Part shown: positions 1-64,000 of the stretch, piece by piece | How positions within the stretch are numbered: position 1 is the stretch's first letter | Layout of the letters: the number at the start of each line of letters is the position of its first letter | Source of the DNA: Eremomyces bilateralis CBS 781.70 | Lineage: Eukaryota | Assembly: GCA_010015585.1 (NCBI GenBank) | Contig: ML975151.1 | Direction: 5' to 3' (one strand) | Length of the DNA: 64,000 nucleotides | Made by a program: the position numbers and the translations under genes | The notes under the pieces: model-generated | The model's input: the letters and a program-made list of their open reading frames with translations, nothing else | What the model was told of the DNA's origin: nothing | The model's database searches: none

Positions 1-857
1 GTCCCAGCCACTCCCGGCCCCCAGGTCAGTCGTCAGTCGGCTGACATTATTTGTGTTAGCGGCTACATCGAGATGTGAAAGACAAAGTTCAGAGACAGAC
101 AGGCAAGTTTGCTGCGATGCAAGCCTCATGCAGTTTCGACGTTTTTCATCACATCGATTCAGCGCCAAAGTTGGGGGAGACTCGACAGGGGTGTGTGGGG
201 CGACACATTTGGTAGCCTTGTGGCCTTGTGGCCGACAACTGCAATGATTTGAGCAGAGGAGCTGGTGTTAGTTTAGATATTATGACATGAGAGGCTCTCG
301 CCGGCGTACATCTGGTGCACCGAATTATAAAAGGAGGAATATTCTGATTAGGACTTGTTGGTAAGACTTGAAGCCAGACTGCAGGGTGGTGATGAAGTTT
401 GTTCACTGACCTGTCCATATTAGTAGATATTGCGTAATTGGAATCTCGAAGATCGCATTAATCGGCTATTACGGCTCAGATAGAGCAGCAGCATAGTAAC
501 TTAAAGGTTGAATGGGGCCAAGGACCTCTTCTTTTATAAAATATATAAAGTTGGAGTTTTGATACGCCTTTGAATCTCCGGATCCTGACAGTTGCGAGAT
601 CCAGTTTGTATGGCATCTTAATCCAGACCAAAATTGATAAAAAAAGATTCAGTCCACACTCGCACCATCCCTATTGTCTTCATATATCTAGCTAGACCAT
701 GTGTCGGATGATGAGGTATGATGCGTGTACCGGAGCGTCGAAAGAACTGAAGGGAATTGTGAGAGAAAGAATCGAAGGATATGTATGGCAAAAACACTAA
801 CATGACGGTGCTTGAAGTGGCGTTGCGAACAGTGTGTCGAACCATGTCCCCTATCCA

Positions 858-1258
858 TTATCCGCCACTTTGAATCCAATCATGGAGTGATTTAATATTC
901 GTCCGGGATAGCAAAAGAGCCGTGTTGCCGGCGCTTTGGAGCTCATCCGTGGTGCGCTTGACCTTGTCGCATGGCTCATCGGGCCGATGGCAGAATCGGT
1001 GATACGCCTTAGGGCAAGCCGCGGCACGCTTGACCTTGCCGTAGGACTCACCAGGACGATAGTAGAATCGGCTCACGTTTCCGGGTCAGGTTCGGCCTTG
1101 GCCTTGGCCTTCGCGACGGCCTCGGCGAGGGCATTGGCGGCGCGCTTGACTTTGCCGCAGGGCTCGCCGGAACGGTGGCAGAAGCGGTCGGCTTCGGCGC
1201 AGCCGTAGGCGGTGCCAACGGCGACCGCAGAGGCCAGGAGAAAAGTGATAAGCTTCAT
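858..1258 (-). pseudogene. Alpha-factor-like (ccg-4/ppg1-type) pheromone precursor, frameshifted after repeat 1; a truncated 61-aa ORF remains at 1073..1258
   Basis: Signal peptide MKLITFLLASAVAVGTAYG. Three repeats RFCHRSGEPCG-KVKR, RFYYRPGESYG-KVKR and RFCHRPDEPCD-KVKR, each ending in a Kex2 KR site, with xA/xP (Ste13-type) dipeptide spacers. Repeats 2-3 lie in another frame after GAA ACG TGA at about 1073-1081. Confidence 0.8.
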
Positions 1259-1383
1259 GATGGTGTTCTTGGGTTCTTGAAAGAGGACCGTCTGGATCTG
1301 ATCGACTGAATGAAGAGTCTTTGGAAGAACGAAGGTGTTTGCGGGCGAAGAAAGAAAAGCAGATTGACGGTGCCGCAAAGGAC

Positions 1384-1581
1384 TTTTATACCTTTTAGGT
1401 CCGAAAAAAAGAAAGAAGAGAAGGATTCCCAGATAAAGGAAAAGATCAAGAATGATCCCCAATAGCCAGACTCGACTCGCTGCTGCTCATTCAATTCAAA
1501 TTCTCAACAAGATATCCGCAATAAAGCACAATAGCAGCAATAAAGTCTCATGCCCAAATCTTATTGAGGTTCTCCCAATAG
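1384..1581 (-). promoter_or_regulatory. Pheromone gene promoter: TATA box plus six YTATTG motifs (candidate MAT1-1-1 sites)
   Basis: TATAAAA on minus at 1384-1390. CAATAR/YTATTG at 1460, 1519, 1529, 1538, 1561 and 1576. Confidence 0.55.
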
Positions 1582-2648
1582 CGTTGCTCTCACCCAATGG
1601 GATAGAGGTGACAGGAATACTTCGTGAACTATGTACGGATCCGTTTTGCGAGTGAAGAAAGGAAGGGGTAAGTATTTCTTCTTCTTGGCCACCTTGGATG
1701 AAGGCTCAGACGGCAGAGTCAAAGGATAGCGCAACAGACCACTATAAGCGAGACCAGGGGACTTTTGGATGGCAGAAAGAGATCCGAACCGAGTTACTAG
1801 CAAAACAGGTCCCACAGCTAGATCTAACTGAAAGAAGGGCCAAATCTCGATTGTTCCAAATCTCAACTAGCGGAACACTTTTTTTCTCCCTTACTACGGC
1901 TGTGGACCAATTATGGGGGTAAGTGGTGGCATTTCGCTATTGATATCCGGATATGGATGTGAGGGGCCGATAGGGTTCAACGGAAATCTGAAGCAGTTTG
2001 CGGGACAAGAATCTAGATACATTGGAGTCATTTTCCATCCAAAGCAGCATGATCTGGTCAGTATTTCGGCTGTTGCCGCATACTCGGGCCATATTGCTCC
2101 TGAATGGATCCGTGTTGGGATTGGGCGTGACCGCGCGCAGTCAGTGGGATACCAGGGAATTGACCAGCAGATCAAAGCACAGGGATGACATAAATAGAAG
2201 CCATGATGAGTAAAAGGACATCCCCTTTAAATTTAATGACAAGAGCGAGGTTGATAGCCGCTATCCTGAATCACCATAGGTAGCTTTGACTGGTTCTTCT
2301 GAAGTATGAAACGTCCATGTATGCGTAGTTATACATGAGCAAAGTACGATTATCCTAGTCATTAACTTGGGGTTGGAAATATGAGTACAATTCACGACCA
2401 TGGGGAGTTACCAATATCGAAATGTGAATGATATATCTGCCGTTTTGAGGACGAGGTTGACACCTGATTCTGACGCGTTTGTTGTCGTGTTGTGGAGAGT
2501 TGAGCCTTGAGCCCTTGAGAGATAAAATTGAAGCTTGGACCATCGCGATGCTTGGCATATCCATATGTCTATCGCCAACATTCCGTATCTTCGAGGCCAA
2601 AATCACTCCGGGCGCCGTCAGGACGAACTCCGCATATGAATTACAGAA

Positions 2649-4734
2649 ATGCGCCCATTGCCTCCGCTTCTTTATCGGAGCTCCCTGAAACGGTGGTCTC
2701 GAATTTCTAAGAGCGGCTGGGTCTGCGCCAATTGCAGGAGCTATGCCTCACAAACGCCGCACCTCCGCCGTGATGGAGATGCTCCGCAGAAGCCATTTTA
2801 TGTGACCACGCCGATTTTTTATGTCAACGCCGGTGAGTACAGCCCGAGCATGTTTTCTCATGATAGTTTCACTCACGGATCGTAGCTCCCCATGTCGGCC
2901 ACCTCTATTCCATGGTGCTCGCCGATGTCCTGAAAAGATGGCAGCAACTGAAGGGAAACCGAGCTGTTTTGTGCACAGGAACGGACGAGCATGGCATGAA
3001 GGTTGGATTGTACCGCAATTATTGAGGGATTAGCTACCAACCGGCCTTTAGATACAAAGAGCTGCCAGACTGGCCAACATGGACCCGCAATCGTTTTGTG
3101 ACCAGGCAGCAGACGTCTTCAAGGTACGAGTGAGGTCTCGCGATGCATATCTCCAGCTAACGGACATATCATAGCGCCTAGCAGCCTCCGCAGACATCAC
3201 AAACGACCATTTTGTACGGACGACAGACGCCGATCATAAGGAAACAGTGCGATACGTTTGGGTGGGCATCCGAAAACGACCGGTCTCCTGTTGACGAGGG
3301 ACTTACAATTCGACAGCATGTCCTACAAGACCGCGGCTTGATCTACCGAGCGAAGCATGAAGGATGGTACTCCGTCAGCGATGAGACTTTCTACCCGGAG
3401 TCCCAAGTTCATTTGGTCCTAGAGCCGCAAACAGGGCGCAAAATCATGGCGTCTATTGAAACCGGAAAAGAGGTCGAGTGGACATCGGAGATGAACTATC
3501 ACTTTCGGCTTTCGCGATTTCGGGATCGGCTGCTGCAATATTACGACGAACACCCTGACTTTATTGTTCCCAACACCCGCATGACAGAGCTATACAAAGA
3601 GATCCAAAGCGGGTTGTCGGATTTATCAATTTCTCGGCCCAGAAGCCGCCTGGACTGGGGCATCCGAGTCCCGGATGATCAGGAACAGACAATATATGTA
3701 TGGCTGGATGCCTTGGTGAACTATATAACCAAAGCCGGTTATCCCTGGGCACCAGGCTATGAGGTTACTGGAGGCTGGCCGGTAGACTGCCATATCATCG
3801 GCAAGGACATCACCAGGTGAGTTGCGCACTGCCCTGCGTCGTCTATGGGTCGTCTAATGCATTTAGATTCCACTGCATATACTGGCCCGCCTTCCTCATG
3901 GCCTTGGGCATTGAGCTGCCGAGTCAGATATTGACCCATGGCCACTGGACGTTAGGCCGGAAGAAGATGTCCAAATCGGAGGGCAACGGCGTCAACCCCT
4001 TCTTCCAAATCGACCGATTCGGTGTCGACGTCGTCCGATTCTTTCTGATGCACGATGGCGGGATCGACTTCGATCCCGAATATAATAACTTCATCATCAT
4101 CGAACGATATAACGACGCGTTGAAAAGCGTGATCGGCAATCAAGTCAGCCGCGTCCTTCGCGGAAAGTCCTGGGATACTCGTTACGCCGTTACGGAGATG
4201 GATAGGCTTTGCCAACAAACTCTGACTCCGGCCGACCGGGAACAGCTGCATTTGCTGCAGACGTTCCCGACGAAGTTTCAAGCCAGTATGGACAATCTAA
4301 ATGTCCGCGAGGGCGTCACGTCCGTCGTTCAAATGCTGCGTCAGGTAGGTTGACTGAAATCTCATACACTGCAACCGTTGACAGTTCGACAGACCCAGAA
4401 ATACTTTCAAGTTTGCGAGCCATGGTCGTATTTCAGTGCGGAAGCACGAAAGCGTCGACAAGACTCCCCGATATCCCCCGAAGACAACGACAAGGTGCAC
4501 TTGGCCATCGCACTGACGTTAGAGTCATTCCGGCTCGCTGCCATCACGCTGCAACCGGTTATGCCAGAGAGGGCCGGCACGCTACTAGACTGGCTGAATG
4601 TCAGCCTAGAGAGACGATCATTCGCGTTCGCAACACTGGGTGCAGACAAAGAATACGGTGATCGTAGTCATTTGGTCAAAGTCAGTCCAGACCAGAAGCT
4701 GATATTGTTCCCAACCCTCATTACTGAGGAGTAA
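2649..4734 (+). CDS. MSM1: Mitochondrial methionyl-tRNA synthetase (about 7 exons)
   Basis: R/S-rich N-terminal targeting peptide; [16 protein letters not shown] (HIGH-like), [26 protein letters not shown] motifs, joined across GT-AG introns (e.g. 2833-2885, 3818-3867). Confidence 0.93.
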
Positions 4735-4841
4735 AAGCGGCTCTGTGGACTGTGGAGGCTTGAGCCCCTGGATTATTCAGACTAATCTCCGAAAGAATTG
4801 TGTGATTACATAATGTATCAACAACCATGTAACAACAGTAC

Positions 4842-7800
4842 CTATAGCTGTTCAACACCGGATAATACCCTGTTGAGACAGTTGATGTCGTTATCCGCCC
4901 CTCGCAGATCGTCGAGAGTTTTGAAACTGGACACGTTAGTGTGTGGCTATCATGCACGTGGTCGACGCCTTACATTCTTTGCAACCGTCGTTGCTCAGTA
5001 CTCTCTTCCAGCTCCTTGGACTTCACCGCAGCCATATCAACAACCGACCTCGGAACATTGGCAAGTCGCGCGACATTCAAGCTAGAGGCGTCAGTGCAGA
5101 TCCCGGTGTACCGGATGGAAGAACCTACCCATATGATCGATGCGCCATTCCTTCGCCCACCTCATACAAGAACGTGACCACTTCCTCCCCATCGTCTCGC
5201 GTATTTTCCTTGAACTTCATATGCACATTCTGGAGCCGACCGTCGAGCTCACCCGCAAGTAGGCCGAGAAGTTGGTAATGCGTAACGAACAACAGCATGC
5301 ACCCGATGTCTTCAACGATGTGTCGGCACACCGCCTCGGCGATGGCGCAGCCATCATGCGTGCTCGTACCTCTACCCAGCTCGTCCAGTAATACGAGGCT
5401 GCGCGGCGTCGCTTGGCGCAAGATCTCGGCCGTTTCGCCGAGCTCGACCATAAACGTACTCTCGCCTTTCATCATGTTGTCGTTGGCACCCATTCGGGTG
5501 AAGACCGCATCCAGGAGTGTGAGTTCTGCGGATTCGGCCGGGATATAGGATCCGATCTGCGCGAGGATGCTGATGAGGGCGGTTTGTCGAACGTAGGATG
5601 ACTTTCCTCCCATGTTTGGGCCGGTGATGAGCAGAGCGCTGGGTGTGACAATTTCGTTCTCCTCGGATCCATTCTCGTCGATTGCATTGGCGTTGGACCC
5701 GCTTCGTAGCTTGATGTCGTTGGGCACATATGCATCTAGAAGGAGCTGTTCCACCATCGGGTGTCTGCCTCCAGCTATGCGAATTTCCGGCTCTTCGATG
5801 AAGGTTGGCTTGCTGTAGCCTGGCTGATTGGCAATCTCTGCTAGCGAGAGCAGGCAATCCAGTGTTGCAAGAGCATGGATCGTATCTCGAAGTTCTTGAT
5901 ATTCAGCGCCAATCGCCTCCAACAGCTCCTTGAACGCATCATCACAGGCAGCCGCGAGAGACTCTTTGTGCTGATCTCGCTTTCGCAAAAACTTGACCAC
6001 TTCTGGCGTGTGGAACCTCGAGATCCTCTTGGTCCCACTGATCTTAATCCAGGATGCAGGGACCTTCTTCACCTCATTGTTTTCAACTTCAATGAGGTAC
6101 TCGATCCCCGAACTGGTCATATAATTGACTTTGCTCTTTTTGATTGTTGCTGCTGCATCGGCACGATGGGCGTCGAGCTTCTCCTCGTACTCCTTGATAC
6201 CATTTTTATGCTCCTTTATCGCCTCCGTTTCGTACTCCTCACGAAAGAAAGTATATTTTTCGTCATCTCGGGCTGATTTCGCGTTGACCTGCTCTAGAAA
6301 GCGAACGATGCAGTCGTTGATTCTCGGCAGAGTCGAAACCAACTCGTTGAGGATGGTTGAGGAGAAACCGGCACTGGACGGTTCGGTGACATCTGCGTAC
6401 TCGTTCGAAACTCGCTGCAACGTCTGCAGCATTCCAAGAAGCTCCGGTCTGCTAGACTTTTTGTAATACACCCGGACCAGGATCTTTTCGAGATCGCTCT
6501 TGACCGATTTCACCAACTGGCGGACCTTCTCTACAGCAGCAGATAGCTGTCCATCCTTCAGTTCTTCCACTGCCTGGACTCGCTCCTCCAGCTCCTTGCG
6601 GTCCAGTAATGGACGTCCTACCCATTTCTTGAGGAGTCTATGTCCAAATCGTGTTTTCGTCCGATCCACGGTCCAGAACAAGCTTCCTTTCTCGGAATAG
6701 TCGGTTTGATTCTGGAAGATCTCCAGACTTGTAAGTGTGTTTCCGTTGAGGAGCATGTGAGTCCGCGAACTGAACGGTTGGAAATATTTGGTGAGGTCAA
6801 AAACGTGTTCCAGCCCGTATTCACTCAAGTGGTTGATCAGAGCGGAGAGAGAGATCGTAACATGCTCGGAAAGCTGATGGACCTTGTCGAGAACTTGGGA
6901 AGACTCCTCCGCGTTGGACTCCGATTGACTGGCCTTGAATTTCTCCGCATAGAAGTTGGAGATGTGGTTGTAAGATTCCGCTGCAGCCGTCTTGGACTTT
7001 TCGATGCGCTCGATTCGGGCTTGGTCCCCGAAGACGTTGCTCTTGCTCCCAGTCAAATGTTTGATCATTTTTTCCGTGGCATTGGAGAGATCGCCAACAA
7101 TGAGGAACTCGCTTGGAGCAATATGCAGTAACCGAGTCTCAATTTCCGCTCGCATGAATCCGTCTTCGAAATCGTCGTAGATGATATCTCCGGTGGCCGG
7201 CTGGACCGCCACGATGCCCACCTGGACCTTTTCATCGGTTCCCCAGCCTTTGGCATTCGTTTCGGTTAGGCACAGTATATACCCAGATGACGGAGTTCCG
7301 GAACCAGCAACGGGCATTGGTCCGGAAATGCCCTCCATGTCGTCCACATAGGTTGCTTTCGTATACAGGTTGGTAAGTTTTCGAACGAAAGGAGCATTCC
7401 GATTGTCACCAGCCGCTTTCAAGGCGGCTGTCTCAATCTGGCGAACCACGCCTACTTTGTGTCCTGCTGCTACCAATCGCTTCACGTGGACGTGGAGACG
7501 GTGGACCGGGATACTCGCAGAGGCAAATCGATCCAGATGGGCTTCCGAGAAATGTTCATCGTATCTGAACTTCCCAGGGATGCAGACAATTCCAAGTTCC
7601 TTTGCTGCAATCCGTGCATCTTCTCCAAAGAACCGAAATTTGTAGCCGACCTCGACCACAAGCACTGTGTCTGGGTGCTTATGCTTAATGTCCAGAACCT
7701 GTACCTCCATGGGCGTAAGCTTGGTCGCCTTCTTTTTACCACCGGCCGCCTTTTTCCCTTTCTGGCCGGATTTCGGAGCCGGGTCGGGCGCGTCTTCATT

Positions 7801-8445
7801 CTCGCTTTGCTCCGCGCCGTCCAGGTCTGCTGTTTCTTCTGATATGAGGCGATTTCGTCGCTTTAATTCAGCGATGCTGTCCGGTTTCCCCAACCTCTTG
7901 ACAAATTTTTGATGGAGGCGCTCTTTCTGGGAGCGGACGTCGTCCGATTCTGGGTCTTGGATGTCGATGTCCGCAGGCGAGCTTGAGAAGACATATCTAG
8001 ACGTCCGGCCAGACGGGCCACCATGGCCCCGACCATTTGATAGAACGTGTTTGCTCTTGGATGGGGACAAGACCAGACTCTCTCCGTTCAATGATGGCTG
8101 GACCGCATGTTGTTTTTTCGAGTGGGTGCTCGGTTCGCTGGTTCGAGATCGCTTTGGATTGGGGCCCGCGTTTTCCACATCACTATCATCATCGATGACA
8201 GCTCGGCTCCTTCTTGATCCTTTGGATATTCGTTGGTTTGATTCATTGTCGGATGATTCTTCCGCAGTACCATTCAATTGAGGGGTATCTTCATTTGGGA
8301 TCGGAGAGGACGCGAGTGCAGGCTTCGAAGGCACAGCAGCAGGTCTGGGAGTGGACTTCGGAGTGAAGAAGCTGGAGATAGACTGTTGCTTCTTGCTCTG
8401 GGATGCTTGGGGCTGTGAAGAACCTCCTTGTTTATTCGGTGCCAT
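4842..8445 (-). CDS. MSH3: DNA mismatch repair protein MSH3 (MutS family)
   Basis: PIP-like [22 protein letters not shown]; Walker [21 protein letters not shown]. Two 3' introns after HRSYG give ...GLNVARLA...VLSGVEQL*. Confidence 0.95.
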
Positions 8446-8565
8446 GTTAGCATTACTGAACGACACAAGGAGTTGTTAGGACTTTCTGCATTCCATCAGC
8501 ATTTGGTATTGAATAATTGATTGAAGGACGACATTCAAGGGTGACAATCGTGACATTCAGGGATG

Positions 8566-8590
8566 ACGCGTGGGTTGGCTCGAAGACGCG
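8566..8590. promoter_or_regulatory. MCB-like boxes upstream of MSH3
   Basis: ACGCGT at 8566-8571 and ACGCG at 8586-8590, about 120-145 bp upstream of the ATG. Confidence 0.4.
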
Positions 8591-8785
8591 CTGCACATGG
8601 ACCATCCTGGTTCCGTCTCCACCTGCAATTGTCATCAAAATCTCCCAACTCCTCCTCAATCACCAACACTGACATCCCTACAGAATATTGCAGCATGATA
8701 ATATATGCATTCTACCACCGTATATTTGTTCCTTTATATATCCGAGTCTTTATATATGCCCTGCAGTAGCCCAACTGCCCTTACA

Positions 8786-9430
8786 TCACATAAAGTTCGG
8801 AAAGAAGTCATCGAACGAGAGTTCCCATCTGGTCGGGGATTGATAGACTTGCCTCCCCCGGAAGTTCATCAACGACCGTCCTGGCCATTCATATGGATGC
8901 GTGATGATTGGATCCAGGAAATCGTTATCTAAACTATGCACAATCGCATACCCTTGCAGCTCGAATCGCAGCTCGGAGACCAGATCCATCACATCGAGCA
9001 TGACCGAGCCGAACCCGAACAACTTGTTCCCGAGAATCCGGACTCGTTCGGCCACGAAGATTGGCTCCTGGAATTCGTGCCCGATGAAGAATTGGTTCAA
9101 TTCGTTGACGTCGTGTTGCACCGCGATTCGAAGCACCTGCAAGCCTTTAGGACTGTGCGCTTGGGAACACGGAAAACCAAACACTAACCGGTGGGAGAGC
9201 GTGGATTTCTGCGACAATGACTTCCCATAGTGGCTGAAACTGGAGCCCTATGGGTTGTAGCATTCGGTTCGGAAACTTATTGCGGGGAAATCGCCCGACC
9301 GCAAGGTGCCATTGACCTTGAGAACAGCGCTCGAGCATTCTGATAGTCTTATTTTTGGTCAAGGGCCAATGGCCATATATAAGCCCGGATGAACGGTATA
9401 TATGACTTCTAACCGTGAGCAAGCGGTAAA
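8786..9430 (-). pseudogene. Hypothetical or decaying gene of unknown family
   Basis: Intron GTTAGT...GCAG (about 9137-9188) joins ...EIHALPP in frame to VLRIAVQHDV...FFPNFM*. The upstream frame contains stops and has no clear start. Confidence 0.3.
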
Positions 9431-10120
9431 CATGGGGATATCGGGTTTATATCCATCCACCAAGGTAGGTATTTATCATGGCACTAGGCATGGATTCATT
9501 TTACTATCCAAGCAAACAACGCATCATGGGAACGTTTCCCTTGAAGACACCGGACTCTCTTTATTGAACTTGGACATGGTGGCCTTTTCGAGTCCGGTCA
9601 AACAACCTCTGTGTATCCATGGAAACAGGCGCAGGTAGGGAGCTGGCAAATAAGTTGTCGAACGAGACACTGTATGTATGACCTGCGGGTTTAATGCCCG
9701 CTTGCGGCTGATCATCAGGAATCGCCCTTCTAACCCTCTCCACTAGGTGGATTCGAGAGAAGACGAAAGCGAATTTACTTTGATGAATTTTAGCGTAAGT
9801 AGTACCTGAAGGGGGTGGTGACGTCTGGACGTTCACTTTCATTGGCTGATGCCACACTCAGGGTCTGTAACTGAGAAAGTTCTTGGGATATCAGTAGTTC
9901 ATCGCGCATGTATTTCCTTTATTTTATGAGGTATCCATGGTGTCCGTTTTTATCATCGGAGTATTGGGCTCGTAGATGAGGTATAAACGCAACTCGGTGG
10001 TATCCTTAATCCTCGTAGGGCACTGATTTCGCCTACTGCAATCAAGGGTATGAAAGATATAAAATCGAACGTCCACATACTAGGAAGTTCTTACGGCTAC
10101 CCTCGACGAACTGTTCCATT

Positions 10121-10989
10121 ATGCGCTTAAACGAAAACATAGGTATGCTTTGGACGGGTTTATCCATGGCCTGACAATTTAACGGTAGCAGCTATCCTCT
10201 CCGAGGGCCTTGTCCTTGTCCCGTATGAACGCAGCCATGTTCCCAAATACCACGAATGGATGCAAGATGAAGTGAGCCAATGCCCGTTAAACCGATTTCT
10301 ATAGAAGTACGTATGTGCTGATCGAGGTACAGGAGCTCCAGCAATTAACGGCCTCGGAGCCACTTACGTTGGAAGAAGAGTACAACATGCAGCGGAGCTG
10401 GAGGCTGGATAAGGACAAACTGACGTTCATCGTCTGTCTTGCGCCGGACCTTGGCATGAAAGAAATGAAGAATACCCCGGTGACCGAGTGGAGCATGCCT
10501 CCAACAATGATTGGCGATATCAACATGTTCATCTCATACGACGAAGAGGGCGACGATGTGGATACGGCCTCAGAATCTGCTCTATTGGTCGGAGAGATCG
10601 AGCTAATGATCGCGGAGAAGGCATTTCGAGGCAGAGGATATGGGAAGAGGGCCCTGGAGACATTCATACGGTATTTCATGGACACGGTTCACGAAATCGA
10701 AATGGAATTTAGGAGCACGGAAACGGATACAAAGTCTACGGAAAAGGTGACACGATTCCAATGTCTGCGAGTCAAAATCCACAAGGACAATGCACAAAGC
10801 ATACGGCTGTTCCAGAGGATTGGGTTCCGACCATGGTCCGACAAACCGAATTACTTCGGTGAAATTGAACTGCGGATGGAGTGCTCGGGACTGCGGGTGC
10901 GCATGCAGGCGACCGAACTGGATGGACCGATGGCTCAACGATTAACGCCCGAGAGATATCCCATATACCTAAAGTATGCTAACGCTTGA
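10121..10989 (+). CDS. NAT9-like GNAT N-acetyltransferase
   Basis: MRLNENI|A..LVPYERSHVPKYHEWMQDE|ELQQLTASEPLTLEEEYNMQRSW..DKLTFIV..MIGDINMF..GEIELMIAE..RGRGYG; two 5' introns. Confidence 0.88.
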
Positions 10990-11086
10990 ATGCCATGGTC
11001 GTGGGTATAGTACAGGCGGGGTTTCGTTTATTAGAGCGATATTGCTAGAGTGCCCGCAAGGTCTGAAGGGAATGCACCATGTGCGT

Positions 11087-12428
11087 TTACAGCTTCTGAT
11101 ACTCCAGCTTGCCCTCCAGTTTCTTTGATTCTGCCATCTTTCGTACGGCCTTGTTGAAATCATCTTGGTTGATGGCGTCTCGGTAGTCCTTGATAGCGAA
11201 CAAGCCCCTACACAAAGTAAGCATAAAATCATAAGATCAGCGAGTGGTTCACATACGCTTCGGTGACCACGTTCCGAAGATCAGCACCGTTGAAGCCATC
11301 GCTCATCTTGACGACGCTTTCAAAGTCGATCTCGCCTTCTGACTGGACGCCACTGGCATGAATCTTCAGAATCTCCAGTCGTCCAACCTCGTTTGGCAGC
11401 GGAATCTCGATTTTTCGATCCAAACGACCGGCACGTAATAAGGCCGGGTCAAGAGTATCCGGACGATTGGTCGCCATGATGATCTTGGTCTTGCCCAGGT
11501 AATCGAAGCCGTCGAGCTGGTTGAGAAGCTCCATCAACGTCCGTTGAATTTCACGATCGGCGGACGTCCCCTCGGAGAAACGCCGGCCTCCGATGGCATC
11601 GATTTCGTCCATGAAGATGATGCAAGGTTCGTGTTCTTTCGCGTATCCGAACATCTCTCGGATCAACCGTGCCGATTCACCGATGTATTTGTCGACGATG
11701 GCGGACGAGACGACTATCAATCGGTCAGCGAATGTACACCCAAGGCTTTAATGGCGAACTGTACCTTTCAGGAAATTCGTTTCCAGACCACTAGCGACCG
11801 CACGCGCCAGAAGAGTTTTGCCGGTCCCAGGGGGTCCATAAAGTAGAACGCCTTTGGGCGGTTTGATGCCAACCCTTAGGAAGAGTTCGGGGTTCTTCAG
11901 TGGGAGTTCGATCACTTCCCGGAGCTCGCGGATCTGCTCATTCAACCCTCCAATGCCACCGAAGCTGACCTGTCCCGGATCCTCCAGCGACATGTTGTAG
12001 ACTAAGGGGTCGACTTCTCGAGGTAACATTCGCATTATTGTGAGGGTCGTCATATCCAACGCGACTCGTGTGCCTTGTTTGAGCTTCGCCTTGTCGACCT
12101 TCGATCTGCAACCGACAACATATCTGGGGCCGGATGAAGCCTTGACGATGACTATCATAGGAGAAGATTAGCGCTTGATACACGGGTTACTTTGTGGGCA
12201 AGGGAACCTACATCGCTCATCATCGAGCTGCTTCAGAACCTCGCCGATGATTTGTCCGACGCTCTGCAGGGCCTTGATGTTCTCCTCTGATAGATCGAAG
12301 CTTGATTGAAGGTCCCTGATCTCTAACCGCAAGGCTTTGAGCTTCGCCTCCCATTCTCTTGATTCCAGCAGTTTCGTCTTGTATTCCTCCAAGGCATGCT
12401 CTCGTTCAGGATCGGCGGAACTGCTCAT
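11087..12428 (-). CDS. RPT4: 26S proteasome regulatory AAA-ATPase subunit RPT4
   Basis: [45 protein letters not shown]; ends [11 protein letters not shown]; 3 introns. Confidence 0.96.
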
Positions 12429-13023
12429 GGTGACGGATGAAGCGTGGCAAAGTTGACGGAGGTAAGGCAACGGAGAAAGAAGGCAATCAAAGTGGAAGGC
12501 TGAATTCTTTAAAAGTATTAGATGCGCCAATAGCCGGAGGGCTTCTGTAACGGCGCGATATTGAACTGATGATTAGTCTGGAGACAGCTACGGAGTACAA
12601 CACTTTATGATGACCAGAACACTCGTCGACGCTGTAGGCAGCTTGGTGATTACGTTGGTGGTCTGCTTCGACCGCCGTAGCGTTGACAAGGATTGTCAGC
12701 ACGTGACTGCTTGGCAATAATGGATCCGACGATGCCATTGGTTGAAGAGACTATGAACTATGATTGGCTGTGAATCAACTCATTCTTGCCTCAGGCACGT
12801 AGGCAGGAACATCCCACCACCCCACCATCACCGCAGCTACACAAACAGTCAAGTGAAGCAAATGCGTCTCAACGGGTGATAACCTCGATATTGCTTCTTC
12901 TCTGGTTTCTTCTTTCATTAAACAAAAACTGCTGTCTCTCCAATCACTTGGCCTACTCCCATTTCCACCCATTCCACAGTCTTCATCCAATTCAACCGAA
13001 TACAGTTCCAGTCAAGCTTTCCT

Positions 13024-14866
<1,843 letters not shown>

Positions 14867-16196
14867 CTTTGACCCGGCTTTTCGGTGCACGCAGGAGCGG
14901 CGTCCAGGGATACGGGAGCGACAGGCTGTCCACCAGGCACAACGGCCTAACAAAGCTTGAATTCGATCATGTAGTAAACTTAGCATGCAAGTATTCCGTA
15001 AAAAGCAAACGAAAATTGCAGCCCCACACGACTTCTGTCAGTTCCGATATCCGTGAGTCCATCACGTTAGACACGGAGCGAGAGAGATATTCATACGCCC
15101 GTCAGGCCTCTCTGAGAGGCCCATGTGGGGAACTACCTAGTTAGACACGGAGCCTTGTGGTGTCCCAGTGCAGCATCCCTGTTCCCAGAATCCCAGCTTC
15201 ACATTTCACGTGCTCATGCCAGCCATCGAATCTGATATGTATTCCCAACTTGTGCCTCCATTTCCCATACCCAACTCATTACATAATTAGATCTTTTCCG
15301 TTTCTTAGTATGTTATCGCTTTTACCTATAAATACCGTAATTCGTACTTCTTTTCACCTCAATGGCATTATAGCCACACCTAACCATGGTGTTGGGTGAA
15401 CCCGGTGAACATCGAGATCCTACTTTTCAGGCGCTTGTCAGTATATCGACGCGTCAACCCATCAATATCGTAGGTCATTTAGAACACTACGAGCACTGTC
15501 CCATTACTATGGAATGGAGCGTGGTCCAACGGTCGGCTTCCCCGCTTGAAAGAATACTGCTGACCGTATCGACTCCTGCACTCCTGGGATATTGCCTCGA
15601 TTCCTTTCCTGCTATAACACCATAGGCCAGCCATACTCATATACGAACTAGACATCCCTCAGATTCGTGGACGTCTAGTTCCAAGAGGATGTATCACGAA
15701 GAGTAAAAGAACCCACTTTCATGCATACTAGAACCGTTCCAGATAGTATGGAACTGCCTGAATGGCACCTTTCGAACTATCGCCGTAGGCTTCATACGAT
15801 GGCCTCCAGGCTCGCATGGAAGAGTGGGATTCTTCCACTTGAGAATCAAATGCGAAAGCAGTCAATCGGGTCGCTGCTGACTGTGTGACATGCCGCTTTT
15901 GACCTGTTTACGGTCTGTATGGAGTGCTTCTATTTCGAAAACATCCCGGTATTCCATGCGTTGGTGTTGATCGTCACGTCTGATGAACGTCTGTTATAGC
16001 CTGAAACCGACTCTTCTCCGTTGTGTTCAACTTTCGTCACTCTTTCTCGCTGAAGTACGCTCGTTTGAACCAAACTATCTCTAGACGCTCGCTCAAAAAC
16101 TCGGTAAAACACTTTCGTTTTTTCTCGACGCATCTATCGTTACTTTATATCTTTTTGATTCACTGACAGAACCATTATTTGACGCGCTAAACGAGG

Positions 16197-17066
16197 ATGC
16201 GCCATTCTCCATGGATACTCATGGCCGGTGCAGCAGCGCAGTATATGGACTTCTCATTTTGCAAATGAAAATCGGGCTAACCCAACCTAGCCACCTCAGC
16301 AGAAATTGTAACTATGACGATTACCGTTGACGTGTACCCTTCATTCTGTACCGCACTGACGGCTGTGACGGATACTTCCACTGCGGTTGTACTTATCCTG
16401 AATCGGGATGCCACCACACGACTGCGACTCCGACCTCGCCTTCTCCTACGTCAGGGGAGACTACCGTCTACACTACGGCATATCTTACGGTCTGCTCTAC
16501 CGGCACCTTCCCTGTGATGTACACAATTACCGAGAGTTATGCAGCTAGCCCGACGTGCCACCTGTTTTCTGCTTCGACCCACATACCACTACAGTGACTG
16601 TCTGCACTGCCTGCGGACCGACACTGACGACTCTGACGCTCACCATCCCTTGCTCGACCACGTCTGACGGGGATCCGACTAGCTGCGCGACTTCCCAACT
16701 ACAACAATGTGTCCCCCAGAACCGTCCCCTTCGGACTCCAATAACGGTGGGGGCACGCGTACGACGACCACTTGTCCTAGCCCCCAGTGCTCTCAGACAA
16801 CGTCCATTTGCCGTGGTCCACATTGCTCTCATACCAGGACAAATTGCATCGGCCCACATTGCACGCATATAGTGATAGCCTGCCCTGACCCCAAGTGCAC
16901 TCACGAGTGCCATGGACCCCATTGCGCTACCAGAGCAGGCTTGACTTACCCTCTTAGGCCAACTTACACTGGTGCTGCTGCGGTGATGTCGATTGAATAG
17001 CAAGCTGTGGGCGTGTTTGGCGGCACTGTTGCTGGTGGGGCCGCTTTCTTACTCTACGGCTTATGA
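16197..17066 (+). pseudogene. Cys/Thr-rich, probably GPI-anchored cell-wall protein pseudogene
   Basis: Signal-like start. Fungal Thr/Cys motif TVYTTAYLTVC..YTITE..VPP..TTTVTVCTACGP..LTLTIP is split over three frames. CxxPxC repeats follow. In-frame TAG (16998-17000) precedes a hydrophobic tail QAVGVFGGTVAGGAAFLLYGL*. Confidence 0.7.
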
Positions 17067-17595
17067 TAATAATGGAGTTCATTGGGTGAGTAGCTACTAT
17101 ATGGCCCGGCTACAACAGATTAGCTAATAGTGTTAGATTTTTTGGGATTATGACGTTGCAACATTGCATCCATGGTAAAGCAATATGCTCCTATAACGCA
17201 GAAATTGACAGTTCAGTATGCATTAAAGATGATTCTAATATCTCAACATGCATCTTGGGCTTGCTCCCATCCAGCCAACGCAGCTCGTGGAAACCGACCA
17301 TTGGCTTTGTTCATATTGACAACGCCTCCATTGTTGACATGCAGACAATGGCCCTTTACAAATGTGCCATTGTGCAGTCCATTGTCTCGATAAAGAATCG
17401 GCCTTTGATCGAACATTGTTCGCCACAGTGTAAAGACAACAAAAAGTCTATATATTTGCTCTGGTTGCCTACAGTTTCATCCGTCCCTCAAACTCACAAT
17501 CATAAAAATTGACATAGGTCTGACGATCAACATTGTCGCTGGCGATATTACTTACATCCAGTCACTAACAGGAAACTCCCCGTCGCATATTCACC

Positions 17596-18825
17596 ATGAG
17601 GGACACGCTCCGACCGTCGAACCCAGAAGGGAGCAAATCTAAGAGGTCGCGGATCCCTCCGATCCTCACTCCAGAACAACGAGAGGCGGCTAGGATTTCT
17701 GCTCGAGACGCTGGCATCGCTGCTTCCCAAGCTCGCGCTCTGGGATCCATAGATGGTCGTGCAGCTGCGACTCAAACCATCGGATTCAACAGGCCGGCAG
17801 GAAGCGCTCCCGGAACCCCTCGAACCCCCAGGACTCCGATTCAAGAACGGAGGAGGACCGGGGTCAATGCGCATCTGGGGGACAATCGAAGTCGCTACAG
17901 CAGTCGCCACGAGCCTAGTCGACACGAGCTCGAGGATTCGCGCCCCAGTTGGAATAGCAGTCACCATGAGCCCAGTCGACACGACTGCGCGGATTCGCGC
18001 TCCAGTCAGAATAGCAGTCGCCATGAGCTTAGTCGACACAACAGGATGGATTCGCGCCGGCGCCCCAACCCATTCGCGAATAGCTCAGCGGCTGTTCGAG
18101 GATTGTACGGATCACGGTCTTCGTCTCTTTCCTCCCGTCGATCAACCCAAGCTAATGATCACAGTCTCTCGCGTACCGCGTCCGGTAGTTCCAATCACTC
18201 CGCCCGCTCCGCTGCATCGGGAGTTATCAACTCCACCAAGGGTGCAATCGGCAAGGCGAAGGACTGGAAAGAGAGGCGCAAGGCTATGGAAGAGGAGAGG
18301 CGCCGCGCGAAGCTGAAGGCGAAGATTGGAAAGCCGACCCCGGTTGAGAATGTAAATGACCCATCTAACTACGTTGTTTACAACCCACCTTACAAGCACC
18401 AGGACAAGCCTATCTCCTATCCGCTTCCTCCCATCCAGACAAATGAGGACAACCCCGTCCACAAGCCTTTGGTAATTGGAGACAACAGCCGTATGACAAC
18501 CATCGAAGACTTCATGTTCCTGCCCAGCATCACATACGCCCCTCCTCGCACCCCCCAGGTCGAGGATTCCATGCCAGTCGCGTTTCCGGATACATATCTT
18601 CCCAGTGCTTCCGAATTTGCGGCCGAGCGGGAACGCCTGGTGGCTCTGCAAAGGGTCCAAGATTATCAACAGCTAGCCGATTCTAGCTGCCACGCGGAGG
18701 AGCCTGTTTCACCTTTTACGACTGAGCCATACGGCCCATGTGGTTATACCAGTGGGTACGGAGGCTACCCCGGAGAGGAGGAACAGAACGAGCCTTACGA
18801 GCCTCCACGATCCAAGTGGATTTGA
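17596..18825 (+). CDS. Hypothetical 409-aa disordered S/R-rich protein
   Basis: Long uninterrupted ORF with a basic coiled segment (KDWKERRKAMEEERRRAKLKAKIG); no recognised domain. Confidence 0.7.
   Translation: MRDTLRPSNPEGSKSKRSRIPPILTPEQREAARISARDAGIAASQARALGSIDGRAAATQTIGFNRPAGSAPGTPRTPRTPIQERRRTGVNAHLGDNRSRYSSRHEPSRHELEDSRPSWNSSHHEPSRHDCADSRSSQNSSRHELSRHNRMDSRRRPNPFANSSAAVRGLYGSRSSSLSSRRSTQANDHSLSRTASGSSNHSARSAASGVINSTKGAIGKAKDWKERRKAMEEERRRAKLKAKIGKPTPVENVNDPSNYVVYNPPYKHQDKPISYPLPPIQTNEDNPVHKPLVIGDNSRMTTIEDFMFLPSITYAPPRTPQVEDSMPVAFPDTYLPSASEFAAERERLVALQRVQDYQQLADSSCHAEEPVSPFTTEPYGPCGYTSGYGGYPGEEEQNEPYEPPRSKWI
17899..18057 (+). repeat. 57-bp (19-aa) coding tandem repeat, about 3 copies
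   Basis: SSRHEPSRHELEDSRPSWN / SSHHEPSRHDCADSRSSQN / SSRHELSRHNRMDSR. Confidence 0.85.
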
Positions 18826-19877
18826 AAGCAAAGACATTAGAATGAGCTTGCTGAGCTCGATTGCCACCCACAGTAGTACAGAGTGAGTTCTTTGTCATAC
18901 TGACCTTCTCTTAATATCTCCATATATTTCCTTTGTTCGCGAACTTGGCGTTACTTGACAATTTCGGGTCTGCTTTATATACAACTTTCATTCTCTCTAT
19001 CTTATTCTGACATGCCTATGATCCTGGTTTTCCTTCAATGTGCCCACTTACTTTCCGACGTATCTAAGTTAGCTCTCATATGTTTTTCAGAAAAGTACCA
19101 CTGCTATATAACGGGACACCGGATAGCATAGCTTGATCTAACGGCTTACTGGTTCGCATATCGGTAGGTGGTTGGAATACACACAAATGGCGGACAACAC
19201 ACTGTCGTGCTGTGCATGCACCCTACAATACCCCTATTGTGAGTACAAATGATACAGGTATTACCTCCTTCCGTTTTGATTCCACCCTGTGTCCTCTTAT
19301 ATTCTTAAATAAAATATATCACTTTCATTGAGACTACATAGCTTGGAAAGATCACATTTCTGCTATGTCATTCTTCAGACCTTTCTGGATGTCCCAGTCA
19401 GCTTCGATGTTCGTGTTCCGACGAGGCCTTCACCTCAGCTTCTTCGGCCCCTCGCTCCCGTCGTCCAAGAAGAAAGTGGATCTCATGGCGCCAACAGACT
19501 CCTCTCTACGAAACGGTGACTCGATCGAGATTCTATCGTATGGCGCATTCAAAAGGGGTGAGTTTCGCACCGCACCGGCGCCCGTACTCGCTTTTCTCAT
19601 CGCTCGGGTATGACGACTACAACGTCTTCGAAAATACGTATAAGGGGTCTACGACTTCGTTGCTTTTCCCGTGTCGTATATTGGATGTGTGATCTGGGTA
19701 GGTGTCAGATTCGGTCGCTGGAAGCGATTGTTCCTGGCTGCGGCATTCAATTTGGAACCCGGCAAGCGATCTCCGGAGCTAGCATGATGAGCAATTGGGG
19801 CTTGTATTCCCTACCAGCTCCATGTGTGGATATAGTGCAGGACAAGTACGCTCAATAATAGCTACACACACCTATCT

Positions 19878-21693
19878 TTACAACTTTGACTTGGGACCCT
19901 CCTTTGCAAGCTGTTCTTTCAATATCCTCCTCAAGATTTTGCCTGACGCACTCTTCGGGATTTCCTCAACAAATCTGACGCCTCCTCGAAGCCGCTTATG
20001 TGGAGCAACTTTGCCTTCCAACCACTTGACGATCTTCTGCTCCGTGTCTTTGCTCGGTTCCACTCCCGCCGCGGGAACGACGAACGCAATGGGGAGCTCG
20101 GTGGCTTGTGAAGCATCGTATACTCCAATCACACCAGCATCTTGGATCATATCGTTCGATGTTAAGGTACCTTCGAGTTCTGCCGGCGCAACCTGGAAGC
20201 CTTTGTACTTGATGAGCTCCTTGACACGGTCGGTGATGTAGAAGTTGCCTTCGTCGTCTACGTATCCGACGTCGCCGGTTTTGAAGTAGCCATCAGCAGC
20301 GATGGCCTCGGCGGTAAGCTCCGGCTTATTGAGGTAGCCTTTGAAGATGTTTGGTCCTTTGATCCACAACTCGCCAGGAGTACCGGCAGGGACCTCCTTG
20401 GTTCCTGTCTCGTCCATGTACTTGGCGGTTTGATTCGGAAGTAGTCGACCGACGGAGCCCAATTTGCGATTCCAATCTTCCCATGGCTAAAATGAAAGTC
20501 AGACGGCACACAGAGTGATAGAAGCTTTCCAAATTTACCTGTGTATGAGTGGTCGGGCTCGTTTCGCTAAGGCCGTAACCTTGCTTGATCGGGACTTTCA
20601 GTCTCTTATAGACAGCATCGACAATATCATGGGTCAGCGGGGCAGCCCCCGAGTTGATCATTCTGATGCTGCTCAAATCGTATTTATCGACGATCGGATG
20701 CTTGCTCAGCGCCAGAACGATAGGCGGGACCATATATACGAAAGAGATCTTGTACTCCTGAACGATTTGGCAGAACCTTTCCAACTCAAACTTCTCCATC
20801 ACGACCAGGGTGATCCCTGAGTACATCGACTGGTGAATCAAACAGGTGAGACCTAGCGAAACATTAGTTGGACGACTACGAACTCCCCAAACTTAGGACC
20901 GTACCATAGATATGGAAGAAAGGCAGGAAAGCAAGAATTTTGTCGCCTTGGCCATCGGGACCACCGGAAGTTTTGAGATTCCCACTCTCTCCAGCTTTGA
21001 TCATCAAAATGTTCGAAACGATGTTGGTGTGGGTGAGCATAACCCCCTTCGGGTAGCCCATGGTGCCCGACGAATAAACCAAGAACGCAAGGTCCTTATC
21101 AGCCTGGATCTTCGTCTTGCGGTACCTCGTGGCGCGGCTTATGTTCCGGACACTTGTGAAGTGTTTCGTTCGTCCAGAATCTCTTGCGTCTCCCATCAGG
21201 ATGACCATGTCTTCGGGTATACCGGCCTTCTTCGCGGCTGCTTTGGCATTCTCGATGAATGGAAGCTGGGTTACAAGAGCCCTCGCTCCGGAGTCCTTGA
21301 GCTGGAACGCAAGCTCATCCACGGTATAGGCTGGGTTGGCTGGGGATAGTACGCCCCCAGCCCAATGGCATCCCCACATAATGGCCGGCGTATCGATGCA
21401 ATTCGGTGTATACAATGCGAGGACATCACCCTTCTCCCAGTCCCAGAGCGCTTTCAGGCCCATACCGAACTCCTTGGCCGCATCTTTGCATTGGGCATAT
21501 GTATATCCTCGCTTCGTGGAAGGATCGATATACAGCACTGTGAATTACATGTAAGTCTCTGCGACTCGCAAACGTAAACCAGCCTCTGCCTACATTTGTC
21601 GTCTCCGTACGGTTTCTCTTTCCTTTCGAACAGAAACGTCCAGAGATCTGAGGTTGGGACCTCGAATGGAGGGTATGAGGATTCCACGGGCAT
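19878..21693 (-). CDS. 4-coumarate/phenylacetyl-CoA ligase-like adenylating enzyme with PTS1 (SKL)
   Basis: YSSGTMGYPKG, LPFFHIYG, QGYGLSETSP, YFKTGDVG, DRVKELIKYKGFQVAPAELE, PKSASGKILRR; C-terminal SKL; 3 introns. Confidence 0.93.
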
Positions 21694-21874
21694 ATTGGCG
21701 GTCCTAGCTATGCGATCGATGCGTAATCAAAGCGAGAGTATTCTTGTTGAAACGGAATTCGTAACGTTCAACATTTGAATCGTGTAGAAGGAAATGTTCC
21801 CAACAGTGCTCCAATAATGTTCCAACAATGGTAGAGTCGCACCGAAGACGAAGTGATGCCTCCGAGTTTCCCCG

Positions 21875-22097
21875 CCGAGGCATGTTCCGTATACAGTTAG
21901 TCAACTCGAAACATAATAAATTATTAAAGGGTCTGGCGGGGTTCAGAGTTTTATCTCATATCTGCCATAGGCTGTTTAAGCTTTAAAGTTGCTTAGTCCA
22001 TCACTCGTCCACTCGGGAGTCTGGAGTCGCCCGCCAGTCGGGACTTGCGCCGACTGATCCGACCCGGTCACCTCGCCAAAGGACCAATCTACCGAGG
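21875..22097. promoter_or_regulatory. Two CCGAGG (CCTCGG) FarA/FarB-type sites in a bidirectional promoter
   Basis: CCGAGG at 21875-21880 and 22092-22097; CCAAT at 22084. Confidence 0.5.
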
Positions 22098-22320
22098 CTC
22101 TGACGCTCCGATTCAACTCCGAGACCCTTTTCCCCTGAGGTTCTCCACAACAATCGGCTTCGCGATCGGATCAAGTATGCGACTCTGGGGAAGGGACATT
22201 TTTTAATTACATGTAAATCCGGGGTATCTGCGAAGCCGTGAGCTTATGTTGGCTTGGTTGATTCTCCGCTATCTATCATTATTATATTGATCTCGCTGGC
22301 ATTGCCCGCTTATCAAAACC

Positions 22321-23347
22321 ATGGTGGAACTTGCATTATCATCCTTTGCCGAAGGCATCGCAGTGACACCCATTGGCTCTCATGAATATGAAGCGAACCT
22401 CTCAGAGGATTGGTGCATTGGTTCAGGTATAGCACTTCTGGTTATACTGGTCGATGGTGTACTGACCTCTCTGAATAGTTCCCCATGGAGGGTACGTCAC
22501 ATCCGTTATCCTGGCCGCCGTTTCGAAACATTTCGCCACCACCCTCGCCAAGCAAAATCAACCGCATAGCATTACTCTCCATCTCGAGTTCATGAAAAGA
22601 ACACAGGCCGGCCCGGCAACGGTGGTTGTTAAAGACGCCAAGCTTGGACGACAGACCACCACCATTCACGTCACTCTATCCCAGGGCGGCAAAGAGGAAA
22701 TCGTGGGTTATATTACGCAGAGCAATATCCACAAAGAAGATGGGCCATCGTTCGAAACTGGGTGGGCCATGACGCCGGATGTCGCGCCGAAACCGGCGAG
22801 CCTTCAGGCACTGAGAGACGGACACGAGGATCCCGTATGGGCCGAACAAGCCACGATGCCGTTCATCGAATTCCGAAAAGCAGCACATCAAGCCCGATTC
22901 TTCTTCCCCAAAACGAGGGTTCTCAGAAATGTTACCGATCAGTGGATTTGCTTCCGGAATGGAGAGAAGTTCACACAGGACTCCCTCGGCTACGTGTGCG
23001 ACATGTTTCCTCAGATGGTGGAAACCCTACGAGCCAAGAATGATCCGTATGGACTAAAGGAGAAAGCCGCCCAAGAACAGTCGGGTGAGAAACCGATCGC
23101 CAAATTCTGGTATCCCACCGTGCTCTTGAACCTTGACGTCAAGAAGGCGTTACCAGAAGAGGGTGTAGACTGGCTGTTCTGCCGCATTCACAGCAAACAA
23201 GTCAAAAACGGGAGAATGGATTTGGACATATTAATTCTCGACGAGCAAGGAGATCTGGTTGCCTTGAGTCACCACGTTGCGCTTATCCTCGACGTATCAA
23301 GGAATTTGGTTCGACAGACGCCGAGTGCGACGAGCGCAAAGATGTGA
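22321..23347 (+). CDS. Double-hotdog acyl-CoA thioesterase-like protein with PTS1-like AKM end
   Basis: DWCIGS|VPHGGYV, LHLEFMKRT, KLGRQTTTIHVTL, WYPTVLLNLDVKKALP, GRMDLDILILD..LVALSHH; intron at about 22427-22478. Confidence 0.87.
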
Positions 23348-23765
23348 GAGTGGAAAGTAACCTGTCCGCGATCGAGCTTTATGCAAATGTGTCTTTGTCC
23401 TCATTAAACCAATCCTTTTACAATAGACTCAAGAGATAAGAAATAGACTCTGTCGATTATATTTTAGCATTCCCACAAAAATCGCCAGACTTCTTCGAAC
23501 CAGTCCGATTTCGCTCTCGCTCGAGGCGACGTTTGACGACCAGCTGATCATAGGCAAGGTTGGGCTAGGTTGGGCAAGATAGGTTCACAGCTGCAATCGT
23601 AAGGCGAAGGATACCTACAGAAATCCAAAAGTCAGTTACGGGCCTGGTGAATGGCATAGAAACTTTGCATTAAATAATTTCCCACTGATCATCCTCCAAA
23701 CTCGATCCTGCGTACAGAGCAGCGCTGCGTTGGGCCCGGATTGTGTGCAGTTCAATCTTTATAAC

Positions 23766-25118
23766 TTATCTCGCGTCCCTATCTCTGTGTTTCTTGTCAT
23801 AGCCATGACGTCTACGGTCGCGGTCGTCCCTTGACGGACTCCGATCTCGTCTCGAGGAGTGGCGTTTTCGGTCCCGAGAGTCTCTTCTTCTGGACTTTGA
23901 GTCAGGTGAGGAACTTCGGTATCGTCTCGATCGATCCGGATCCTGGTTCTTCTCCGTTCTGCGATCTCGCTCCTTGCGATCGTAGTCACGATCTCGATTC
24001 CTACCATCGCCCCTGTCCTGGTCCTTGCGATCGTAGTCGCGGTCTCTGTTCCTGCCATCAGCTCGAGCCGGCTTCGGATCTCGTTCCCCTGATCGCCTGC
24101 TTCGTCTATCGGAATCGCTATATTCCTCGACATATTTGGATCGCTTTGAGGAGCGTTCTAAAGACCGAGACTCTATATTGCGACTTTCGCCCGCTTGAAT
24201 CTTCTTCTGCTCTTCGATTTTCACTTTCAGCTCCTCTTCCGTAAGCTGCTCCCCGGTAACCCGATTCCTAAGTAGGACAGGTGTATAGACTTGTTCAACT
24301 TTCTTGCGTCCTTTCATAGGCTTTCCCCAGCTTCCTAATTCCACGCCAGCTGCAGCGTCTTCTTTGGCACCGATCCCTAATAACGCCGGGCGCCGTTCCA
24401 TAACCCTTGGTTTTTTAGGCTGTTCACCTCGGCGCTTGCCAATCGGATCACCATCTTTCCATCCCATACCGCGTAATAACGCAGCACCAAACTCTTCGAC
24501 GGGCACTGCGGCATATTCATCGAGTGTAGCCATATCCGGAGCATGATTATAGTCCCTTTGAAAAGCCTCCTCTTCCGTATCAACACCGGGCAACACCAAG
24601 GTTGATTTTGTGTTATTTCCCAATAGAGCATCCATGGCAGCCTCGTCGGCCGTCTGCACCTTTTTCGGCTCGCTCTCTTGTGATTCTCGTATCGGAACTT
24701 GAGTAGGAAGCTCGGGTTGTTCCCTGGGTGTTTGCCCAACGCTTAGGCCATACTGGAGCTTCTCAGGCTCTTCTATAATGATCTCTCCACCGTTCTGTTG
24801 CACGCCATCGGGGAGCGGACCCTTTTGCCTCTTCCGTCGGCTTTCCTCTTTCCAGTCTCTATTTCCAGGACCTCGAATAACCAGAGGACCTTTCTTTTCA
24901 TCTTGTACACGATTCACGTCGATGGCCCCGCCGGCTGCTTGGTCGAAATGAGAAACGGATTGGACGACGCCTTCCGTAGTGTCATCCTCATCGTCGGAGT
25001 CGTGGAATTTAGGGCGTCCGAGTGATGGTCGCGTGGGAGGCTTTGGAGTTTGTTTGGAGGTCGAAGAAGACGTCTTCTTCGAAAGCGACAGAGAAAACTT
25101 CGGCGCCGAAGTGGCCAT
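23766..25118 (-). CDS. SPP2: Spp2/MOS2-like G-patch pre-mRNA splicing factor
   Basis: YAAVPVEEFGAALLRGMGWK..RRPALLGIGAK G-patch; RD/RS-rich tail containing a 17-aa duplication. Confidence 0.88.
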   Translation of the reverse strand: MATSAPKFSLSLSKKTSSSTSKQTPKPPTRPSLGRPKFHDSDDEDDTTEGVVQSVSHFDQAAGGAIDVNRVQDEKKGPLVIRGPGNRDWKEESRRKRQKGPLPDGVQQNGGEIIIEEPEKLQYGLSVGQTPREQPELPTQVPIRESQESEPKKVQTADEAAMDALLGNNTKSTLVLPGVDTEEEAFQRDYNHAPDMATLDEYAAVPVEEFGAALLRGMGWKDGDPIGKRRGEQPKKPRVMERRPALLGIGAKEDAAAGVELGSWGKPMKGRKKVEQVYTPVLLRNRVTGEQLTEEELKVKIEEQKKIQAGESRNIESRSLERSSKRSKYVEEYSDSDRRSRRSGERDPKPARADGRNRDRDYDRKDQDRGDGRNRDRDYDRKERDRRTEKNQDPDRSRRYRSSSPDSKSRRRDSRDRKRHSSRRDRSPSRDDRDRRRHGYDKKHRDRDAR

Positions 25119-25220
25119 TATGAGTGCTAAGCTCACCGATGTATTCTTGTTGTCATACCGAGAATATCATGTTTGAACTTTGAATCTTTGATGACGTTCA
25201 AATCCGATGTGGAAAGCACC

Positions 25221-25253
25221 CACGTGACAATCAATACACTAGTCACGTGACAA
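25221..25253. promoter_or_regulatory. Paired CACGTGACAA E-boxes upstream of SPP2
   Basis: Identical 10-mer at 25221-25230 and 25244-25253. Confidence 0.55.
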
Positions 25254-25273
25254 GATTCCGCTTTCCAAGTTCC

Positions 25274-25291
25274 AACTAAGTTAACTTAGTT
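25274..25291. repeat. Perfect 18-bp palindrome AACTAAGTTAACTTAGTT
   Basis: Self reverse-complementary, inside a TAAC/GTTA-rich tract. Confidence 0.85.
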
Positions 25292-28086
25292 ATCTGCTCC
25301 TTAGTTACTACTAACTTTGCTTAACTAATACCAGTACCTTAACTACTGCATCTGATAGTATGAGAATTAAAGTGTAGCGGAAATCTTGGACGCTATATCC
25401 TTGAAAATGTTCTATTTCCTATTTCAGGCGCGAATAAGTGCCTGGTGGCCCTCGAGAGTTGACAGGAGAATGTAGACACACGACCGAAAGAACCACATGG
25501 GGCCAACGCTGTCAAATGGGCTGAATGTTTCAAAACACTCATGTTCTAGACCCTCCAAAATGTGGTTACGAAGTAATCCGACAAAGATTTTGTCCTTCAC
25601 ACTGATATGCAATATGAGCTTCTATCCGTTAAACCAAAGCCGGATGTTTGGTGGGTTGGTCATGATGGTGCTGGTTGATTCTAAAATAACTCATGAGATC
25701 GACCTGTGCCCACATTACACAAGAACGGCAAATATGGCAGCTTACGGTAGGTTGGACTAATTTGTGGCAGTTTCCTGATCTAGGCGGGCATTATAGCCAC
25801 ATTAATGCGCCAGATCATCCTGTCTATCGTACAGACACGACATGATTCTGGAAAGCCGACAGAGCCAAAGTCTAACTAGGTACGTATTCCTTTGAAACGG
25901 GCACTTGCGCAAGTGCCAGCATTAATGCGGGAAGAGCCTGGCGACGTGGAAAGACTCGCGCTTGTGGCGCTCGGAAGCGCCCAAAGTCCATTACCATTTA
26001 CCAACCCCCACTGCGAGACCGCTATTCGGAGGAAACATTGGAAGATCCAAATGCGAGTCTAAATCGGGCACGGAAATCATGTTCAAAAAGAAACCTTCCA
26101 GATTGGAAGAATACGAGTCGTTCCTGAATATATACTACTATACATGTAATATCGATTGCGTGGCAATACACGGCCCTCGAGACTGGTCCCTCGTGAAGTT
26201 GCAAGAAAAGAGTGGTACGCCAGGATCGGAGCGGGCCTGCATTTAGAATAGGGTCCAGAACCAATGATGAAAAATTCAAGGAATTACGAATGCTGGAAAT
26301 AGGCGACCCTCGCAGCCTCGCTTTTGGGCCTTTGGAGTTTGGCCCCTCGGGTCTTATCGACTAGTCGATTACGACCAATGGCGCTCGCGAACATCTAAAT
26401 ATGAGGCGCAGGATGCTGATTGGCGAGTGTCGTAAAGTACGGGAGCCTCTTCGGCTCCCGTGGGCGCTTCCAAAGCGACTGTCGTGTCACTTGTCGCCCG
26501 GAGCAGACTCGGAACGATGACCGAGCGCGAACCGGATGACATCGATTGGGTCCGTTGGATAGGAAAAGAAATGTGACGATGTTGGTTGGTGACGTTGAAA
26601 TGGAACTAAGCTGGTGTGGATTGTTACATACACCGTGACCGCCAGACGTTGTGATGTGATTTTGCTGTGATTTCATATCCAGCAGCAATTGATGGAGTAT
26701 CAGCCGGTAAGGAATACAAGTACTGACTTGATGTTGAGAGTGTACATAACTAGCACTTTATTAATTACCTGCTCTAAACTGATGCATATTGTATCTGGTG
26801 AGGGCTGACGTTGGTGGAACAGGGATATCCGGCATCGATTGACGATTGTCGCCGTGCTGCCGCAAAGACCACAGTTCAGAGCGCTAAAAGCGATCCTTCA
26901 AGACCTTGGTCGGACCGCCAATGCCAAGCCTTTATGAAGGCTTTCAGTTCTCAGAATAGCGAGCGGCCAAAGTCAGAACTTTCATACTTTCATGGTCTAC
27001 GATGTAGGCTCGGTTACGCAACAGGCAGACGAAGGCGCCGTGGCAATGGGTCCATTTGCAAGTTTTCAAATAGACTCTCTCGGCATTAGGCATGTTCAAG
27101 GTTGCTTGTTCTCGTCTTCATGCATCTTGGCAATGTGACTGGCTGCGTGGGTTGCATGAGCAGGGCTTCGGGCGCATCTGGCATTACAAGGAGCCCCGCC
27201 ATGTATCTCGATGCTCAACCTATCACCGCTCGTACCACGCTACTTGGCGCCCGATTTAGCGCTGGGCTGCCATCAGACCTGGAGAACTGAGTATGGGTGA
27301 ATGAGCGGATTGGTCAAACTGGTGATTGAGTGGGAAACATCCCACCACGATCTGCGCCATGGCTTGCGAGTTCCCTCCATTACCTCTGCTGTTCGCCAGG
27401 TCCGGATGTTAGAGATATGTACTCACAACCGTTCCATTGTGTTCTCGCCGTCCATACCCGCCATGCATCATCGTCTTTTCTCCTTGAGACGATCGCTCTA
27501 AACTGTTGGAGTCTCCCTTTCAGACCCATACGCATGCCTCGATCATCCAATCCTCGAACTCCAACCCCCGGCCACAGACGCAGCGGGATCCATTGAATGG
27601 TATCACTTGCCCGTGCGTTCCCCAGGTCCGCTCTCAATCAAAGGTGGGCGCTTGCTCAGACAAAATCCTCATATTCCCCCATCCAGTTCTTTCGACTCTA
27701 TTCCTCTTCTCTCCGACAGCAGGCCTCTCTTCTCTATCCTCAACTTCTTTAGTTTTTATGTCTTCCATTCTTTGTGCTTCAGCGCTTTCCTGTGTACCGC
27801 TTGCTGGTTCTTTCTACAGCAGCATTTGACTTGGTATCTTGAAAGCTGAGGCTGGACCACAGTTTTTGGAACCGCGCAATCCTCCGTTCACTTCACACAT
27901 AATTCCCGCATCTTCTCTTTGAGTGCTTCGACGACATCTCTAGCACTGGCATTCAGTGTACTCAGTTGGCCACCAACATTTCACAGACACGTCAAGAGGG
28001 GCCTGACCATCTCACGTCACTTTTGCCCCCCCGGATTGTCCTTGAGCACTTTCCTCTATTCTACTTATCTTCCTGTTTTGTCTTGA

Positions 28087-29726
28087 ATGTCCCGAATGGC
28101 GGCCGACAATAAGAGAATCCCTACAGTGACGATTACATCACAACGATCTCGCTCGAATTCACTGAATTCGACCGCTCCGTCTCTGAAATCCCCTCGAACT
28201 GCCCGCTTCGCGGAAGCGACATCAGTCAACTCGCCTATTGAACCCTCAGAAAAGGCGCAGAATCCGTTCGCTGATCCGCCCACGAACCACTACCTTCCTC
28301 AGCCGCAACCGGCGGACATCGGCTTCGGTTATATGAACAAAAAAGTCGCTGCTCATACATCCGTCGAGATGGAGGAGACCGATCCACGGTATCTGGCTCC
28401 CACGACGCCAAGAAGTCCTCTGAAGAGCGCCTTGAAGAGCCCTGGTGCGCCTCCTCGGACGGCCCGTGAGAACCCACTGTCTCCAACTTTCCAGGAGGAG
28501 CAGATCCTTGAGAAGCAGGATGAGTTGACTGAAAAGGAACAAGAGAAAGACTTAGTAAGTTGTCCATTCAGGAAGCAAGAGAGATCCATGCTAACTGTGT
28601 AATAGAGAATCAAGTTCCGCGTCCGACTCGCGAAAATCCTTCTGCGAGGCGTCAACTTCTCATGCTCGCTCATAGTCGTCGCGATGCTTGTTGCTGTCTT
28701 CTCGATATTCCGTTCGACTCGAAATATCGCTAGCCGAAACGGGTTGCCCCCGTGGGCACCGAACACCCCCCTTTGGCCGCAAATCACCATCCTCGTCATT
28801 GCCTCCATTTCGTTGTTCTTGGCCGTAGTTGTGCTTTGGGCCAACTGCCGACATGGACATCGGAGAGCCGAAAAAGTCGCGGTGTATTATACCACCTTTG
28901 CGGTGTTTTTCTTCGTCTTCAGCATCGTCATGTGGGGAGTTGGCGCCGCCATTCTTCAGTCCAGCAAAAACGGCCAGGGCGGCAGTGATATGTGGGGTTG
29001 GGCTTGTAAGGATAACAGGAGAAAGGAGCTTTTCCAGGATGACATTAACTATGGGCTGGTCTGCCGTTTGATGGTAAGTTGGGTTGCACCCTATGATAGT
29101 GAGATCTGCTAACGATAACTCAGGACTGGGCCTTGGTCTGTGCCATTATCGAGATCGTCGTGGAGCTCTTCATCATTCTCATCTATGGCTTCGTCTTCTA
29201 CCGCTTCTGGTCTAAGAGACGACTCCGAAAGTCTATGGCTCACCGCGACAAGGCGCGGAGCGATCTGTACCTGGCGCAGTTGCGGTCCCAGTCCGCCCCC
29301 AACACCCCTGGATTTCCGCTCTCTCCCCGCGACGGGGGCTGGCGTGCGCCGGCGGATCACAACAAGGAGGCGGCCATGGAAGAGGGCACTGCACAAGATG
29401 GAGTTCAGTACGCTGTTGCGTCGCCCCGCCAATTTGCCGAACCCAAGCCGTTCGCCCTTCAAGCGCCGCCATCCAAGAACACCCCGAAGGTCAAGCAAGA
29501 CGGGTTCTCGCCCGTGTCGCCGATTGGCAACAGCCCCAGTCCACCACCACCGCCGGGTAGTCCGGGTATCGCGGAGAGGCACAACGACCACGTTGCTGCT
29601 GCTCCAGGGGAGCAGACGTATGATGCGGTACCCATCCCTGGCTCATATGCCGCGCCGCTATCGCCAGGCATGCCACCACAGCAGCCGCAACAGCAACCCG
29701 GGTTGGATTTTGGATTCAAGCGGTGA
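28087..29726 (+). CDS. Four-TM MARVEL-like membrane protein resembling hyphal anastomosis protein HAM-8
   Basis: SPRTARFAEAT, PLSPTF, four hydrophobic helices, WGWAC..LVC, YRFWSKRRLRKSM..DLYLAQLRSQSAPNTP; two introns. The family name is from recall and needs checking. Confidence 0.75.
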
Positions 29727-30047
29727 CCGAGAGATTTGGACATCGATTGACCTTTGTTTCCGTAAATATATCAGGGTAATGTTGGGATGCGTGGGATTGG
29801 ATGAAAACGGGACTTTGGGTGTTGTCGCGACGGAGTATCACTTCTTACTCTCGCTTGCATCTTTCCTTGTCATGGTGATACCTTGGGGAACGGCGTTCTT
29901 GTGAGCATGATGTATGTAACCATCCCATGCTGTTTGAGAGGGATGAAGATGGGTGTCGAGAAGAGTTAACGGTGTTCGAGAAGCTTGAAAGATAGTGGAC
30001 TCATGTGTTTCTGTCTAGCCTCATAACGCCAATTACTCTTTATATAA

Positions 30048-30623
30048 TCAGTCCTCTTGTGTTATTGCATATATCCACTGATCCATGACCTTCCCGTGTT
30101 TGTATGCGCCTCTCTTCATTATCCCTTCCAACACAAATCCCGACTTTTCTAGAACACGCCGACTTCCATCATTTCCGTCCAAAACACTTGCAAAGAGTCT
30201 GGTCAACGTGAACTCCTTTCCAGCTTCGTATTCCGACGTGACCCTAATGTTCTTTAACACCCACTCTGCAAATGCCTTCCCCACCTCGCTCATGATTCCT
30301 TTCCCCCAGTAGTCTTCCCCTAGCCAATACCCAAACTCGGCCGATCGAAAGTCGACATCCTTTCCCAGCTCGATTCCAATGCCCCCAATCACTTCGTCCG
30401 TCTTTGGGTCCGCGATCGCGAATCCACAAGGACGCTCCTTAGCTAGAAGTCCCTTGATCCACTTTTCAGCATCCGCTTCAGTATATGGCGAAGGGAAGCG
30501 ATTCCGCATGTACTGCGCTACCGCAGCGGAGTTGGCAGCGCGGCTGACAGACAGGATGTCGCTGAGTTTCATGGGACGGAGAATTGTTCGCGGTGTCACG
30601 AGGATAACAGAATCGGAAGCCAT
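30048..30623 (-). CDS. RimJ/RimL-type GNAT acetyltransferase
   Basis: FPSPYTEADA, AEFGYWLGEDYWGKGIMSE, NDGSRRVLEKSGFVLEG; intronless. Confidence 0.9.
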   Translation of the reverse strand: MASDSVILVTPRTILRPMKLSDILSVSRAANSAAVAQYMRNRFPSPYTEADAEKWIKGLLAKERPCGFAIADPKTDEVIGGIGIELGKDVDFRSAEFGYWLGEDYWGKGIMSEVGKAFAEWVLKNIRVTSEYEAGKEFTLTRLFASVLDGNDGSRRVLEKSGFVLEGIMKRGAYKHGKVMDQWIYAITQED

Positions 30624-31576
30624 GACAAGAGCTTAGAGTAATGGTCTTTCGTAGGGGTGTAAATTGACGGAAATTTGGGCCTGGGAGAACAAGATAGCAG
30701 TAGGTGGTGGTGATGTGCTGGTTTCCGTCTACAGACACTGGAGAGACCGGACGACACCGAATCTGGAATTGAATCAAAGCAAGCATCTCCGCATAAAAGA
30801 TTTACAGTTCCAAACTTCGAAGTTTTTGGTAGGATATTCGGTTCGCCTTGACTCACCAAATGCGACGATTGTGAGTGAGTCATGCCATACTCAATTGTCT
30901 GATCTGGTTGAGCAATATTAGCGCAGTCACGGCTTGAAGATTATCGACTTGTCGCCGAATATCATGACTCGCATCGAGGGCGTCCTCGGAATACCCGTAG
31001 GATACTAGCAGGGTGGAGAATTATTAGAGTAATCAAGGCATGCATACGGCCGTACTATAGTACGGATGTAATAGCACCAGGTTAAGACGGCGTGGCATCT
31101 CTGCTCGACATATATTCATTGATAATGGCTGCGTACTGTCATAACGTAACAGCGGCTGGCGTCTGCATCTCTCTCTATTCCCCAACTCGGACTTGTCTTC
31201 TTGTATGGGGCTCCCAACCTGGAAAGTGGATATCAAATGCTTAGCCTATCGTTGCAGCTTCGCACCGCTCCAGTCTATCTCACCCTATCTTTGACGGTTG
31301 AAGCTGATGATTCGACGAGATGGGATGCGAAAAAGCTTCTTCTGATCATGCATGAAATGCTCCCCAGGGCCCTCACTGTGGATATTGGCCCTTGAGCGAG
31401 CATAACCCACCTCAGCACTCATATAAAACCTGCGAACCTCGAACCAACCCCAACCGACCCACCGCGTAGAATATCTTTATGCGCCCAAGCAATCGTCCAG
31501 TTTCACCTGGTACGGGCATGATTCGCTATGGTGATGGTTCGACAGTAATATTTCGGTTCGCCAGTACCATGGGACA

Positions 31577-31874
31577 TCAGGAATCGGCGCTGATGTATTG
31601 GACTATAAAACCGTGAGACTTTAACCCAAGGCGATATAAGGGATTCGGGATGCGTACCATTGTTTCCCCTTATGAATGCATCGCCATAGGTTCGATGCAC
31701 CTTGCCATTGACGTACTCCTTCGTCTGCTCAAGCGCAATGTTCATGTATCCATCGACAGATTGCAGTTCGCCCTTGTAGACAACTCCCGAGTTGAGTTTG
31801 ACCGTGACAGGAGTTCCGATGATTTCGCTCAGGAAGCCTGAGGGGTCCCGGCCTTCGGAACCGCCGTTCTCCAT
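31577..31874 (-). CDS. LSM6: U6 snRNP Sm-like protein LSm6
   Basis: PSGFLSEIIGTPVTVKLNSGVVYKGELQSVDGYMNIALE..YGDAFIRGNN|VQYISADS*. Confidence 0.95.
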
Positions 31875-32270
31875 TGTGTTGGTGTTTTCGAGGGGATGAA
31901 GATACTATTAAGCTGCTGCGGTCTTTGGCACGCAAGCGACAGCGGACTGGTAGTAAGCTTGACGTTTGAACTGGCCTGGGAGATGGATTATTCACAGCCA
32001 GGATCGTGATCGCGTTCAAATACCTAGGTCAAGGTGGGTGTGATTTGAGGGTTGGATCTACGGATTTATCACGTGATATATTGGGAAGGGTCCAATACTG
32101 TATTCGGCCTTACAGCCTTACGGCCTTACACGTGACACCCCGCACTTGCACTGGCATGCCACAGCCACTTGCCAGTAATCCCTCGATGATCGCAACTCGT
32201 AAGACCTCGACATTGGTTCCCAAACTTTTTAGACTCTCCGCTACCTCGCAACCCTCCTATGATTCCCAGC

Positions 32271-33682
32271 ATGGAATCAGACGTGCTGGAATCGCCCACC
32301 AGCAATACTATGCTCAAAAAGTCTCGATTCGCCAAACCTGCGTGGGCAGCGGCGCGTTCCACTTCGAAAGACACCGGAACAGAGGATGGCCTTTTCTCGC
32401 GGTCGACGCGAGCTTACGAGGAAATACTCGCCGAAGAAGAGGAGATCAAAAGGGCAAAAGAGGAGCGAAAGCAGAGGAGACGCCACCGTGACAGCCCCTC
32501 GCGCGACAGCCCGAAGCGTCGTCGCCTAAGCCGCGAGGACGATGACTCCTCTGCACCTGTTGAAGCGCAAAGATCCCCGGCAGACAAAAGGTGAGCACAA
32601 TTCCTCAAGAATGGTGGGACATACGTTAAGCTGACAAGGTACGCTTTAGTCTTGATCGTGAAACCGAGCGCTCACACTCTACTAGGACGGCTGATTATGG
32701 AACCATTCACATCGATTCCATTACCTCCGCTGATAAACGGTTTTCGGCACCAGGAACAACGGGCGAGGAATCTCGAAGGGATGCTGCAATAGAACGGAAA
32801 ATCAGGAGCACGGTAAATACGGACGACGAGGACGACGAGTCGGATGAGGACCTACAACTGCTCATTGAAGCGGCTCGTCAACAGCGACTGTCAAAGGAGC
32901 AGGCGAACTCTCTACCAGCAGTGCCTCCGCCCACTGTCACGAGCAAGGCGTCATCGGATGATAAAGTTGGTGGTGCGAGCACTACCGCTTTGGACGGCCG
33001 GCCCAACTATATCGTCGAAATTCTCATTACATCAAAGCTGCCTGGGACACAGCCCGTTGTCATCACTAGAAAGCTTTCTCAGCGCCTCAAAGAAGTACAC
33101 GCGGCATATTGCGATGCCATGGGGTTCACCCCCGAAATGTTCCGCCGAGTGTTCCTCACATGGCGCAACCAGAAGATATGGGGCTTTCAAACGTGCGAGG
33201 CGCTGGGCTTGGACCTACCCCCTATCGACGCCGACTCTATGGATGAAACGGGGGTGGGAACCGTACAGATCTCGATGGAGATGGTCACCCCGGAGATTTT
33301 CGAGGCCAACAAACAAGCCGCCGAACTCAGCTTCCTGCAGGAACCCACGGAGAGGAGCAGGGAAACGCGGAGTAGCGAGCCGGTTGAAGCGGAGCAAGCG
33401 GACTCATCGAAAATCAGGGTCATCCTAAGAGCGAAGGATTACGGAGAATTGAAGATTGCTGTGAAACCGGCAGGTGGCTACTACAATATCCCCAGGCCGT
33501 TGCTAATTGTTTGACAGGACACAACGATTCTCTCCATGATCCACGCGTACCGCAAAAGGTGCAACGTCCAGTCCGAGAAGGCGGTTAAATTGATGTTCGA
33601 TGGCGAGGAGCTAGGCGAGGATCAATCAGTCGCCGATTCAGACATCGGTGACATGGAACTCATTGAAGTCCATGTCAAGTAG
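32271..33682 (+). CDS. Rad60/Esc2-like SUMO-like domain protein
   Basis: Two ubiquitin-like regions; ends KLMFDGEEL..VADSDIGDMELIEVHVK*. Introns 32592-32650 and GC-AG 33470-33517. Confidence 0.82.
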
Positions 33683-34564
33683 CCCTTCCGATGCGCCACA
33701 ATTCGAATTATCATCCAATCTTCAACAAAGGGCGATAAGGCCGTCTGTTGCTGGTCTGACCAAGGCTCCCGCAGCCCTAGGTCCATAATCTCATGGAAAA
33801 TCCCAAAGGGATCGAATCTCCGACTCATTCCTTCGAAGCTGACTACTTCCTGGTTAGCGAGATAGTATGGCTTCAACATCCAAAGATGTCGCTAAAAGGT
33901 ATCATGGCCCCCAATCGATCCGATTTCCATCACCCTAAGAGCTTTTACCAGTGTTGCACTGAACTAACCAAGATTATGTTAGGCGGCGTACGTAGTATCC
34001 TTACACATGCGGTCTCCGGTTTGCTGTGTCGGACTGCGGGAAAGAGTTCTCATACGTAAATTGGACGGAGGGTCCAGGGAGATGTTGAGGCAGGTTGAAA
34101 TCAATGTAACACTCACCTCCCTCGTGGAGAATGGACATCAGCACGATAACGGTAAGACCAGCGTTGAATATCAAGTATACGACAATGTTATGACTTTCAT
34201 GTGGCCTGTCGACGTCGATATTCCGTTCAGCGTCTCGTTCTTTGTTCCGTTTCGTTTCGTTTCGTTTCTCATACCCGCCGATGGTTCTCGGTCATTCAAC
34301 GTGGCGTCAAGTTCGTGCAGCGATGCTTCAGTCGATTAAACACTCAACTACAAGGGTGGAAGGCAGTGCGTTGTAATGCTTATACTGTAACTGATTGAAG
34401 ATAATTATCTACCGTCGCTACTCCTAAGAATTGACAAACCCCGATTAATCATCGCCCTCGTCATCCTGCGAGCCAGGCATACTGCCTCCAAAAATAAGTA
34501 CTTTGCTGCATTCCAAGGAAAGGTACGAGATGCGCCGAATCCATCCACACTCTTGCTCTCCACC

Positions 34565-35603
34565 CTAGGCCGCCGAGGATGCCCGTTGGTTATCTTGCCA
34601 GTCCATGAAACGCCCTACATCCATAGCGATGGTGCGTGGTATGAGCGCATTCTGTAGCACCCTAGGCACATGGCCTTTCGCGTCACTGGCCGTCGCCATG
34701 TCCCATCCGATGTCACCCCTCTTGTTCCAAAACACCCTTTCTACGCTCACGTACTCGCCACGGACTATCGGCTTTCTCAGTTCCGGTATCGGAGCGTCGG
34801 TCCGATGCCTACTACTCGAATACATCGAAGTCGCAATAGGTGGCCCCCCCGTCAAGTCCACAGGCACTTGTACGAGTAGCAACGACGACGTTCCAGGGCT
34901 GGAGTTGTTCTTCATGCGGGCAGTGACCACCAACTCACTGAAATACCGGTATTTCAGAGGAAAAGGCAGTTTGTAAGCCGATTCGTAAACTAGACCGGAC
35001 GAGATATGATCAACATTGCATCGCGCTTCCCGAAGGGGCCGTCGGGGACTTACCACATAACCCAACTTCCCCCCATCGAATCTCCGGGTTTCTGGAGCCT
35101 CCCCAGGAGGCCAACGCCGGGATTTGATCACTCCAGTCCGCCACCTTCACCACATCGATGACATCGGAAATATATTCCTTCTCCTGCTCCGAATGCGACT
35201 GCCACCAGCCCTGCTCAAACTCCTCCCACGTCGCCGTCCCCCGCTCCTCCCGCGGGACATGGACGCTCCGCCGCGCAAACCAAGTCTCGACCTTCCGTGG
35301 CACCCGCGGCGCCAGTTCGTGCGGATAGATGTCCCGCACCCAGATCTCCACCGGCGAGGTGGCGGGAGGCGACGCCCACGGGACCCCGAGGGGTACGAAG
35401 GTGTCGTTGATGGAGCGCCCGAGTAATTCCGCGGAAGAGAGGATGGAGAGGATGAATTGGACCAGGTCGGGGAGGGAGGTGGCTGAGGCGGCCTGCTGCG
35501 GCTGGAGGGAGGGGTGGGCGGGGAGGTCCTTCGCGGTGAGGGGTTTAAGATGCAGGACTGACGGATCTAATAGTTCGTCAAGGGACTTGGTTGATGCGCT
35601 CAT
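34565..35603 (-). CDS. DUF3074-like fungal protein
   Basis: WFARRSVH..GTATWEEF..HSEQEKEY; GEYVSVERV..WDMATASDAKGHVPRVLQ. One intron (GTAAGT..CTAG) joins the two ORFs. Confidence 0.8.
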
Positions 35604-36529
35604 CGCGAGTGTTGTTTTGAAGCTCGACTGAATTTAATGACTTTTGGGATTGATTCCTAGCGGTAGCGCAAAGCAGTAAAACCTGCGAGGTTAAAACCCT
35701 CAGCGACATGCACCAATAATCGGTGGCAGCTATCGGTGAATTGTGCAACGATATTCAATGCTTCAGAAGAAGTTATCTATATCTACGCGGATTTGTAGTG
35801 ACGGGCTGGAAGAAGGATACGAAATGTGAGACAAGTGAACTGAGTCGTCAGTATCGTACCTCCCTTACTTAGAAAGCGCCCACTAACCCCCGATGTACGT
35901 GAAGATAATGCATGCTATGCACAGCCGGAGATTATCATGTGCTTCGTAGGTGGCGTATTCGTAACACTAAATAGCTGATTAAAGACAATGGGCTTTAGCA
36001 GTATCCGTATACGTAAACGTAATCATGGCTTCACACTCGATTTATCATGCTTAGTGGCGGTGCTGACGATTTTTCGGTTACCGTGAAATATACCTTGAAT
36101 GAATGGGTATTTCATGGCATTTGTCTCTATTCTATGGGCTGGAGAGCGGCTTCGGGAGTCTAGACCAGCAATTCTCCGGGTGGATCGGTGAACGTTCAAA
36201 AGGACTAGTCATGAATCAATCCATCTCCTCTGTTGATTGTGCCGGTGTAATGATTCTAAACGCAAAGTCCCGTCGGCGTCTTCTCTACCGACACCGGAGG
36301 GGCAGGGAATTACGATCGAAGGCGATGCATCGCCTGCCATCGACGCGAATGGGTATAGGTGCCAATACTAGTCCAGAGCAAATGAAATGGAAATGTTATA
36401 GAAATGCAATGCGTGGTCGCGGTACCACCATGCAGTCGCCTTGGAACGACCCAATGAAGGCCCGCGAATGATCCGCGGAGTCCAGCGCCGGGACCCGCGT
36501 CTCGGCCCCATGGGAACCCCTATCGTCGT

Positions 36530-38455
36530 TCAAGGAGGTTTGTCTGTGGGACGCTCCACCCGTTTTTCCAGATCACTGGCAACACTTTTCTCCCTCTCCC
36601 GCTTCACTTCCTCACCTTCTCTTGCCGCAACGGCCAGCAGCGCCGGCCAACCACCCGTGTTTGGTGGCGCCGGAAGGCCGGGACTGATACCGGGAGTCGA
36701 TCGGCCAAATTCGGTCGTCGGGACGCGGCTGGAGCCACCGATCGGGGGGCTGAGTCCGACCCCCGAGGGGATGGGGTGGGGTAAGATTCTTTCTTTGCTG
36801 CCTTGGGGGACGTCGAGGGAGAATATCGGAGGGCGCTGATACGGATAGTTGGAGGGCGCGTAGATGCCGCCGTCGCTGGAATAGGTCGTTTCTTCGTGGG
36901 TCAAGGATGGCAGTTGCGGGGGATCCCGACTCGTCGGGACGCGGCGGGAGCGCATATCCGGGATATTTTGAGCCGGCGTTGATTGCAATGGAGTCCCGAA
37001 CTGTTGGTGGGCGGGGATCGGTGGAGAGGGGAGTGAAGGGCTCCCGGAATGCGAGTAATGGTCGGATGATGCACCTCCGACTTGCGGACGATAATGCGCT
37101 TGAGGAGGAAGCGACCCAGAAGACCCCGATTGCGATTCGATTCGAGGGCGTTCGTAGGATCCGTGTTCATGGGCCGACATGCCGGTCCGTTGATAAAGTT
37201 CATACGATGGCTCGCGTTTTAACGAGGCCGAGATCGGAGAAACAGACATGGGCGAGTACTGATCACGAGTCGCTGGAGAACTCATCCCCCAGAACGTGTA
37301 GGTTGGAGTTGAGGTTGCCTTCGGTCCCGCAACGGCATGATAGGTGCCTGATGAAGATGAGATATCCGAGCGCGCTGGTCTGTGAGCAATGGCTTCGCCG
37401 CTGCCTCCTGAATGCGGCGGAATCTGCGGAGGCCGCACCGTCTCTGCTGAGCCTTTCGCCGCAACGGAGTTGGAGTCTGCTTCGGACCGTGATTTCTTAC
37501 TATCGGGTCTCGCGGTCCCATGTTTGGCTTTGAATTCAGCTAAATATTCTTGATATGAGCCATATTCCGCCGTCTTCTTGTACTCAGCCAGTGCGACACC
37601 GTATTTTTCTTTTGCAAAATTGGCCTGGCGTTCGCAGCTTTCACGATCACTGGGCGACAACACCTGCCATCTCTCTCCTACGATCTTGGCAATCTCGGTG
37701 AACGAATGGTTCTGACCTTTGAGAGTCTCTCGCACATCTACGGGTCATCAGCGTGATGGATTTCAAAGAGAGTGCATGTCCATACGGTTTGAAAATATCA
37801 CATATGCCGACGGAGGTCTTTCAGGGGCATTGTCGTCTGGCTATTGGGGAGTTAGAGGGCCGTTCGTGAAAGAGGGACTTGGAAAGCGGGTAGGGTGCCG
37901 TAAGGTGATATTGGAACAAGCGAAATACCTTGGGGTGTCGTCTATATTTTCTCTTGGTAGTGGTACCGGCATGGGAAGATGGATCACCCGTTCTTTTGCC
38001 AGACGAGCGGCTCTCTGCGGCAGAATCGTCGCTTCGATAAGACTCATCGGCAATGGTCCCCTTGCGAGGGTCGGGAACCAAGGGCGCGATAGAACGACCG
38101 GTACTTTCAACGATGGCACGTTGGAGTTTCTGCAACGTATGAGTTAGCCTCCATATGCGATGACGAATCATTCGGGATTGAGCGACTGGAGATAGATGGA
38201 GTGGGCGCCAGTGGGCCGCTATATCAAATGGATGAGAGAACTCACCCGCCTGTGGCCGAGTTTGACGTTCAGAGCAGTTCTGAAGAAAAATTAGTGGCCG
38301 TCGAAGGAGCGAATGGGATCCGCCAAGGATGCGTACAGGTCAGATTCGGTGATATCCACCACAGTCTCCCAAGAGTCAAAACCCTCGGCGACGAAAGCAT
38401 CCAAGTACTGGGAGAGTCCCAGTCGCTCCAGCCTATCGCGCAAGTCTTCGATCAT
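36530..38455 (-). CDS. SAM-domain plus HMG-box protein
   Basis: LERLGLSQYLDAFVAEGFDSWETVVDITESDL..KLGHRR|KLQRAI (SAM); KRKYRRHPK|PDDNAPERPPSAYVIFSN..SFTEIAKIVGERWQ (HMG); includes a short exon of about 34 nt. Confidence 0.88.
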
Positions 38456-41239
38456 GAAGCTGGTGGTAGTTTGTCGCGCCGGAAGCGGTACAAGGGAAGC
38501 ATGAGAATTCCTGCAACTCGGAGTGCGGAAGTCGCCCAGGTATTGCGGTCGTAAGTTCGTGGAGCCGATGTTTCTTTGGTCCTGACGATATGACGGTAAA
38601 TCCGATATGTACAGATCGTACAGTACCCTGCAGTCAGGGTAAGCTCGTGCTGGACAGGTGCAGTTGGAGGATAATCCAGGCAATCCAAACCCAGAGCCAC
38701 GGTCGTGATAGTAGATCAGGATTGGCAGACCGACAATTGGCCAGTACCGTACTGAGAGGTCGGAATTACCGTCTTATTTCCGAAAAAGGCCGGCGGTGTA
38801 ATTCCAACGATATTGATATCCCAATGGGAAGCAGCCAAGGTCGCGATTCTAAAATGCCCAATGACCGATCAAGGACGGCCAAGCTCTACAAGATTCCTCG
38901 AGGAGATGGATCAACAGTAGTACGATGAACAGACGAAGACGTTGGCCAAGCTGTGGCGAATTGAATGGCGGAATAGAAGTCGTGGTGGAAGGCGGTGGAT
39001 CTTGAGATAAGTACCGAGAAGGTGATGCAGCTTGACGTCGTAGTCGGTCGTGAATGAAAGATGAATGCGCCGAAGGAAAAACCGATACCTGGCTTAAAAT
39101 GCCTATTGTTGCTGGGCGCAGTCAAGCGCAAGAAAGAAAAAAAATCCTCCGTGTATTCCTCCTATTCCATGCAAATTCTTGGGAAAGGACCGGGTTCAAA
39201 GTCGAAAGGGACCGCACGGCGTCGGTTTTAGGTCATTGGAGAGATGCAAGCCGAAGGTGACAACAATGCCGGGTCCAAACTATACCACAAGACCAGGTAG
39301 CGAACCATAGACTGCAGCACGGTTGGAGTAGGCATATATAGACAGAGATGGGTGGCAGATCTCGGATACGAGAGCAAAGGGAGGAGGTACGTGATCGAGA
39401 TCTGGGGGCGAGAGGAGGGAGGGGGAAGGGGGGGAAGGAGGAAGAAGAAGAATAGGAAGAAGAACTGGAGAAGCCTCAATATTGGTGACGGGAAGAGGCG
39501 ATGAGGAAGAGGCGGGTAGTACTGTGGTTGATAAATGGATTGAAGGTTGATGGTGTGTGGTGACTACCGTGACTAACTGACAAGGGAGTACAGTAGATCA
39601 GGTCCGATGGAACATGAAAAAATCAGGGTCTGTACTTTGTACTCTGTTAGAGAATCCGGAGAAGGAATATTGGTGAATTGGGAGGCGATCGGCTTGCGCA
39701 CCGAAGACCAGTCGATCGCTTTGCTCGCAAGAGAAACCGAGCGGAAAGGGAACACGATTTGGCGGATTCGCCCGTAGACAAGATTAATTACGCGGTGACG
39801 AACAACGCGAAGCAAGAAGAGTGGGGCCTTGCAAATGATCTGATACCGCACGGTAGGCGACAAGTGACAAGCGACGCAACAGAGCCCCTCAAAACTCAAT
39901 CTCAAAGCAACTATGTATCTTCACGGCTCAAGCCATCAATCGACCAAGCGAGAGGATGTGGGAAAGGTGCAGACATGACGCAGGCGGAGATGATATGTGG
40001 CGTGGTGAGTAGCCTAGGGATGGGTTTGGTATGGGCGCATTTAGGTTCTTACTCCTTCAAGGCTAGGTTAATTCCAACCTCCAGTCTCCACCCGAACCAT
40101 ACGATACACTGTGAGGTGTTTCAAATTTCAATTCTACCAGACGGTACAGAGTAGTTACAAGCCTGTAGTATAAGTTTGTACAGCAAGACATCGAATCATG
40201 AAATCATAAAATCATGGGAACTTCAACGTCGAATCGTCGAATCCTACTCCATAATTCTTCCCACTTCCCTTTCGATTCGGCTGTTCCGACTGCAGATCAA
40301 TCCTTTCACCTATGTAACTAAGTTCCTTTGGATTACTGTAATACTTACAGAATCCTGATGGAACAGAATCGCAGAAGAGGCGGTGGGGTTACATTTTGAG
40401 ATACTTTGGACTTGGTCATATTTGCGTAGGCAACCGAGTAAGCAAGACGATACAGTATAATCGTACAGTTTTTCGAACATCTTTGTATGACGATTTCGGA
40501 GATCAGATGGTGTTCTGTGGAGAGCGGGCAGCTGAACCCTTTCGAAAGCACCCACGGGCCACGGTTTGCCACCGGGCTAGGTAGCCTACCGGTAGCTCTC
40601 TGGTGGAATGTATTTGGAAATCCCGAAAATCAGTTCATGTCAAGATTGACATGAACTGTCGGTTCGGAGCGGGTCCAGTCTTGTTCAACCTTGTGTCATA
40701 ATCTGCTTAGCAACCCATGACAGCGGTACAAGCAAACGGTCTTATCATCGTACACTGTATTAGTGCCAGCGGTGATTTGTGACTTGTGACGTGTGAGAGA
40801 GAATAATAAGTGAAGGTGAGCTCATGCTTAGTGGGAAGGAGTGTCTCATTCCTAACGATATATTATATGGAGTTATTGTGACAATGAGCACTATTATGGA
40901 AAGGAGAAGCAGAGGAACAAGGGAAACCAAGGATACTTCCTTTCCTGTACTTCGGCTAACTAATACTAGTTACTGATGAAACTACTTCAATAGCGCATCC
41001 TATTGTCGCATCATCCAGCTAGGTACCTGTTGATATCAATTATCAAACTGTATTCCGTATCCCAAAACTCTGTAACCCCTCAATAATGTCTATGACCACT
41101 GACCGCCGACGACATCCCTACTCCTGCTATTATGTACATGCTCATGGACACCAGGAGCCTTGGAACCCTTCGTTCGGTTGGTCCATGTCCTAATTTAGCT
41201 TAGAGTCAAGTAACTGCTCGGCCATATTACTAAGTTAAC

Positions 41240-41274
41240 TAACTAGTTAACTAACTTAGTTAGTTAACTAGTTA
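41240..41274. repeat. Perfect hairpin with 17-bp arms and 1-nt loop
   Basis: TAACTAGTTAACTAACT-t-AGTTAGTTAACTAGTTA. Confidence 0.85.
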
Positions 41275-41765
41275 ATACTAAATGGTAGTTATTACTCTTT
41301 CAAAATCCTTTCCCCTCACTCCCCCTCACCCTCACCTTCTCAACGCCCATTCCTATTCCCTCCGGACCCTTTCCCTCCTCTCCTATGAACCCCCGATTTT
41401 CAATCGTCAAACAAAATTCTCGAAGCCATCCGCATCAAGAGAGAAAACATGCGATCTTCTCCCCATTGGCCATCGAGCCGCGTCCCTTGCCGTATTCTGC
41501 ATTAGTCCACCTCCCTTTCGATCGGATTCTGGGTAGGCGATCGTTGTCCTGCCATCCGGTCTATACCTGAAACGATTCCGTGCCTGCCATGGTGCAGCGC
41601 AATCGATCCCTCCGCGGAACAATTTCTGGATAGATCTTCCGATGTTGGCTTACCGATCGTACGATTATGATGCTCCTAACCCAGCAGAGACAGGGGCATG
41701 CAGGACGACACTGCGCACAATATTCCACGTGCACGGCTCTGCTTCTTGAAATCGCTTTCTGGAAT

Positions 41766-42198
41766 GGCTGGTGAGATTTTCCCCCCTCAGAAGTACCAAA
41801 ATCACCACATTTCAACTTCAACGCCAAACAGCTCAACACCAGCTTCGAAATAATATAATTTTTAAATGCTAAGAAAAATACTAAAGCCTGGGTAACTGAG
41901 CCTACTATTTTAGATCTCTAAATACCCCCTGCGTTGTGGTTTAATTTTGTGCTGAAGTTGGTGAGTTGTATGAAAAAACTGCCATAACTTTAATCCTAAA
42001 TCACGTAACACCACAACTTATTAGGATTAAATTTCGGAGTCTAGGAGCAAGAGGGAGTCCTAAAGAACTCTATCTAAGTTTTGAATTTAAAAATAATGCT
42101 GAAAGTGTGGCTATATTGCCTTGTAAATTTCCAAAGCGGCGGTTTGGGACTTCTGAAGGGGGGAAAATCTCAAAACGGGGGGGAAAATCTCACCAGCC
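41766..42198. mobile_element. 433-bp non-autonomous DNA transposon (MITE)
   Basis: Perfect 21-bp TIR GGCTGGTGAGATTTTCCCCCC (41766-41786 and 42178-42198); further imperfect subterminal symmetry; GGAAT duplicated at 41761-41765 and 42199-42203; AT-rich non-coding interior. Confidence 0.85.
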
Positions 42199-43491
42199 GG
42201 AATGGAATTCTCGATTGGATGCGAGATTCGAACACAGATATCGATGATTCAAGTCACTACCGGTATTAATTACAAGGGGGCAAGGTGGTAGAGTCCCCCT
42301 AACCCGTAATATGGAGCCAAAAATCGGACCTCTGAGAATTGTCCGCAGGGATGAGAGATGAATCCTGATAAAACTGTTAACTGTAAACTGTGAACGGGTT
42401 AAGGTCCACCATTGGTACCATGCTGTCTCATAGTATGGTTCTATTTATCCGAGTATCTCATATTCTTGCCGTTGCTTGGAGTGCCGCTTTCGATCCTATG
42501 AGTGTTACTGGTGACACGAAGACGAATCTTGGAAGCTGCAGAATTGGCGAATGAGGCTGGCGATGCTATGCATTCCTCAACTGCAGGGCCATTTCTATTG
42601 CCATGCTGAGGGATGATGACTGATCTCGAGATTCAACTGGCCAAGATAATAATACATATAGTACCTACCGGTAAATGTGGGAAATACCTGCCCCAGACCT
42701 GGACCTCAAAATTATGGCACGACCCGGAACCGACCAGTCGTATTCTCCCAATCCCTAATATCCCTGGTTGCCTCTGCCCCATATCCACATCGGAGGGATG
42801 GAGGTGCGGAGATGCTATTTTTCGAACAGCATGCATGATTTCGCCCACCAGTGGCAATTTTGCATGATGCAACAACAATCCCATGTACCGGAATACCGGT
42901 CTACAGGACCGTTCCATATGACTTCGGTCGGAAATACCAGGCTCAAGCCGTCAAGGTACCGTCACTGTCCTACCACGCCATATCATCTAGCCGCGATTTT
43001 GCACCACGTTGATCCTTCGATCAAAGACATCAATCGCCTTGTTATCATTTTTGAACATTTTCTTTGGGGTTTGGAGAGAAATAGTTATTGTAAACATGTG
43101 GTGTTGACCAGAGTCCATCACCACCTCTCCTGATAGATTCGCTGCCCGACCGTCTTCCCATTCTTCCGTGCCAGCCCTGGGTTAACTGTTGGTGCAGGAG
43201 GGATTGCGAGAGGACCGTTCCATTGCCATATTATGGAAGTATCCAGAGGACACCATCCGTTGTCCAAACACATACGGCAGACTTAGACCTATCGAGGTAG
43301 AGCGTCTCAAGCGACCAGGAGCTACAACTAGATTGCCGCTGAAGCAAGGTTTTCGAATAACCCCCGGCGACCACAAAGTTAACACTAGTAGCCGTGTCTC
43401 GTCCTCTTTCTCATAGATGCACGATGGTCTAAATCTCCATGCTTTGGTAGCTGCTCGCTCGCATGCAACTGCTGGTATCACGGTCCAGGCC

Positions 43492-44035
43492 TTATACCGG
43501 ACCTTCACCACCAGGGATCAACTAGTGCCAGTTAGTCTCTGCTTGCGCACATAGATAATCCATAGGAAGGGGCTTACCATGCAAATATTGTTGCCGTTGA
43601 GAAGGATTTTGGAAATCTTCGTGTGCGTGCCGCTGTAGTCGCTGCAAGAAGTCAGCCTTGTCGGGAAAACAACGATACGGAGCGATGCCATGAGGTCTGA
43701 ATCTCACTTACAATTCGGTCACGTCCTCGAGGACCATATCTGTACCAAGTTAATATCTGCGGACAGGCTCCAACGCCAACGGGAATTTAGGATGGCACTT
43801 ACTGACATAGTCATCAAATCCAAGCAGCGTGCCGGAGAACTCTGTTCGTCATTGAATTTAGCAAACCAATCATTCCTCCGAAGGTGAAGATGGAAATACC
43901 TTTGTCGCCTTTCATGACGACCCATATTCTTGACCCAACGCACTTGTCAATCAGCTCTGCAGGATATCAGCTATCATGTATACGGCGCCCCGGTGAACGT
44001 TGCAACATACCGAGAGGAAGCAGTTGGGAGGCCAT
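43492..44035 (-). CDS. LSM5: U6 snRNP Sm-like protein LSm5 (6 exons)
   Basis: Manual splicing of five GT-AG introns gives [80 protein letters not shown]. Confidence 0.95.
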
Positions 44036-44969
44036 GCTGAGCGAGCTCTGACTGTTGAAATCAAGTATCCAAGGAATTCATTAAGGACATCCGTAAGTCT
44101 TCCCGAAGCTTATAGGTGCCCAGTCCCTGTATGAAGGTCGATGTTTGAAGGGCAAGATTTTGGTACCACGTGATTGCGACGATTGGAAGTCTAGTACGGC
44201 TGGCGAAGTATGCCGATCATGCAAGTTCTTAGACAGCACACGTGACAGGTCGTCTGGTGCCGTATGTGCCAGCCATGGATCGTGCTTGTGACTTCAAAGT
44301 TCAATTGTCATAATTCCTCCATAATTAATAGGTAATTCCATCATCCATGAACTGAACATTTCATTCAATTTCAATTCGACTGCAACTGCAACTTCAACGG
44401 CACCGGCAATAGAAAATTCGACCACACATGACATCATAATCCATTTCATCCAAGCTTTTATTATGGAAGCTAGTGTCGAGGTACACTGGTACAGACCAAT
44501 GCCGTTGCAAACAACCAACGTAAATATCTTTATCATCAGCATCACGAAAGGCCCGATTGAAGAGCATTTGGCCTGACCCACGAGATCGATGATTGTTCAC
44601 AAGATTCCCTTCAGTCTTCTGCCTTTGCGCTCGGTCCGGATATGTAATGGCCAGGTAATGGCCAGGTAATGGCCGTGTAATCCCAGACATGAAGTGCTGA
44701 GACGACACACCAACTTCGGCGTACTGCCTAATTCCTGGTTCGACTGTACTGGTTGCTTGGTGTGCCATGCAGTTTTGATATCCTAATTAATTATTGCCCG
44801 CAACGATTGGTGTTCACTCGTCACTTTCCCAACCCCAGCGACTCACCTACCGCCGCCAGGATCAGGAAGCGCGATCAAACAATACGAACCGCAGCATCGT
44901 GACAGGAACAAGTTCCTGTACAACAAAGATAAAACCAAGCATCTCTTGCTCACTCCTTTTCTAATCGAT

Positions 44970-46698
44970 ATGTCCCAAACTCGAGCACAGTTAGACGCCC
45001 AGAGGAAGCGGCAAGCTCCAGCACCAAAGGATCAAGGTGCGCTTTTCGTGCTGCTGCAGTCAGGGCAGTATTTCCCTAACCATTATCAGGAATGCGACCT
45101 CACGGTGTCGAGAAATCACACAGGAGCACACCCGGAAAAGTCACTCATCGCGGGCGACCTGTACCCAAGATCCACCCACATCCATCGCAGGCAAACATCG
45201 ACCCAGGAGTATGCCAATTCCATCCTACCCGCGATGCCATGCTAATATCTCTTTCACAGGATTCACCACCGCCTCTCCGACGTAGAGACAGAAAGCGATC
45301 GCACATGGTTGAATATTCTGAGCACGGTCTTGACGGATCCCCTCGGAAGCGGCAACGAACATCCGTTCCACAACCTGCTGCTAAAGATATCTTCAGACAA
45401 CAGCCGGTCAGCGGCGACGTCGACGATTTGGTAGGCGTCGAATTCTGGACGAGGGAAGGACACTGGCCACCAGAATATTTCGAGCCGAGCACTATGGAGC
45501 AAGTACTCGCGAGGAAGCGATCGTCGCCATCTCTTCGCCGTAAGCGATCGGGATCGGGCATCACTGCATCTAGCGCTGTCACACCAAGCGATCAGAAGCC
45601 GAGGGCGGAAATGAGTGCGCCATATACGGACGCGCAGTACGAGCTTCTTCTCCAGGCGAAGGGCACGTAATGAATGAGTCCAAGCTAGATGTCACAAACG
45701 AGAGCTAGCGCCTTTGCCACGACCTCCTCGACGGCGAACAGACGTTTCCCAATGAGTCGATATTCGACGATGATGTGTTCAAGGACGCCTGCCAGAACCT
45801 GCAGAGACAGAATGAAGCTAGAGTCCTTCAAGACATTTCTCGGCTGATCGTCCCTTCGGCGGAAACGCTTGGACTCCGCGCCAAGAACCTTAAACACATC
45901 ACCGAGAGCGTCAACGAGGGCTGGAACAACTCTATCCCTCTAACCGGAACTCGTCCACAGCCCGACTACTCTGTGGGATTCAGGCGCGAGGCGTTTACAG
46001 ATGATCAGCTCCACAAGCTCTCGCCGTTCATTGGCGACTGGTTATCTGGAGACCTATCATACTTCATGGCCACGTACTCTATGTACTTTCCGTTCCTAGC
46101 GTGTGAAGTGGAGTGCGGCGACGCGGCGCTCGACCTCGTAGATCACCAGAATGCCCATAGTATGACCCTCGTAGTACGAGCCGTCGTTGAGCTCTTCCGC
46201 CTCGTGAACCGGGGGAAGGAGCTCCACCGTCAAATCCTCGCCTTCTCTATCTCTCACGATCACCGATCTGTACGGATCTACGGTTACTACCCTGTGATAT
46301 ACAGGAAGAATACAAAGTATTATCGCCACCCGATCCGTACGTTTGACTTCACGGAACTGGACGGCAAGGAGAAGTGGACAGCATACCGCTTTACGAAGAA
46401 TGTCTACGACAAGTGGATGCCTGCACCACTTGAGAGGATCCGCTCGGCCATCGACCAGTTACCGTCTGAGTTACCGTCTGAGTTAGATTTTGACGTATCC
46501 TCGCTCCCCGAGGAAACCAGTCTTTCCCAAGACCTCGAAAGCCATCCGTTATCGCAGTCCAATGCTAACTCCGCATCAGCGCCGAAAGGTGACGATAGTG
46601 AGTCGAGCGTTGCGGGTAAGCGAGGGGCCACTCCAGATACCTCATTCAAAGGGTCAAGAACCTCAAAGAGGCCGAAGAAACTACATGGCACGAGATAG
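44970..46698 (+). pseudogene. Disrupted member of a multicopy fungal PD-(D/E)xK-like family (recalled as DUF7924-type)
   Basis: ARVLQDISRLIVPSAE, PQPDYSVGF, YFPFLACEVEC, QNAHSM, ILAFSISHDHRSVRIYG, KEKWTAYRFTKNVYD. Frameshift at about 45667-45670 and in-frame TAG at 45706-45708. Confidence 0.75.
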
Positions 46699-47330
46699 GA
46701 GCCGGAGCAAGGAGGGAATAAGTCCATCCATACAGGCAGCTAGCAAGCATCATCTGAGGCACGCCACACGACTTCAACTCCAATCAGGGTATGCATGGCC
46801 GAAGGCACGGTCTGGGAGTCCTTGGAGAAATCCTTGACGATAGTGGGCCACGTACCAATTCTGCTGGGAGACCTCATACTGTTTCAATTTATCTCCGTCA
46901 CCCGTCCGGTGGTTATGGAAAGCAAAACGACGATGGGGAGTTAGTCGTCTCAAACACCTCTAACTGTTCGACGTGATGCTAACACCAGCATTTCTCCGGA
47001 TTGATTGGGGGGCGGCTCCGCATATTCGGTTTTGTACCGCTAAAGAGATAATGCAATGTATCAATTATTAAGTCATGCCTTTGCCCTGGTATTCGAAATG
47101 TTTTGGGCCCACAGATGTTCCAAACATCCGTAGTTCCGTGTGCTCAAGAGGGTACATCCATGTCCATTAGAGAACCATCTAATATATTAGAGACGATGAC
47201 GAAGTACACAAACCATCCGTGCATTGAGCTATAGACTCTGTAAAGCTTGTTTAAAGGCGCAATGCCGTCGCTGTTCCCATCGTGCTCGCTCAACTTCGGA
47301 TAATTTGATCAGTTTCCCCGGTTCTCAGCC

Positions 47331-48457
47331 ATGAAGTTTGCCGAATTCGCAGTCGCCGCCGTTGCGGTTGTGTCCGGAGTGGACGCTTTCCCTACACTCC
47401 TGAAGCGTGCATCGGTCTCGGAGGCGGCCTCCGTTGGGTTTGCGACATTGAATGGAGGGTATGCAACCATTTCCCTTGTCCTTTACCCAGTCTTATCTGA
47501 CGGACACGGCATAGAACTAAAGGGGGAGCTGGAGGGCCAACAGTCAACGTTGCTTCGGCAGATGCACTTCAATCCGCCGTCGAAGGCAACGACCCGAAGA
47601 TCGTAGTCATCACAGGGCCAATTTCCGGGGCTGTAAAGATCAAGATCGGGTCAAATAAGACGATCCTGGGGAAGGACTCGTCTGCAAGTCAGTATCCTCA
47701 TAAATCATCCCCAGATCGTCGATTTTGGAATGCTGATACACGTTTCCAGAACTCAATGGAGTTGGTTTGTCGATTGACAAGCAAAAGAACGTCATTATTC
47801 GCAACATTGTCATTTCCAAGGTTGTGGCGAAGACTGGGGATGCGATTAGCATCCAGAGGACGACGAACGTATGGTACGCAAAACGTCCCTCCACTCGAAG
47901 TCATGATTTATATTGACTAGTGTGCTAGGATCGATCACTGCGACCTATCTTCCGACAGGGAGCATGACAAGGACTACTATGACGGTCTTCTTGACGTCAC
48001 CCATGCTGGAGACTTTGTGACCATTTCCAACACGTACCTGCACGATCATTGGAAAGCCTCCCTCGTTGGCCACTCGGACAGCAACAAGGCCGAAGATACG
48101 GGCCACCTCCGTGTCACCTACGTCAACAACCGGTTCGCCAAGATCAATAGCCGCGCCCCTAGTTTCCGCTTCGGTACCGGCCACATCTTGAACAACCTGT
48201 TCGAGGATGTCGCGGATGGGATCAACACCCGTCTCGGGGCGCAGCTCCTGGTCGAAGGGAACGCGTTCGTAGGAGCGAAGAAGCCGTTGTACTCCACCGA
48301 CCAGGGCTTTGCGGTCGAAAAGAACAACGATTTTGGCGGAGGCGCTAACACCGCGCCTAAGGGAACTCTGACGAGCGTGCCTTATGAATACAAGGCTACC
48401 GCTGCGGGGCAGGTCAAGGCCGCAGTGAGTGGGGCGGGTGCTACGCTCAAATTCTGA
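47331..48457 (+). CDS. Secreted pectate lyase (PL1)
   Basis: Signal peptide; GFATLNGGTKGGAGG, IGSNKTILG, NVIIRNI, NVW|IDH, YYDGLLDV, HWKASLVGHSD, RAPSFRFG; 3 introns. Confidence 0.93.
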
Positions 48458-48752
48458 GCAACTCTCGCACGACTGACGCTGTCTGTGGGCTCGGGACTGT
48501 AACCGGTCTGGTCAACGTATGGTTCGCACAATCCGTAATGTTCGAGTTCATTGTTTGGCACTGCCTGAAGGAAAAGCATGCGTTGCTCTCCTGTTGCGGA
48601 GGTGATGGCCCTTGTATTGGATAGATAAAATCCAATCATTGCCAATGATCAGCAAGTTTGGTTTTCACGCGGACCTGTGACCACTGCCGTCCTCGACCGG
48701 AAAAACTGTAAAAACCGGGTAAATTGCATAGTAGCAAACCGGTATTTGACCG

Positions 48753-50204
48753 TCAACCAGGGTTTCCATTGAAATGGGGGAGCATGGCCGGCACAAACTC
48801 CACGTGTGATTGGTCGGTGGTCGTAGGCGTAATCGTCGAAAGGGGCCCGGCAGAGTTTGGTTCCGAGGCGGAATGGATCGTGGACATTTCTGGCTCCAAC
48901 TTGTGTTCGTCTCGGGGGGACATGTTAGGGTCTCCGTTACCTAGAGATGGCAACGTTTTGATGACTGGTGCTTGAACTGGAGGGCTCTCTTCATGCAAGA
49001 ACTACTGCTGTAAGCTACGAGGAAAACTTCGGGCATGGCGACGGCATACCTTAGGTGAGTTCGATGGCAGACCACGCTCCATCGCAAGCCGATGAGCTGC
49101 TCGCCTCTTTCTCGATATATCTTCCTCTTCCTGCCTCTCAAGGCGAAGATCTTCATCTTTTAAATCATCAAGCATAGGCGCGTCAACATCCTCGTCTTCA
49201 AGTATGGATACCCTAGACTTGGCATCTTTTATCCGCTGTTCGCCGTCATGCCGAATGCTCTTAGACGACACGGATCGGGTGGAGACTCTGGATCGAGACG
49301 GTCGCTTGCTGTCCGTCTTCCCACTAAGCGCTTCTTCCGAGCCTACGGGTCGAGTTTCGAGTACCATGGCGAACTCATCGTCGAGCGGAACTGCATCGTC
49401 GAGTTCGTCTTCGCTAGGGAAAATATCTCCTCTGGAACTCAGCGAGTCCTCGGTCTGTCCCGACGCGGTAGTGCTACTGCGATTGCGCGTGTGCCTTTTC
49501 ATGTTTCCCTTGGCTTTCCCTCGCCCGTCGGGGTGTGAAACCGATGCCCATGCCTCCTCCTCGCTGTCTTCAATAAGCGGTTGGTGCGACTCGTCCCACT
49601 CCAGTCCCGCTCTTCGTTGTCCCGGGTGGTCTTGTAAATCCGCAGCCGAGGGCCTGTATTTCAGTCCCTTTCCACCAATCTTCCAAGGGAGCCGTCCGAG
49701 GAATCCAAAATAGTTCGAGTTGGGAATGATGGTCGGATCCACTCCCACGTCATGCGGTTGCCCTCCACTCTTTCGTCTCCCCCTTTCGCCGCTTACCAAT
49801 CGATCCCTGCGCGTTCCGTAGGACATAACTTGTTCGCGTCCTGGCTGAGCATTTCGACTCCCCGAGCCGGACAATAGTCGATCGAGCTCATCATTGCCCC
49901 ACGCCAAGATTCCGGAGTCCTCTCCTCCTTCTTCATCCCAGTCGTCGTAGAAATCAAAGTTCAACTCGGCCCTTCCTCTTCCTCTCGTTCGTCTCCGAGC
50001 GCGATCTTGTCGGAGCTTCTCGTCTCTGGAAGGAAAGCATGTTCCAACACAGGAGGTGAGGCATTGGGTAACCGACGACACGCATGGGTCGATATATGTT
50101 TGGGAGAATGAATATAAACCGACTTGGGCGGTCTCGTTCGCAGCTTCAAGGTTCTGAGAGAGTTGATTGAGGGTTCGGCGAAGCCGTGGATCGTTGCGAA
50201 ACAT
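48753..50204 (-). CDS. Hypothetical fungal protein
   Basis: 400-aa ORF (ELNFDFYDDW, DELDRLL, LKYRPSAADLQ, SRGDIFPSEDELDDAVPLDDEFAMVL) plus a 3' exon after a GTATGC..AG intron. Confidence 0.8.
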
Positions 50205-51315
50205 TCTGATGCATTGCGAGCCAACGGCGGCTCCACGTTGTCATCAAGCTATCGGAATTGCGAGCGCATAGCGGTTATCATCGAACATGGGACACAATGT
50301 CCATTGGTATTGCAGCTCTAGGTATAAAACGGTGAGTGAGGTTTGTTTGTTTTGCGACGATGTGAACTTCCGATGCGTGTAGAAGTGTAGATGAGTTGGA
50401 CATGGAGTGCCGTCGGGACATCAATGGAACCTCCGAACCTGAGCCTCGAGGACGCACGTGCGCCAAGCCAAGCCAAGCCTCAAAAGTCCCGTGACCTCGA
50501 AGAAAACCCTGTTGACATAAATTCTCGGTTCTTTGCTCCCCATCCAAACTTTACCATCTCCCTCCTTACACAGTACGGTGTCGCTCGAATATCTCGAATA
50601 TCCTAACGCAAATGTCAGCGTGTAGTCAATTGACGAGCTACCTACCAGCAGGAAGGGATTCATATAACGACGGCTGAGACCCTCCTCAAGATTAGACCTT
50701 CGTATGGCCCAGTATTCCCGTTTCCAAATGCAAGCCAATCTTCCCCAATCCTTCTGTTCAATGGAGGACCACGGATTTTTCTACTTGCAAGATGAATGAA
50801 CCGCAAGTTTGAGGCACCTGATCAGATTCCATCATCAAGTCGTCATAGAAGCGCGGCACATACTATCGATGCTCAGGGAGTTGGAGGAAAGTGAGCCACA
50901 CCCGAGCACCAAACGAGATTCGCCAGCAGCTTCTTTTTCTGGTTGGCAAAGTTAACTACTATGTATGAAGGAATTGGTGCATCGTGCTTATCTGAAGTCA
51001 CTGGGGATAATTTTAAAGAGTGACGGTTCCTTGCCGGTTTCTTCTATTTCTAATCCAACCTTGGGTAGCTTACAAGAGAATCAGGGGCAATATTGAGCAT
51101 GATTGTTTTGACCGAGGATTGCACACAATTGTTATTACTGAGAAACGTGCTTCGAAGATGAGGGCGACCTTCTAGGAGCCGATAATATTGGATCGTCGAT
51201 ATTGTAGATTATCCATTTCCACACGGTCACGTTAACCAACATCTCTTAGGATCTCATCAGTATAGAGTATGTGCCATGACAATGTGATTCCTATTCGCTT
51301 GTTCTATATTACGGG

Positions 51316-54300
51316 CTATGATGTGTGCTCTTCAGTATCATTGTCCGCTGGATTCGAACTGCCACCGATCTCTGCCGCAGAGGTATCCTGCTGCGACTTC
51401 TCCTTTGCTTCCTCCTCTTCCTCTGCATCCTCCCAATCATCGATGACCTCTTCCTTCTTCACCACCTTCTTAGCCGAGGACTTGCCCAGTCCAGCTCGCA
51501 GGACCGTAAACGCATTCTTGTCGCTAAAACGTTTGGCCTGGAGCACCCGCTGTGGAGCAGATGCTTTGGCAGCCACTTGACTCCATCCACCCGGGCTCGT
51601 CACCTCGCTCTCCTTAACCATGATGCGTAGCGATTCGTCAACGCGACAAAGTTGGATTTTCCCAATGGCATTGGAGCGAATGATGTCTTGTAAGGGAGCC
51701 TTGACCATCTGGATAACGGCATCCACGCCCTTCATCGCAACCCATGATGGTTGTTGGGTTGCCGGCCGAATGACCACATTCTCGTTAGGTAAGAAATCGA
51801 TATCGAACTTGACCTGGGGGTGACTTTTCTCAAGTGGCTTCATGGCAGCTTGTATGGCATCGGCGGTCAGGCCAAACGTCGCATCAGTGATGAGGAACGC
51901 ATTGTAGGTCTCAGCAACCGCTTGTCTTGCAGCAGTAGCTGGAACGGCGGATACCAGAGTAGTGCGTTGCTTATTTCGGGTGTGGTTGGCCTCGGCGATG
52001 GTCTTCATGTGAGAAGAGACGAACCGGGGCGTTTTGAACACCACGACGTGACGATGCGGTTCGGGGTCCAGACTTTCCGAGTCAAGAGAGAAATCCTCAG
52101 CAAGATGGTGTAGGAATGCTCGCTGATGCGACTTCATCGGCGAGAACCGAAGTCGTCGCAGGTCCGGATCGGCGGCAAAAATCCGGAACTTCTGCTCCTG
52201 CTCCTGTGCCCACACGGGCGACTCCGCATAAAAGTTGAGGGTTTGGGTAGCATATGGAACGTGGTCGTCCTCATGGTCGGGATCGACATTCAATGCAAGC
52301 GCCAGCTTTCGGTTCCGTTCGAGCCGTAAACACTCATCGTTGCATTGTAAAGCTTTTTCCCGGTTTCCGACGCTCGACTTGGTGGACAAGCACTTGGTCT
52401 CTTGCTTGACTCGTTGGCATGGACAAGTGATGAAGATTTTGTGCGGGCACGGCTTGCCTTCATCGCAAGGCCCGGGGGCATGACACCGTGCGAGATCCGA
52501 ATGCCCACAACTCGACCTCTCCTTCCCGCACGGTTGATCGCAGACAGTTTCGCATTCCCCAGGGCGGTGACACTGTTTCCGACAACGGTGGAACCCGCAT
52601 CGGAGCTTCTGCCCGCAAATCTCGCCGCATCGAACTTCTTGAAACCAACAGGGTTGGTTGTTAAGCTCGTTGCGAGCGCAGAGACAGCGCTTCTTCATGA
52701 GAAACGGGCATTTGGGGCAGGGTTCGGCGTCGAGGTGGCAACGGTGGGACACTTGCGGATGCCCGCATGATTTTGGACGCTCGCAATCGAAATGACACGG
52801 CGGCGGTTGTGTCCCACAAGGCAATGGAGGCTGAAGGACCGTTCGACCGCAGGCGCATGAAACCTCCTCGAATATGGCTTCTGGACACGAAGGGCATGGT
52901 CCGGAATGGCAGAGCTGCGTACAGCTGTGGTTTCCGCAGCGTAACATCCGGCCGCAAACCAGGGTACAGATGTGCTCCTCTTCCACGGCGTTGGCGTCAC
53001 GCACACTGGAAGCCTGACTCAATGGCTTCAGTTTCCGCTTTTGGCTCATTCGCTCGGCCGCTGCCTTTTCTCCCTCACAACACCTTTCCGCGCAGGTATG
53101 TCTTCCGCAACTGAGTGTGGCTCGGCAAACCCGCAGACACTGTGGCTTCTCCTCGGTTCCTTGATGGCATATCGATTTCGACGTTGTTCGCCCACATCGA
53201 CAAGATATCTGAATGGTTTCAGTGCAAGGCCGGCATGGACCCTCGTGACACGATTGTTTGCAGACGTGCCCGCAAGGAAGGGGTTGCGAACAGCGCTGCC
53301 CGCAGAATGGAATCGGATCGGTACATGAAGTGCGAGGCGAGTCTAAGATGGTCATGAGTTTCGTCTTCCCACAGGGACAGTGGGTGATGATATCCGGTGA
53401 CTTGGGGCAATGTGCCGCATGTTCATCCTGCGTGTGGCAACCTTTCGAACACGAATGCACTCCGCAATCGAACAAGCGTTCACACTCACTGCCACAATGG
53501 AAGCAACCGATGCAAGGCTCTCGTCCGCCATTCTCGGTAGAAACAAAGGTTTCTTTCCGCTCGTCTTGATCGGAGCAGACCATGGTCTTGCTGTCTTTGC
53601 CGCAATAGCATAATGTATCGATGACCGTCTGACATGGTCCGCAGAGACCGGGATGACATGGCCTTGGACAGGTATGCTCGCCACACGCCATCAGTTCCCC
53701 ACAAACCGCTTGACAACTCCAGCCGCCCTCATAGTCGGTATCAACGCATCTTCGTGTAGCGGATTCTCTTCCACAGAAACAAGACTGCTCCGTCCCCATA
53801 TTCGTACAAGGTGTACACGGGCCTGGGTGACATATAGTCTCGCAAGGGTGAGGACATTTCCGGACTCGTGGTTTGGCACACGTCTGACCACATGAGAAAG
53901 GTGGGAGGCCGGGGATTGACTGAGGATCTGTCTCTTTGTCGCACCAGCAGTTGAAGGTCGTCGGGAGCGTGTCCTTCGGTAGATTGCATCCAGGACACCT
54001 CCAATGCCGTGGTGGCTCTTCACCGTTTTGCAGCACCGGTGGCTGATTCCACTGGCCTGACGACCACTTTTTGACACATCCAAAATGGAAGACGCTCCAA
54101 CACGTCCTGCACGACCAAATTTTGGAATTCCGATGCACTTCGTTCATGCAAATGGAACATTCGTAGAGGTGACGATCAATATCCTCACGAATTCTGGTGC
54201 TGATGTCAGGAGCGGATGATCTTGACATCCGGCGTTTTTGCCTCGGGGTATTGGAGTGGGAGTGAGGAGCATTTGATCCAGGCGGCTGTTGATATGGTCG

Positions 54301-54690
54301 CCCAGGTACGAAAACAGGTGCCTGAGGATTGGCCCCTACAGGGGACGCCGCGTCTGGCTGATTGTGTGCAGCGGTGGCATTGTTGGTGAGATGACCTCCA
54401 AAAGTTCGACCATTGGCGACTTGGTGGGGTGGTTGTCTTGAAGGGCCGGCATTGACTGAATTTGTATTGGCACGGGCACCTCTACCTCTGAAGCGTGATC
54501 TTGAAGAAGGGCCGGCATTGATTGAATCGGGATTGACATGAACTCCTCCGCCCCTGGGAGGCGGTCTTGAAGGGCCAGCGTCGACTGAATCGGGATTCAC
54601 AGGAGCTCTACCCCTGGGAGCCCGTCCTCGTCTTCCACCTCTTCCTCGTCCTCGCTGAGTCGGAACACTCCCCTGGCTTTCAAGCGCCAT
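51316..54690 (-). CDS. FAP1: NF-X1-type zinc finger / RING / R3H protein (FAP1-like)
   Basis: RING (YECSIC..C.SVFHFGC..WRCPGC), many CGxHxC NF-X1 fingers, R3H (PMKSHQRAFLHHLAEDF). Confidence 0.92.
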   Translation of the reverse strand: MALESQGSVPTQRGRGRGGRRGRAPRGRAPVNPDSVDAGPSRPPPRGGGVHVNPDSINAGPSSRSRFRGRGARANTNSVNAGPSRQPPHQVANGRTFGGHLTNNATAAHNQPDAASPVGANPQAPVFVPGRPYQQPPGSNAPHSHSNTPRQKRRMSRSSAPDISTRIREDIDRHLYECSICMNEVHRNSKIWSCRTCWSVFHFGCVKKWSSGQWNQPPVLQNGEEPPRHWRCPGCNLPKDTLPTTFNCWCDKETDPQSIPGLPPFSCGQTCAKPRVRKCPHPCETICHPGPCTPCTNMGTEQSCFCGRESATRRCVDTDYEGGWSCQAVCGELMACGEHTCPRPCHPGLCGPCQTVIDTLCYCGKDSKTMVCSDQDERKETFVSTENGGREPCIGCFHCGSECERLFDCGVHSCSKGCHTQDEHAAHCPKSPDIITHCPCGKTKLMTILDSPRTSCTDPIPFCGQRCSQPLPCGHVCKQSCHEGPCRPCTETIQISCRCGRTTSKSICHQGTEEKPQCLRVCRATLSCGRHTCAERCCEGEKAAAERMSQKRKLKPLSQASSVRDANAVEEEHICTLVCGRMLRCGNHSCTQLCHSGPCPSCPEAIFEEVSCACGRTVLQPPLPCGTQPPPCHFDCERPKSCGHPQVSHRCHLDAEPCPKCPFLMKKRCLCARNELNNQPCWFQEVRCGEICGQKLRCGFHRCRKQCHRPGECETVCDQPCGKERSSCGHSDLARCHAPGPCDEGKPCPHKIFITCPCQRVKQETKCLSTKSSVGNREKALQCNDECLRLERNRKLALALNVDPDHEDDHVPYATQTLNFYAESPVWAQEQEQKFRIFAADPDLRRLRFSPMKSHQRAFLHHLAEDFSLDSESLDPEPHRHVVVFKTPRFVSSHMKTIAEANHTRNKQRTTLVSAVPATAARQAVAETYNAFLITDATFGLTADAIQAAMKPLEKSHPQVKFDIDFLPNENVVIRPATQQPSWVAMKGVDAVIQMVKAPLQDIIRSNAIGKIQLCRVDESLRIMVKESEVTSPGGWSQVAAKASAPQRVLQAKRFSDKNAFTVLRAGLGKSSAKKVVKKEEVIDDWEDAEEEEEAKEKSQQDTSAAEIGGSSNPADNDTEEHTS

Positions 54691-55568
54691 CGGTTGATTC
54701 TCGAAGACAAATTGATAAATCTAGGGAAGAAAATCGGAAAACAAAGACTCGCAAGGGATATATTGAAATTTAGACCGCGCCGTCTTCGGGATAGGTGGTG
54801 GCAACCCTGAAGGACGTGTTCTGGTGGCGATGTGTGGATTTTTCTCGATGTTGCAAGGATCTTCGTAACGTTGGATGATCACGAGCAGGCGTCAGTTGTG
54901 GGAGGGATATTGAGGTATTCAAACACCGGAATTCCTGGATGTTCTTGGTAATGTTTCTTTTGGGAAAGAGTTGAACAGAATATTGGCCAGCGTGGTCGTC
55001 CGGAAGCGTCGCTGATTTAACCTAATGCCACAGCAAATATCAACATGGATGGCTCTCTGTTACACTCGGTCCATGACATAACATACGAGAGACTTTAGCT
55101 CCATAAGGCATAAAGTGAGTCAAACCATAAGTATTGATAAGCTACTGCAAACCGTGCCCCATCAGTGCATTTAGCTTTGTAGCTCCGCCACCTTGTGAGT
55201 CAAGGCCTTCATCTACTGAATCAGATTCGTTATTCTGGAAGGGGATCAGATCTTGATGGAGTGATATGGCAGTGTGCTATGGTGGGTGAGGCTGTGTAAA
55301 TATTGATTAATAATGATGGCGGAGTCGGTACTGAATCTCTACTTTGCGTTAGACTGAAGGGTGCCTGTAATTTTGGGGCGAAAATAGTTAGTCCCGAATC
55401 CACGCATCCTTGTCTCATCATGCTCATTATTGTTGCTCCCTCAGGTCTGAATCTTCTATCATGTGGTAGACAACGGACTCCTACCAAATCAACCTGTCCC
55501 ACCTCTGATCACTTTGACCTACTTCAATATATCTACATCTCTTCTATATCAGAGTTGTGCAGGTCACC

Positions 55569-57971
55569 ATGTCTCTCCCTCCGCCCCCTCCTGAACCGTC
55601 CAGCGTGCCACCTCCCCCGTCCGACATTCCGCCACCCCCAGCTCCCCCGGAAGTCAAACCCCCAGCGAAGAAAGGATGGGGAAATACGAAGAAGCAGCCC
55701 ATCAGCGTGGAAGACCTCTTGAGGAAGAAGAGAGAGGCGGATGAAGCAGCGGCGAAGGTGAGTTAGCTCCCGACGAAATTCGGCCTTCAAGTGTTCACGC
55801 GACTACAGTTCCACTAACTGATGTCTAGCCGAAATTCATGTCCAAAGCGAAGCGTGAGAAATTGGCCCTGGAGAGATTGGCCAAAGAAAGAGAGGAGCAA
55901 CAGCGACGGCGAGAATCGAGCCAGAATGGAAATGGAAATGGAAATGGATCTCAGCCCGCCATTGCGCCTCCGTCCAACGATAGGGAATCCGTAACCCGAC
56001 GACCAAACAGAATGGCACCACCATCAATACCCACCGGTCCTCGAGCCTTGCGCCACGGCGAAGTCCCTACCGGACCCGCAGCGATGCGCGGTAGCCAGTC
56101 GAACCGTAGCGCCGAGTCCGCGCCAGCACAGAATGGCGCGTCTTCCGGGAAGGGCGACAAGAGGCTGGTGCCGGAGGATGCGGAAGTGCAGATCATCCGG
56201 CAGAGGTACATGGGAGCCGACCAGAATACATCGACATTTTCAGCCAAGAAGAAGCGGAAGCGAACCACGGAGAAGAAGTTCAATTTCGAGTGGAACGCGA
56301 ACGAGGATACCAGCCGAGACTACAATCCCATCTACGAGACGAAGGCGGATGTCAACTTCTTCGGCCGAGGACACGGGGGCGGCATCTCCGATGATACGGA
56401 CGAGGCGGTTCAACGATACGCGCAAGCCGTGGCGGACCTTGATCCCGAGGCAGGGAGTGCCCGAGCGCAGCAAATATTGGAGATGGAACGCCGACGAAAG
56501 GAGGAGAGCAGCCGCAGTTCGTTGGACAAGCACTGGAGTGAGAAGAAGTTGGAGCACATGCGGGAACGAGACTGGAGGATATTCAAGGAGGACTTCAACA
56601 TCAGCACGAAAGGCGGCTCCATACCCAATCCGATGCGGTCATGGAAGGAATCCGGCCTCCCCAAACGACTTCTCGATATCGTCGAACAAGTCGGCTATAG
56701 CGAGCCGAGTGCTGTCCAGCGGGCCTGTATCCCGATCGCCCTCCAAGCCCGCGATCTCATCGGCGTGGCCGTGACCGGGTCCGGTAAAACCGCCGCGTTC
56801 CTGCTCCCCCTCCTAGTATACATCGCGGAGCTCCCGGAGCTCAACGAATTCAACAAGAACGACGGACCGTACGCGATCATCCTCGCACCCACCCGCGAAC
56901 TGGCGCAGCAGATCGAAACCGAGGCGAAGAAGTTCGCCACACCGCTGGGTTTCACCTGCGTCAGTATTGTCGGTGGACATTCCATCGAGGAGCAGTCGTA
57001 CAACCTCCGCAACGGCGCAGAGATCATCATCGCGACGCCTGGCCGGTTGCTGGACTGCATCGAGCGGCGGGTGCTCGTGCTCGGCCAATGCTGCTACGTC
57101 ATTATGGACGAAGCGGACCGCATGATCGACCTCGGTTTCGAGGAGCCGGTCAACAAGATCCTCGACGCGCTGCCCGTACAGAACGAGAAGCCAGACACAG
57201 ACGACGCGGAGGACGCCCGCGCGATGACCACCCACATCGCCGGCCGCGACACCCGCTACCGTGAGACCATGATGTACACCGCCACGATGCCCAGCGCGGT
57301 CGAGCGCATCGCGCGGAAATACCTCCGCCGCCCCGCCATCATCACCATCGGCAACGTCGGGGAGGCCGTCGAGACTGTCGAGCAGCGCGTGGAGTTCGTC
57401 GCGGGGGAGGACCGCCGCAAGAAGCGCCTGCAGGAGATCCTCTCGTCGCGGCAGTTCGCGCCGCCCATCATCGTCTTCGTCAACATCAAGCGCAACTGCG
57501 ACGCCGTGGCCCGCGACCTCAAGCACATGGGCTTCAACGCCGTTACACTGCACGGCAGCAAGACGCAGGATCAGCGAGAGGCCGCGTTGGCGCAGCTGCG
57601 CAGCGGGACGGCGGACGTGTTGGTGGCGACGGATCTGGCGGGGCGAGGGATCGATGTGCCGGATGTGAGCTTGGTGGTGAACTTCAACATGGCAATGAAC
57701 ATCGAGGGGTACACGCATCGAGTGGGGCGGACGGGTCGGGCGGGGAAGAGCGGCGTGGCTATTACATTCTTGGGGAACGAGGATGCCGATGTCATGTATG
57801 TGCACCCCTCTCCGCGCTATATATTGCTGAACTGTTTACTGACGTCGATACAGGTACGACCTCAAGCAGATGCTCATGAAGTCCAGCATCTCTCGCGTCC
57901 CCGAGGAGCTGCGGAAGCACGAGGCCGCGCAACAGAAGCCGACACGAGGGACTCACAAGAAGATCGAATAA
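55569..57971 (+). CDS. PRP28: Pre-mRNA splicing DEAD-box helicase PRP28
   Basis: KKFNFEW, HWSEKKLEHMRERDWRIFKEDF, TGSGKT, PTRELAQQI, DEAD, HRVGRTGRAG; last exon ends EELRKHEAAQQKP..KKIE*. Confidence 0.96.
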
Positions 57972-58244
57972 GGTTCTGGTACGGTGGTGCCGTGGTGGAT
58001 GGTCGATGGCATGTCAATAGATCACTCTGGACAAACAATCACGAGCCGAGCAGGTCGATAATTACACTGTTTTCGATTGGAATGCATGCTTTATTTCGTG
58101 AACTCTGCGCACATCGTCCCTTTCCGAGTACTCGAGGAAAACAGCAATGTAGTTAGCGGGGAGAACCCATGTCACCCGTGTCCACAGACGGCAACTAAGA
58201 ATGCCGACCCGCGAGCATCGACATCGAACTTATACACGGAACGC

Positions 58245-61200
58245 TCACATACTCCCCAGCCGCGCCTGCGACTGATGCGGACTTCCCTCCTGTCCACTCA
58301 TCGCGCTCCCCGGCCGCTGCATCCCCGAATGCCCCGCCATCGCCCCCTGCGGCGTGGCACTCCGACTGCCCGTCGCGTTCACCCCCGGGCTCGCCGCCGT
58401 CATGCGACTCTGCTGCATCTGCCGCTGATACTGGAGCTGCTGCGCGTACTGCTGCTGCGGGGACCCGGAGCCGGTGAGCGGCAGCGACATGGGGCCGCCT
58501 CCTAGGGGTGGCGAGCCGGCGGGGGGGTAGCTGGGATTGCCGAGGTGGTTGAGGTGGGCGCCGGGGCTGCCGGACGCGGTGGCGCCGGCCGCGGCGGCCA
58601 TGGCGGATTGGCGTTGGAGGAGCTTCGCGAGGTGTTCGTGGGCGGCGCGCTGGATCTGGTCGGTGGACATGTGTGGGTGTTGGTTTTGGAGTTGGGCCAT
58701 GATCTGGTTGATAGCGGGGATGTGGCCTGAGGAGAGAGACTGGGGCTGCTTCATGGGGCCCGGACCGAGCTGGGACATGCGAGGGGACGACGCGTTGCCG
58801 GATCCAGGCATGCCGTTGGTTCCGTTCATCTTGCCTGCCATCGCCGCGACCATGGCGGGATTCTGGATTCCGGCGGAGGCCAAGTGGGCGGCGGCTAAGT
58901 TACTACGGTTGGCCAAATGCTGTTGCATTTGCAGCTGCGACGCCGGGTTTTGCATGGCGGCCCGCTGCTGCATGGCCATGCGCATCTCGGGAGAGTGATG
59001 AGGACCCATCCGCGGCTGGCCTTGCAGGCTGTTCGCCATCTGGCCTTGCTGCATGTTTTGCATGCCGTGCGGCATCCCGGACATGTTTCCGTTCGGCATT
59101 CCGTTCGGCATGGGCGAGGCGTGCTGGCTGGAAGGTCGATTCTGCATCGCATTCGCCGTCTGCGCTTGGCCGGCGGGATTGGTACCATTGATGGCGGAAG
59201 GTCCTGAATTCAGGCCGTTTTGAATGCCATTTCTCTGAGCGATCGAGTTGACGCCGTTGGTCGAACCGTGACCCGGGGGCGCTATTTGAGCTTGACGTGC
59301 AGCCTGCTGTATTGGTGAGCAATGGATCAATCTGGAAGGCCAGGCACGCTTACTCTTTGTTGCGCGGCCATCTGCTGGCGATACTGCTCCTGCCGTTCGA
59401 GCAATTTCTGTTCCCGTTCGTGCTTGATGCGGCTCATTTCCTGGGGACTGAAGATTCGAGTCTGGCTTTGATTGGTTTCGTTCGCGGCCTTTCGAAGTTG
59501 AGCGGCTTTCATAGCTAGAGATGTCGATTAGCAATGTTATCAAGTAGCCGGGCTCGGCAAAGAAACAATGTTAACTTACATTCGGCCTGTTTATGAGCAG
59601 CGGCCTCCCTCTTCCTGGCCAACTTGCGCATAGCATCGATGAGGGCGATGTGTCGTTCATTTCGCCTCCGTTCAACGCGCATGGGCGAGATGGTCTTGCG
59701 GGTTCGGACTAAGGGTTGGTTAGGGGTTTGAGCATGCTGCTGCTGGCGTATCCGATCCGCTACTTCCTGGCGAGCCACGGAATTTTTGTTTGCCGCATCA
59801 AGACGTGCCATGTATGTCTTGAAATATGGGGTCTTGGACATATCCTGTGGGAGCCCTTCGAGTTGGATCCAACGTTCAAAGCATTCCCATGGCGTTCGAC
59901 GTTCCGCGCTGGATGTGAATAGCGATGGAGCTGAAAGAGACGATGCGATGAGGGACCAGTTGTATGAGTATTCTCTGACCAGACTTCGAAGCTTCTGGTC
60001 TTCCTCGTATAACCACTGCGAGGACAAACGACTCTCGAGGAACGCGACTGCAGGCATCCCATACTCTGACGGAGGTCGGAATGCATGGCTCGCATGTAAA
60101 CGTTCACGGACGTGCTTGTTCTCGGGTTGGAATAAAGCAACGTCATTCTGCATCGGAGGCAGATCTTTGGACTTGTCCTCTTGTTCCTCCTCTTCGTAGT
60201 TATACCGGCTACGTCTCGTCGGACGGCGGCTCCCAATCGAAACAATCTTGCTTTTGCACAGCTTGGAGACAGGAATGAGTTGCGAGGATGGTTTCGGGGT
60301 GAGGGATTCGCTGCTCAGATGCTTCTCAAACGAGGGGAGTTGATTAAGCAGCCGGTCTGCCATCGGGGTCCAATCGAGCTCAAATACGACATCGTCAAAG
60401 CCCAGAGAGAACAATGCCATCGGCGAGATGGTCCCGTCACTTTGAGCATGAGAGGACTTTGTCGGTGTGGACAACTCGCTGCCCGACTCATTGGATTGCG
60501 ACGTGGTGAGCGCCGGAGTGGATGGAAAATCGCCGTTGTTCGTCTCCATCGGCCGTGATGGCTGCGCCCGCGCCTTGACCTGCAGCTGGGAGCGCTCTTC
60601 TAGGGGTGCGTTAACCCAATCCGCGCACCATTCGGCCAGGTTCCTGGCACAGGCCATGCGTAACTTCCGCTCTTCCCGGAAATCGGTCCTCATCCATTTC
60701 ATTTCACGAAGCAGATAATCCCAGTGCGATGGCGGTGTAGGAGGCTCTTTTGGAGGCTGCATTTGACGGAATGACCATCGATTCGCGTTTTGCAATTGGT
60801 ATATCCGCTTCAGAACCCGGAACTCGAGAAGTTCACGGTTCACGGATAGCAAGTTCGAGGTGTTCACCGTCTTCGACGAACGTGTCGTCAACTCTCGTAA
60901 CGTCTCCGACCGTGGGCTTTGGTATGACTGGAACCGGAACAAGGGTTCGAGATAGTCCTTGGAACTGTCTTCCGATGCTCCAGCCAGAGCCAGATACTCA
61001 TCTGGCGACGTGGATAGCGCCTTGCGGATCTTCATTACGTTGGGATTGGCGAGAATGACCTGTGAATGTTTCGCCTTGAGGCCACGGGATCGAGGAGAGG
61101 CAATTAATGCCCTTGTGGTTTCGTCATCGATCTTGGCAAGGGCAGCACTGTCTAGCACTGATGAAGAAGGGTGATGAATACTGGAAGCGGCTAAGTCGGC

Positions 61201-62719
61201 CCCAATCGCTTGGGCATCAGACATCGTAACGTCTCCATCCGACTCCCGTGGCCCCTTTGATGGAGTCGTCCGGTCGATATCCATGCTATCCAGCGCGGTT
61301 CGACTTCTGTGAGCTTCTTCAATCATGTCCGCTTGCACCGTTGCATCGTCGGTTGCAAACGGTGGGACTTGCGATCCTGCAGCGATCGCGGAAAGAGGTT
61401 CGTTCGGAGTCGGTGTGGGAATAAGGGAAGGCGCATCGGTAACGACGTTCTCAGTCCGGGAGGATTGCGTTGCCTGTTCCTCCTCATGGCGTAGCTGTGC
61501 TTCTGGGGTAGGGGATAGTACGCTGCTTTCGGGCCTGTTTCGGTCCTTTGGTACGGATGGGGACGGTTGGTGCGAGAAAGACGTGGGAGCATTCGCTTTG
61601 ATGACCCCCGTGAAGTCGGCATGGTCGTGCGGCTCTGCTTCTGGACTCGTTTCTGGCGACTTGAGCGCCGCTTTGGGTGTAAAGGCCGAGTGTCCGCCGA
61701 CCGTCGAAGGCGACGATGCCGACTCGTTCGTGGGGACTGAGACGATAAGATTCGCATTCTCTCCGCCTCTTCTCCTTTTGCCCAATACCGTCTTCCGGGA
61801 GCGATCATCTTGCCCCTGCGAAGTCTCTGCGCTTGTGCTGCTCGAGGCCACCTCTTCGACAGATGAAATACTACTGCTATGGGCGTCGACTCCGTCACCC
61901 GGACCTAAAGGTGCTCGCGACGGTTGCGGTTGGGCCTCTTTCTGGCTGTCGGGTACGATGCCACGCGTTTGCGCGTCATGAATTTGTCTGCCTGATATGC
62001 TCTCCGCGTCTATAACTTGCTCATCAATTGCCTTTTGCTCTGTCGGCTGTGGTGCTGTCGGCTCTGCGCCAGGTCTGGCGTCCGAACCGGCAGGCAATGA
62101 GGTCGCTTCATGATCGGTTGCGAACGGGGTTGGAGACGTGGTTTTCGCAAATCCGGGCGCGGATGGTGAGGGTGCCGGTTCAGAAGGTGATATCGGAAGG
62201 GAGGGTTTCACTATTGGAGGAGAGGGCGCGTTCTGAAAGCCATTTTGGAGAGTTGGAGGAAGAGGGATGGTTTCTTCGCGAAGTGTTCGACCTCTACAAA
62301 GTGAGTTAGCAGTCGGACAAAAGTGATACAACCGGAAAGGGTCGTGGAAGTTCACTGGACGCGTTTTTGGCAATGCACGTACTTTGTAAGGTCATTTTGG
62401 TCGAGGAAGTTGGCTTCGTCGGGGGTGGGCGGCGCGTCGACGGGCGGTAGGGTTGGGAGGCCCCCGACGTTGGTGCTAAAGGTGAACAGGGCCCGCAGAT
62501 GGTCGCGGTGCAGCTCGGCGGATTTCCTAGAAAACGCGAATTAGAATCGCAACGCGGACGTGATAATTTCCATCAACGAAAATACGGTGTCGCATCGCGT
62601 CCGGCAAGTGATATATGATGACGATGGCAATATTCCATCGCTGTGGAGGGCGCGACTTACAGGGCCTCTGCCTTCTTCGAGTTCCATATTGCCTCACGGA
62701 CGTTCTCCAGTATGGACAT
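58245..62719 (-). CDS. EAF1: NuA4 scaffold EAF1/VID21 (HSA + SANT/Myb)
   Basis: RIYQLQNANRWSFRQ..HWDYLLREMKWMRTDFREERK (HSA); QWLYEEDQKLRSLVREYSYNWSLI..RRTPWECFERW (Myb); Q/M-rich tail. The 5' exons (MSILENVREAI..) are inferred. Confidence 0.9.
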
Positions 62720-64000
62720 GAAGACGCTATTCGGGGGGCAGAAAATCCGGCATTCCTGCGCAATGAAACGGAGGAAGTGTACAGAAGTGGAATTTTCGGC
62801 GCGAATTGATGGAAATGATGGGGTTGATGGGCTCCGACGATGAATGCGTGGTGAAGTGATAGTGGTCGTGGTGGTGAGAAGAGTGATGGAGTGGAACAGT
62901 GGAAGTGCCAATTGGGTGGAGGAAGTCGTGGTTTGGTGAGTGAGAGCTGGGTGGGTGAGAGAGTTGTGACTTGTGAGTGAATCCAGCAGAGAGACTGAGT
63001 GAAAGGAGTGACATGGAGGCGGTTTGCCCTGGCGGCCGGGGGGCTACTCCCTCCCCCTCCCCCTTACGGTTCACAGTTCACCTCACTGCAAAACTGCAAA
63101 GGCACCTGCTCTCGGCGGCGGGGATGTACGTAGTGTCACTTCTTACTTCTTAGAGATGTCCTCGCTTCCCTACTTCCTTACTTCCCTAATTACTTTTCTT
63201 CATCTTCAACTTCGGAATCATTACTATAGCGTGCCTTTCATGTTTTGATATAATTATTAGATTCTACTTATTGTTCGGAGCCAGTCATCATTATGTGATC
63301 CATTCAAAGTGCATGTCCAACCGTGGTGGTATGTCTGGACTGGTTGAGCCTACCATACTTCCAGGCATTGTGTCAAATGAAATCAACGACACTCAGGTCG
63401 AGGGAAGCTGTCTACCGGTAGCCTGGATTACCAAATACAGGTAGATATAAAATTCCTTGCTTCCGCTGCTTGAAAAATCGATGCTGGGGATGATGAACCG
63501 CCTGGTGAATCGTGGGAATTTATATATCGAGCGACCATCGCGGCCGTTCAATTGGAGGGCATTACAGGAGAACATGAGGCACTAGGCATCAGTATTTTAA
63601 TTACAGCCTTGATGCCTTACTGCCAGGTCTGGGTTGGGTTGGAGGGTTGGAGCAGAGGGTTTTGGAGGCTTCAACTAATACAGTCACGTGCAGCTGGAGG
63701 TCGGTTCATGTTCGGTTGATTTTCCCCTGCCCGCCACCAGAATGGTGCCTTGATGCCTCAGGTATCCACATCTTCTCCGGCCCAGCCACTGTTCTGCCCC
63801 ACCATCAATTCAGGTTCCATCCCCAAAATTTTATTTGGCCTGCACAATCCCCCAACTCCGACGAGACCATGCCCTGTAAACCATAGACAATGAGTAAACG
63901 ACCTGCGGAATCTGACGCCGAGGGGTTAGATCCCCTCAAGTCGGGTAATCGGCCGGAAAACGGCCAGGATCTCGCCCATGAGGCCGGCGAATTCGAAGAC

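What the first reader, a model, noticed from the sequence alone, without database searches (positions are those of the whole stretch)
858..1258. Alpha-factor-like pheromone precursor caught mid-decay: one intact peptide, two degenerate out-of-frame copies
Seen: a signal peptide and three KVKR-terminated repeats. A 1-nt loss (plausibly TGG AGC to TG AGC) creates TGA after EPDPET and strands repeats 2-3. Relative to the repeat consensus, the residue changes are single G>A/C>T transitions: C>Y twice (TGC>TAC), H>Y (CAT>TAT), G>D twice, and probably EA>KA in the spacer. Several are in CpA/TpG context. Established: ccg-4/ppg1/ppgA precursors carry repeated Cys-x-x-x-Gly-x-x-Cys peptides cut by Kex2/Ste13, and RIP causes CpA>TpA. 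Inference: either mating signalling is being lost (selfing or asexual lineage) or the gene survives as a single-peptide precursor, since repeat 1 lies upstream of the lesion.
Basis: partly seen in the sequence, partly recalled or inferred. Interest (0 to 1): 0.7.

Follow-up and report, generated by a model that had tools for sequence, protein, structure and literature searches.

The report
Decaying fungal alpha-pheromone gene, dead receptor
This is a real fungal mating-pheromone gene, broken by a frameshift after its first peptide copy, in a dung fungus that carries both mating-type genes and whose matching receptor gene is also wrecked; the same paired loss is already described in other fungi.

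Summary
The gene is on the minus strand (ATG 1258): signal peptide, one complete Cys-Gly-Cys repeat, TGA at 1075, then two stranded repeats. DNA contigs and an RNA contig of a second study carry the same letters, so the frameshift is not an assembly error, and no plausible intron rescues it. It is an alpha-factor (ppg1/ccg-4/ppgA-type) precursor: 198 homologs, some named pheromone precursors, and a cluster of MAT1-1-1-type promoter motifs. The host is Eremomyces bilateralis (name on the gene's public record). The only STE2 receptor match in the genome is a pseudogene (frameshift, nonsense codon, about 195 profile positions deleted). STE3, MAT1-1-1 and MAT1-2-1 are intact, the two MAT genes on separate contigs. 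Best reading: a probably self-fertile fungus has let its alpha-pheromone/Ste2 pair decay. RIP is not supported: changes are C>T-biased but not CpA-enriched (3 of 14), and both G>D, H>Y and P>S occur in homologs. Paired decay is published for Colletotrichum, Ambrosiella and Hymenoscyphus; I found no Dothideomycete case. The scan had already noted the STE2 remnant (e1-7705138), not this precursor.

The parts
1460..1581 (-). Promoter cluster of three CTATTG motifs (1460-1465, 1529-1534, 1576-1581), core of the MAT1-1-1 binding consensus, plus three TATTG half matches
   Evidence: 2 of 3247 200-nt windows over about 164 kb of this genome hold three or more copies, and both overlap this promoter. 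Consensus CTATTGAG from PMC10512297 passages. Binding is inferred, not shown.
1383..1390 (-). TATA-like box (TATAAAAG), about 130 nt upstream of the ATG
   Evidence: Sequence; function inferred
1202..1258 (-). Start codon and hydrophobic signal-peptide-like segment (about 19 aa)
   Evidence: aligns with N-termini of homologs. No signal-peptide predictor was available; cleavage site inferred.
1187..1201 (-). Short pro-segment CAEAD with two X-Ala dipeptides (Ste13-type)
   Evidence: site definition from PMC10569646 section 8
1142..1186 (-). Repeat 1, in frame, both Cys, ends in KR (Kex2 site); Ser in place of the usual Pro before Gly
1076..1141 (-). Ala/Glu/Pro-rich spacer ending in EP-DP dipeptides
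   Evidence: homologous spacers in alignment A3
1071..1075 (-). Frameshift site (net -1) and premature TGA (1075-1073)
   Evidence: same letters in contigs of runs X1, X2 and X3
1026..1070 (-). Repeat 2, out of frame, both Cys changed to Tyr
   Evidence: no unit without both Cys was found among the 149 homologs scanned
954..998 (-). Repeat 3, out of frame, both Cys kept, two Gly>Asp; no X-Ala/X-Pro run directly in front
   Evidence: each Gly>Asp also occurs in published Pseudogymnoascus repeats
858..953 (-). Tail of the stranded frame to TAA; the last 18 codons lose the coding-like GC3 (0.39 against 0.80 in ORF1)
   Evidence: possibly read-through past a lost original stop (inference)
361..423 (+). 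GT..AG intron with branch site, on the opposite strand, apparently skipped by the RNA contig that also covers the pheromone gene
   Evidence: table 7 (loose end at 423 equals window 330-359); intron sequence printed; inferred

Best explanation
The locus is the single alpha-factor pheromone precursor gene of Eremomyces bilateralis, decaying because its signal no longer has a receiver. The ancestral protein was secreted, cut by Kex2 at KR and trimmed by Ste13/Kex1 into at least three disulfide-looped peptides for the Ste2 receptor (established for the family; inferred here). The fungus carries intact MAT1-2-1 at the usual MAT position and intact MAT1-1-1 on another contig (shown), so it is probably self-fertile (inferred). 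Its STE2 is destroyed and STE3 is intact (shown). With the alpha channel dispensable, the precursor took a 1-nt frameshift and two Cys>Tyr changes (shown) by relaxed selection under a general C>T mutation bias (inferred). At most one peptide can still be made, and it has no Ste2 receptor in this genome. The receptor has more and larger lesions than the precursor, so it probably began to decay first (weak inference).
For: Family: 198 homologs at E<=0.001; of 19 homologs looked up, one cluster is named pheromone precursor protein 1 (Neofusicoccum) and one carries the UniRef name ccg-4 (Stachybotrys), the rest hypothetical or unnamed; near-identical motif in published Pseudogymnoascus alpha-factors; MAT1-1-1-type motif cluster in the promoter, and an exact CTATTGAG upstream of STE3. 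Single copy: a homolog query finds only this locus in G000. Lesion real: 3 of 4 runs laid cover it without indel or other letters, one an RNA run of another study. STE2 remnant G000:C4:1499161-1498701: frameshift, TAA, and Pfam STE2 positions 34-52 joined directly to 247-279 of 280 (27.8 bits, two stretches); no other STE2 candidate. STE3 matches positions 1-292 across one 49-nt intron. MAT1-2-1 (413 aa) lies between a PH/MMM1 gene and an exonuclease/GRF (APN2-like) gene, ANAPC5 and CIA30 on C15; MAT1-1-1 (414 aa if only its first intron is spliced) lies between an aminotransferase and an AAA ATPase inside the 813-kb C9. The species is described with no asexual morph.
Against: Repeat 1, the signal segment and the promoter motifs are intact; only 1 of 9 amino-acid changes falls in repeat 1 (about 0.14 by a simple binomial worked by hand, not significant). 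Single-peptide alpha precursors are described as normal in three Ceratocystidaceae genera. Self-fertility was not shown by culture in any paper I read; homothallism rests on gene content. The Ceratocystidaceae study found no general link between mating strategy and pheromone loss. No intact ortholog from a close relative was found, so lesions cannot be dated or ordered. One assembly, and possibly one strain, underlies everything. The genome search is not exhaustive, so a second divergent STE2 is unlikely but not excluded.
Confidence: 0.78

Rival explanations
1. The truncated 61-aa precursor is kept by selection: it releases one peptide that acts through another receptor, or on other fungi, after Ste2 was lost.
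For: Intact ATG, signal segment, X-Ala dipeptides, both Cys, KR site and a strong promoter motif cluster. Repeat 1 has 1 of the 9 amino-acid changes. Colletotrichum tofieldiae has a 91-aa single-repeat precursor and no receptor.
Against: The skew towards repeats 2-3 is not significant, and recent decay also leaves most features intact. Sense-strand expression is not shown; the one RNA contig carries an opposite-strand intron. No alternative receptor is identified.
Confidence: 0.1
2. RIP mutated the internal repeats of the gene, directly or by leakage, and so started the decay.
For: 14 of 18 differing columns and 9 of 9 amino-acid changes are C>T/G>A; p=0.005 to 0.026 if such transitions are 5 to 8 times more frequent than other changes. 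All three CpA changes are in repeat 2. The STE2 stop is TAA where Gln (CAA) is expected (recalled motif). A 763-aa RID-like methyltransferase ORF is present (the RID label is my recall of its architecture). Unchecked scan notes report RIP in transposons of this genome.
Against: CpA 3 of 14 against 1.84 expected, p=0.28; CpC 5, CpG 5, CpT 1. Composite RIP index -0.83 in the gene; only 1 1-kb window of the 64-kb window is above zero (0.02) and none in the 19 kb on its left. Units are about 60 nt at 69-76% identity, far below the lengths and identities that I recall RIP needs. RIP does not make indels or large deletions. Polarity was assumed (C/G ancestral) at transition columns.
Confidence: 0.07
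3. The frameshift is an assembly error, is spliced around, or arose only in the sequenced culture.
For: Homologous precursor genes often carry an intron in the spacer (L028, L034, L038). The public model P0005 uses a 1036-nt intron from 1076 to 41 with a good branch site and acceptor. All runs may come from one strain; contigs drop rare isoforms.
Against: Contigs of three runs agree letter for letter. Of 79 in-frame splice candidates, none with a GT donor has a branch motif, and the 3 with a branch motif remove repeat 1. The public model also yields only repeat 1. Three separate lesions in STE2 plus Cys losses here are unlikely to arise in culture (inference).
Confidence: 0.03
4. It is a non-pheromone Kex2-processed repeat protein.
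For: No Pfam family passes its cut-off; 17 of the 19 homolog representatives looked up are hypothetical or unnamed throughout their clusters; no shared neighbours with 15 homolog loci.
Against: Named pheromone precursors among the homologs, match to published alpha-factor repeats, MAT1-1-1-type promoter motifs here, at STE3 and at homologous precursors, single copy.
Confidence: 0.02

Closest known systems
Pezizomycotina alpha-factor precursors (ppg1 / ccg-4 / ppgA); nearest named hit in its own class: Neofusicoccum parvum pheromone precursor protein 1 (P0082); nearest published motif: Pseudogymnoascus FCWRPGQPCGKV (PMC10569646 Table S3)
   Same: Signal segment, X-Ala/X-Pro dipeptides, repeated two-Cys peptide with central Gly, KxKR ends, Ala-rich spacers; CTATTG promoter motifs
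   Different: Only one repeat in frame; repeat 2 lacks both Cys; no intron; repeats differ at 3-6 of 10 core positions against a median of 1 in 110 homologs, though 25 of 110 also differ by 3 or more
Colletotrichum alpha-pheromone and preB losses (PMC8661429, sections 15 part 1 and 17)
   Same: Point lesions in the precursor (stop at aa 44 in C. godetiae), single-repeat precursor without receptor (C. tofieldiae), receptor broken by frameshifts, stops and indels
   Different: Colletotrichum has MAT1-2-1 only; here both MAT genes are intact, and the class is Dothideomycetes (class from PMC4150071)
Ambrosiella (PMC13037118) and Hymenoscyphus repandus (PMC10569646)
   Same: Homothallic fungi with an eroded or deleted alpha receptor and an absent or divergent alpha precursor, while sex continues in Ambrosiella
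   Different: In Ambrosiella the precursor is gone and in H. repandus the receptor is gone; here both remnants are still readable, and the promoter motifs are in place

Membership tests
alpha-factor pheromone precursor (ppg1/ccg-4/ppgA) | N-terminal signal peptide | tested here: met
   Hydrophobic N-terminus that aligns with homologs; no dedicated predictor run
alpha-factor pheromone precursor (ppg1/ccg-4/ppgA) | 9-14 aa peptide preceded by X-Ala/X-Pro (Ste13) and followed by KR (Kex2) | tested here: met
   Repeat 1: CA-EA before, KVKR after; definition from PMC10569646 section 8. Repeat 3 lacks the dipeptide run directly in front.
alpha-factor pheromone precursor (ppg1/ccg-4/ppgA) | Several repeats in one reading frame (typical, not universal) | tested here: not met
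   One in frame, two stranded. Single-peptide precursors are described in Ceratocystis, Davidsoniella and Endoconidiophora, so this marks decay, not non-membership.
alpha-factor pheromone precursor (ppg1/ccg-4/ppgA) | Sequence homology to annotated precursors | tested here: met
   198 hits; named members; BLASTP to P0082 E=2e-07 pairwise
alpha-factor pheromone precursor (ppg1/ccg-4/ppgA) | MAT1-1-1-type promoter motif | tested here: met
   Three CTATTG within 122 nt, top of 3247 windows; 6 of 7 homolog promoters examined (7 of 15 loci; two are near-identical) have at least one, against 96 of 532 background windows. Motif; binding not tested.
alpha-factor pheromone precursor (ppg1/ccg-4/ppgA) | Conserved gene neighbourhood | tested here: inconclusive
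   0 of 15 homolog loci share neighbours at E<=1e-6; hosts are distant or unknown, and weak synteny is reported for these genes
alpha-factor pheromone precursor (ppg1/ccg-4/ppgA) | Mature peptide activates a cognate Ste2 receptor | not testable with these tools
   The genome's own STE2 is a pseudogene, so the cognate pair cannot function here
RIP-inactivated gene | C>T changes enriched at CpA/TpG | tested here: not met
   3 of 14, expected 1.84, p=0.28; small sample. CpA context from PMC12543289 passages
RIP-inactivated gene | Long near-identical duplication or adjacent RIP-affected block | tested here: not met
   62-nt units at 69-76%, no paralog, RIP index negative in gene and flanks; thresholds recalled
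RIP-inactivated gene | RIP machinery in the genome | tested here: inconclusive
   Two C5-methyltransferase loci with open frames; RID-like and DNMT5-like labels are recalled, activity untested
Primary homothallism with unlinked MAT genes | Intact MAT1-1-1 and MAT1-2-1 in one genome, neither on an orphan contig | tested here: met
   C9:180775 and C15:424355, both inside large contigs with flanking genes; mixed-culture criterion from PMC10569646 discussion
Primary homothallism with unlinked MAT genes | Self-fertility of single-spore cultures | not testable with these tools
   No statement on thallism in the PMC4150071 passages

The most novel reading that the evidence does not exclude
After losing Ste2, this fungus kept a MAT1-1-1-driven, single-peptide alpha-factor under selection: the frameshift pruned two dispensable copies, and the remaining peptide acts through a non-Ste2 receptor or on the Ste2 receptors of competing dung fungi, possibly held in check by an antisense RNA that runs across the gene.
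Probability: 0.1. Interest if true: 0.7.

Novelty: new member of a known kind. Interest (0 to 1): 0.35.

Why it matters
It is a clean snapshot of a ligand and its receptor decaying together after a probable shift to selfing, with the other channel (STE3) intact and both fossils still readable. It extends a pattern published for Sordariomycetes and Leotiomycetes to a Dothideomycete; my searches found no such report for this species or class, but most subscription journals are not in the library. Because the species is known only from its sexual stage, it offers a natural test of whether the a-factor/Ste3 pair alone, or no pheromone, is enough for fruiting. It also shows that the public gene model hides the lesion behind a 1-kb predicted intron.

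Tried and rejected
Word-index protein searches found nothing: ORF1 against longer proteins (0 of 812 candidates), STE2 remnant twice (0 of 104 and 0 of 33); weak evidence, since the full HMMER scan found 198 homologs of the precursor. No intact STE2 from a relative could be fetched, so the deletion is sized on the Pfam profile only. The STE2 N-terminal piece matched nothing in Pfam or the Atlas; it is assigned by position and by a recalled motif. PDB searches with the remnant were blank. Atlas search with ORF1 gave one unnamed Ascomycota cluster at 0.82, a lead only. Pfam had no family above cut-off for either ORF of the precursor. Peptide-string search of papers found nothing relevant. Synteny with 15 metagenome loci: none. 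Run X4 laid no contig; not evidence of absence. No RNA holder is on record as RNA; X3 behaves as RNA because it skips eight introns of neighbouring genes, but contigs give no strand or level. I looked for a broken Bar1-type protease among 16 aspartyl-protease matches (13 loci read): no ortholog could be assigned, dropped. The RIP length threshold was not found in the paper read and stays recalled. The Sordaria double-mutant result (one pheromone/receptor pair suffices) is recalled; one search showed only the reference. Rejected: asexual lineage, RIP as main cause, assembly indel, splice rescue, non-pheromone repeat protein. Supplement files 13 and 14 and six pptx files of PMC10569646 were not seen and may hold receptor alignments.

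Full report
1. Observation. The gene is on the minus strand. ORF1 (1258-1073) encodes 61 aa: a hydrophobic N-terminus, CAEAD, repeat 1 (RFCHRSGEPCGKVKR), an Ala-rich spacer ending EPDPET, and TGA. Repeats 2 (RFYYRPGESYGKVKR, 1070-1026) and 3 (RFCHRPDEPCDKVKR, 998-954) are in another frame that closes at 860-858. Five bases lie between the last ORF1 codon and repeat 2, a net -1 shift. The three copies are 62 nt at 69-76% identity.

2. The lesion is real. Of 4 runs laid on 400-5200, 3 cover the gene with no other letters, no indel and no joint inside it; the fourth laid nothing. X1 and X2 are DNA of one sample and may be the assembly's source. X3 is from another study and behaves as RNA: it skips eight GT..AG introns in neighbouring genes. 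All may be one strain. Homologous precursor genes often have an intron in the spacer (3 loci printed), so I enumerated in-frame splice rescues: 79 candidates, none with both a GT donor and a branch motif; the 3 with a branch motif have GC donors and remove repeat 1. The X3 contig over the gene (423-1575) continues with letters from 330-359, which implies a plus-strand intron at 361-423. It may therefore be antisense RNA, and it neither shows sense expression nor excludes a rare sense splice.

3. What it is. A profile of ORF1 plus repeat 3 finds 198 proteins at E<=0.001; the best 150 were read. Nearly all are secreted-type repeat proteins with two-Cys units ending KxKR: 357 units in 143 of 149 proteins (my own gene's record left out; hits uncurated, P0027 looks spurious). 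One hit, P0005, is the public model of this gene, named Eremomyces bilateralis, KAF1815873.1. It splices 1076 to 41 (1036 nt; the eight introns seen in RNA are 47-55 nt) and also yields only repeat 1. Of 19 other proteins looked up, one cluster is named pheromone precursor protein 1 (Neofusicoccum) and one ccg-4 (Stachybotrys); the rest are hypothetical or unnamed. Published Pseudogymnoascus alpha-factors have the same motif. The promoter holds three CTATTG within 122 nt, the densest cluster in about 164 kb (2 of 3247 windows, both here); STE3 has an exact CTATTGAG upstream; 6 of 7 homolog promoters examined have at least one, against 96 of 532 background windows. CTATTGAG is the MAT1-1-1 consensus of Penicillium chrysogenum, whose targets include ppg1 and pre1 (PMC10512297 passages). 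The gene is single-copy. Neighbours are a SAM-PH gene, a methionyl-tRNA synthetase and a MutS-family gene; 0 of 15 homolog loci share them.

4. The receptor and the mating genes. STE2 gave no match at E<=0.001 and one weak match at E<=10. That locus (G000:C4:1499161-1498701, 461 nt, no N) has an ATG and Ser/Thr-rich N-terminus, a 1-nt frameshift, a TAA in the stretch leading into helix 1, and then helix 1 joined to helix 7: Pfam STE2 positions 34-52 followed directly by 247-279 of 280 (27.8 bits, cut-off 27.2). I could not lay reads on it. STE3 covers positions 1-292 with one 49-nt intron and an open frame. MAT1-2-1 (413 aa, two introns) lies on C15 beside a PH/MMM1 gene, an APN2-like exonuclease/GRF gene, ANAPC5 and CIA30; that this is the usual MAT neighbourhood is recalled, except APN2. 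MAT1-1-1 is open, on the 813-kb C9 between an aminotransferase and an AAA ATPase. A mixed culture normally leaves the second idiomorph on an orphan contig (PMC10569646 discussion part 1); that is not the case. The species is described as cleistothecial, coprophilous and without asexual morph (PMC4150071 passages).

5. The substitutions. Over 17 codons, 18 columns differ between the repeats; 14 are C>T/G>A, including 9 of 9 amino-acid changes (C/G assumed ancestral). That bias exceeds a 5-fold transition excess (p=0.005) and is marginal at 8-fold (p=0.026); the organism's true spectrum is unknown. Contexts are CpC 5, CpG 5, CpA 3, CpT 1, with no CpA enrichment (p=0.28). The composite RIP index is -0.83 in the gene and negative in both flanks. 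A RID-like ORF exists, so RIP may act elsewhere, but these short, diverged units are poor substrates (thresholds recalled) and RIP does not explain indels. Most changes are also seen in homologs: Tyr for His 78, Asp for Gly 8 and 12, Ser for Pro 9 and 26 of 357 units; each Gly>Asp occurs in Pseudogymnoascus species listed with intact receptors. The firm signs of decay are the frameshift and the two Cys>Tyr changes.

6. Mechanism. Shown: alpha-type precursor with one in-frame peptide; STE2 destroyed; STE3 and both MAT genes intact. Inferred: self-fertility made the alpha channel dispensable, and receptor and ligand decay under relaxed selection (0.78). Rivals: retained single peptide with another target (0.10), RIP (0.07), artefact, splice or culture mutation (0.03), non-pheromone repeat protein (0.02). 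Against my reading: repeat 1, signal segment and promoter are intact; single-peptide precursors can be normal; one family-wide study found no link between mating strategy and such losses.

7. Comparison and novelty. Colletotrichum lost the alpha precursor at least 10 times, once by a stop at aa 44, and preB by frameshifts, stops and indels; C. tofieldiae keeps a single-repeat precursor without receptor (PMC8661429 abstract, section 15 part 1, section 17, passages). Homothallic Ambrosiella lack the precursor and have receptors eroded by deletions (PMC13037118 passages, sections 13, 16, 17 part 1). Homothallic Hymenoscyphus repandus has a deleted ste2 and a divergent precursor (PMC10569646 abstract, sections 8, 20, 24, 27 part 1, Table S3 part 2). 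PMC12543289 and PMC7162830 were seen as passages only. Searches (listings only) showed no report for Eremomyces or another Dothideomycete. The scan had noted the STE2 remnant before (seen after I had found it) and an a-factor candidate that I did not check; it had no note on this precursor.

8. Verdict. Real, correctly identified, and better explained by paired loss with its receptor than by RIP. New member of a known kind; interest 0.35.

Noticed in passing
G000:C4:1499161-1498701 (L010 1763-1303, minus): STE2 pseudogene: 1-nt frameshift, nonsense codon, in-frame deletion of about 195 Pfam positions joining helix 1 to helix 7.
   Followed up: yes
G000:C9:180775 (L006) and G000:C15:424355 (L021): MAT1-1-1 sits away from the MAT neighbourhood, between an aminotransferase and an AAA ATPase, while MAT1-2-1 lies beside the APN2-like gene, ANAPC5 and CIA30: unlinked MAT genes. 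An unidentified 239-aa open frame (C15:426803-427519, no Pfam match) lies between MAT1-2-1 and the APN2-like gene.
   Followed up: partly
window 361-423 and 423-1575: The RNA contig over the pheromone gene seems to skip a plus-strand intron and ends at 1575, 36 and 55 nt after two plus-strand AATAAA (1539, 1520): a possible antisense transcript. The AATAAA overlap promoter half-sites, so this is ambiguous.
   Followed up: partly
window 41-1076: The public gene model (P0005) bridges the premature stop with a 1036-nt intron; the acceptor at 41 has a perfect branch site, but no RNA contig showed a loose end at the donor.
   Followed up: partly
G000:C9:688052 (L025) and G000:C2:857516 (L026): Only two C5-methyltransferase loci were found, RID-like and DNMT5-like by recalled architecture; no DIM-2-like match appeared (the search is not exhaustive).
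   Followed up: no
L030-L032, match region: A metagenome fungus holds a second, shorter precursor piece with variant repeats and an aberrant last KR site, next to a different gene set from L028/L029: possibly a decaying duplicate.
   Followed up: no
L054 and L056 (G000:C4:928899, C1:1000391): Two closely similar aspartyl-protease-like membrane proteins without the DTG/DSG catalytic motif; several more such inactive-looking members (L052, L057, L060).
   Followed up: no
L010 1069-1170: Short tandem duplication (about 40 nt) downstream of the STE2 remnant.
   Followed up: no
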